Of a stretch of 64,000 nucleotides of DNA, positions 1 through 64,000 are shown piece by piece. The stretch comes from Tubulanus polymorphus (Eukaryota; Animalia; Nemertea), in contig NC_134036.1 in the NCBI RefSeq assembly GCF_964204645.1, positions 1,798,001 through 1,862,000 of the forward strand, in the 5' to 3' direction. The notes under the pieces are model-generated. The model worked only from the letters and a program-made list of their open reading frames with translations, was not told the DNA's origin and made no database searches. Position 1 is the first letter of the stretch. Every line of letters begins with the position of its first letter. The position numbers were made by a program, and so were the translations under genes.

Positions 1-1510
1 GACCGTTACTATATGTTGGGATAATACGAAACATTTGCAGCTGATGATGAAGAGACAACAAAAGTTTTTACAAAAATAAAATTGGACGAAATCTGTATCC
101 ATTCATTTTTTAAGCATTTGAAAATGCTTTTGATCCAGTGGAGGGATCGATCAAATAGGAAAAATAACTCAAAAAGTTAACTCGCTTTAAAGGTTCTTCT
201 TCGAATATTTCCATAAATACACGTTACGAATAGAATACGAATGTTATCGGTAGAAACTTCTGAAGAAAGCGTCTCGAGTAAAAAAAATTCCACGATCTTC
301 AAAAAGCTTTCGAAACTTTGGGCGCATACAACCTTTAGGGAAGCAAGCAACATTGACATTTCTATAGTCTTCTTATTACGAGACTTGAGACTTTTTAGGC
401 CACAAAGAATTCAAACTTGAATTCAATGACATTCGATAAGGGTAGATATGTAGGTCTTTTTATAACAAGACTCGAGACTTTTTGGCCACAAATAACTTCA
501 ATTCAATGACATTCGATAAGCGTAGTCACTTCTTCTGAGACCACCTTTGTCGCCGAGCACATTCAGCCAAGCACAAGACGCTGCTTGCCTGAATTCCTAT
601 TCGAACCATCGGAAAATATTGTCGTCGATATTTTGAATTTCTCCGCACGGACGCAGACGACGACGCAGAGAGCTATCTGTTCAATTAATATCAATACACC
701 GATCAGGCGATCACCTGGGAGACGATGACGCGTTACCGTGGCGACCGAGAAACAAAGGTAACCGGTAGACGGATGGACGGGCAGCGTTCTCCGTTCAGCG
801 GCACCGGTGGGGGATTTTTTGATATTTTAATTCATTGACGTTGTTCTTTACCTCGTAAATAATAGTTATCGACAAGGATTAAAAATGGCCACCTTCTCAA
901 AATTGATATTTCCATCTACTTATTCGTAATAATGAATAACAATTTAGCCATTCTTAAGACTAATTAACTCAAAAGTTGCGGCAACAACAGCAGCATATGT
1001 ATTTGTAAATCCTGGTTTAACACCAGGGATATATGCTACACTAATACCGCTTCGTAAACAAAATGGATAGAGGGCTCATCTTGCATTTGTTAAAGACAAG
1101 CTTCGGAAACTTAACCTTTGGGTCAAGTTTTATAATTTCAATTTTGCCACTTCAAACTTGGATTTTTTTGTGTTCACTATTAGTTAACACAAAAAAATCT
1201 GCTGTATTAATTGAGCAATCTTGTTTTGGGATGTCTAACCATGAAGAAATTCATGAACAAATAATTAACTAATTGTCATGAATTAACGTCGGTCATTAAC
1301 GTATATGGTGTAACACCGGTAGCTAATTAACTGAGCAATTAATGTTAATTACCTAATGAGCATTAATTAACATTAGCTACTACGGAAAACAATAATTAAA
1401 CAATAGACGAAATAACTAATATTCAAGCAAATAAATTAACAAGAAAAAGGTTTTTTGTAATGATCATAATAATAATAATAATAATAATAATTAAAAAGCG
1501 TTATCTCTAC

Positions 1511-1663
1511 CTGATCCTCAATATCCGTAGTTCCGTTCGTGCCATTATTCTCACACAAGGTGGCGTTACTGACAGTGGTGCCGGCTGTGTTGGCAGTGTT
1601 GGGGATGTGGTATGGTGGGTACGTGCACGGGCGCTTTGCAGGTGGGTATGGTGCACCACTTAC
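1511..1663 (-). CDS. Internal coding exon (153 nt, phase 0-0) of an unidentified gene: VSGAPYPPAKRPCTYPPYHIPNTANTAGTTVSNATLCENNGTNGTTDIEDQ
   Basis: Acceptor cactaattgtttttgcAG with CTAAT branch point; donor CAG|GTAGAG. Open 51-codon frame, GC-richer than its flanks, with an NLS-like PPAKRP motif. No domain recognised. Confidence 0.7.
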
Positions 1664-1682
1664 CTGCAAAAACAATTAGTGA
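1658..1682 (-). other. Candidate recursive splice site (3' splice site directly followed by a perfect 5' splice site)
   Basis: Minus strand reads CACTAAT-TGTTTTTG-CAG|GTAAGT. Confidence 0.55.
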
Positions 1683-1762
1683 ATAGCAGATAGTTTGTTT
1701 GTTTGTAAAAACTACGTTCATATATGATATACAAAGATATATCTATGAACCCCATTCAACAA

Positions 1763-1860
1763 GGCCCAGTTTTACACAAAAGGTTTACATCGATTTTTTG
1801 TTTTTTTTTTAAATCAAGCTGAATCGATTTGAGATTAGATCCCTTTTGTAAAACCGGACC
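1763..1860. mobile_element. MITE-like inverted-repeat element (about 100 bp)
   Basis: ggcccagttttacacaaaagg ... ccttttgtaaaaccggacc. Confidence 0.65.
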
Positions 1861-1926
1861 CGGAAGTCAGCTGCTCAACTGTTGGTTAAAGTAAACCATC
1901 TCTTAAATACGGCAGTTACAATGCAT

Positions 1927-2051
1927 AGGGGCTGCAGTTGGCCAAAAGTTTGTTACAAATAACCAGGGGATAAATACCATAGTAACAATGAACTTTTAAT
2001 TGTCACTTTGTCAACCTATCCACTGGTTAACCTTGACCAACTGCAGCCCCT
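1927..2051. mobile_element. MITE (possibly PIF/Harbinger-like) nested in a related older MITE (about 1868-2116)
   Basis: TIR aggggctgcagttggccaa / ttgaccaactgcagcccct; relatives at 18993-19226, 33255-33375 and 35700-35827. Confidence 0.75.
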
Positions 2052-5000
2052 GGTTTAATCGTCATGTCAACTAGCCAGTGGTTTACTTTCACCCGTATTT
2101 GAACAACTGCGTCCAGTAAAGATGACCTTTACCAAAAATCCCCAAGTGACATCACCAAATTACCGTTGAATAATGATGATGACGTGATAGGGGGAATGGT
2201 AGCTTCTAAAACATCTCCTTATGACATCACCATCAACCTCTACTTTAGTAATGGTGATGATGTCATAAGTGGATTTTGCAGGTAGTTATTCCCACCATGA
2301 CGTAATTCAAACTGCCATTAAGTGATTCAAAACGTTATCTACAATAAGTGTTGGCAATCAGTGATGTCATGGGGCTATTTTAAGGAAGACGCCATCTTTT
2401 ATTCTCGAATGAGGTTCATATGCAAATTACATAGCAGAGAAATGATAGTAATTGAATATTAGCATGCCTAATCAAGTGTGTGAATCCTTCTTAAATCAGT
2501 CATTTCTTTACCTAAAAACCCTTACATAAAAGATGACCATCTAAAAATCCCCCTATGACATCAACGGATTCGATCCTTAGAAAGCCATGTTTTCCATTAA
2601 ACGATCGAATCATCACCGGTATGACGCCACAGGCGGTATAAGGAGGCGGCCATATTTTATGGGATAGAGTTTTACAAAACCGAAAACCATCGATGGCAAA
2701 GAGTAGGGTCTACATGTCGGTACGTATCTTGGCTTGGCGCCCCGAGACGCAGTCCGGGAAGAGATATATTATCATCCTGTCCAAAGCCCCCGGAAATTCG
2801 TTAGATTCGAAAATAAACGTCCGCCTTTGTTGGCACCAAATGTAAAAAAACATCCTCGAATTGCTATTTTTTTCTAGATATTGTTTCCAAGGGCAGAATC
2901 GCCAAAGCACAGTTCCCCCTCACCCCTTTTAGCGGGATCTCGTAGGTAACGTGAGCACTTCCAAACCGAATGGACCGCGCCCAAGACCCCCAAAAACTAT
3001 GATTGCATATTGAATTCGTGCAACTACCACATCGAAATTAGAAACAAATTTAAAAAACTACCGACAACCAAAAATCAATAATACCGATTATCATAATATG
3101 CAGAAATACTAATATGTAACCAAAAAAAAAACATTCAAGGACAAAACGTGTTAACTAGAGCCCAGCAGGCGTATGCCACGATAGTAGCTGTGTTCGCCAC
3201 CAGGTGGCGTTGTGTGTAATCGGTGCGCGGATATGTAATCGATGCAGCGATAGAAGTAAACTAAAAATCACAACAGATACTTATTTTACGATGATAGCAG
3301 CAATAAAGTCTAACGTATCGATAGCCGTGGTATGAATGTTATTATGAGGATTGTAAAAGCAGAGAAATATAAATGATCGTTTTTTTATTTTTCATTTAAA
3401 AAAATTATGATTTAATATAAAAAATATTTCCTTTAAAAAACCTTCTTAGTCTTTTTAATTTTTAATTCTAATTTTTAAAAATAATTTTGATAATCATTTC
3501 ATTATTTCACCATCAATTTACTGTTCAATTGTTTTATAATGATTTTAATGTAGATATATTTTTTCCATAATTCATAATAACTGAATCGTAATCCAAAAAG
3601 TATTTTCAAAACTGGCCATTTTCAGTTCAGCAGCAGAATTTACTTAAACCTCCGAAGAAAATTCAAAGTTCAAGTCAATAAAACTTTTTTTTCTAAACAC
3701 CTATGGTGATTAATTTCTAACTTGTACTTTTTACAGTAGTTAAGATTTTATAACCAGGCTATATAAGAAAATATATTATTATTATTATTTTTATTATCGT
3801 TATTATTATTATTATAACATTTTCTGCGTACAGCGAATGAAATTATGCGCACAGCTCAAAGCGGCTCAATTAACATTTTCTAAGATTATCTAAACAAAAC
3901 TCATAAAGCGGTAAATTTACTATTATTTTGTATCTATAGCACATATTTAATATAAGTCCATATAAGCCACAGCCACTATACTATAAAACACACAAACAAA
4001 CAAATACAACACCATATTTACACGAACGAAAAGATTTTGAAGAAAAAAAATCTTTATTCGCCTCTGAAAACTGAGAAATCAATTGCGGCATTTTTTCAGA
4101 ACGCTCTTCTGAAAATTGGCACCAATGAAACACAAACATGTTGATTGAAATATTTTTTTCAAATGATATGAAATATGTTAAAAAATAATATATGATTTAT
4201 GTAATATACATTAAAAATTAACAATCCTAATGTTCTATTTACGAAACGTTGCAACATACATGATTTAAATCAATTTTATCGAAAATTGGCGTCGATGTCC
4301 GGATTATTTCTACGGTTATCATTGAAGTTATCCTCTAAGCAACGTTTAACAATAGACACGATGATAACCAGGAATGATAATCGTAGAAAATATGTCGCCT
4401 CCGAGTCACACATTTTACTTTCAGTTGAATTTTCATATTTTAAACTTTGATAAAGTCTATTTCCTTAAAACAACGTAAAATATTATCTCTCATTCGTGAT
4501 AAAGTATTTTACATTTTATATTTTGTCAGTCACATATTTTACTAATTCGCTGATACTGGGATATTCGATCACCCCATTAAACCTAGTTTTGAAGGCAAGT
4601 AGACGTTATATCTCTAAGTCTATAGTCTCGGGATGTCAAGCGGAGGTAGAGAGAGGAGAGGGGGATCTAGGGAAGAAGACATTCACCCAGTCCTGGAAGT
4701 GGGTGTATCATCCACAGCATTCTCTAATGTTCTAAGATCCTAATGTAACGAATACTAAGGAATTCTTGGCGAATTATTAGAAGGCGACGATTGATATAGA
4801 GTGGATCGAGAGAAAGAGCTGAAAGTTTGATGCAGGTGGGAGAGTCATAACAGTTTCCGATGAGAAGCTTAGATGTGGCGAAATGCGTTCCGAAAAGGAA
4901 ATTACCGACCATTTGACGTAAAGGGTCGTTATCGTCAACGGCAGCGGAAACACGTCGACTAGAAACCAGCGATAGCAACAGTAACAACAATCAAACTTAA

Positions 5001-6657
5001 TAACCCTGAGTATCGGCTTTACCCCCGGTTAATAACCCTGAGTATCGGCTACTCTCGGTTAACGTGTGTCTACCAGGAGTGCGTAATAACATTCAGTAGA
5101 GTGTGCAGTTGATAGGTGTAAATGAGAATGAGATTTGAATCATTGGTTTAAAAAATTCAATAGTCCTTAACTGTGCGAGGGCGAAGAAGGGACTCATAGA
5201 GAATTGGGAGTGAGAAAGAGGAGTGGGGAAGAGTGCAGAGAGAGAGAGAAAGAGGAAAGACTGGGAGAGTCGGGCTTGAAGAAGAGAGGAAGAGAGGAAC
5301 AGGAATTATTTATTTGAGGGTTGGATGAGGCCTAATCTTCGCGAGGTATTGGCTTATATCAACAACACCTAGGTTGGGCAAGCATCGAATAAGAAGAATG
5401 GGAGTTAATCGAAAATAACAGGGTCGATCGAAGATGTTCCGGCGCGGACCATGACTGTGACAACAATGTAAACCTATAATATGCGTGGGGTGAAAAACGG
5501 TTCACAGATGACATCGATTTAACCTGTATACTGACTCATCGAATGCTGCTACAGCCGCGGTGGTGGACGTCATTAAATTGTTAGAAAGCTAAGCCGCGAA
5601 GGCTTATCCATCGGGGACACATAATGGATGGCATAAGTGAATCTTGAGGCTTATCCCTTGATCGACGTATCAAGAGATCTGATCTGGTGAGAGGTAGGTG
5701 GAAGAAGAGAGAGAGAAAATGAGATATCGGGGATATCGATTGTTCGTTGGTAAACGCATGTTGAGATGATAGATTAATGAACCGGGGTGTTTGTATCAGT
5801 CATTAATTATTTGCTAATTAATTAATTAATTAATAAACCAGCAGTGAATAACGACAAGTAGAGACTATTATCCTCGCTCTCCTCCTTCTCTCTCACGCCG
5901 TGAGTCGAGTAATTAGTGATTATAAGAGGAGCAAAATATCCAACATGATATCTCAAGATATATATCTCAAATAAATCAGCAGTTTATAGAACGTTTTTGA
6001 TTTTTGTTTCAGACACAATTTTCTGTCTAAACCGTCCTGAATTTCAAAACTTCAAATGGCATTCGACGAGGAATGATTTCCTAGTACATTTGTAGCAAAC
6101 TGTACTGCACCACCAGATGGCGTTCCAGACAGTAGGACAAAGTCGATTCGAATCATCCAACCACATTTTCCATCGAATCACACTTATTTACACACACGGA
6201 CACAGTTATACATACGACAACTGAATAAACGACATTCTTCAACTTGAAACTATTAAAAATCGTACTAAATCCCATCGACGAATAATAAGTAATTTTCGTA
6301 ATTCATTTCTGTCGGATCAGATAAGATAGAGGGGGCGGCACTGAAATATATATATCCTTAATCGCATAGTCGATATTAACAGATCATATTGAATCCATTA
6401 TTCGAGATGAAAAGAGATTCGAATTTCGTCTGGTCGTCGCGTATGCGTCGGTTGCCATGGTTATACACGAAATCACGTGCACGTGTGGGAGACATGTTGT
6501 GATTGTGTCGTCTGAAACTTTTTCGTTGAGCGACGATTTCTTTTCGTTGGATTTTTTTGAGGATGAAAGGATCGAAATAGGGATTCTGATTATGGCAGAT
6601 GTGTGGGAGGGATAGAGAAGGAAGGCAGAGAACTGAATGACCGAGAAAACAGTGTAG

Positions 6658-6812
6658 CTAATCAGTTTTTGAAAAATGTGCTGATAAAAAGTCTAATATC
6701 TGGTGTTTGTAGTTCATTTTCAATTAGAAATGTCTCAGATGAAGCACTGAACACATGTGAAGTGTGGACGATCAGTTTTTGAAAGTGTGCTGATCAAAAT
6801 GTCTTATGTCTT
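6658..6812 (-). repeat. 109-bp minisatellite, about 1.4 inverted units
   Basis: Reverse complement of the unit. Confidence 0.88.
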
Positions 6813-7258
6813 TCAGTTAAAAATTCCCTATACACGATTAAAAATAGGAAGAGTGGTGATAAAATAGTGTAAGTATAAGTGATTTGATGGATACACACTT
6901 TGCGCCAGGTATAGAGTTTAATACGGCCCTGTTAGAGAGAGGTATCTACTACTATCGGAATTTGATACTACTAAATAGACCTGGGAAAGAATGTCACTCA
7001 CTGTTCTTTCAATGTAAGGTGACGTCGCAAAAAATGCTCAGCCACACTACTGTTATTACCTACAGAGTGAATTCCTTTTACGTTTTGATACTGAGCCGAT
7101 TCTTTTCACTACAAAGATCTCATCATCCAAATTCACTGAGATATACATGTAGGAATACGTTAGACGAGGAGAAATTGTAGTTCACCCGAAAATATCTAAT
7201 TAAGGATAAAATGTGATTTCATTTATCCTAAAATATGGATTATCGCTCACTCATTTAT

Positions 7259-7370
7259 TTGATTGGTAGATTTGGTGTCCGGTACAAACGGTCACACCTG
7301 CCGGGTACGAAACAGGCGGTTTGATTATCGGAAATCGAAATACAGAACAGATTATAGTCGAATGAGCTCA
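7259..7370. repeat. Dispersed repeat (other copies at 15056-15170 and 18545-18630)
   Basis: ttgattggtagatttggtgtcc..acaaac..ggtcacacctgccggg. Confidence 0.7.
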
Positions 7371-10300
7371 AATAAGGCTGAATATGGGGTCTCAAAATTA
7401 ACTTCTTTTCATATGACATGAAATTTGTAATCATCAAAACCCTTTGCTTCATTTAGCCTAAATTACAGGCAATGTTAGGCCTAAACTCAATCGATGATAC
7501 ATGAACAGGAAGAAAACGTCATTTTTAAGACCCCATTTTAGAGCAAAAAATTGGATGATCAGTCGAAGTTTAAAAAAAGCCAAATTATTCGAGAATTCGT
7601 TGCATTTTAAAGCCACAAGCCATATAGGAAGCAGGAACTGAATGTACACGGGATTGAGGTAAAGGTTCACAGGCAGCAGAACTATTGTTTGTAAAGCCTC
7701 ATCCGCCCTATACACTGTCGCCGTAGCTTGCCGACTTGCGAGGTCACAGTCTATTGAAATAAAATCTTTCTATTCTGATTATATCTGGCTCTCTCGTTCA
7801 CCGTGTCCCAAATTCACTCTATTATAACAATAAGACCCGGAATCTGAAGATGAATTGACTCTACGCACATGCACTAGTTAGTTAGTGTATGTATGTACAG
7901 TACATGGGTGTGCCTATGATACATTTCATAGGTGATAGAGTCGTCAAATCTCTCTCTCCCTTCCCTCATTCTCTCTCCCTCTCTCCGCCCCCTCATCGTC
8001 TCTCCTTTCTCCTCTCTCTCTTCCTCCTCTCCCCATCCCCTCCTTCCCTCTCTCCTCTTTCTCTTTCCATCTTCGCTCCTCTCTCTCTCTCCCCTCCTTC
8101 CTTCCCTCTCGCTCTCTCTCTCTCTCCCTCTCATGTCTCGCTCCTTCTTGAATTCAAAAAATTATAACTGACTTCCTAAGACTAATGATACATATGAATA
8201 TTGCCTCTCTCTCACCTCTCTATCTCCCCTCCTTCCCTCTCTCTCCCCCTCTCCCTCTCCTCGCTCCTTCTTGAATTCAAAAAATTATAGCCGACTTCCT
8301 AAGATTAATGATACATATGAATATTGTCTAAAATGTTAGATTTATAACATCTATCTCCCTATTGTCTATTAACTATCCCCCTAGTATAGTCTTGAAATCT
8401 AAATAAATGGAAGGCAGAGGAAATTATTTCTATAAAATGAACCAGTTTCACCACTTAAACTCGGCGTTATTTCACACCACGGTAATAATACAACTTACAT
8501 CGATGTCCGTCATTTTCCTTGTTGACAACGTATAATTACTGACGATAAGATAATCCTTCTTCACGGGAGATAATCCGTCGTTAATCCGTTCAGATTATAT
8601 TTCCTATATGCGTATACGAACCACGTGTTAATTAAGCGTTGAACAACTCTATACTGAGAACTCAACGCGAATTCTACGAAATAATGAAAAACTAACGTCT
8701 CTCTCTCCAGGTGATATATCGAACTCGTGTGATATAATCTCTCAAATTCGATCTCAAAATCTCAAAACTATCACACAAACGAAATCCGTATAAGCGATAT
8801 AATATCTCAATTCTCTCACACAGGTTACGAATGGACACACTGTTGCGTTTTAAATGCACCAAGTCCGATTAACGTGTTTACTACGGGTAAACAAATTCCT
8901 CAGTTCAAATATCGTACACACGATTTAAACCTATACACAAAACTGTATACACTGCCTACTTCGAAGACAGCCTAGGCAAGAATAGTCCACGTTATTGTTG
9001 TAGTGTGAAATCTTGACCTCTGAGTCCCGTCGCGAAAGTCGCTGGCTATTGGCTCGAACGGACAAAACGTCGAAGCTTCCCTTATCTAGAGACACGAAGA
9101 CGTGTAGGACAATAGACCGCGAAATCCAGCGCGCCAATGTGGTGGTCCTAGGTCAATTAACACATGCGATGTATATCGCGCCGTTTATAAAAACGGATAC
9201 TTTTATTCGCGAATGCTTTTCACACCTCTCACCAGGGGGCACTGGTCAAACAAAGGTGCCAGAAAGGTCTATATAGACGTGTATAATAAGTACATGTATT
9301 GGTATGGGCTTGTTAATAGAAGCGATCGTATCCCATTGCAAATTCTCGTAAATTCGGTTTTTGGAGTATTTGCTCCAAGACTCTGATGACATTTTGCTCC
9401 AATAGTTTAACTAATAAGATATAGTCGAAAGTAAATAATGTATTTTCTGCTATTTTCTAAAAGATAAATTTGATATTTTATAAATATCTTTACGACTCGG
9501 ACTAGAAGTTTTTCATCAAGGAATAATTTATGTCATTATTATCATTTATATTATAATTATTATCATTATTATCTCTCATATATCTTGAATATATCGCATA
9601 ATCTAAAATATTCCTGAACTGAATTTTCCTTTCGTTCTTTTTAGATTTGGGCAGCAAGAAATGTCTACAACTCCTTCCGCTGAATTAAAACTGACACATG
9701 ACATATGCTACAATTGGACGATTCAATAAATAATTAATTAACAATCCCTAATTAATTATCAACTCCCGGGCCAGGGAGTATATGAATAATAGATTTTTAT
9801 CGGCTCGATCGGGATTTAAATCGTTTGATGTCCGCGGATGCTATTAAGCAAACAGCATCTGTTGAGAAAATAGAAATACGATGTTGTTACTAGAATTAGT
9901 CAATTGTTCTCTTGATCTTCTAACTTTCAATGTTTACAAAGCGTAATAAAACCGAACACCAGTTAAAAGCCAAAATTTCCAAATCAAAATAGAAATTCTG
10001 TAAATTCGAAAGATGAAACCATAGGTAAAAATGCCCGGTGAAATTTGATCAAAGAGATATTCAGCAAAAGCCCTCTACAAACAGATCTTAAAGATTTAGC
10101 CATTCAACTTTTAAAAAAATTATCTTCCGAATTCTTCTCAGCAACAACAATGCCGTAATTTACGACTGTGTTACCAGGGTAATCGTGGTTGATTCTAGTA
10201 ACAGGTGCGATAAAGTTTGTATCAGTTTGCGCCGCCGAGTCCTTGCTATAAACAGTCGATCAGTCCTCCACATCTATTAGTTGTTTATGACACGCAAATT

Positions 10301-11917
10301 ATCATTACGCAAACATTTCTCAAAGTTTAGAAATAGTTACACAAGATTTAGAATCGGATTTCTGCTAAATCTAAAAATCGAAATTCGACCAGAGCCTTAG
10401 ACATTTCTAACACTGGGAATCTGATATTTCATTGAGTTAGATTTTTGAAAAGAAACGCAGATTTCATTGTCAAATCTACAGAACCGAACTTGGTACCCCC
10501 TGCCCGAATAACTTCATAGATATATGAATCTCAAACCCGCTGAGCGAGAAATGCAATAATTACTTTCCTTAAAATGCCCCCTGGTGTCACCTTTTCAAAC
10601 TATGATCTCATTAGTTACCGGCCAACAATTGAAAATCTAATAGTTCTTAGTATCTTAAGTATAGTGCGTTCTAAATTTAATTCATTTCACAGAAGGTGAA
10701 TACCGAGTCTAATATGTCAAACCACAGCGAGTGGGATTCCCTTTCAACAAATCTGGCAACCATTATAATTGGCAAAAGTCTATTTTTAGGTATTTGTATA
10801 ATCATTTTCCACAGTACTGTGCACGCAATGTCACCGGCGTCCCCCGTAGTGGAACGATCTATAATCCTGTCAGTGTTCTCCACGGTGACCAACTGTTTCT
10901 ATTATTGTAAATTTGAATGAGTATCGGTTCTAACGCAGATCCAACCCGCACTATTTCGATTCATGGTCGAGTTATGTATTTTTACTTGAAAAAAAAAACA
11001 CCATAATTTCTAGATCACCCCTTTGATAGCAACAGAGGAAGTTTAAACATTCAAAACCTAAAGCCTCAATAAATCAGAATATGTCCCATTACGAGCCTCA
11101 GTAACCAAAATGACCACCAGTGTATATACTATGTTCCCTCGTCGGCCTCATTTACAACTGGCCAGTTTTGTTCCATGCTCTTGGTGACCCTCGCTCCTAA
11201 CAATTCCATTGGGAGCCTCGTTAACTTCGGCCAATGACCCAGAGTCGTTCCATTGCGACACATTAGTTGCGTCACCTATGGACACCGCGCCGGGAGCCTC
11301 ACCCAAAATACAGAACCCAAACTCCACCTCAGAACAACAACCTGATATCAATTTTCATAATTTAGTTGTAACATTAGAATATTGCTAAAGTTAACTATAG
11401 GGATATAGTCTTGAAGTATTGAATGTTGAATAAGAATTCTTGCTCAAGGAAACATTTTCAGACTCTTGCATTTTCTCATTGTCGGATTTAACCTACAGAA
11501 GCTTATAGAAAGTCTTGAAATGAATATATAACTGGCTCTTGTGGATGTCATTTTGTAACCTAAGTAATTTCTTCTTCAAAAAATTCTTCGCAATTTTTTT
11601 TCAATTCACCATCGCGTGAGGGACGCCAAGAAGAGAGATAACATTCAGAAACGGTCACAGACTTGTTGGGGGGGGGGGGGTTAAGTATGGACAGAAATGA
11701 CGTCATAGTGAGATGATTGACAGCTTTGTGTGACACACATTTCATAGACACAACAAACCTCCATTTAAAAAACTTGTCATTCAAATTCTCTTTACAAGTT
11801 ATCATTCCTTTACAAATCTGTATAAACATGTTTAGCAGGGGATCTCGTTTTATATGGATTCCCTGGACTTGACTAGTAATAAGATGCATCATCAATATTT
11901 TCTATTATATATTTATC

Positions 11918-12474
11918 ATCCACACTTCACGTGTGTTCAGTGCTTCATCTGAGACATTTCTAATTGAAAATGAACTACAAACACCAGACATTAGACATTT
12001 TACCAGCACACTTTCAAAAACTGATCGTCCACACTTCACATGTGTTCAGTGCTTCATCTGAGACATTTCTAATTGAAAATGAACTACAAACACCAGAAAT
12101 TAGATATTTTATCAGCGCACTTTTACAAACTGATCGTCCACATTTCACATGTGTTCAGTGCTTCACCTGAGACATTTCTAATTGAAAATGAACTACAAAC
12201 ACCAGATATTAGACATTTTATCAGAGCACTTTCAAAAACTGATCGTCCACACTTCACATGTGTTCAGTGCTTCATCTGAGACATTTCTAATTGAAAATGA
12301 ACTACAAACACCAGACATTAGACATTTTATCAGCACAATTTCAAAAACTGATCGTCCACACTTCACATGTGTTCAGTGCTTCACCTGAGACATTTCTAAT
12401 TGAAAATGAACACAGACATCAGACATTAGACATTTTATCAGCGAACTTTCAAAAACTGATCATCCACACTTCAC
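11918..12474 (+). repeat. 109-bp minisatellite array (about 5 units)
   Basis: Unit aaaactgatcgtccacacttcacatgtgttcagtgcttcatctgagacatttctaattgaaaatgaactacaaacaccagacattagacattttatcagcacactttca. Confidence 0.95.
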
Positions 12475-13697
12475 TATAAGATATTTTTATGTGATCATTA
12501 TGTTTTGTTAGAAATTGAAAAATATGAAACTCATACATTTTTACTATCATCGTATAGAATTTAAACGCCTTTCAACACAAAGCGAAATGGTCCGTAAAAT
12601 TTCCGAAGCGAATTCGTTTATTGCAACAACAACAGAATTATTAAATACAAATGTTTATATAGTTGTACGTATTGTTGGGACATATTGTTGTACGTTTTAA
12701 TAAAAAGCACTACAATTTCTACAAAATAGAATTTAATTCGAATTTTTGTTTTCATCTATTGTCAAACGAAATACACTCATCCATATTGGATGAATTGAAT
12801 TCTAAACAGACGCGGGAAATCATTCACCGATTGTTGAATAAAAACTGCCATTTCATAGAATTTTGTTCCTTGTTGCGTTTTCTGCACATTATATTTTTCA
12901 ACAATAAGCACGAAAGCAAAACGTCGTAACCATGGCGGAACATGAGTTTTAGATGGATAGATAGACTACAGGCGACAGGCTATGTATATGCGCGTGCGCG
13001 TGTGTGTACAACAGTACAATTAGCACAATTAGAAAGGGCTATTAAATAGTTTCCCATAAAAAACTCGGATTAGACGCAGCAGCCGGTGCAATCAAATCTC
13101 AAATGGAAATGCCGCGAATGTCTTTCGGTGTCGTTCCATCCGCGAAAAACTAATTGATTAAAATAGAAAATGGGGTTCCATCGGGTCAAATCGTGGCCGA
13201 TTCTGTGCCAGACCTTTTAAGCAAAAATACAAACGGTCCTATAGACATTGCTGCTATATTCTAGCGCTAAGCTAAAACTTCTATCTACGCGAAACTGATT
13301 CACACGATCAAAGCAGGATTAGGCATAAAATGACAGTCTAATAGCAGCCCCTATAACATAAAACTGAATATGCAAAATCGAAACAAAAAAAAATTAAAAT
13401 TGTAGATATTTAGTAAATGTACCAGGCGGTATATATGTAAGGATGGTATGTAGATAGATAGGTCGGTGTTGCGACAGCTTGATCATGAATTTTCAAAAAC
13501 GATTCATTTTCATATTCATGACGGTCGATTTCGTGCATGTAAGATACATACTTAAATACCCCCGATATGAGTCATATTGTAACGTGTTGTTGGTAGACTG
13601 TTAAAAAGGGCTGGCGTCGTGTGTGTGAGTGTGTGACAGGATTCTGCTGCTGGTGCTATATAAACGTAGATACAAAAAGCTCGGTTCATAAAGTTTA

Positions 13698-14362
13698 ACT
13701 ACGATGACAACCTTCTCAATGTCTTCAACGGTTCAGTAAAACTATGATTAGTTACTAATGACGACCTTCTCATTGTCGATAACTTCAACGATTCAGTAAA
13801 ATTATGATTAGTTACTAATGACGACCTTCTCATTCTCGATAACTTCAACGATTCAGTAAAATAATGATTAGTTACTAATGACGACCTTCTCTTTCTCGAT
13901 AACTTCAACGATTCAGTAAAATTATGATAAGTTACTAATGACGACCTTCTCATTCTCCAGTGACTTCAAATGATTCAGTAAAAGTATAATTATTTTATTA
14001 GTTACTAATGGCGACCTTCTCATTCTCGATAACTTCAACGATTCAGTAAAATTATGATTAGTTACTAATGACGACCTTCTCATTCTCGATAACTTCAACG
14101 ATTCAGTAAAATAATGATTAGTTACTAATGACGACTTCTCATTCTTAATAACTTCAACGATTCAGTAAAATTATGATTAGTTACTAATGATGACCTTCTC
14201 ATTCTCAATAACTTCAACGATTCAGTAAAATTATGATTAGTTACTAATGATGACCTTCTCATTCTCAATAACTTCAACGATTCAGTAAAATTATGATTAG
14301 TTACTAATGACGACCTTCTCATTCTCAATAACTTCAACGATTCAGTAAAAATTGTGATTACC
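13698..14362. repeat. 60-bp minisatellite (about 11 units)
   Basis: Unit gttactaatgacgaccttctcattctcgataacttcaacgattcagtaaaattatgatta. Confidence 0.95.
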
Positions 14363-16162
14363 TAATTTTGCTGACCTCTAAATTAGCTTTCAATGCTTTG
14401 AATTTTAAATGATTACATATGAATATTAGAAATAACATAAAATAAATATATAAAATTAGATTATTCATAAATTATCGTCTAAAATATTATGATTTATATT
14501 TTATAGGAACCTAGACAGACTGTCAAATCATTATTAAGTATGAAATATAACATATTGTATAATCTAAAATATATAGATATTTTTACGAAACCTTCCACAA
14601 TAGCTCATATTATACAGTAAGGTACGGTAGCTAGTTAGTTTGGAAGGTTTTCACGTGTACCTGTCGCAAATTCGATCTTTTCAATAGTAGAATTTTCGCC
14701 CCAGGGGTCCATGTCGTATATTCAGACTTATTGCAGGTAGTTCACGCATTTTTTTTGTGTTCGTTCCAGTTATGAAATCGGTTAGGTTCTGTCGGTGCTG
14801 TTGCAAGGCCTCACCGAGAAAATGTTATGTGTCATAAAAAAAATTAGAATTAAACCCATATATAATTGTGGAATTGGATCCAGAGTCAAATTAAACCCAC
14901 ACAACTGTAGAACTGGATATAGGGACCATGTATCCAGAACGTATTAGGACTAAGGCGAGAAGGAATGATTAATTTGGTTAATATTGATTTGCTGATTTTT
15001 CAGCGTGGCCCTTAGATTTCTTTTTTCTATAATATGGATTGTCCCTCTCGTCAATTTGATTGGTAGATTTGATTTGGTGTCCTTCACAAACTCACCAGAG
15101 CGGTCACACCTGTCGGAAACAAATCAGGCCGTCTGAATTAGAAATCAGATATCGAAATAGAGAGATACAGTTGGATGGTCGGCCGGAATTCGAGGCCATG
15201 CGTTCAATATTCCACTGAAACATACAATTTCCTCTGTTCGCCCTGTTCTATAGTGACCACACGCTGGGGCGAATTCGGTCCCGATTGCAGAAATATTTTT
15301 TTTCAGCTAAATATTTGTCGCGCACATTTCGCCATTAGGTTCACACAAAACGACGATTGTGTCACAACGAATCGCAAAATCGTATTCATTACAATTTCCC
15401 ACAATTGAAACAGGTTTTTATTTTTTTCCCGTTCACGCCAATACGACGTAGTTAATATATCGCGATCTATTGTAAGCGTTTATTACGTGGAAACTCATGT
15501 GATCGGGGAGAGACATTGACCGCCCGGGGCGTCGCGCTCTTCAAATAACTCATCACCACCGAGAATATACAACCACTAAAATAAACCTCGAATAGATAGA
15601 GCTGTTCTGTAAAGACCCCCCGCGGACTGGTGGACCGTAGTCATTATATCTTTATCACCTGCGCAGGTTTTATATCTATGATTTTTTCCCGACGAATTTG
15701 TGCGAATATGAATATGAAATATGGTCGTAAACTTGTGACCCGCTTAAAATACGCTGATTCGTATATTGGTGAATTTTCGAAAACTGTCCGGTACCGCGTT
15801 CAAGTCCACTGTACGGCATTTTAACACACCCTACCACTAGACGGCGTTATGGGCGATCATATCTTATAGTTCACGTATAATTTGTTAAAATCTTTTAATT
15901 TTATCACTTTCAAGAGTAGGCCCTGTTATATATATCAAAATTTGGGAATGGTTGTAATGTAAATAAACTCCTTATTCTGAATTGTGTCGTTAAAATACAT
16001 TAAAATTCCATCTTTTTAGTTCCTCAATGGAAATTTGAACTTCGACTGTTAATTGTTATACCTGGGACGTTTTAATTTTATCATTTGATTTTATTGTAGC
16101 CGTTGCTAAACAAATTTGTGTCCGTTCGAATAACGACAAACGCGGATAGAAATGTCAGTTTT

Positions 16163-16209
16163 ACACTAGATGGCGCTCGATATTTCGATATAGAAACAGC
16201 AGGTGGCGC
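16163..16209 (+). promoter_or_regulatory. Tandem CTCF-like motifs (others at 3197, 6110, 9229 and 15834 on +; 10574 and 31564 on -)
   Basis: acactagatggcgc and acagcaggtggcgc versus the core CCASYAGRKGGCRS. Confidence 0.5.
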
Positions 16210-16596
16210 TACACGTTTCATTACGCATCGGGCGAAAATTTTTGTATTTTCTTTTTAGAAATGTCGAGCTCATTAAAGACACATTGAAATGAAGATTTTG
16301 CAATTGTGTGCAATAATAGAATGGAACCTGTCTTTGAGATAGTTCGTCTGTTCAGTCGACCGTATGACAGTCCCATTATACAACGGACTCGTTTTCCGTC
16401 CGTGGAGTTTTGTTTGAGTTTGTGTGCGAAATGGGTTTTTAATTGTATACATTTAAACGGGTACAAGCGTAACTTACATTACACGCCACATAGATCTTTC
16501 GTTACAAATCGTAGAGTAGTTCATTTTTGAAAACCGTTTTCGCCAAATGTATAGGTTTTTTAACCCTTTAGAACTTGCGGCGATGATCGATTTCAC

Positions 16597-16903
16597 ACCC
16601 AGTCCCGGGACAGTGCGCCATGATCTAAAGTGTCCCAACCAGTCCTGGGAGTGGCTGTATCATATCCAGTCCTGGGACAGTGCGCCATGATCTAAAGTGT
16701 CCCACCCAGTCCTGGGAGCGGCTGTATCATCTACAGTCCTGGGACAGTGCGCCATGATCTAAAGTGTCCCACCCAGTCCTGGGAGCGGCTGTATCATACC
16801 CAGTCATGGGACAGTGCGCCATGATCTAAAGTGTCCCACCCAGTCCTGGGAGCGGCTGTATCATATCCAGTCCTGGGACAGTGCGCCATGACGCTCTACG
16901 ATC
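16597..16903. repeat. 67-bp tandem repeat (about 4.5 units) related to a dispersed cccagtcctgg/gctctacgatc element
   Basis: Period 67; the array ends in gacgctctacgatc, similar to the copies at 22981, 49863 and 63467. Confidence 0.9.
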
Positions 16904-17679
16904 AACAAAATGCTGTGCCTTACCCAATTCTTCTTGGTGAAAATATTCAGTTGACAACGTTACGAAGAGGTTTGATATTATAGTTAAAATTTGGCCAAAT
17001 GGCGAGCATATTGTAAGTCAATCTTTCACCAAGAAGATAGCGTAGAATAGATTTTAGATAGCATAAAAAAGGACAGCAGGGACAGTGCGTTATTTTCAGG
17101 GACTGTCCCTGACAATCAGAGACAGTTGGCCTTTCACATTCCAGCAGTTATAGATTGCCTCCAGTATAAATTCCCTTCTATTCAGAATTTAATTCATCTA
17201 AAAAATCTGTCACACAGGCTGCGGCTTATGCAAAACCCGTCTCGCGAACCGGAATACTAAATCCGGCAATAAATTTATAATAATGATAATAATAATAATG
17301 ATATCGTGTAGCGATTTGAAATATGTTCGCATTTAACGCACCAGATTGTTGATGTCGTCGCCATCGACAACGGCAGAGTAAAAAGCGATGTGAAACGTAA
17401 GAGGATTAAACTCACGATGCAGATTTGAACAATTGAAACTGTTCCGATCGTATATGGTTTAACATTGCCCGTTACTGCTGACAACTTGTCAACGGCTGTC
17501 ACTGTTACCTGCACGTGGTACTCATTCAAATTGTAACGGCTAATGTTTAAAGCTTCATCGCATTGATAGAAATTGGTAATTTTGTACCTACGTACTACTC
17601 TGTGATGGAGTGAGAGATGGTAGAGAGTGGATGAGGTATGGGAGGGGTAATGGGAAGAGCATGAATAAGATAGTAAGGG

Positions 17680-17830
17680 AGAGCAAGGAGAGGGAGAGGG
17701 AGAGGAAGGAGAGGGAGAGAGAGGGGGAGAGGGAGAGCCAGGAGAGGGAGAGCCGGAGAGAGAGAGAGAGGAGAGGGAGGAGAGGGAGATGGCGAGCCAG
17801 GAGAGGAGGGAGTGTCAGGAGAGGGAGAGC

Positions 17831-17895
<65 letters not shown>

Positions 17896-18047
17896 AGAGG
17901 GAAATGGAGAGGGAGAGGGAGGAGAGGGAGATGGCGAGCCAGGAGAGGAGGGAGAGTCAGGAGAGGAAGATGGAGAGCTAGGAGCGGGAGAGGGGGAGCC
18001 AGGAGATGGCGAGCCAGGAGAGAGAGAGAGTCAGGAGAGGAGAGAGC
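17680..18047. repeat. (GA)n / gagagccaggagagg purine tract
   Basis: Direct reading. Confidence 0.95.
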
Positions 18048-18684
18048 AACACAACGTCAAGCAGCCAACTTGTATTACAATCACTCATCATAAGATGTTA
18101 GCTTTTAAACTTGTCATTAACAGTGTTATTAAAAGCTCGTTAGGACAATGAAACCGGTTGCCATCTCGACGACGAATAAAGCAAAGTTGACGTCATTCAT
18201 CGTTTTACTCCCATGTTTTAGAAGATGATAACAATAGATCAACCTGTCGTCTGATATCGGGTCATTAAAACGTTTTCGCGAAGTCTTCAATCAAATTGAA
18301 AGTGCTTCGAAGAGGTCTTTGAAATTAGCAGAGAATAAACGAGAGTTTAGAAAACGATGTTCTGTAAAAATTGTTTGTACGTCATCGAAAAGTGTCCGTT
18401 CCAACTTCTGCGAGGAGGGAGGAGGGGCTGATACAAGATATCTTATAATTACATTTCAAAATCGAAAGCTTACCAGAAGTGGCAGCAGAACACAGTACAC
18501 AGCATAATTCAATTTTAATATCGAAATAAAGATTGTCCCCGTTATTTGGTTGGAAGAGTTGGTCTGATTCGTTTTCATTTGGTGTCATCAACAAACCGAC
18601 CACACCGGCCGGGAACACATAATTCAAACCGCAGAGTATTGGTTAGGGTTCTAGGATCGTACGGAAAATAAATTACCTTTAAAT

Positions 18685-18903
18685 GGTTCTCCCAAGAACC
18701 CTGTCAAGAACCATTTGACAATATTGAAAGGGTTCTAACAAGAACCCTTTATACGAAATGGTTCTTCAAAGAACCTTTACCAGGGGTTCTTCAAGGAACC
18801 CTACAAAAAAGGTTCTTTGAAGAACCTTCAGGGGTTCTCCCTGGGAGGCAAGCCCAAGAACCCCTAAAGGTTCTACGGTAGAACCCTTTGGTTCTAAGAG
18901 TGT
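18685..18903. mobile_element. End of a non-autonomous DNA transposon with an array of GGTTCT-N-GAACC subterminal palindromes (CACT-terminated, EnSpm/CMC-like)
   Basis: About 7 short palindromes, ending ttctaagagtg|ta (reverse complement CACTCTTAGAA). Confidence 0.65.
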
Positions 18904-18992
18904 AGATACAACCTCCTCCAGGACTGGGTGAATTCCTTCCTTTCAACCATCAGAACGTTTATGTCAGTGTACCGTACATTGTTGGATAAACC

Positions 18993-19226
18993 AGGGACCG
19001 CAGTTGCTCTAAACTTGGAGTAATCAATCATTTGAATGATTACTCCAAGCTCTAACGTTGGTTAAAGCTTGGAGTAATCATTTAGAGCTTGGAGTAGTCA
19101 AATGATTACTCCAAGGTTAAAGATAACCGGTGGAAAATTATTTGAGTAACAGTAAACTATGAATTGTCATTATGTGTAAACTAACCACTGGTAAACTGTA
19201 ACCGCCTTTTGAGCAACTGGCCTCAG
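18993..19226. mobile_element. MITE of the cagttgctc..aa TIR family, carrying two secondary insertions
   Basis: cagttgctct ... ttttgagcaactgg; similar to 35700-35827. Confidence 0.7.
19014..19115. mobile_element. Two transposon footprints (19014-19049, 19068-19115) with CTTGGAGTAATCATTTG-type ends and 7-bp TSDs
   Basis: TSDs ctctaaa/ctctaac and gttaaag/gttaaag; removing the inserts restores the host MITE sequence seen near 35790-35825. Confidence 0.75.
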
Positions 19227-19264
19227 CAGGACCGTAACGCGAGTCAGAACTCGGTGTATACGAC

Positions 19265-19296
19265 CATGGACGTATAAACTAGTTTATACGTCCATT
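19265..19296. mobile_element. Transposon footprint CATGGACGTATAAACTAGTTTATACGTCCAT(T) with 7-bp TSD
   Basis: Near-perfect 32-bp palindrome flanked by atacgac/atacaac. Confidence 0.7.
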
Positions 19297-19819
19297 ATAC
19301 AACCTATACGGACCATTGGGTGAATAAACAAGTCAAACAGGGAAATTACTGTGCGCCTGAAGTTACAGCCGTTGAGAGGGAGAGCAGACGATAGACTGGG
19401 TGATCGATAGATGCAATAGGATCAGAGGGCGCGGACAGTTTTAGAGTCCAGTACAGCTCACCGATAGTTAAGAGTCAAGTAGCACTTTGTACGCCGTTAA
19501 GTGAAATGCTTTATGGTCGATGGGAACAGAAAGGATTAACTTAACGTTGATGGAATTTACTCTTCTTCGTTCCTGCTCGTTTCGGCCGTCTCTCGCTAAA
19601 CGGTCATTATCGACGACGGAGACAACGGAGCACGAACGATTGGATGCAGCGGATCGTTTTGCAGCAGGTGCAGATGCGAACATTCACCAGCACCATCAGC
19701 TGCAATCGTTGTAGTATAGCTCGTACAGCCGTTGATGGAGGTGAACACGCAGATGCAGTTGATGTTGTCAAACTGATAAATTAGCATTCAGTAGTATTTT
19801 GGACCTTACGTCAAGGTTG

Positions 19820-20880
19820 AACCAACTTAAGACCAGTTTAAGCTCATAGTGGTCCTGTAGCCAATCTAACAACTTAAGACCAGTCTAAGCTCATAGTGGT
19901 CCTGTAGCCAATCTAACAACTTAAGACTAGTTTAAGCCCACCCTGGTTCTACTACCAACCTTACAACTTAAGACCAGTCTAAACTCATTCTGATTATACA
20001 GTCAATTTAACAAATTAAGACCAGTCTCAGCTCATCGTGGTCCTGTAGCCAATCTAACAACTTAAGACCAGTTTAAGCCCACCCTGGTTCTACTACCAAC
20101 CTTACAACTTAAGACCAGTCTAAACTCATTCTGATTATATAGTCAATTTAACAAATTAAGACCAGTTAAAGCTCATTTTGGTCCTGTAGCCAATCTAACA
20201 ACTTAAGACCAGTCTAGGCTCATTGTGGTCCTGTAGCCAATCTAACAACTTAAGACCAGTCTAGGCTCATTGTGGTCCTGTAGCCAATCTAACAACTTAA
20301 GACTAGTTTAAGCCCACCCTGGTTCTACTACCAACCTTACAACTTAAGACCAGTCTAAACTCATTCTGGTTATACAGTCAATTTAACAAATTAAGACCAG
20401 TCTCAGCTCATCGTGGTCCTGTAGCCAATCTAACAACTTAAGACCAGTTTAAGCCCACCCTGGTTCTACTACCAACCTTACAACTTAAGACCAGTCTAAA
20501 CTCATTCTGATTATATAGTCAATTTAACAAATTAAGACCAGTTAAAGCTCATTTTGGTCCTGTAGCCAATCTAACAACTTAAGACCAGTCTAGGCTCATT
20601 GTGGTCCTGTAGCCAATCTAACAACTTAAGACCAGTCTAGGCTCATTGTGGTCCTGTAGCCAATCTAACAACTTAAGACCAGTCTAGGCTCATTGTGGTC
20701 CTGTAGCCAATCTAACAACTTAAGACCAGTCTAAGCTCATAGTGGTCCTGTAGCCAATCTAACAACTGAATACCAGTTTCATCCCACCCTGGTGCTACTA
20801 GCAGCCTAACAAATTAAGACCAGTTTAAGCTCATTTTGGTTCTATGCCTAATCTAACAACTTAAGACCAGTTTAAGTCAA
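19820..20880. repeat. 47-bp minisatellite with a 376-bp (8-mer) higher-order repeat
   Basis: Unit aacaacttaagaccagtctaagctcatagtggtcctgtagccaatct; the diagnostic gactag variant recurs at 19925 and 20301. Confidence 0.95.
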
Positions 20881-21280
20881 ATTTTACGACCATCAATTCC
20901 GGTTAGACTTAAAACAGTGTAAGCAGGTCCGCGCGATAAAGTAAATCAAACATGTAAGTCAATAAAATGTGTGGCATGTTGTGATGTTGCCCAGAGCTAT
21001 TATATCGAAAAGCAGCCGGTAACGGCCTTTTGTCTATCGACGAATTCCAAATCGAGAGCCGTTATTCAATGACTGGATTCGATGCGTTTAGCGAAGAGAT
21101 GATGATGTCAGCGATCACCTTCCCCTGATCTGACGATAATGGCTTAAATTGAACCGTGTGAAAACTGCATATGCGTCATCATATGTTGGACAAATCGTTC
21201 CAGTAGTACATGCCCTGGTCAAACCAGTGAATACTACACGGCTGTAAAATATCTTTAATTATTCGCAGTTTGTAAATATT

Positions 21281-21546
21281 ACGATTCAGTAAAATGATTA
21301 GTTACCTATGACGACCTTATCTGAATAATTTCAAAAATTCAGTAAAATTATGATTAGTTACTAATGACGACCTTCTCATTCTCAATAACTTCAACGATTC
21401 AGTAAAATTATTATTAGTTACTAATGACGACCTTCTCATTCTTAATAACATCAACGATTCAGTAAAATTATGATTAGTTACTAATGACGACCTTCTCATT
21501 CTCAATAACTTCAACGATTCAGTAAAATGATTATTAGTTACTAATG
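21281..21546. repeat. 60-bp minisatellite, second locus (about 4.5 units)
   Basis: Same unit as at 13.7 kb. Confidence 0.93.
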
Positions 21547-23654
21547 CCAATCCGAAATTCAGATATTGTGCTGTTATTGCAAATAAAACTAGATTTACCA
21601 CACAATCACAGCTTATATTTGAGATATCACAACGAATTCGATATATCGATATCAAATCAATGCGATGACATAATTCATTGTAACAGCGATGCGTCCAGCA
21701 TCCGTTGGGAGCATAAGCTTTATGTGCTACCGCGTATTGATAGATGTCCAGTTTCGCCGACAGGTTTTATCGATATTTGAGATATCGAATCGATATATCA
21801 ATCATACGCACTAGGTACACGCACGCAGGACACTTCTGTAATCATCAATATTCAATTATCGATAGATTACGTAATTCGCCGCAAGACGTTTATAGATTAA
21901 CTTGTCACGAAAGCTACCATGGAAGGTGAGGGAAAGTTGCACAATGTGTGATGGGCAAGATGTGCCAAAACTCAAAATAGTCGTTCGTGGATAGATGAAC
22001 CAAAAGCAGCTGTCGCATAATTGATGCCAAAATACACTAAAAGCTAGATTTTCAAAATGCACGAAAAGCTGGATCTTATAAAAGCCAAAATGCACCAAGA
22101 AGAAGATGGATGCCAAAATGCACCAAATCAAGATGTTCTGATGGATGCCAAAATGACCCAAATGCAGGATGTGCTTACGGGTATCAAAATCACCAGGATC
22201 CATGATGGTCCAATTAATTTTTACAAAACGTAACAACCGTCAGCTAGACAGAATACACCAAAAGCAAGATGGTCAAATCGAAGAAGAGGATCGCCCATCA
22301 TGGTCCAAAATTTAAACATACGCAAGAAAGACTTGATGGAAGAAGCAAGATGTTCCAATGGACGATAAAATACACCATAAGCAAGATGGCATGTTGAGAA
22401 TGTTAAGTGCCTAAAAGCCGTTAAGTTTCAAGGAATCGCCTTTCATCGTCGACTCATAAAAACCACAGTGACACGACCGGCAATAATTCCATCATCGCAT
22501 TTATCTTCCGCATCTCACTCTCGATTCGATATATCACCGCTGGCTGTATCAGCACCGTCCAGCAGCATCCACACCAGTAGTAAAATAGCTCCAGCAGCAG
22601 CAGCAGCACCAGCAGTACCACCAGCAGCAGCAGCAGCAGCAGTACCAGCAGCAGTATCCCATCCTCTACTCTCTCCCGTCACTTATGAGATATTAAATTA
22701 GAATTTCTCTCACTTATCCTGCGATAATCATCGGACATTTTCGAATGATAATAAATTTCCGTCATCTCGAATTCGGCCAATTTATTTCCATATCGAATTA
22801 GCTTCCGATTACTGTCAGTACAGCAGTGCCAGTACACTGCCTCCAACTCTGTATCCACCGCCGCCGGGGTGCTCCGATAACAGATAAACGAATTACACAC
22901 AAATGATTGGAGTACATCGCAGTATTCAAACCACTCCAATACCTGCATTACATAAGCGAATTATACTAATATCTAATTACTTCACCGAGAACCTTAGTGT
23001 CTGATCACTGGGTTCACTAGGATCGTAGAGCGACGTAGATCACTGTGGGGACAACTACTGCCAGGACTGGGTGGGTGAAGGGTTGTTGGTGAATTTTCGA
23101 CTAAGTTAAATGAAATCAATTTAGTAAGATGAATGGAGCCTTAAAGTGAACTAATAACACGACGTTAATACGGTAATGAAGTTATAGATGGAATTATAGA
23201 GGTTACTATTGTCTTACATCAACAAATCTATTGTTATAGGCAGATTTAAAGAAGCGGCCATTTTTTTCTAGAAGTATCACTTTTAGACGTAGATATCTTT
23301 CGTGAATGTACTTTACACCACCCCAATTACAGAACGCCATAGACAGACTTCTAGATGTGGCCATCCGTTCTGGAAGCGCCGTAAGGAAAATCTGACGACA
23401 TAGCCATCTTTGGTCTTTGCCACAACATCGATGGTCTTTGGGTTTAGACCTTGATACCAATTTCACGATGTCATATAAGTAGACATCTAAAAATGGCCGT
23501 CCTAATGGAATGATGGTGTCTAAGGGATATATTCGGCAGTTACATAATCCTTATCACCTCGTAAGTTCCATATGAACGTTTTCGTTCTTTATGCCATGGA
23601 AATAGAATTGATTTTCTTTAAATCAGTGCGCGAATGTCCTGCTGTCGCCGGTGA

Positions 23655-23799
<145 letters not shown>

Positions 23800-25330
23800 A
23801 GAAACTGGTGATCAATGCACTTGCGCCGCTCAAATCATTTCGTTATTACCTTTTCTCCGAGGTGCTATATACATCCACACATGTACATGCACATCCTTGA
23901 AATGAGATTGGTATTAGCGGTAATATAAGCACTTCTCGGGGCGATGGCGAATTGAGAATGAGACAAAATCACCATCTTATCACATCAGGTGTATTGTATA
24001 TATACCTTTTCGCGTGTATATAATGAATGTAGCAGGTTACAGCGCAGACGAAGAAGAGTGCGCGAGCGAGGACAGAGATTATTACTATTTCTAATCATTT
24101 TTCCAATCTAACAGAAATGCGACGAGGACAGATTGAGGTCTATATATAGCGCCGTTCGAGTCAGCGGAGTGCGAAATTGTCATTCAAAAAGATACAGGAT
24201 AAAGAGATGCGACATCAGAGGACTGTAGAAATGACCAGATGTTGTTCAGATGAAGAACTAGCTCCACCATCTCATCAGTAATGGTCATAGCTCGGAAACG
24301 GCAGCGCCAAGTTGTTCTGATAAACCCTCTAACTGTAATTGTGATAATAGGTTTTTTTCCGGTGTCACTGCGATAGGTGGAAACTCGTAATAGGTTCTCA
24401 GTGAACCCCCTTCTTCCGACTACACTGGTTCCACAGCAGAGAGCAAGAAAGACGACGAAGACTCTTTCTCTACGACTGATTTCCACAAATCTCGGTGAAC
24501 CCAATCGGCCTAAGCAGTGAGTAGGGCCAGGGTTAGGATTAGAGATAGTAGGTTCTTTGTGAACCCCTCGACTTATTGGCGAGAGCCTAGCTATCAGAAC
24601 AGTCACAATACGCTCGCATGCACCACTCGGGCAGAAGTTCTTGTAAGGAATCACACGTCCAGATTGCTACCTTATCTCATATTTCTGCGTAGCTTAAAAT
24701 TTGACCCGACCGGCCGCCTATCTACCATGTACATTACTTTTTTAAGATCATGATCAAGCTAACAATAACATACCCGGCAGTTATAGAAATAAACTGATTA
24801 AACATTCCATTGCAGTTTACAAAAGTGACCCAGCCGATTAGGAGAGACAAAGCCTCTAACTAATGCATACTCAACATCTCACGAGAATTTAAAACAATCT
24901 TACAACAGAACACTCCGTTACAACAACACAACCGGCGCTCGTTGCCGATGACGACAAAAAGGAAACGGCCCATCACATTAATAGCAGAAAGCCGTTGTCG
25001 CACGCGACACTGTAGCGTAGAGTAAGTTGGGTGGCTTTTCATCAGTAAAGTGATTTTTCTAGATTGTCGTCGTAGTTGTTCGGCAGATCGACGACTGACT
25101 GATTTCATCTAATAATAGCGACGGTACACGCGAAATTACCGTAGACTCTCTAATAATTCGCAACGAGAAAGATACGTTCGATCTTGATAATGTATCCAGG
25201 TCCCGGTTGAAAAGAGTCGCGAGTTAGAGTTAACTCTTGAGTCAGACCCTAATTCAAAACTGTGGAACTGAGTCCGGGATGTTAAACACGATGAAAAGAT
25301 TTCAACTTTCTTCAGAATAAAAAGGAAAAT

Positions 25331-25637
25331 TTGCCATGCCAGCCATCTTTAAACAAACATAGCTGCCATGCCAGCTATCTTTAAACAAACATAGCTGCCA
25401 TGCCAGCTATCTTTAAACAAACATAGCTGCCATGCCAGCCATCTTTAAACAAACATAGCTGCCATGCCAGCCATCTTTAAACAAACATGCTGCCATGCCA
25501 GCCATCTTTAAACAAACATAGCTGCCATGCCAGCTATCTTTAAACAAACATGCTGCCATGCCAGCCATCTTTAAACAAACATAGCTGCCATGCCAGCCAT
25601 CTTTAGACAAACATAGCTGCCATGCCAGCCATCTTTG
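25331..25637. repeat. 32-bp minisatellite
   Basis: Unit ctgccatgccagccatctttaaacaaacatag. Confidence 0.95.
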
Positions 25638-25966
25638 AAATCATACGGAAGCAAAGTGGCTGTGGATAGAGCATTGTGTCATTCATGTTTCCGGCCGAGA
25701 TCCCATGTCACACACGGTATCACATAAACCTCTAGGACAGCAGAGAATCAATCAAACTGACACACACACGGAATACACTGACATGTATCCTGGCGTGAAA
25801 ATACTATCCGTCAAGTTACCGGAGAGATTAACTGCGTCATAGACTGATCCGTGACGCATCCAAGCGTGACGCACCTGTCTGTCATACATCCTTTACATCG
25901 GATGGACACAGCAGCAGCAGCAGCAGCAGCTACTACAGCAACTTCATACACGGAGACATGAGAGCA

Positions 25967-26090
25967 AAAACTGATCGTCCACACTTCACATGTGTTCAGT
26001 GCTTCCTTCACCTGAGACATTTCTTATCGAAAATGAACTACAAACACCAGATATTAGACATTTTATCAGCGCAACTTCCAAAAACTGACC
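25967..26090 (+). repeat. 109-bp minisatellite, single unit
   Basis: One complete monomer. Confidence 0.9.
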
Positions 26091-27092
26091 ACTCGTTATA
26101 ATAATGCATGTCTTAAGTGATGCTGACCATACACACCCATAAGAGATCCATTCTAGCTATCTTCAAATCAATCACCTTGAAATAAATATCTTACCCGATT
26201 TTCGTCGTTATACCGGTAACTTTCGTATTCGTCCATTTCGTAATCCTTTATATAGATCCTATACAGTATTCTAGCTATATCTCATACAATGATTTTTCCA
26301 CCATAAAGAACGTCTAGAGTCTAGAGGATCGATGTCTTTTTTATCAGTTGAGTCAATGATATTCTGTATGGAATTTTAGATTTTTCAAAGTGAATCCGTT
26401 TTATTTCGGGTTGAATCAGTATCCATTTACAGAACCTACTGAAACCTGATAGAGTCTATAGTGAAGTGTACCAGCGATACAAGTCGATCTCATCCAATTC
26501 ACACGTGTAAATCATCAACACTCAATAACCGCATTGTATCAATGCGCATGAAAAACTTATCTATTCCGGAATTCAATTCAGATTTTAAAATGAAACCACT
26601 AAAACGTAACATTAGATGGTATTCCTGAATTTCATCTATTCCTGACAATGATCTTATTCCGATGAACACTTTAAGTCCACTACATTGAGTTGTCTTTTTT
26701 CTAAATCCCAAACTTGTTAACTAAGTTCGTTTAGATTACGAAACGACGGTAGAAATTTCAGAATTCTCGCAAATGACGTCATTACGCTGTGTTCGTTTAT
26801 ACCGAACTGCGGAAGATGCGGGATATTCCTATTATCGGCATCATCGTCATCTTTATCACGACGACAGTGCGGCTGTCGACTCGACGGTGTGTATGAGGAG
26901 GTGACGGGAAGGAATTGTAAAGATGATCAGCAGCACAACGATGTCCGCAGAATTCTTAAACAGCTTCGACGGAGAATACCAACTTACACACGCAATACAA
27001 ATGACGAATACCGGTTCGATGAGGAGCGAACTTTGCGATATTCGTCAGAGTTTAGTAAAGATACGAGGAAATCTATCTCTGAGTCTATATAA

Positions 27093-27370
27093 GAGATTCG
27101 AGATTATCGCGAGATAATCACTAAATATGTATTGTAGATTCGAGATAATCGCGTGATAATCACTGAATATGTTTTAGAGATTCAAGACAATCGCGAGATA
27201 ATCACTGAATATGTATTGTAGAATCGAGATAATCGCGGGATAATCACTGAGTATGAATTAGAGATTCGAGATAATCGCGAGATAATCACTGAATATGTAT
27301 TAGAGATTCGAGATAATCGCGAGATAATCACTAAATATGTATTAGTGATACGTGGTTATCACTGAGTCTC
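27093..27370. repeat. 42-bp minisatellite rich in GATAA
   Basis: Unit gagattcgagataatcgcgagataatcactgaatatgtatta. Confidence 0.92.
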
Positions 27371-28249
27371 AATTAAAGATACGAGATCAACTTTCATTTC
27401 AAAGTGATATCAATAAGCAACTGAAGATAATGATGTTTGTTGAAATACGGAGTTTATCCTGGAGTTTATCGCACAAAAACTACCATAGTTGACGCCAGAT
27501 TTGCTAATATAATTTGTCTCGGAGAGTTTACTACGATTCAACACAAGCTAGAAAGAGACAGATCGCTTTCTAAACTCGTACAGTTCTCACGTCGCTTCTA
27601 CAAAACGATTCCGATTGCAAAACAGCGAAAATTCGTCGACGAATTTCTCACAGAGATGGTTTTCGCTATTCGAGAAATCGCTCACGCGTTTTACGACGCA
27701 TTCCCAGTGAGCATCAGAGTAGGTTGGTGTGAGGATGTCCGTCCGTAGCTGACCGTGTACAAACTCTCTACACATCCACATACATCCATAGATTGATAAA
27801 TGCTCTCTCTCTCTATCTATCTCTCGCGCACTGTCCGGTTCATGTCACACATGCCCTGAATTGCTAATTACCACTAATACCACACAATAGATTACACGCG
27901 TCCAACGACAACAAGAAGAACATTTGGAACCCGCAGCGATATACTAAACATTAACATACTCATACATTAGCCATCAATCGTTCCTCATTCTCGATAAATT
28001 CAAATTGACCTCCCCTGCATAATATTCACTGACAGCCTTAATTACTATCGATATATATCTGTATGTACTGTACATGTGTCGTACAAATCCAGTTGACGGT
28101 CGCAGCACTGTCCGACGACTCTGATCTGTCGAACTGCTGCTGGTACTGGGGTGTATAGGGTCACAGTTAGTCAATCAGAGATTACTGAAATTGAGTCAAT
28201 GAATTTCGACCCCGAAGATCTCTGGACGCAGTCCTAGGTTTTCTAGGAG

Positions 28250-28778
28250 TCTGGATCCAGTTCTACAGTTTTGTGGGTTTGACTTTATTCTGAATCCAGA
28301 TCCACAGTTGTGGTGGTTTAATTTGATCTGGACCCAGTTCCACAGTTGTGGTGGTTTAATTTGATCTGGACCCAGTTCCACAGTTGTGGTGGTTTAATTT
28401 GATCTGGACACAGTTCCACAGTTGTGTGGGTTTAATTTGATCTGAACACAGTTCCACAGTTGTGGTGGTTTAATTTGATCTGGACCCAGTTCTACAGTTG
28501 TGGTGGTTTAATTTGATCTGGACCCAGTTCCACAGTTGTGGTGGTTTAATTTGATCTGGACCCAGTTCCACAGTTGTGGTGGTTTAATTTGATCTGGACC
28601 CAGTTCCACAGTTGTGGTGGTTTAATTTTATCTGGACCAAGTTCCACAGTTGTGTGGGTTTAATTTGATCTGGACACAGTTCCACGGTTGTGTGGATTTA
28701 ATCTGGATCCAGTTCCACAATTGTGTGGGCTTAATTTAACTGTGGACCCAGTTCCACAGTAGAGAGGATTTAATTCGG
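28250..28778. repeat. 38-bp minisatellite; inverted copies at 14850-14935 and 45160-45375
   Basis: Unit tttaatttgatctggacccagttccacagttgtggtgg. Confidence 0.95.
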
Positions 28779-30306
28779 ATTTAAATCATATAATTGCGAG
28801 GTAAATTAGAAAGCGATTTGCACGAGTCCCTCGGGATTCAATCCATCAATTTTCCGCATTTTTAATTTCGGAGGCAAGTCGGCAAAAACAACATAATCAA
28901 CATTATTTTTTTAGCCAATTCGAATGGGTAAAAACATGACATGTGACGTTGAGATAAGCGACTGCTCTTGCGGCGAAATCGTCAGTCAGTCAGTCAAACT
29001 TGAGTTCCATCTTCAAGAAGAATTACTACTAACATCTGATCGTTCATGACGATTGGCACCGAGGCAGAAACAGGTTGTCAAAATATCACTGCCACTTTAC
29101 GAGAGTTGAGATTGAGATTTTGATAGGCGATATTTTGACAAGCGCGCAGAAAATACTGGCGTTCTTATTTGTCCTCTTGTAAGACCATCAGAATTTACAT
29201 CTAGGACCGTGCGGTCAAATGCTAGAAATTTTCGACCCATTATCACAAATATCTCAAATAGTCATTACAACGGGTGATATTTTGAGATTGTGGGCTAAAT
29301 CACGTTTTCTATGAAACTGCTTAAATCTGGCGTCCTTTTTGTAACGGTGAAACCTTCAAAATCTAAGCCTAACTATTGGTTGCGGTCGAATACGAAACAT
29401 TTTTCGATCGGATATCTCAAAATATCTCAAATACCGTGATCACCGGGTGATATGTTGAGATTGATATCTCATTCACCCCGAGGATAATGAAGCAGATATT
29501 GAGACACCCGATGTTAAATATATCGCGTTATGTTTGATGTATCATAGTTAACTTTGATGAGTTGAACACAACCAGACAGACAAGCGTCTTATAACTAAAC
29601 AGCTTATAGAGTACTGGCAGCTTAAATCTTTTATTTTTACCAGGATCCAAAGCTATCGATATTTCTTTTGTATGAAGTCATCAAAGACAATAAGATTTGA
29701 AAAACAACTGTTTAGCGATATTTAGGGTTAGACCGACTTATTCCAAGATGAGGCTGATGTTGTGCCTTATCAACAAATGCTTTGTCGAAATCCACCGTTG
29801 AACAGGATTCTAAGACTGTGCAGAAAACCCGTTATCGCTGCTTTGCAGCTATATTCAAATTTTGATATTCTGCCAGATTTTTATTTCATATTAAAATTAA
29901 AACCCAACGATTTTCATATTCACTGACAGAATACGCAAGACTTTTTCTATTACATCGATTTCGTTTATTTCTTGCTATCGTTCATTTTTTCGCTCGTCGT
30001 CGTGTCGCGTTCGGGTTCTCGCGATGAAGATGCGTGCGCACGACGGCGCGGAATACCGTGGATATCAATAACACGACGCGCATTCTTTAGAATCTCCTTC
30101 ACGGTCGTCGATAATGAATTGAAACGAAAAGTGATTCGGGTTTTATTTCATTCTCCTCCAAGTCGTCTGCTCCGGCTCGGCAATCTCCGTCGGTATTTTT
30201 CATTGATGTCGATAGAAATTAATTCGCAATCGATTTTTTTGTTGCCATCGACGACGATGATGACGGGGACGGTATTGTTAAAGATATCATAATTCACGCG
30301 CGATTG

Positions 30307-30309
<3 letters not shown>

Positions 30310-30381
<72 letters not shown>

Positions 30382-30612
30382 TGTGGATTGGGAAAATGGG
30401 AAGTGGTTGGGGAGAGAGGGGCAGGGAGAGGAGAGGGAGAGAGGGGGAGATAGAGGGGAGAGGGGGAGGGAGAGCCAGGAGAGGGGGAGAGAGGAGAGAG
30501 AGGGGAGAGAGAGAGGGGTGAGGGAGAGGGAGAGGGGAGAGAGAGGGGTGAGGGAGAGGGGGAGAGAGAGGGGTGAGGTAGAGGTGAAGGAGAGGGGAGA
30601 GGGAGAAGCAAG
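30310..30612. repeat. (GA)n plus purine-rich low-complexity tract
   Basis: Direct reading; similar tracts at 7950-8260, 17680-18047 and 61090-61378. Confidence 0.95.
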
Positions 30613-31128
30613 GAAGTGAAAAAGTGTAGATGGATGGATGCAATGGAATCATTGAAACCGAAACGTCATTATGCCTAAAGTTGGGAGATTTGTCTATTTA
30701 CAATTTCCACTGCCTTCGGGCCTCAGGTAATAATTATCCCTATGTCTTATGAGAAATATATCTGACGGATTTTTTTTTCTACAATTATCGAAAGACCTTC
30801 GTGGTTAAGATAAACATAAATCAACCCGATAGTTTATAACGGCAGCACTGGACTCGTGACGATATATCGTCCATCGTCGGTCGAACGGTTCCTAGCTGCG
30901 CGTTTATCGGGCGATTATTCCGTTACGAGTCCGAGCGTTAATTGGTCAATTATTCAAATGAAACCGTCGTCGTCTCTCTCGTCTGCTATACATCAGTAAA
31001 AAGCGTTGTTTATATGCTCGACCACGATCGGCTGCTTCTCGGGCCGCGGGGTCATTCTATCTTATCCGCTGGCCACGCATATTGTCATGATGAATAAATG
31101 CAAATGGACATTGATGTTTAGTTACTAA

Positions 31129-31244
<116 letters not shown>

Positions 31245-32082
31245 AGAATAGCTATTAGCTATTAGCCTGACAGGACCAGAAGGCGAAACCAAAATGGCCG
31301 CCAGGCAGTCTAATAGGGAACCTGCGATTTCCTGTGGCAATCGAGGATTCCACTCACGGCAGGCGAGGATCCAACAGGTTCGCTAGTAGTTACTCCGTGT
31401 TCGATTTCTTCTCCATTTCAACGATAATCGAAAATGTTTCGGCCAATGTTTGTATGGTATGTTTGGTGCTGTGATATAGTGTATGGATTCGGGAGTGTAA
31501 AAGTTCAGTTCAAAGTTAATTGAAAATGAACTCATGTTTAGAACGTAAGACTGGCTTCTCGTCACGCCATCTGGTGGGATAGCTGGTGATGCGGGTTCGC
31601 CACTGCGAAAAAAAAATATCATCAAAAATGGCCCGCAGGCAGCCATATGGGATTACTGCGGACTAAAATGGCGACTAGACAGTCGTATGACCTTAAGATG
31701 AAACCAAAATCTATCGGGCAGTTATGTTGCTTGAAGAAGATACCAATTAGGGGCGTTTAGTTTAGACGGTCAAATCGTGACCTTAATATAAACCAACATG
31801 GCCAACGGGCAGCCATATGACCAGAAAATAAAAACAATAAGGCTATCAGGCAATGATCTGAAGATGAAGGGTTGATATAGTTTGCTTTACTTCGCTAAGA
31901 AACACTATCATGGCCTCATTTAAGATCGCTTAAATCCAATATGGCTACCAGGCAGTCAGTTAAGAGTATTAAAGTCCAAAATGGCCATCGAGCAGCCATA
32001 TATCATCTTTCATCCTCCTTCAACAGTCATTAGGATATAGTCGAAACATATAATTCGCCCAAGGAAACATTTTTGGACTTAC

Positions 32083-32278
32083 CATCATTTTTCGTTATTA
32101 TACTGGGATTCTCTTTATATTAGATAGCAACCCCTATTATCACATCTACGCACTAATACGGACAGTTCTCTTTACGACTTACATGTAGACCCACCCGACC
32201 ATTGGTCACACAACACTTCTCATCATTTTCAACTACAACATTTCGATCACGATGATGAATAAAACTCTAGGAACTTAC
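32083..32278 (-). other. Putative 5'UTR/RS-exon with two alternative GTAAGT donors (after 32183 and after 32083); the long form ends AAAAATGATG|GTAAGT, a possible start codon in phase 0
   Basis: Strong acceptor at 32279-32280; GTAAGT at 32182-32177 and 32082-32077. ATG ATG in an A-rich context is phase-compatible with exon 1511-1663. Confidence 0.5.
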
Positions 32279-32315
32279 CTAAAAAGACAAAAACAGATCG
32301 AAAAACGAATTAGTA
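32273..32315 (-). other. Candidate recursive splice site
   Basis: Minus strand reads TACTAAT-TCGTTTTTCGATCTGTTTTTGTCTTTT-TAG|GTAAGT, with no AG between branch point and acceptor. Confidence 0.65.
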
Positions 32316-32898
32316 CAAATGTTTCTATTATTTTTTTTCTGAATAGAATTTGAATCGAAGAAGGATTTGATAATTTTTTTTTTAAAAAAGAAAAACTAAT
32401 AACATGAACGTGGATTGAAGTTTAAATGCGGTGAACGTGAACAGTGTGGTGCAAAAGGATTCATAGGGAGGAATGGATATAAACAGAGTGGTGCAAAACA
32501 TATTGGAATGGCGTGCTTTAACGAAAGCTCTTCCATTTTATTTGAAGAATATCCTAAACCATCATCAGCATTTCATTAAAAACTCGCGAACTATAATCGC
32601 GACTTCATCAAAAAGAAAATCTATCTTTTTGGTCTATTTTTTCAAAGAAGTAAACGATCCTCTGATGTCGTTTGACCGTCGTCGTTGCTGTAAGTCTTTC
32701 GATATAAGTCGTATAGGGCACGTTGATTGAACAATGATACCACCTGCTCCGTTCAAATTATACTAAACATACGTATCACCGCGGCAACGCAACAATACCG
32801 ACCGCTAAATAAACCCGAAATTATATTCCCCGATTTTTTATGAGCTTTATCCGCGCACCACCTGAGACCCGATCGCCTCGATTGCCGCAGGTCGAACC

Positions 32899-32994
32899 AA
32901 ATGAGCGAAAAAACTTTGCGTCGATTGGTTTTTATATAGAAGATAATAACCACAACCAGCTGGGTCATCGTCGTTATAACCGTCGACTGAGTCA
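32899..32994 (-). promoter_or_regulatory. Possible Pol II core promoter (AP-1 TGACTCA, TATAAAA, Inr-like TCATTT)
   Basis: AP-1 at 32988-32994, TATAAAA at 32936-32930, TCATTT at 32904-32899 (spacing about 34 nt, slightly long), candidate donor GTATGT at 32772-32767. Confidence 0.3.
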
Positions 32995-34744
32995 CGCGCC
33001 AGGGGCGACTACGAATTTTTTTTGGGGACCGGAAGAACACTTCGTTGATGATTACCACGATTATGAATACCTGAGGTTTGGTTATAACTGTCAGTAATAA
33101 CCCAGGCAGCTACCCGCTGTAAGGACGACGCAATAATGGGGGTATTTGATGAGTTTGTACGAAAAAAAATAAATCGTAATTTACTAAGGATAAGTGGCCG
33201 TTTTCTAACGGATAACTGCGTCTATCCGTTCTCGTTTGGCATCGTCTGCAGGGACTTAAGTTGCTAAAAAATTTATCAGAGTTAACCAGTAGATAGTTGA
33301 CATAGTGACATCTTAAAGCTCATTGTTATGGTATCGATCAACCGATAATCTACATCCAACTTTTAAGTATATGGCCAAGGGACATATGAATAACCACTAC
33401 CTGGTGTTTGGATATTTTAGGGCGATACGAAAAGGGCTATCTGATGTTTGGATGTAAATAGTAGGAGAGAGGGGGCTAGCAACGGGAGGAGATTTGGAGA
33501 GCTGGGGAGGGGGGAATGATAGACGATTGACATTTTAACTTTAAGCAATCGCGACAAGTCCCACGTATGTTTCTATTTATATATCTATGTAAATCCCAGG
33601 GACAGACGGACGGACAATAAACCGAGTCGGTGGCGATGAGCGACCCTGGTTGACATTACAATCACCAGCAACACCGATCGATATCTACATCCACCGTTAA
33701 CGATATCGAGCGTGGCGTTCATAAATAACATGGCAATTCAGGTGGAATCTCGGTTGCCACAGTAAGCCACCGAGGAGGTTCCTCAGTTGCCGGAATAAAT
33801 GCTCACTCCTCATTCCTCTCTAAGCTACTCGCCTGCCAGGGACAGCTCGATTTGTGAGTTCATTAACATATTAATCACCTGCCACAGTAAGTTTCTTAGA
33901 ATATCTCATTCGACTTAATCGACGCTTCGAGGAAAATACGAAACATCAAAAGTTAGAAATCAAAACGATTTCCCGAGCGAAAATTGAAAAAAAAGAAAAA
34001 CTAGATAAAGAAAAGAAAAAACATGAGTTTTTACTTTCTCGGTTTCGGTAGCGTTGAGATTTACCGGGGAGGGTGAACATGTCGCCGTTTACGCAAGGAT
34101 AAAAGCCGAATCGATCCTTGTGAAGTCGGAGTCGAGCGACAAGAGAACAAAGCCATAAAGAAGCATTACGATCCGTCTAATGGCAAAGTTTCCTTGGAGG
34201 CATCTATCAACCATTTAGCACATCACCATTTCTCTCGCATAACTATCTCTTGTATTCATAGCTCAATGCAGAGAAAGTGAAGGTATTCATCTCCATCCGG
34301 ATTTTTCATTTGGGAAAGTGAAGACCTCTATCACAATATATTCCTAACATGTTTTTCGATTTGGGGAGTGGGGCATCTCCCTGGGCCTCTCCTGTCTCTG
34401 TATCTAAACCTCCACTCTTTTCGCCTTCCACTCTCACCTCTCAACCCGTCTTCTTTCATCCTCACTATCTCCTCCCTCTCCCTCTCCTCTATTTTTCATT
34501 CTGTGACTCGGCAGGATAAAACAATCTGTGTCATCGTTGTCTTACGCGATCAGTAACAGATGCTACGCGATCGACAATACGATATCTTTTGTGATCAGCA
34601 GTTCTTTACAAATGTCATTATCATGACGTGATAGATAGATAGATATATATGATAACTTATCCACAATGTGAAAACATATAATTGTTGGAACCGACTGCTC
34701 CTTAGGAGACGTTCGATGGCTCATCAGCATTCTCCTATTTCTTA

Positions 34745-35170
34745 ATCGTCCACACTTCACGTGAGTCTCGAACTTCACCTGAGACATTTCTAATTGAAAA
34801 TGAACTACAAACACCAGACATTAGACATTTTATCAGCACACCTTCAAAAACTGATCGTCCACACTTCACATGTGTTCAGTGCTTCATCTGAGACATTCTG
34901 AACCGAAGATGAACTACAAACACCAGACATTAGACATTTTATCAGCACACCTTCAAAAACTGATCGTCCACACTTCTCATGTGTTCAGTGCTTCACCTGA
35001 GACATTTCTAATTGGAAATGAACTACAAACACCGGACATTAGACATTTTATCAGCTCGCTTTCAAAAACTGATCGTCCACACTTCACATGTGTTCAGTGC
35101 TTCACCTGAGACATCGTAATTGATAATGATCTACAAACACCAGATATAAGACATTTTATCACCTCACTTC
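34745..35170 (+). repeat. 109-bp minisatellite array (about 4 units)
   Basis: Same unit. Confidence 0.93.
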
Positions 35171-36781
35171 AATGGTAACTGTCTGATATATAGGTTACAG
35201 TAGGTTCCAGTCTGCAGGTTGATTTACACAACTGTGGAACTTGAGCCAAATTCGATTCACCCAACCGTAGAAACGTGAAACTCATATCTGAATAATGTAT
35301 CTTCCGATTCAATAGCCGTAAAGAGATAATATTATGATAGGTATATTGAAGATCTAAAAGATGTTACTGGCGACTTCATCAGTAAACACTTCATTCCCGA
35401 ACATCGATACATTTTGAAACTTCTGACAAGTTAAGTGCACTGTATCACTGAGTAAAATGTGTATAATATACTATTACAAAATACTGGTGCCACACTTAAA
35501 ATATCTCGAGTGAAGCTTCCCTAATTACCACGTGATTCAACGGATCACAAAAATTCTGGAAAGTATGATGATGATGACGATGATGAATCTGTAAAATCGA
35601 TCTATGAGTTTGTAGTTTGTCAAGAATCACGAGTCTTATACCGAGGTTTCAGACCAACCATTATTTTCAACACTGCCAAATTCGTTATAACGCCATGAGG
35701 CAAGCTGCTAAAAGGTCTTTGGCAGGTAACCAGCTGATAGGTGGTATAGTGACAATTGTAAATTCACTGTCACTATGGTATTTATCCGCCAGTTATCTTT
35801 AACCAACTTTGGAGCAACTGCAGCCTCTGTCCAATAGGCTGCTTCTAAAAATGCCGAAACACACCACCGATATGCCCACTACACTAGACCAGGTTGGATC
35901 TTTTAATTTTTTTTTTAGACCGGATTTGTATTTCGAAATTCAAGTCTAAAAAATTGTTTGGATAATTATTCGACATTATGATCGTCTAGATGACCTCACA
36001 GACTGTAGTTGAAACAGTCTAATCCTGGTAGAGGATTGTATTAGCAACTGATGTATAGATAATGGTCAGCACCACCTCCCCACAACTCTCACACGTACAA
36101 TTCAAACATGTCATCACCAGGTATACGTTATTAACGGCTCCTTCTGTCGATGATAAAGTTATTATTAATAATATCTAACAGACTCTCTCTCTGTCACTCG
36201 ATACCTGACGAAACATGCTCGGCGAAATTTCAAATCATCGTTGCCAACGACGACCGAACGACAACAATCGGTACCGGTATGAACCCGTTTGCTCGCACGC
36301 GCGAGGAGGAGATGGAGAGAGGATGCCGATGTGATTAATAAGCTGTATCGGACGCGCTGAGAGCAGACGAGATGATGAGGATGCTGCTGATGTTGTATAT
36401 ATGTGTATTTCCCTCACGGCGAGAGAGTTTGGCAATATTGAATCTTATCGATTTGTATTCCAAGAACACATCTCGGTGTTCATATACATATGTACACATA
36501 CGTCATGGCCATCGAACGAAGTGGGAAGTGTAGATAAGTGCGTACTAAATGGGATACATATTTCAATCCGTATTCTTTTAGTTTGCGATGGCTTTTTACC
36601 TCCATCCATAAGTCGGGAACTACTGAGCGATGACCGTGGGAACAACTAGCCTACTTTCAGGACGGGGTGAACTGCCAACAACTCCCCAAGATCTAACTCA
36701 AATCAGGTTTTTGAAAGATGACCTAGAGATAATTGAAGTTCCACAATTCGAATTTTATGTGATTATTAATTCATTCATATA

Positions 36782-36825
36782 CGACAACGTTTCGGCTGTT
36801 GACTAACACAGCAATCATCAGCTGG
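36782..36825 (-). ncRNA. Decayed minimal hammerhead motif
   Basis: CTGATGA-TT-GCTGT-gttagtca-ACAGC-C-GAAACGTT; core and stem II retained, stem I mismatched. Confidence 0.55.
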
Positions 36826-39149
36826 AATGAGAATGACCTTTTGCCGAAGCAGCCATACTTTCTGCAGTAGTCACCAGGAACACCACGTGGTTAACAACAC
36901 GTCATTGGGTGATTTACTGGAGATGGCCATACAGCAAGAAAACTACATAGATGATATGATAGATTTGTTTATTCATGTTACGTCCCTTTACGTTCCTCAG
37001 TCCCCGTCAATGCTGATGTCACATGGGGATTCATAGAGTCGGCCATATCTTCTGCACGTGTCTACCGGTTTACCCTGATTTGATGATGTCATAGGGGGAT
37101 TTATAGAGACAGCCATCATTTCTAGAAGTGTCTATCCAATTGGCAAATCGATTTGATCATGTCATAGGGGGATTCATAGAGGCAGTCATAGTTTTTGGAA
37201 GCGTTAGTGTCACTTCATTTGTAGATGTAGCCATTCTTATGAGATCGAGGATGGGATTCTATGGGCAATGTATTTAAGGGTCTGTATGCGGAAGGTGTGT
37301 AAGGGTTCTCCTTGTAAAAAGGTCGTTGTTCACTTGTAATCTGAACAGCACTCGGTATAAGCGGTTTCCCGTGGTGATTGATGAGTAGCGATGATACTCC
37401 TGGATTACCCGCGCTTAACGCCGGATCAACGACAATTCTCCCGTTGATTCGTAACGAATAATAAACCAACAACATCCAGCGTCAACGCTGCCTGCGACAA
37501 TCTGTGGTGAGACGTGTGCGGAGGAATGTCAGCTCGGAATATTCTCTCTCCGACGAGATTTATTCTATGAGCCGTATTCGAAACAGACGGTGTGGAATAT
37601 GTTTTCTTAAATCTAATTTCGTCGCCGCTTCGACGTCGCTCGTGACAATTAATCCGAGGTAAACAATCAAACGCACACACGTGACAACGACGGCAGTCGT
37701 CGTCGTTGTCACGTAGACGATTGTTGTTCTTCGATCAAACGCTTCAGTGAGTTTAGTCGCTACGGTGAGAGACTAGTGAAAGAGGGTGCGCGATCACAGC
37801 AGCGGAACAGATCCTCCCGAGCACACAGAACTACAACAGTTCCCCACAGACTGTTGTCGGTGCCAAGATTTCAGATTAGACTTTAATTCGACTGCGATGT
37901 TTTTTGCATTTGCAATGTTTCAATTCCATCAAGTCAAATCCCAACCAAGAATTGTGAAACCGCTGAACGTTACAATAATAAACTTGATGAACATATAATG
38001 ATAGCCTCCTTAACTCACTTTTCATCAACATTGACTAGCTGCGTTGACATTTCCAGAATGGATGAATAATTTCCCTGTTCCATCACTAAGCAGGTTATAT
38101 CATCATGTAACCTGGAAAGGTGTCTATACCACCACATCTATCTAATGATGTCATAGGGGGATTTATGAAGGCAGTCATATCTGCTACAAGGCTGTATATA
38201 ACCACATATAAATTTGAGTTTAGTGTAGTAGGCTAGTTTATGGAGGCAGCCATTTTTGTGTGAAGGCAAAGGTGGATTCCATGAAATGCTTCCACAACGC
38301 CATAGGCAGAAGACACAACCATCTGTAAGGGTGTGAATAGCGCTGATGGATGGTGATGAAGATGACGATACCATTCGCGATGGCACGTTAGTACATGATG
38401 TGCACAGCTATACCGTGGACAACCGGTTTCAACTAGAACTGATCTTGAATTATATGAGGCATCGATTTTCTACCCTAAACATCTGACAATGACTGCTGCC
38501 TGGAATTCTCTACCCATCATCACTACTACCACCGCCGCCGCTGCTGCTGCTGCTGCTGCTGCTGCTACTGCATATTGATCATCGTTCCCGAATCCGACGA
38601 TACCATTAGACTTTCAGGTAAAAATGCAGAACTTAGAATAAAACTCACTAACTCAACAGTAGCACAACAATCAAGCTTTCGTCAACGTTTCACATCATAC
38701 CGACAACAATGACGTTAACGTTTTACTGACAATAATACACGCAACGTTCACGTATCAACGCTATGACAACGACGGTGTCAATTAACGAAATTAGAAAAAC
38801 GTTTAACGATCCCATCGAAAATGCGTGAATTGAACAAGCAAATGAGGCGACAGTTGATTCTGGTGTATTCCCAAATGGCGATGGCAAAGTTCAATTTGGA
38901 AATTGGTTTCGCGTCACGATGGGAGTATACTATCGCCTATCGCGTGCTGGGTAGTATATACAATGTTAGTCACTTCGAATGATGAGATATAACGTGCGAG
39001 ACTGTTCTTGTAGGTTGGCCTAAATGCAAAAGGCCATATACAAGGCTGGCAAAATTGGCTTTGAAGGTTAAAGGCCAGGTATAAGGCGGGAGGCTGGCTT
39101 AGACAGGGCATGGGTAGTCGAAGGCCAGGCATAAGGTGAGAGGGCTTTT

Positions 39150-39700
39150 AAATCTACTTGAAAAGTCGCAGCCAATATGCAAATACAAGAACTGTGTTGT
39201 AGACGCCTGAGGCCATAACGTAGGCCCGGGTAAAGAAGAAATCCTATCATAGATCGATAATGCTGAAGTTTTGCTCAGGTACAACGGTTGGTTAGCCTGG
39301 GTGTGGAAAATGTGGCTAACGGTTACTTTTACAGATAGACAGTGTTTCCCTAGAAGCAACAGGCGTGATACAGGACAAGAAGCTAAATGTAGTACAGGTG
39401 ACCTTTAAGATCGGGAAAAGATACTGCCCAATAAACCAAAGGCATTTTTGATTTTAGAAAAAAGACTCGGAACATCTTTCACGGCCATCAAAAGTATGAT
39501 TAAGGCGAGCTAATTGAGTTAAAGGTCATACCATAAGACCAAGTTCATGTCAAGAATGGAATGCCAATGAATGCCACCAAAGTAAGTCGAAGTGCTTCAC
39601 GTCGTCGCAGCTCGTTGAAATCATAGGTTAAGGATTTATCACCATAGGGATGACTTCCTGAGATGTGATTAAATGTGTATATGCTAAGTACTGAACACGA
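39150..39700 (-). pseudogene. Possible highly decayed non-LTR retrotransposon RT fragment
   Basis: Broken frames give W-S-Y-G-M-T-F-N and K-I-K-N-A-F-G-L-L, reminiscent of the C-terminal RT motifs of CR1/L2-type LINEs; many stops. Confidence 0.3.
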
Positions 39701-40343
39701 TCAATCAATACAAGCGAAAGTGAAAGGTATGTAATTAATGAACTACCAGAAGACAACACTCTTATAAATACACTACGCGAGCCGTCAAGGACATGTCAGC
39801 GACACCGATGGAAGTGGGAGATTTTAGCATCGAAGAATGCTGAGTGGCAAAATAGAGAAAGTACTAATTATCATTATTACATATGGCAGGAATCGAGATT
39901 ATACGGATGGCGAGAAATACGAAAATACTAGTAAAAGCTTAGGAGCCAATTATTATGGAAGGCGATAAACGCACAAATATATATGGATCAAAAAATTAGC
40001 AACTACAAGAGAGAGGATGGCTTATCAAAGGTATAAAGAGCCGAAGAATGTGTTCAACGAATATCTAATTATATGGAAGGACGCTATGGTCCATTTATTG
40101 ATTGATGAGAATTGTTTTCTCATATATTCTGAGATATTTTGCTTATTTTTTGGGGAATGCCGAAAATGAATGCCAAAATTTCTTACATTTTACTAATAAG
40201 GTCATTGTGGAATTATGTTCAGTGACAAAGTTGGAAATTCTAAAAAGCCCCAAAATATAGAATCAAAGCATTAATAAATAGAACCCTTAATAACTTGTGG
40301 TGAAAACATGTACACGAAATGATCATCGATAGAAAGAGCATAA

Positions 40344-40563
40344 GGCCCAAAAAAATTGATACCTTGTTTCTCTGCTCTGCTGAGCTTAAATGTTGACCCG
40401 GCCGGCCGCCTATCTACCCTGTACATTACTTTTTTAAAAATCGTGATCAATTTCACCATAACAGACCCGGCCGCTATGGAAATGAACTGTTTATGAATTT
40501 TATCATATTTTACAAAAATGACCCGGCCGCTGCGGAGAAACAAGGTATCATTTTTGTTTAGCC
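40344..40563. mobile_element. 220-bp MITE with GGC termini and TAA TSD (Zator- or Harbinger-like)
   Basis: taa|ggcccaaaaaaattgataccttgtttctc ... gagaaacaaggtatcatttttgtttagcc|taa. Confidence 0.8.
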
Positions 40564-40927
40564 TAAACAACAACAAAAAACCCAAACTCCAGACGTAGCC
40601 ATTACGGCTATGGATTAAGCGTCAAAATACTTGTAACTCGCTCGTCGACAGGTGCAATTACGTAGCGTCCTTGCGGCGTATACAGAGAAGTACGACGAGC
40701 GGGGTAAAGGTGACGACATTACAGCGATTAGTTCTATTTAGTCGCGACGATTCGGCGTACATCAAACCGGTCCACGCGACCTTGAGTGCACGTCGTGTAG
40801 ATGATTACCCCAGCGGTATTTGGCCATTAACTACATCAAAAGATAGATACGACACAAGCGTGGAAGGTTGCAGTGTCACGAGATGAGAAAGTAGAACATC
40901 TGATTCTAGTCGGGGCCCATTGGGTGA

Positions 40928-41158
40928 TTATTTAAAGGTAACGTCTCTAAGATGCTGACACCATAGCTGTGAGGGGAGGGGGAGTTATTTGAAGGTAACC
41001 CCACTAGGGTGCCGATACCATAGCTGTGAGGGAAGGGGAAGTTATTTGAAGGTAATGTCACTAGGGTGCCGATACCATAGCTGTGAGGGGAGGGGAAGTT
41101 ATTTGAAGGTAACACCACTAAGGTGCTGATACCATAGCTGTGAAGGGAGGGGAAGTTG
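40928..41158. repeat. 57-bp tandem repeat, 4 copies
   Basis: Unit ttatttgaaggtaacaccactagggtgccgataccatagctgtgaggggaggggaag. Confidence 0.92.
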
Positions 41159-41816
41159 TGATGAACACAATGTCCTCCACTCTAACGATCTTCCATTCAC
41201 TACTGAACATCGAAAATAAACAAGTCCTCGCACTGTTTGTTCCATTTATTCATTTTTCGTCTTATAAACAAAAACTTGCGATTTACGAAGAAAATTGTTT
41301 TTAAAACAAATATCATATGATGATCATCAATTTTACGGAAAGAGTGAGATACGGGTTGCATCCAGAATCCCGTAGTGAACGAGAGGAGCATCTGGAAGAC
41401 ATCCCCTCCTCGTCTTCTTATAGCCGGTATATTCTACTACATTACACTCCGAGATAGACACTGTATCTAAAATCTCGATGAAGTTGTTAACACCATATGT
41501 AACGATTTGTAACGATAGCTACACAGATACAAACCGAGAACTGTAGGGAGAGAGATAATGTCTGATAAGTGATTAACATGTTGTAATACACGCTGTCTAC
41601 ACGACTCCGACCGGTGATAAGCTTTTAAACAATTAATTCGCACTTAGTTTGAAGTGCTTATCATCAATTCTTATCTGATTAAATCATTGGCCGCGTTGGT
41701 TTACTAATATTGCTAGAACTTATCGAGGCTTTAATGAATATGTTCAATATTTTGTGACGGGGAAAATGAAAATAAATACAATAAATACAATAGCCAGCAC
41801 TGGACCTAACTGTAGA

Positions 41817-42558
41817 ATTTGGTTTCTATAACCAATCTAACAACTTAAGACCAGTCTCAGCTCATTTTAGTTCTATAGCCAATCTAACAACTTAAGACCA
41901 GTCTAAGCTCATTTAGGTTCTATAACCAATCCAATGCAACTTAAGACCAGACTTAACTCAATTTGGTTCCATAACCAATCGAACAACTTAAGACCAGTCT
42001 ATGTTCTTTCTGGCTCTATAACCAATCTAACAACTTAAGACCAGTCTAAGCTCATTTAGGTTCTATAACCAATCCAATGCAACTTAAGACCAGTCTAAAC
42101 TCAATTTGGTTCCATAACCAATCGAACAACTTAAGACCAGTCTATGTTATTTCTGGCTCTATAACCAATCTAACAACTTAAGACCAGTCTAAGCTCATTT
42201 AGGTTCTATAACCAATCCAATGCAACTTAAGACCAGTCTAAACTCAATTTGGTTCCATAACCAATCGAACAACTTAAGACCAGTCTATGTTCTTTCTGGC
42301 TCTATAACCAATCTAACAACTTAAGACCAGTCTAAGCTCTTTCTGGCTCTATAACCAATCCAATGCAACTTAAGACTAGTCTAAACTCAATTTGGTTCCA
42401 TAACCAATCGAACAACTTAAGACCAGTCTATGTTCTTTCTGGCTCTATAACCAATCTAACAACTTAAAACCAGTCTAAGCTCATTTTAGTTCTATAACTA
42501 GTGTAACAATTTAAGACAAGTCTAAGCTCACTTTGGTTATACAACCAATCTAACAACT
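41817..42558. repeat. 47-bp minisatellite with a 143-bp trimeric higher-order repeat
   Basis: The ccaatgcaac variant recurs at 41931, 42074 and 42217. Confidence 0.95.
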
Positions 42559-42860
42559 CCGGATCATTTTTCGACTTATGACCATTCTATCTAAGCCCAT
42601 GTCAGTCCCCTCCCCCCCCCTACTCGTGTTAGTCTCTAGTTGTCTCACATATCTCCACACATACGCACACACAGTTCCCTATCTGCGCTGATCATATATG
42701 AAAGCTGTATATATTAACGAGTATTTGATTTAATTACGGGTGTGATCTGATCTCTCGCTGCGGGACCGTTAATTCATACGTCACGACATCAGACACGAAA
42801 CAAGATGTGACAGCGACGCTACACAATATCACACAGAGCAATGCGACCCCGATCAGATAC

Positions 42861-43106
42861 TCTCCCTCCCTCTCATTATATCTGATAATGTTTATGGTTG
42901 GCGTTTCAATCCAGTTCCGGGGCCAGTTATCTATGGTTTGGGTCAGTTTTATTGTTTTTTTATCCAGTTCTAGGGCCAGTATTACAGTCACTCTCTCTCA
43001 TTATATCTGATAATGTTTATGGTTGGCGTTTCAATCCAGTTCCGGGGCCAGTTATCTATGGTTTGGGTCAGTTTTATTGTGTTTTATCCAGTTCTAGGGC
43101 CAGTAC
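42861..43106. repeat. 125-bp tandem duplication
   Basis: tctcattatatctgataatg... at 42871 and 42996. Confidence 0.92.
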
Positions 43107-45159
43107 CAGTAGTCTTAGGCTTAGCAACAGGCTTAGCAAGACTAGGGCTACCTTGATTCTCCTAATCGGCCGGGTAATTTTGTAAACAGTAATAGAATTT
43201 GTAATCAGTTCATTTCTATAACTGAAGGTTTTGTTAACTTTAAGGTTATCGAAACATTCATATTTAAGATCTGTCCTTTTTCACGACGAAAAGTGCTCTT
43301 TTTCTTGAACCTTCCTTCAAAAAAGTGTGGCTTAGTTTTGTCGAAAGCTACTTAAAATGCGGCGTAAGAGGCTGAAATGCACCTATAGTTTACAGAATAA
43401 AAACGAATATTAAAAAATGATTTTTGTTTACTAGCGCAGGCGCAGGGCAAAAATATTGGGAAAGCAACGAATACAACAAAAGTGCGTATGAGAATATCCC
43501 GAGGAAAGCGCGGCCTTATTATTATTTATGCCAATACGAAGGTTAACTATTTAGAAAAGCGGCGCTATAGGCTGATTTTGACAAACTCGGGACAGGTGTC
43601 TCTCTATATCGAGAGAACAACTGACACCGTAGAGGAAGCAAGCAGGGAGAGATGAAGGGCAGCTGCCTTAGCAACTCTGAATAGCCTGTTGTATAGACAG
43701 GCTATTCAGCACTGAAGCATAGCCTGGCTATCTTACAATACATTAGCATCATCAGCCTTGTAAAGAGTATATAGTTATTTCCAAAATATCGAGGCAGCCG
43801 ACAAAATTAACCCCAATCAGTCGCTTGCCGGTTCGGACTGGTTGGAAGATTGTTTGAGTGAACCGGATCCGACATTTCCCCAATTATGTACCTCGATTGA
43901 AACAAAAAGTTTTTTAAACTCGACCGCCGATCGCAAAACTATATATCTGTACTTCGATTTCCGAATCGACACCGAATCGGAACAATAATCAAACGAAATC
44001 TACCCGATCAAATCAATCTACATATCAAGATTTAAAAAAAAACGTCACAACCGAAAGAAAGATAACCAACAAACACTTCGTGATCCATGCCACTAATTCA
44101 AGATCAAAACATCAACATTGAAAATAGATTGAAACCTGTTTGATTCATTGAAAGCATAAAATTTACTCCTCATTCGTTCGACGATAAACTAATGGTGACA
44201 ATTATTCTACGAATAGAATTTTATTATTGCGCAATTATTATCATCATCAACGTCGTCGTTCTGTGTCATCGTTCTGTGTGTAACAGATAATATCAACTGT
44301 CATTTTTATTGCCCTGTTTTCTGGTAAAGCGCGTTATAGTGCTTCAGTTAATACAACATCAGAAGCAGCGATTTGAGACCGATTATCAGAGTGATCGTTT
44401 TGTGAGAGGATGTTATGATGTGGGAGGACCTGGTGCTGGGCAAATAGCTGGGGGTTCTTGGAATTATGGAGGGGAGAGGTTAGGGATGAAAGAGGGAGAG
44501 AGGTTATCGATAAGAGAGAGAGAGGGAGAGAGGGGGAGAGAGGGAGAGAGAGGGGGAAAAGCATCAATTTTGGACAACCATCAATTTCATATATTTTGCA
44601 AATAGTTTGTGTCTATTGAAAGTTGTAGCTGACACCACACCCGACAATCTAGAGCCTTAAATATTGCGTCTTGATAAATAGATCTCGTTTGCGATTTCAT
44701 TTTTAATTTGTATAAATCGCATCTTTAGAAAACACGAAATTAATGTCTAACATTTCTAAATGAGTTATACTTGGAGAACGGATGACGGATAGCCGCGCAC
44801 CTGATCTTAGCATTTCGATATTTAATCAACTCTAATCTGATATAGAGAGAAGATACTCGAGGATTGTCAGCGGAATCAAATTGCTGTAACGTGAGCAAAT
44901 TATCTACAACCGATTTCTAATTAGATTCTCATTTGAATATCTTATCGTCTGCCCGAGCGTCGGTCGCGTCATTTCAATTCTCAAATCATGAACTCATCTC
45001 GAACTGATAAGTTGAAATATCCGATAGTGGTTGTTAGACTGGTCTCACGTACCCACAGGGGACTACAGATCCCTCAGCATCAAACTGACTGCGGGTGAAC
45101 CCTGATTACCCTCCAACCATCCTGTATAAATCAGTTTACAAGGAGTCTTTAGCACAGAG

Positions 45160-45375
45160 CTGGATCCAGAGACAAATTAGACCCACACAACTGTGGAACT
45201 GGATCCAGAGTCAATTGAAACCCACACAACAGTGGAACTGTGTTCAGAGTTAAATTAAGCCCGCACAACTGTGGAACTGGGTTCAGAGGTTAATTAACCC
45301 GACACAACTGTGGAACTGGGTCCAGAAACAAATTAAGCCCACACAACTGTGGAACTGGATCCCCAGAACTGTAGA
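45160..45375. repeat. 38-bp minisatellite family, opposite orientation
   Basis: cccacacaactgtggaactggatccag repeats. Confidence 0.9.
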
Positions 45376-45734
45376 AATGATAAGTTCGTCCCCAATTCTC
45401 TATGTGTCGATATCTCCTCAGTTCAAAACACTAAGCACTGAACACAATGTGAAGTGTGGATGTATTAACGATCGAATATCTGATGTGGTGAGGTTTTGTC
45501 CAGACTGTGTCCGACGTATCGAGGCCTGTTTGCATGTGGTACACTTCATGAAGCACATATTGTTTTCGATACTTGAAAAACTCTGGTTGAAAAGTGAAGT
45601 GTTTTAACGATATTTTACTGTTTACGATTTTCTGCCAGACGCGTGGCGTGCGACAGCGGGCTGTTTTAAATATCGTATGTCTCGTCGAAAACCGATACGA
45701 CGAGAGTGACGGGTATATCACATAGGAAAATGAT

Positions 45735-47213
45735 GTTCAAACACCAGACATTAAACATTTCATCAGCTCGCTTTCAAAAACTGATCGTCCACACTTCACA
45801 TGTGTTCAGTGCTTCACCTGAGACATTTTTAATTGAAAATGAACTACAAACACCGGATATTAGACATTTTATCAGCACATTTTCAAAAACTGATCGTCCA
45901 CACTTCACATGTGTTCAGTGCTTCACCTGAGACATTTCTAATTGAAAATGAACTACAAACACCAGATATTAGACATTTTATCAGCGCAACTTTCAAAAAC
46001 TGATCGCCCACACTTCACATGTGTTCAATGCTTCACCTGAGACATTTCTAATTGAAAATGAACTACAAACACCAGATATTAGACATTTTATCAGCGCAAC
46101 TTTCAAAAACTGATCGCCCACACTTCACATGTGTTCAATGCTTCACCTGAGACATTTCTAATTGAAAATGAACTACAAACACCAGATATTAGACATTTTA
46201 TCAGCACACTTTCAAAAGCTGATCGTCCACACTTCACATGTGTTCAGTGCTTCATCTGAGACATTTCTAATTGAAAATGAACTACAAACACCAGACATTA
46301 GACATTTTATCAGCACACTTTCAAAAACTGATCGTCCACACTTCACATGTGTTCAATGCTTCACCTGAGACATTTCTAATTGAAAATGAACTACAAACTC
46401 CAGATATTAGACATTTTATCAGCACACTTTCAAAAACTGATCGTCCACACTTCACATGTGTTCAGTGCTTCATCTGAGACATTTCTAATTGAAAATGAAC
46501 TACTAACACCGGACATTAGATATTTTATCAGAGCACTTTCTAAAACTGATCGTCCACACTTCACATGTATTCAGTGCTTCACCTGAGACATTTCTGATTG
46601 AAAATGAACTACAAACACCGGACATTAGATATTTTATCAGAGCACTTTCTAAAACTGATCGTCCACACTTCACATGTGTTCAGTGCTTCATCTGAGACAT
46701 TTCTAATTGAAAATGAACTACAAACACCAGACATTAGACATTTTATCAGCACACTTTCAAGAACTGATCGTCCACACTTCACATGTGTTCAGTGCTTCAT
46801 CTGAGACATTTCTAATTGAAAATGAACTACAAACACCAGATATTAGACATTTTATCAGCACACTTTCAAGAACTGATCGTCCACACTTCACATGTGTTCA
46901 GTGCTTCATCTGAGACATTTCTAATTGAAAATGAACTACAAACACCAGACATTAGACATTTTATCAGCACACTTTCAAGAACTGATCGTCCACACTTCAC
47001 ATGTGTTCAGTGCTTCATCTGAGACATTTCTAATTGAAAATGAACTACAAACACCAGATATTAGACATTTTATCAGCACACTTTCAAAAACTGATCGTCC
47101 ATACTTCACATGTGCCCAGTGCTTCATCTGAGACATTTCTAATTGAAAATGAACTACAAACACCAGACATTAGATATTTCATCAGTACACTTTCAAGAAC
47201 TGATCGTCCACAC
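45735..47213 (+). repeat. 109-bp minisatellite array (about 13.5 units)
   Basis: Same unit at high identity. Confidence 0.97.
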
Positions 47214-48573
47214 GGTGAATATTTGTACGTGTGGTTCCATCTACGTGAGACGATCATGATTGAAATTTTAGAAGCGAAACTTTAGACACATTACGGCCCC
47301 GTGTCAAACGGAGAATATGAATCAAATCGACACATTGCCTATAAGTTTGTGTAAGAGACCTACACACTGTGTATCTAACAATGAGTCTACTATATAAACA
47401 CTGCACACAACTAGAAATTAGGTTTCGATTCGTTTTTTGCTATTAGGACAACTGTCAACTTTTTTTATGTATACTGCTGAAGTACGTGTATATTCTTTCT
47501 TCGAGCGCTAAGATTGTGGCTCAGCGCAGGTCACATACGTGCACCGTGTGGTGTTGTAAAAGAGTTCATCAAGATGGCAGGAAATAGACCGGAAAAATCC
47601 GTATAGAGGGTTTGGAAACGGTTAGCGGTAAAAAATCCCCTTGGTAAAAAAATCCCTTTGGAAACAGTATTCGCTCGGCGCACCAGTGTTGTTTTATTCG
47701 GTCGTCAAAACGTCTTCACGCTCTCGATTTTACGATTTTACATCATAATAAATGATAAACAACAGCCTTAGAAAAAAAAAACATTTGAATTTTCAACATT
47801 TTCTGACATGAAAATAGTTGCATTAAGTTGTCGATCTTTCATTAAAAAACAATAATATCCGAATAGGAAATGAGTTTTCGTGCGTTAGATGTCTCCATAA
47901 ACATCTATCCCTCTCTCACTCCCCCTCCCCATCTTTCAGCCTTCCATTTAACCCTAGATACTTATAATTTAGCCGTCAATTCATCCGAATAAAACCAATT
48001 TATCTAAATATCGCCAAATATCACTGACTTGTCTTGGAACTAGCTCATAAAGAATATTGTATGGGTGAATAGTTTCTTTTCATAGATATAACATCATTTT
48101 TCTTTTCCCAGTTTCATCTTTTAATTGATGCTCCTTTTTCATCTTAAAATCTTGTACTCGTGATTCATGCTGAATAAAATCAGTTAGAATTTTTACCCCC
48201 ATTTTCCCTAATAGAATATCAGCTTTATTCTGGCAGTAACGCGTCTGCGTCTGGTAGCAGAAATCTCGCACGTTCTCGCGTGTTCACGTAAACTTAATGG
48301 AAGTTGATGATCCCGTGTAAACGGCGTTTGTCGTCGTCAATGACAACGGGAATTATATTTAATAGGTCTTTTAAATCACAGACTAAAAACGAATAACAAG
48401 CGAACAGCGCAGACGACTAGAGGCGGTTAGCGTACTAAAACCTCCATAACTGACAAGCTAGCAGAATCTACGATACCATTTTGAAAATTTTGAAATGCGT
48501 TTTATGACTTTTTAGAACGTAAAACTGAAAGGGTTTTTTTTACCAAAAACACTGACTCTGCAAATCTCGCTAT

Positions 48574-48723
<150 letters not shown>

Positions 48724-49768
48724 CTATGCTCTTATTTTGATTTGTGAATTCTGAGTTAACATCAGGGAAAGGGCTATTAAATCTGCTCTGCAAACTAGGG
48801 GATGGAAAGCTTATTGTGTACAGATCGATTTAAGACAGTAATTTGACCATTCTAAAACTACTTTGTAAATTCTATTGCAGCTGCTTCGCAAAAAAATTGA
48901 CTTTTTTGAACTAAACAAATTCAATAGTTTAGCATCACAAGCACCAGCACCAGCTGCAATACTCTCATTTGTGTTAAATTCTAGTTTATCAGTTCTTCTC
49001 ACTCTAGCTATCACAGATTGCGGCGACAATGTAGCTGAATGTGACCATTAGTACATCGATCGACTAGCAATGTCAACATTCTTCATTGGTCCACAACTCG
49101 AGTGTGTTTTTCCTCTCCACGACCACAAAAACTCTAAACCTCGATAACTTAATGTGTCAAAGGTGTAGGTTTGATAAACGCCGCGCACTTTAGCAGTTGT
49201 TATTGTGGAGTGTACCATGGAACTCGAGTCTGAAGTGTATGCGACACATAAACTCAGAAACTCTCTCTCATCATCAACAACAAGAGACCAGCGCATAGAG
49301 GCTGTAAGTAATCTGAGCCGAGGCACCGCGGCTGCGCAGTCGGAAAAGTCGATGTTTTACGTATCCGTTTTCACCGGTTTGCTCTTGATAAAGAAAGTAA
49401 AATTGATTCGTAATCTGTGACGTTTCATTTTTTTGATATCATCGGCGCAGGCTGAACATGGCAAAAACTAACATATTAGGCAGATATAAGGATTTTGCCG
49501 ATTGCGTAGAATAATTCGACAAATATTTGATGAACGTCTCATATTTTAGTTATATTCAGTATTAGGTTACAGTTGAAATATCGAATCGACAAATCATCAG
49601 CTTTAAAAGGAAATTTTTCGGACTTCACACCTTTGTCTAGCTATTCGATGAAATTTATAAAAATGTAACCACAACGTTTTATTGTTACTGACAAATAGCT
49701 TCTGGTAAAACATTGTGGTTTCATTCTAAAAAAATCTATCGTAAAATATCATAAAATTCTGTTGCAGC

Positions 49769-49810
49769 ACTCCTGATGATAGTTAATTATCTTCAGCCGA
49801 AACGTTGCCC
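49769..49810 (+). ncRNA. Heavily decayed minimal hammerhead motif
   Basis: CTGATGA-T-agttaa-ttatc-ttcagcc-GAAACGTTG; same CAGCCGAAACGTTG tail as the copy at 36.8 kb, stems eroded. Confidence 0.4.
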
Positions 49811-52800
49811 AAAATCTGTTACTCAGAAACCACTGCAATAGTTCTCTAGAACCACAAACACCTTCACCACAAACCTTAGTTTCTGGTGTACCAAAGTTGG
49901 TTACACTAGGATCGTAGAGCGACGGAGATCTGCCAGGACTAGGTGAATCTACCCCGAGACTCAATCATCAGGTGTACCCATGAACCTATGAACCTTTAAT
50001 CTGGATGCTGACAGAAACCCTACGTCGAGTTGACCTTGAAGTAACCGGACTGGATTTATACCCCAATGAAAGACTAGGTTATTGCACACGGATGTTGTTT
50101 ATTTGTGTACACACCTATATAGGCATATATAAAGACCATTTCCTGGTTCCGCAGTTAGAATTCAGGTCAAGATACTCGCATGTACAAAAACACAGTCTGA
50201 GTCAACCACTGCCTTTGTCGGGCGTAATGTTTACACACGGTCTCCCCGCTGAGCTATAGTAGTACAAAAAGTAGGTCTACAACTTCCTCCACTTGCGATA
50301 CAGCTACCGAGATGTCCTATATGAGTAACATACACGAAACCACCGCCGTATCCCATATCTGTTATAAGGATGGGAAGGTGCCTGACTGATTGGTAAAAGT
50401 TTCAGACATTTACGCAGTTTGGTTTCCATTGACAAAGAAAGCGACTGTCTGGGAAGATAATTGCTTAGATAGCATTGAGTCAAAACGTCACTACTTGCAT
50501 ATAGTCTGTCATCATAATCGTGGATTTCCTCTTCAATGATACCATTCATAAAATGTAAAAAGTCTACATAGTTTGTCTTCGAGATTGTGGGTTTATCTTC
50601 AATTGTAGCTTTCATAAAATATAAAAACTCATTTTCAATTGATTTAACCCCCGGGTTGAAGGTAATACCAGTCTATAAAACCGGGCCCTGGCATTTTACG
50701 AGCCGGGCAAAAATTAAATTTTCAAGAACCAAGAACAGTAACAGATCATAGAACGTAACGTCACTGTCCTTGGTAAGATAAAACAAAGCCAAGGACATAA
50801 AGGTATTTACCAGGGTCTGCTGGCAATCTGAGTGCGACCTATCATTTCGGTGAAACAAGAGGAAGATAAGGGCAAACAATTAACACAGGGTTCTGTCCCT
50901 GGCAATCGAGGAGGACAGTCGCGTGTATGATGATACATCAGAACAAAAGGCCAGGTATGCGCGTGCGCTTCACGCTAATGTACAAAACTGGTTCGTCTAT
51001 TATTCAATAAAATTATCGATATTTCGCATCCTTCCTGCTGCTGCTGATGCTGCTGATGCTGCTGATGGGGTGCATCAATACTTTAAATCACCAACGCTTC
51101 AACTCAGGTGCGCTGATGATGATGCTGGGTATGCTTGCATCAAATGACGATTTAGAGTCTTGTGAAAATATATGGCGTATGAAATATATTCGATGACATC
51201 GTCAATTTTGTGGATAGAAGTCGGTGCCAGGGACGGATTCACGGAGGGGGGCTTCTAAGACTTGGGACAAATCCAACAAATCTTTATGAGTGCCTTTTCC
51301 AGTTAGTCAACAAAGATAATTGGTGAATTTCAGTGCAGGAGTGCACATTGCCTTTCTGGGCATCACAGTGCCCTTATGGGAGGTGACAAGTTCAGGTCAT
51401 GTTACAAGTGACATTATTTGTTACCACATTACAGCTAGGGGTATATTGTTTGTTTAGCCCTCAGTCAGAATGCCGCCTGTTCGAAGTGCCCCATTGGGAT
51501 GTGACTACTTCAAAACTGGCCTGTAGGTCCGTTCCTGGGTACAAGCTGGGTGCAACTCCCTGGCGACTGAAGCAGTACACCGACAGTCGACCTGCAGCGA
51601 ACAGAGGGCGAGCAGGAAATGAGAAAATGATGTTATCGAAAAAAGAAAATCAGCTTTTCGAAATGATCAAAGCCGTTGTCGTCATGATTACGAGAGCGGT
51701 GACTTATGTCTCATGTCGATTGGAGACATCTCAGAAAAGAAAACATAAGCCATAAAAAAGGAACATCACATCAAGTCCGTGTAACTGTTGTTATTCATAA
51801 TTTGGATTTTACTGTAAAATTCTAAGATATCCGGACAGTCCCCCTATCGTCCGAGTTCTATTGCAATTACAACAAGCCTTCCCCCCTTGCGTACAGGTAT
51901 TTATAAAAGCTTTGCTTAACCGAAAATCACTGTAAATCTTATCGTAAAATATCTTGATACGACCACAACAGAGCTCTCGCCCACCTATCAACAGAGACCT
52001 AAGAATCTATTTCGATTTTCAGATACTTTCTAATCATCTCATTGTCTTCAGGTTCCCGTCATCAGCAACATCAACATCTTCGTTGCTATAGTTATCACTC
52101 GTATTATTACGTCGACGTAACATTTTCGCGCACCTCACGCGCACCTTGTACGTATATTATCAACTGACTTTTTAGGCTAATTAACGAAAATCGATTGAGC
52201 TCAAAACCCGGATCGATACCGATCTCAAAGACCCCGTACCACATATAATGGGTATATAGAAAAATCAGCTTCAGACTGGGTTTCTCTCATTCATGCGCTA
52301 GCTTTCATCTCGGCTATCCGTATGGATGCTGGATACAGCCAACCAGTCCATCTATTGTACAACATGCCTACAGCTGTAATGAACTACATAATACAGCCGA
52401 TATTGATGTCCGATATCGGGGACAATACGGAATTGAATGCACACCTTAATATCGGAAATAGACACATAAGGCACACACGCGCATAAATGTATCTTTGGAA
52501 TACTTAGCGTCATCCATCTTCGAGGCCTCTTCGCATTGACGAGACAATAATGTACTACACGAGTCTGGTTCTAAGTGAGATAACTTTGGATCAGCTTCAA
52601 ATTCCTTTAACGTATGATGCTTAATTTTCCAAGATTTCTAGATTTAGACTGTAATCGATTCGTCCAATTTCTCCGGGAGAACTCGACAAGAAGCCGATGG
52701 TTCGCCAAGATTTAGTGTGCTCACAAGGAACCAACTTTGGCTTCACAAGAAACATTCTGGTTTTCAAAGAAGAATTTTAGCTTCGCAAGAATCAGTTTCG

Positions 52801-53739
52801 TTTCGCAAGAAGCATTTTGGTTTCGGGCGAATCAATTGTGGCTTCGCATAAATCAGAAGATGCATCTTTGCTTCCCTATGAAGACTTTGGACTCGTCGAA
52901 AAAAATGTTCAACGTTTGAATCGACTGATTTTAGTTGTCTTCGATTCTGAGCAAAGTATTAAACGGCCCTGAGGACGGTATCCCGAGTCTACACTAACAT
53001 AGCCTGTTTTCCGATGTTACTGCCGCGGCGGCAATAAACGCGCCGATATTACCGAGTCCTCGCCGCCGCCGCTACCGCTGCCCCGGGGCTACGTCTCCGT
53101 GGCTACACGTATTAAATCGTCTGCGCCGTCGCCAACAGAGCGAACCGTTAAGGAAGTTAATATGTGAACGTTTTGAATATAACCGTAGCGTTTATTGGAA
53201 GATTGACGACGATATAAGCTACTTATAATAACATCACAACAGAGTGTGTGTAAGGGCTCCTCATACGACATGGACTGTACGGAGCATCTCTCTGCCTTAG
53301 GGAGGAACTACAGACAAAAACATTAGTAATTAAAAATACCAATATCTTAACTACAAAGTACTGGGTATATACGAGAAAGATATATGGAATGCATATAAGA
53401 TGCACGTAAAGAAAGTGTACATGACAGTGGAACATAAATTAAAAGTAAATATATATGAAAAGAAATTAGAAGCGAAAGATAAGAGATGACCAGGTGTGCA
53501 GGGTTTTTGTCAGTGTGTTTGGGGAGTTCTGCTATACATGTTTCTTGTAGTATTTTTGGCGTTCTGTAGTGAGAGAGAGAGAGAGGCCGGGTATGCTGTT
53601 AAAAAGAATGTGTCAGCCCTATGTTCCCAGGTGTGACTGTTGGGTTCGTAAGGGACATTTTAAGATAACTATGTATTATCGCTAGGACACTTGCGTCACA
53701 GATACTGTTGTGAGACGGGGCAGGCCAGAGAGGCACTAA

Positions 53740-54809
53740 CCAGTTAAACTACGACACTGAAACAGATTTTGGGCTGCCATAAGAGATGGTGATGCTAAAA
53801 GACGTTTTTAAGTATGTGTGGCATGTTGAGTATGATATGGTTGTGTGAAGGAGTAGACTGTCGTCTGGTACACGGCACAGTAAGATGATAAACTACGACA
53901 CCACGAAAGATTTTCGGCTGCCATAAGAACTAAAGCTACAGGACATGTATGCCGAGTACGATGCGGTTGTGGTAAGGCACAATAGGTACAATAAGAACTA
54001 AAAAGAAAGGCGCTGCTGAAGCATACGACACCATGACAGATTCTTTTGGAGGGGTGGGTTGGCTGTCCTAAGAAGTGATGATGCCAAAACACCGATACTG
54101 AGTATGATATGGTTGTGGGATGGTACAATTAATACAATACGAAGAAAGTAATACTGGAGCATAGGGCATCATCACAGATTTTAGGGGGGGGGTTGTCCTA
54201 AGAAGTGATGATGCCATAATACCCATATGGTTATGGGATGACACAATTAATACAATAAAAAGAAAGTAATACTGGAGCATATAGGGCATCATCACAGATT
54301 TTAGGAGGGGGGTTGTCCTAAGAAGTGATGATGCCATAATACCCATATGGTTATGGGATGGCACAATTAATACAATAAGAAGAAAGTAATACTGGAGCAT
54401 AGGGCATCATCACAGATTTTAGGGGGGAGGGGTGTCCTAAGAAGTGATGATGCCATAATACCCATATGGTTATGGGATGGCACAATTAATACAATAAGAA
54501 GAAAGTAATACTGGAGCATATAGGGCATCATCACAGATTTTAGGAGGGGGGTTGTCCTAAGAAGTGATGATGCCATAATACCCATATGGTTATGGGATGG
54601 CACAATTAATACAATAAGAAGAAAGTAATACTGGAGCATATAGGGCATCATCACAGATTTTAGGAGGGGGGTTGTCCTAAGAAGTGATGATGCCATAATA
54701 CCCATATGGTTATGGGATGGCACAATTAATACAATAAAAAGAAAGTAATACTGGAGCATATAGGGCATCATCACAGATTTTAGGAGGGGGGTTGTCCTAA
54801 GAAGTGATT
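53740..54809. repeat. 120-bp minisatellite: homogeneous right part, diverged left part
   Basis: cagattttagg recurs every ~120 bp from 54175 to 54774; diverged relatives at 53740-54110. Confidence 0.92.
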
Positions 54810-55620
54810 ATACTACAAGACGTTAAAGCGTGTGAGTGTGACGCATGCTGAGTATGATATTTATATCTGTTCCTACCTCCTCTTCAATAACTTGATTATT
54901 TACAGAATCCATTGATTGTCCCAGCGGAATGGTCACTCCACCCGATTGTTGCATCGGATCCGTCGTTCCGACTACGACTGGATTAGCCATGTTATATCTA
55001 ATCTTAGGTATATATATATATATATAAATATAAACTGAGATTAAATTTCGATGCGAGACGTTGTTTTAATTAATCCTAGATTAATTATGAGTTTTTGAGA
55101 TCGAGAATTTGTTTTTGTGTACGTTGAGATTCGGTTCAAGATATTTATCCTTTTTAATTGCGCAGATGAATAGGCTGCTTTTTCCAAGATCGCGATTTTC
55201 ACGTTGATTTTCTTTTTCCTTTTCGTTTTGATGCACACAAAAATTCCTCTCTATTTTTTTAACGGTATGATAATATTACTAATTCAATTATTATTCCCTT
55301 GGCAACAAGTGTCAACAACGCGCTGCTATCTTCGCCGATAAAAATTGAAATTTCACAAACCGCACTTAAAATATTCTTCTTGCTTCGAGTCGCTGCGATT
55401 AATACTCCTGAACACAAAATCCGCGCGGGAATCAAAGAGTCGCTAAAAAATCGAACGAACTAATAATCGAAAATAATAGAACGGCAACTAAATAAGTGCA
55501 TCTGCTGTTCATCCGCCGTAAACCGTGATTCAAGAATCGTCTGCTTGTGATCGAGAACCATTGATGAATTAACTAAACAGTGTTCCTTCCTTGCTCTCCG
55601 TTTTTGCCCTCACAGTGCTG

Positions 55621-55651
<31 letters not shown>

Positions 55652-55839
55652 TGTATATAATGAAAAGGTGTAGTAGTGTATCCCGGAATGGACTTCAACT
55701 GGTGAAGTCTAGTGTCTAACTGAAATATGACAAACACTACCAGAACTACACGCCAGACTCAGCTATCGCGTGCATTAGCGTGTTGTTGTGTTGTGAGTGC
55801 TTACGCGGGCGGTATCCCCTCCTCTCGTCTGTCAATCAA

Positions 55840-56062
55840 ACTATCGCCCGGTTGTAGCTAGCAAGCGCGCGCGCTCTCTGCAGGTACGGAGGTAGGTATT
55901 ACGGGTATATGGAAAACCCGAACGCGCAGCAGCCGTCGCTGACACGACGATACCGACGACGCCGTAGCCGCCATATTGCTCGCTAGCTCGCGTTTCCGGA
56001 GCAGGTGCGATTAGTATACAGATCAGGCGGTAGAAGGCGCCACTGTACAGCGTGGCGCGCAG
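55840..56062. promoter_or_regulatory. CpG-rich island-like segment with a YY1/Pho-like GCCGCCATATTG motif
   Basis: Local GC/CpG enrichment in an AT-rich background. Confidence 0.35.
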
Positions 56063-56444
56063 AAGAAAATTTTGCGAACGCAAATTGTTCTTGAATTGCA
56101 CTGATTTTCCGTGAAGAATAATCTCAAATCTTTACAAAAATCTACGAAAAAAGACCAGATCCTACCAGGCCACAAAATTTTAGCAGCATGGTTGAAAATT
56201 CTCGCTACACTATAGAAGGCTTCGCCCACTTCAAATTCGATTGATACCCAGGCCTACTGTCCTGTCAGGAAGTGCCTCCGATTGGACAAAATCTTAAGAT
56301 GATTTCCATAGACTGTCTATTATTCATTTCATGAAATACTTCCAAATTCGAAAAGAAACTGGGAGAATGTTTACTATTTCTATAGTTTTGAAAATGGCTC
56401 TTTAGATTTGAGTCGAACTATTCTGTTGAGTGATTTCTACATAA

Positions 56445-56662
56445 GCCTAAAAAGTTGATACCTTGTTTCTCATTTCTGAGCTGTTGACCCAACCGGCCGC
56501 CTATCTACCCTGTACATTACTTTTCTTAAAATCATGATCAAACTAACAATAACAGACCCGACAGTTATAGAAATGAACTGATGAATCTAACAAACACGTT
56601 TTATTGCAGTTTATAAAAATGACCCCCGGCCGATTAGGAGACACAAGGTGTCATTTTTAGCC
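56445..56662. mobile_element. Second copy of the 220-bp MITE (third, decayed copy at about 24663-24853)
   Basis: Shared TIR and internal ccggccgcctatctaccctgtacattac; TAA flanks. Confidence 0.8.
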
Positions 56663-57042
56663 TAATTGTGGGTTTTTCCATCGCAAGTGTCACCTGGTGA
56701 GTGTAGATATTTCACTAGAAGTTCTAGGCAAGAATAAAGCCAAACTATCGTAGTTACAAAAAAAAGTTCTTCAATCGATCTCTCTTCAGTTTATCTTGTT
56801 TTTGCTCGTGTTCGAGTGGGTTCAAGTGTTTACTACTTGACTTTCTCCTCAAGTGTTTCTCTTCACTCTTTCGTCAACTCCTTTAATTCATTTCCTTTAT
56901 TTACAATCAACTTTATTACGGGTCAGCCTTAATTAATCATCAAAATATAGAAAAACCGTGAACATTCTTAGAAATATAACATAAAATCCCAGGGCTATTC
57001 AAATTAAGTATCCCTTGCAGGTTAACTTTAAGTCGACTGGCA

Positions 57043-57330
57043 GCCAGTCTAAGCTCATTTTAGTTCTATAACCAAACTAACAACTTGGGACCAGTCTAAG
57101 CTCATTTTGATTCTATAACCAATCTAACAACTTTACAAGACCAGTCTACGCTCATTTTGGTTCTATAACCAATCTAACAACTTTACAAGACCAGTCTAAG
57201 CTCATTTTGGTTCTATAACAAATCTAATAACTCAAGACCAGTCTAAGCTCATTTTGGTTCTATAACAAATCTAATAACTCAAGACCAGTCTTAGCTCATT
57301 TTGGTTCTATAATCAATCTAACAACTTGAT
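57043..57330. repeat. 47-bp minisatellite, third array (about 6 units)
   Basis: Same unit; further decayed copies at about 59130-59300. Confidence 0.9.
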
Positions 57331-58205
57331 ACCACTTTTAGACTGCCCTGATTCAACCCTGACTAAATTTGAGTTTATTATTACGCAATGCGTCACTCTG
57401 ATGACGATGACTCCGATAACAAAAAATAAGGACTAATCAACGCGCGTCATAAAGTTCGGGTTGGTATCAAATATTAATCGTGTTCGATCGGGACGGGGAA
57501 AACAACTTTTCGAAAAACGCAAGATTAATCCGCGTGTATGGCAGAAAGTAGTTCATGAATTATTCAAGATGGCGCCGGTCGCGTGACCACATGACATCAA
57601 GAGAGACAATTTCCAAATTAACTTTACAGCGTTCATACTCGCATGCCAGGGCAAGAAACGCACCTGGGATCAAGTCAAATTACTTTCCTTAAGTCTGATT
57701 AAATATTTTATTATTTATTTGTTTGCCTTTTCTTTTTTCGCTTTATCCATGCATAACGTAAGAGGATATCGTTCTACATAGATTTAATGACGCATGTGAC
57801 TCTGCAACAGGCTATTCGTGGTTTTTGTTTTTCGGTTGTTCAACTTGCTCCCTTTTTCCTCTTCTTATAGAAACTACTTTATCAAGGACGGATCCATAAA
57901 TAGCATATCGTGTGTATTTGTGAACAAAGATTTTTTCAGTTCTAAAAAAAGAGACACCGCCTTGTAAAATTTCAAACGATGGTCCATTCTGTTAAGTCGT
58001 CACCGCCCTCAATTCAGGGAATGGTTTATGCAGATCAGTTGAAACACAGAGCGGGACCTTAGTGAACTATGAATAGTGTACGGTGTCAAAGAAAGTGCGA
58101 TATACCTACTAATCGATGATTTGAAGGGTGTGGTCCCCAAAAAACTGGGATATTGAATATTTAGTTATTTTCTTATTATATAGAAATGTATTATGCAAAA
58201 TGAGA

Positions 58206-58356
58206 CTTCAGGGCCCGGTTCTGTAGTCAAGACTTAGGACCAAAAGTGGTCTTAAAATCTTACGATTGGTTTTAAGTTGTTAGATTGGCTATAGAACTAA
58301 GTTTGTCTTAGAATTGTCTTAAGTTTAAGCCCTGACTATGGAACCAGCCCCTGAAG
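58206..58356. mobile_element. 150-bp MITE containing a 47-bp-minisatellite-like monomer
   Basis: TIR cttcagggcccggttctgtagtcaagactta / taagccctgactatggaaccagcccctgaag; internal ttaagttgttagattggctatagaac. Confidence 0.75.
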
Positions 58357-58519
58357 GCACAAAATCTTTGATAAGACCCGTGGGGCAACTCGAGATTGAA
58401 AAGTAGGCCTAGATACTAACAGCCTTCAGGGCAGATCACCATCTCTGATAACAACACCCATGTCAGTCTTCAGGAAGCATATGCGATGATGTTAATAAGA
58501 TAAAATCCCACTATTTACA

Positions 58520-58790
58520 GATTAAAAGAATTTAAAAACCAGAATTTATTTATTCAATCTAAAATATAAGAACACGACGTTTCGATCTCACCCTAGAGAT
58601 CATCGTCAGGTGTGTCGTCATCGTCAGGTGTGTGATAAGATTAAAAACGGGGGTATATATACAGAGGAGGACAGGTTAATTGAGTAAATTGGTGAGTTAG
58701 TAAATAATTAGTGTTATGCAAGGCATGAAGTGATATACTTAGAAAGAAGGGAATTATGCGGAGAAAAGATGTAAGAGTTGTATGTTGTAA
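58520..58790 (-). mobile_element. Penelope-like retroelement pLTR remnant (boundaries approximate)
   Basis: On the minus strand: TATATATA (58661-58654), then the hammerhead, then AATAAA (about 58554-58545), the usual pLTR order. Confidence 0.6.
58572..58613 (-). ncRNA. Minimal type-I hammerhead ribozyme (Penelope-like element type)
   Basis: ACAC-CTGACGA-T-GATCTC-TAGGGT-GAGATC-GAAA-C-GTC-GTGT: intact core, perfect 6-bp stem II, palindromic ACGT stem III, 4-bp stem I, GUC cleavage triplet. Confidence 0.85.
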
Positions 58791-61609
58791 AGCATCCCAA
58801 ATCAGCTGCTCTGATGGAGTTAAGAGTCCTATGCAGTCTTTCGGAGGTACATCATCTCATATACAGTTAATGTCATAAAGCATCCCAAATCAGCATCTCT
58901 GCCAAGGTGCTTAAGCATCCAGTGCAGTTTTCAAGGAGGCATAACATTCCAGCTAATGTTGTAATGCATCCCAAACCGGCATCTTTTTCAAGGTGCCAAA
59001 GCATCCTACGTGTGCACAGTAAAGAGGCACCTGATAAAGTCGAAATGGCAAATAAGCATTCTAGGCATTCTAAAAGTCAGCGTTTGGTTGTATGGTGGAG
59101 TAAAAGTGTCATAGCATGTACGAACTTTTAGCCTGGGTCAGGTCAGGGCTTAGACTTCAGGCCAATCTAAAATCACGTTGGTTCTATAGCCAATCTTACA
59201 ATTTCTGCCATGTCTAAAAGCTCCATTTCGGTATTGCGTATAACCAATCTAACAACTTAAGACCATTTTTAGTCCATCGTGGTTCGACTTAAGGCCAGTC
59301 TCGAGATTTAATACCACTTTTCGATTGAAGTCGCGACTCTGGATCCTGGGTCTGCATTGAGTTAGCCCCAGGTTTAGTTAAGTTAAGTTAATACCAGTTT
59401 ATAAAACCGGGTCCACGGGTTTTGGTTAACCCACATGAAAAAATGCATCTTGCATTATTGAACCATACGCACATATATGTACGTACATGTAAGTATAACT
59501 TTGAATAACGTTACATTGTGAATTAGAAGCACGCATACGACAAAAGGGCGTAGTCTTCTATTGGAAAATCAATTCATCGGCTGACCCCCCGCGGCGATCA
59601 CATATACATCTCTCTATCACATATCGTCTGCGATGTTATTGTCTGTTCTCCCGTCACCAATTACACAGTTTATTTATAATCCAGCATTCTCTCTCTGTCG
59701 TTCTGTATATCAGGAGTAACGTGCATTAGGTAAAAACGCCATCGGGCACCTTTTTACCCGATACCCGCCCAAATTGAACCCTCACCTGCCGCAGCCGCTT
59801 CCCGCACTGTTCATCACCCTCCCAGCCCACAGGCGTTTCACGGCAACGGCAACAATAGAAAACTAATCGATCGAGTGATGGATAGGCGCGCGTCGGCTTT
59901 GTTTCAGTTTTGGAATGATGGAAATGTCTTTCTCAGGTAACCCTACAGCTACCCTACCCTACACTCTCAACTGCTCCAAGAAACAAAGGGCCGAGAATGG
60001 TGATAGCTAATTCTCTCATGACTGACAGGAAAACTCTAATACAAGCAAATTACCCTGGAATTTTACCGAAAAATAGAAATACTAAATTAATACCTAAAAA
60101 ATTCATAAGCTTGTCCTCTGTATTTTCCAAAAATGAATTAATGTTTTCCAATTAGCTTTCTTCCGAGTGCCTTTTTCATTATTCATGATGTACCCTATTT
60201 TGGAAGGTGCTCTATATCTGATAGCCTTATCGGGAGGGAATACTGTATCTTCGCCGTATTGTGGGATTCTCTTTATATTATCTTCACATCACGGATATTG
60301 TGTCTTATTGGTGGTGATCGGAATGGCAGTATCAAGATTCGATCGATTTAGAATGATCAAAAATTATAATAGTCCTAGATTAAAGCGTCTATGCGTCCTT
60401 GGAGTGTAATCAGACTGATTTCTCCTATATGCATCGTACCTACGAGCATTTATCTGAACTCGTAGATCGTACCAACTTGCGTCTAACTACAAGTAGCCTC
60501 TGGTGATGATTGTGGCCTGGAGTTAATTGTATTCAAACTGGAACTTTACTGGTGTACATCTATGGACTCGTGGTCAAATCATCAGGCAGGATCCACATCC
60601 CCGCGGTCAAACCGTCTGCTCAGAATTTACCCGCAGTTGTTACAATGACACCAAGAAGTGAAATAACATCTGTTCGTGGCGTTTACCGGTCTGTTCGCGG
60701 CCACGTGACTGGTCAGTTGCGGTAATTAGTATCAAACCAGGCGACCATCGGTCGTCCAAGCGGCGCAACACGTGACCCGTGACGTCATGCCTTTTGACCG
60801 ACAGGTGCCCGCGTCATCGAGTCCATCTCTTGTTAATTAAGCTGTGAGACAGCGGTGTGTTAATTATACAAGTGTCTATATCACGTACGCGCTCCGAGGA
60901 GAGTAGAACTATATAATATGGGAATTTGAGAAGATGGTGGCTTAGTGGGAGCTTTTCTTTGAGTGAAATGCTTTGATATATCCTCCCATAGCAGCTCCAG
61001 ATGTGTCATTTACATCTTGGAATGGTTCTGATTTATCCAAGGTTGTCAGACAAAATTTTTGCCAATCGGTCAAAATCCTTGATCTGGTGATGGAGAGGAG
61101 AAAGTGTGTGAGAGAGGAGGGGGGAGAGATGAGGAAGGTGACTGAATGAACTGTAGTTGGTCCAGTGAGGAGGGAGAGGTGATAGGAGAGAGGAGAGGAG
61201 AGAGAGAGGGTGACTGAATAAATGAGAGGTAGTGGGTCCAGTGAGAGAGAGGAGAGGGGAGGGAGAGGATAGGAGAGAGAGGAGAGAGAGGGGAAGATAT
61301 ATGAGGAGAGGAGGGGGAGAGAGAGGAGGTGACTGACTGAATGAATAAGCTGTGTGAGGGAGAGGAGAGAGAGAGAGTGTTTGTAGTAGATCCCGTGGGA
61401 GCCGAAATTAAATCGACTCATTGAATGTATTATAAATGAACATGTGTGCAACACTCTATTGATGTTGATGTCGGTCGGAAAGAGAGAATTAGTTTGAATC
61501 ACGCGAATTCATTTCCCACCCGATACACACACGACAAATACCTATAAATAAATAACTAACGTCGTATATAACACAAGACTCGTGTGCGTCGAGTCAAAAA
61601 TGTTACTTC

Positions 61610-61927
61610 GAAATCTAAACATATCCTAATCACCCAAAACCAAGAGTCCATTTCAATGCGTGCGAAATAGAAGATCTTTTCGACAAAGATAACACTGAGC
61701 TGATTACATTTAAAGACTTTTTTCTTCCAAAGAAACCGAAACGCATGTACTACTAGGACTTCCAGAATACTAAGGCTCCAGAAATCAAAACATATCCTAG
61801 TCGCCCCAAACGAAGAGCCCATTTCAATGCATGCGAAATAGAAGATCTTTTCGACAAACATAACACTGAGCTGATTCCATTTTAAGACCTTTTTCTCTCA
61901 AAGAATGTACAACGTACTAGGACTTCC
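61610..61927. repeat. 171-bp tandem duplication
   Basis: gaaatc(t/a)aaacatatccta at 61610 and 61781. Confidence 0.9.
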
Positions 61928-62663
61928 CGACTTCCCGGATTTGATAGAACTGTCTCTAGAAATGTAAACATTTCCTTTAATCCAACTCACTCGAGCTCTG
62001 TCAACTAACGGGATTCATTCTTGACTGCAAACTTGTAGACCTAACTGCAAGATGTCTCAATATCATGTCAACCTATAGTTCGTTTCAAATCAAATTTTAG
62101 ACGTCGCTGTTTCTATTTTTTAGACGCACGTGTGCATACAACGAACTGCTATCGATTTAATGTCAAAAGGAATTAAAGTTCATCGTCAAGATTTCAATCA
62201 GATCGACTCATCGCATTCGACGTAAGAGCGTCCATACGCAGTATCCGGGCTACAGAAGCTTTTTTACCAAATATATATTTACGCACCACGACGGATTATG
62301 AACTTTTTTGTATATAAGTCTAATGTGCGCAAGTTTTCTTGGCCCGTGTCGGGCTTTTTGAGGGGTAGTTCTATATCAAGAAAACAATGCACTTTTTACC
62401 GTGAAAGGGGTACTTTCCAAAAAAATGAAAATTGTATCACTCGAGCTGTCAACTAACTGGATTCCTTCTTGACTGCAAACTTTTAGGCCTAACTGCAAGA
62501 TGTCTCACAATCTCAAGTCTCCAATTGTATCCAAAATGTTGACCCTAATTCTTTTATATATATTGACTTTTTGAAGGGCACTTCGAAAGTTTAAGGGGTT
62601 CGTTCGCAACTCCAGAAACCCCTCCGACACGTGCCATTGCAAATAAGTCCACAGTTTGGTATT

Positions 62664-62785
62664 AAATGACCCCGGCTCGAATACCCCCTACATTGGGATG
62701 GGACAAATGACCCCGGCTCGAATACCCCCTACATTGGGATGGGACAAATGACCCCGGCTCGAATACCCCCTACATTGGGGTGGGA
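62664..62785. repeat. 41-bp tandem repeat, 3 copies
   Basis: Unit aaatgaccccggctcgaataccccctacattgggatgggac. Confidence 0.95.
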
Positions 62786-63466
62786 TGAGAGATGGTGAAC
62801 TTGAGACGAAATGGGATGATATTGATTAAAAAGAATTTCACCTTCAATTATTGCCTTGCTTTCATTGTAGAGACTTTGACGTCAGTTTGGAGCCGTCTTG
62901 TTTCAACTACTCGCCGGAAAAAACCATCCTAGAATAAAACAGTTACAAAATCTTGTGAAAGGATTCATTGCCGAATAAAATCAGCTGCACGGATCCATCG
63001 AGGCCTATATATTTGTCGGAAAATTTCGGCCTAATTTCGATCCTACTGTCGGCTACACTGATGGGTGACTAGCTCAGATAGGCCTAGACTACAGTGAACA
63101 AAATAATTTCTTTTTTAATTCACATATACACGTAAGTTCAGGCCCATTAAACCTGTATCATTGGCGGGCCTATTGATGAACATATTTTGGTGATGTCTTA
63201 CTTCAAAAATTTACAAGATGGATGAACAGACTTTAAAGAATTCACCAGAAGTTCAGGTCTATGGAACTATATTGTTTGAAGGCCTTCTTAATGGACACAT
63301 TTTTGGTACCTAACTTTGAAAAATTTACAAGTTCAGGCAATAGAACTAAAGCTCGAAGGCCTTTTAATGGAGACACTTTGAAAAATTCAGGCAGCTACAG
63401 TTTGGAGGCCTTATTAATGAACAAACATTTTGGCAGCTTTCTTTGAAATTCACCACAAGTTCAGGC

Positions 63467-63563
63467 TTCACCCGCAGCACTGGCAGTGGTTGTCTCCACC
63501 AGTGGTCTCCGTCGCTCTACGATCCTAGTGTAACCAACATCAGACACTAAGATTCTTGGTGAA
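63467..63563. mobile_element. About 95-bp dispersed element with TTCACC...GGTGAA ends (copies at 22981-23079 and 49863-49948; fragments near 4682 and 18904)
   Basis: Shared core cgtcgctctacgatcctagtg and imperfect terminal inverted repeats. Confidence 0.7.
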
Positions 63564-64000
63564 GTTCAGGCCTATACTGTGAGAACTATCGTTTGAAGGC
63601 CTTTTTAAAATGAACTCATTATTTGGTGGCGAACTTTAAGAGTCGGCACAAGAAGTTCAGATCTCTAGAATAATGTCGGGCGTTCTGAGGTGTCGGTCGG
63701 CAGCCTCACATTGTAAGAACTATTTGAGATTTTTTGGGTTAGGATTAGGCCTTATTCATTCAACTGATGCTAATGCGATAAATAAAAATAGGTCTTGATC
63801 GTCACGGAAGGAGAAATTGGAACTCATTTGGTTCTCTTTAAAGGCAGCATTTATTTTAAGGCTCCTTTAGGCTTCATACGTGTCATGTTCAACTGTGTAG
63901 GCCCATAATAAACTGATATCTGAGCGGGCTTGCCGTAATAGGCCAAGAACTAGGGTTTTAGGCTTGTACTCGGACAGATCTTTTTTTAGAAAAGATCTGC

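Follow-up and report, generated by a model that had tools for sequence, protein, structure and literature searches.

Recursive splicing has been demonstrated experimentally in flies and in vertebrates. The ratchet points of Drosophila consist of a tandem acceptor|donor followed by a short cryptic exon, usually out of frame, and by a downstream donor, with competition between the donors; TT is present at positions -5/-6 in 99.5% of them, and their branch points, which peak at -30, are located between -36 and -21 (Duff et al. bioRxiv 10.1101/006163; Joseph and Lai, PMC8605326). Recursively spliced Drosophila genes include couch potato (cpo), which has two ratchet points, as well as Ubx and kuz (Duff et al. 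bioRxiv 10.1101/006163; Joseph and Lai, PMC8605326). For the RS-exons of vertebrates, the exon is defined first and the reconstituted 5' splice site then competes with the donor of the exon (Sibley et al. 2015; Blazquez et al. 2018, PMC6224609).

In a window of 64,000 nucleotides from the nemertean Tubulanus polymorphus we encountered a splice-signal element on the minus strand that resembles these systems. We regard it as a good candidate, unproven and evenly poised between right and wrong, for a ratchet point, located in an intron of the cpo/RBPMS gene, whose short and cryptic RS-exon has a premature stop. A search of a collection of papers returned no report linking recursive splicing with nemerteans or lophotrochozoans, in agreement with the original prediction for this stretch of DNA, which had suggested that the mechanism might be undescribed in this lineage. 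The element would be one of a known kind, in a lineage for which no report was found.

The cpo/RBPMS gene and its 87-kb intron

The cpo/RBPMS gene was traced exon by exon in the window and in 100 kb on either side of it. Coordinates are those of the window, and are negative where they precede its first letter. The RRM exons of the gene lie downstream of the element on the minus strand, the first at -32366 and further ones at -37307 (PVGFVTF...) and -38637 (GVRFDPDLPQTLRLEFAK...). An alternative exon pair is present near -33.7 and -34.4 kb, and the remaining exons extend down to -50.4 kb, all on the same strand. When the last RRM exon was compared with proteins in a word search, it matched mollusc and annelid cpo with 87-94% identity. 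At the other end of the gene, exon A (54990..54877, minus strand) starts with ATG, encodes MANPVVVGTTDPMQQSGGVTIPLGQSMDSVNNQVIEEE and ends in the donor GAG|GTAGGA in phase 0. No candidates emerged when the exon A ORF was used in a word search, and in pairwise alignment this exon matches the N-termini of mollusc cpo over 17 residues (E=4e-4). The match abuts a 10-residue segment that is immediately preceded, in mollusc and annelid cpo, by the residues ...SIALSQSMDSVNTTPEEE. From this 17-residue match, together with its position and the strand skew, 54990..54877 is taken as the first coding exon.

The intron that separates exon A from the first RRM exon (54876..-32365) has a length of 87,242 nt and is placed by the homology of its flanking exons and by strand skew. 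The guess that the element belongs to a very long intron thus holds: within this intron, the candidate site occupies the sense strand, 22,598 nt past exon A. Cumulative A-T on the plus strand climbs nearly unbroken from -60,771 to +63,426 and drops outside this interval, and its minimum and maximum delimit a 124-kb cpo transcription unit (contig 1737229-1861426). The minus strand is T-rich across the interval, which fits a minus-strand transcription unit. When the window is divided into 4-kb bins, 14 of the 16 share the sign of the known cpo introns (P=0.002), and in this genome the direction of transcription can apparently be read from strand skew. The CpG observed/expected ratio, with a mean of 1.05, was uninformative as a guide to promoters. 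Neighbouring genes on the plus strand are arranged head-to-head with cpo and begin at about 66 kb. They comprise an NAD-dependent epimerase/dehydratase (exon at 67.26-67.71 kb) and, likewise beyond the end of the window, a rhodopsin-type GPCR with a single exon (75.6-76.6 kb) and, at 79.8-107 kb, a myosin V gene.

Two further sites on the sense strand of the same intron carry an acceptor joined directly to a donor-like sequence. The first is the start of a 153-nt, in-frame cassette exon of the expressed-RS-exon type (1663..1511, minus strand), which is found 30,615 nt beyond the candidate site, begins with CAG|GTAAGT and has a weak donor (CAG|GTAGAG). No relatives of its 51 amino acids were detected in a representative protein library, which gave one spurious match to a repeat protein, and mollusc isoforms join EEE straight to VRTLF; because of this the cassette exon is probably optional. 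The second is a ratchet-like site outside the window at -20839 (contig 1777161), tttttcAG|GTAAGA (tttctcctttgtatttttcAG|GTAAGA), which is separated by 22,504 nt from the cassette exon and by 11,525 nt from the RRM exon that follows, with no strong donor within the next 300 nt. The three TTTNYAGGTAAG sites split the intron into segments of 22.6, 30.6, 22.5 and 11.5 kb.

The splice-signal element on the minus strand

The element begins with the branch motif TACTAAT (32315..32309), which would place the branch A at -32. This is followed by an AG-free tract of 28 nt, tcgtttttcgatctgtttttgtcttttt (32308..32281), in which 23/28 positions are pyrimidines and T occupies positions -3 to -7, and by the acceptor/donor junction TAG|GTAAGT at 32279|32278, with AG at 32280..32279 and GTAAGT at 32278..32273. 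For the core motif tctttttAG|GTAAGT (AG|GTAAGT at 32280-32273), pyrimidines make up 16 of the 20 nucleotides upstream. A downstream donor at +96, CAT|GTAAGT (32182..32177), would define a candidate cryptic RS-exon of 96 nt (32278..32183), and the third GTAAGT, at +196 (ATG|GTAAGT, 32082..32077), would give a 196-nt form. Stop codons are met early in all three frames: the first reads GTA AGT TCC TAG, the second has TAA immediately and the third has TGA at codon 10. The branch motif, tract and junction had been proposed from the minus-strand letters and are confirmed base for base; the two further donors, with the exon lengths of 96 and 196 nt, and the stops at the exon start, checked frame by frame, are likewise as predicted.

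Joining of exon A to 32278 would produce the sequence GAG|GTAAGT, to which the consensus is closer than to exon A's own donor, GAG|GTAGGA. The 96-nt unit joined after exon A reads V S S stop, although its length is a multiple of three. Several properties of Drosophila ratchet points recur here, namely TT at -5/-6, a predicted branch A at -32 that falls within the -36 to -21 interval, a long host intron (as placed by homology and skew) with the site on its sense strand, and a downstream donor that bounds a short, poorly coding unit. The likeness to fly ratchet points drawn in the original prediction is borne out at the level of sequence: the thymines at -5/-6 and the predicted branch point, close to -30, are where the fly sites have them, and the cryptic exon is short and prematurely stopped, as theirs are.

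No internal duplication linking the three copies of GTAAGT was found. The third donor is contained in a copy (32029..32122) of a MITE-like repeat about 95 bp in length, of which the 268-Mb genome has at least 44 dispersed copies. The repeat consensus is ATGTTAAGT (GTTAAGT) and the copy in the window is ATGGTAAGT, a single T-to-G change having made the third donor. Members of this MITE-like family measure about 95-130 bp and are partly palindromic, and their consensus has AAAAATGATGTTAAGTCC, one substitution short of a perfect donor. The argument that had been built on three donors retains its observation, since three GTAAGT are present, but it is weaker than stated because the third derives from a repeat copy. 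We also considered the 196-nt form as a start-codon exon, because its end, ATGATG|GT, shares the phase of the cassette exon. This was rejected: ATGATG is part of the repeat consensus, and a homology-supported first coding exon already exists at 54990..54877.

Scans of the window for Rfam families and tRNAs gave no match, and a Pfam search of its long ORFs gave nothing relevant. These searches bear on the possibility that the unit is an exon of some other minus-strand transcript, for example a non-coding RNA or the product of an alternative promoter, overlapping the cpo intron. Nothing specific points to such a transcript; from the skew it follows only that the minus strand of the region behaves as a transcribed one. 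This possibility is highly improbable, as coding potential and Pfam or Rfam matches are lacking nearby, and a unit that has an acceptor cannot be a first exon.

Chance expectation, RNA runs and polymorphism

GTAAGT occurs 52 times per strand in the 264 kb around the site, with no sense-strand depletion seen, and three copies within 210 nt occur once per strand. The sole other such triple in this region is on the plus strand at window coordinates 72375-72521. To estimate the contribution of chance, rates from the 264 kb were scaled to the genome under the assumption of independence, a tract being defined as at least 16 pyrimidines in 20 positions. About 9.6 sites with a pyrimidine tract and AG|GTAAGT would be expected genome-wide, and 1.9 when a CTRAY branch motif is added. 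For the full composite the expectation falls to 0.08 per genome with one downstream GTAAGT and to 0.002 with two. Within the 87-kb intron, both strands together contain 30 strong 3'-splice-site-like positions, and only one of the 30, that of the element, is followed by GTRAGT within 30-250 nt, so that the unit is the sole one of its kind in 87 kb.

Genome-wide counts were set against those of reversed controls. TTTTTAGGTAAGT has 19 exact copies, the candidate included, vs 69 for its reversed control, and YYYTTNYAGGTAAGT has 61 vs 112, two of the 61 being in the cpo/RBPMS gene. The strict motif is thus not enriched. The looser TTTNYAGGTAAG is found 897 times vs 634 for the reversed control. Taken together, the counts do not suggest that sites of this type are numerous across the genome. 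The local picture differs: on the sense strand of the intron three TTTNYAGGTAAG sites are seen vs 0.15 expected (Poisson P=5e-4, for a pattern picked post hoc); with the real exon start set aside, P=0.01 for the same post hoc pattern.

It is conceivable that the element is a pseudo-exon that arose by chance, its signals having drifted together in a T-rich intron, one of them by way of a repeat insertion, and that the spliceosome ignores it. The strict motif being no commoner than the reversed control is in keeping with this, as are the MITE-like origin of the third donor and a comparable AG|GTAAGT, with a weaker tract, that lies antisense within the neighbouring myosin gene; likewise, the single RNA-like run contains nothing of the site (see below). 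We nevertheless consider a chance origin somewhat unlikely. Chance is a poor explanation, though a possible one, because the composite expectation is low, the unit is unique in the intron and there is a local excess of TTTNYAGGTAAG, with two more AG|GTAAG sites on the same sense strand. Moreover, the fly orthologue of the host gene undergoes recursive splicing, and it is the sense strand of this host gene that carries the element.

Three of the sequencing runs are DNA-like, as judged by a word share that tracks the ratio of contig total to genome size. The single RNA-like run (2015, 38 Mb, contigs only) contains 0.00 of the sampled words and has no contig on 31245-37244, an absence that is not proof. 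Contigs of the DNA runs over 31245-37244 are collinear, with joints at repeats only and no splice joints. A second haplotype represented among these DNA contigs shows 15 differences in 31569-32323, of which the element has two, at 32125 and 32266, and all of its motifs are intact. Variant density is lower inside the element (2/239) than outside it (13/508), a difference that is not significant (P=0.16).

Very abundant repeat families reach a summed contig depth of 10^4-10^5 in the DNA runs, compared with about 25 for unique sequence, and pieces of such families occur at 33245-33444, 35645-35844 and 37045-37244. A 109-nt tandem repeat, which is likewise among these families, is present in 3.9 copies at 34745-35172, and copies of it recur at -16996, -25169, -94295, 110216 and 134031. 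Long trinucleotide microsatellites of the GCT/CAG type (23610-23800 and 48540-48720) give poly-Ala, poly-Leu and poly-Ser that are open in several frames, and the window also contains (GA)n-rich blocks (17.6-18.1 kb and 30.3-30.6 kb) and a (TA)56 repeat (31130-31241).

Proposed recursive splicing, possible exon repression and the known systems

Nine CAC trinucleotides, including two UGCACCAC, are clustered in 106 nt on the minus strand (32410..32515); relative to the candidate 3' splice site they occupy positions 131-236 nt upstream. RBPMS binds CACN1-12CAC, and clusters upstream of exons repress them; it is possible that 32410..32515 is a putative binding cluster for the gene's own RBPMS-type protein. 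CAC clusters show no overall strand bias that would make them a sense-strand feature, and many are copies of the 109-nt tandem repeat family. Non-repeat clusters on the same strand are also located at the cassette exon 1663..1511, at the alternative exon pair (about -33.8 kb) and at an alternative last exon (about -39.5 kb).

Poison exons are frequent in genes for RNA-binding proteins, and the 96- or 196-nt unit may be an ordinary cassette exon of this type. It would be included in part of the cpo mRNAs, where its premature stop would lead to NMD and lower the amount of protein, the GTAAGT at its start would be incidental or seldom re-spliced, and the CAC cluster might control its inclusion. 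Strong exon-like signals combined with an in-frame stop would suit such an exon, as would downstream donors that closely match the regenerated donor in strength and nine CAC placed, at 131-236 nt upstream, where RBPMS represses exons. Against this, the spliceosome could hardly pass over a perfect GAG|GTAAGT formed at the junction, and the 96-nt form stops after three codons in spite of being a multiple of three. The unit is also missing from the single transcriptome-like run, which is weak evidence. We regard the poison exon as unlikely.

For the ratchet point that we favour, we infer the following course of events. The 96-nt unit would first be defined as an exon by means of the branch A at -32, the U-tract, the TAG at 32279 and the GTAAGT at 32182. 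Exon A, ending at 54877, would then be joined to 32278 with removal of 22.6 kb, and the junction would regenerate GAG|GTAAGT, a stronger donor than exon A's GAG|GTAGGA. This regenerated donor would be used next, discarding the stop-containing unit together with the following 30.6 kb or more, and the next acceptor would be that of the cassette exon at 1663 (which itself starts with GTAAGT), that of the -20839 site or that of the RRM exon. Skipping of the 96-nt unit is expected because its inclusion would truncate the protein. The exon sides of the three GTAAGT donors are GAG| (regenerated), CAT| and ATG|, of which the regenerated one is best by consensus, although only slightly. Because both downstream donors are also perfect GTAAGT, re-splicing is not clearly favoured in a competition between donors.

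A broader proposal is that recursive splicing of the giant cpo/RBPMS intron is common to this spiralian and to flies, whether by ancient origin or by convergence, and that the ribbon-worm protein guards its own transcript through the CAC cluster, keeping the RS-exon out. We consider this combination very doubtful. If the candidate itself were validated, recursive splicing would reach a third major branch of animals, with a ratchet point in the spiralian orthologue of a gene that flies splice recursively. The locus would then allow one to ask whether ratchet sites are ancient or re-arise whenever introns grow very long, and it offers an unusually clean test case, as a single intron of 87 kb contains a lone cryptic unit and one coding exon likewise starting with GTAAGT.

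The element can be compared with three known systems. With the poison or decoy exons of RNA-binding-protein genes it shares a premature-stop exon in the gene of a splicing regulator, adjoined by the motif of that regulator (the CAC cluster). Poison exons, for their part, do not have to start with a donor sequence, and both inclusion and autoregulation are putative here. The vertebrate RS-exons resemble it in the proposed order of exon definition followed by competition, and the coding cassette exon 1663..1511 is similar to annotated RS-exons. In contrast, vertebrates retain most of their RS-exons because of repression exerted by the exon junction complex, whereas the 96-nt unit would truncate the protein. 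The Drosophila ratchet points differ in belonging to a phylum that is not spiralian and in having RS-exons of about 50 nt rather than 96 nt; in the candidate, which is known from sequence alone, the donors of the RS-exon and the ratchet donor are about equal in strength. With these fly sites the candidate nevertheless has in common a pyrimidine tract-YAG|GTAAGT, a location in an intron of tens of kb in a long neural gene and a short, donor-bounded unit with a premature stop, and in the case of Drosophila cpo the host gene is orthologous.
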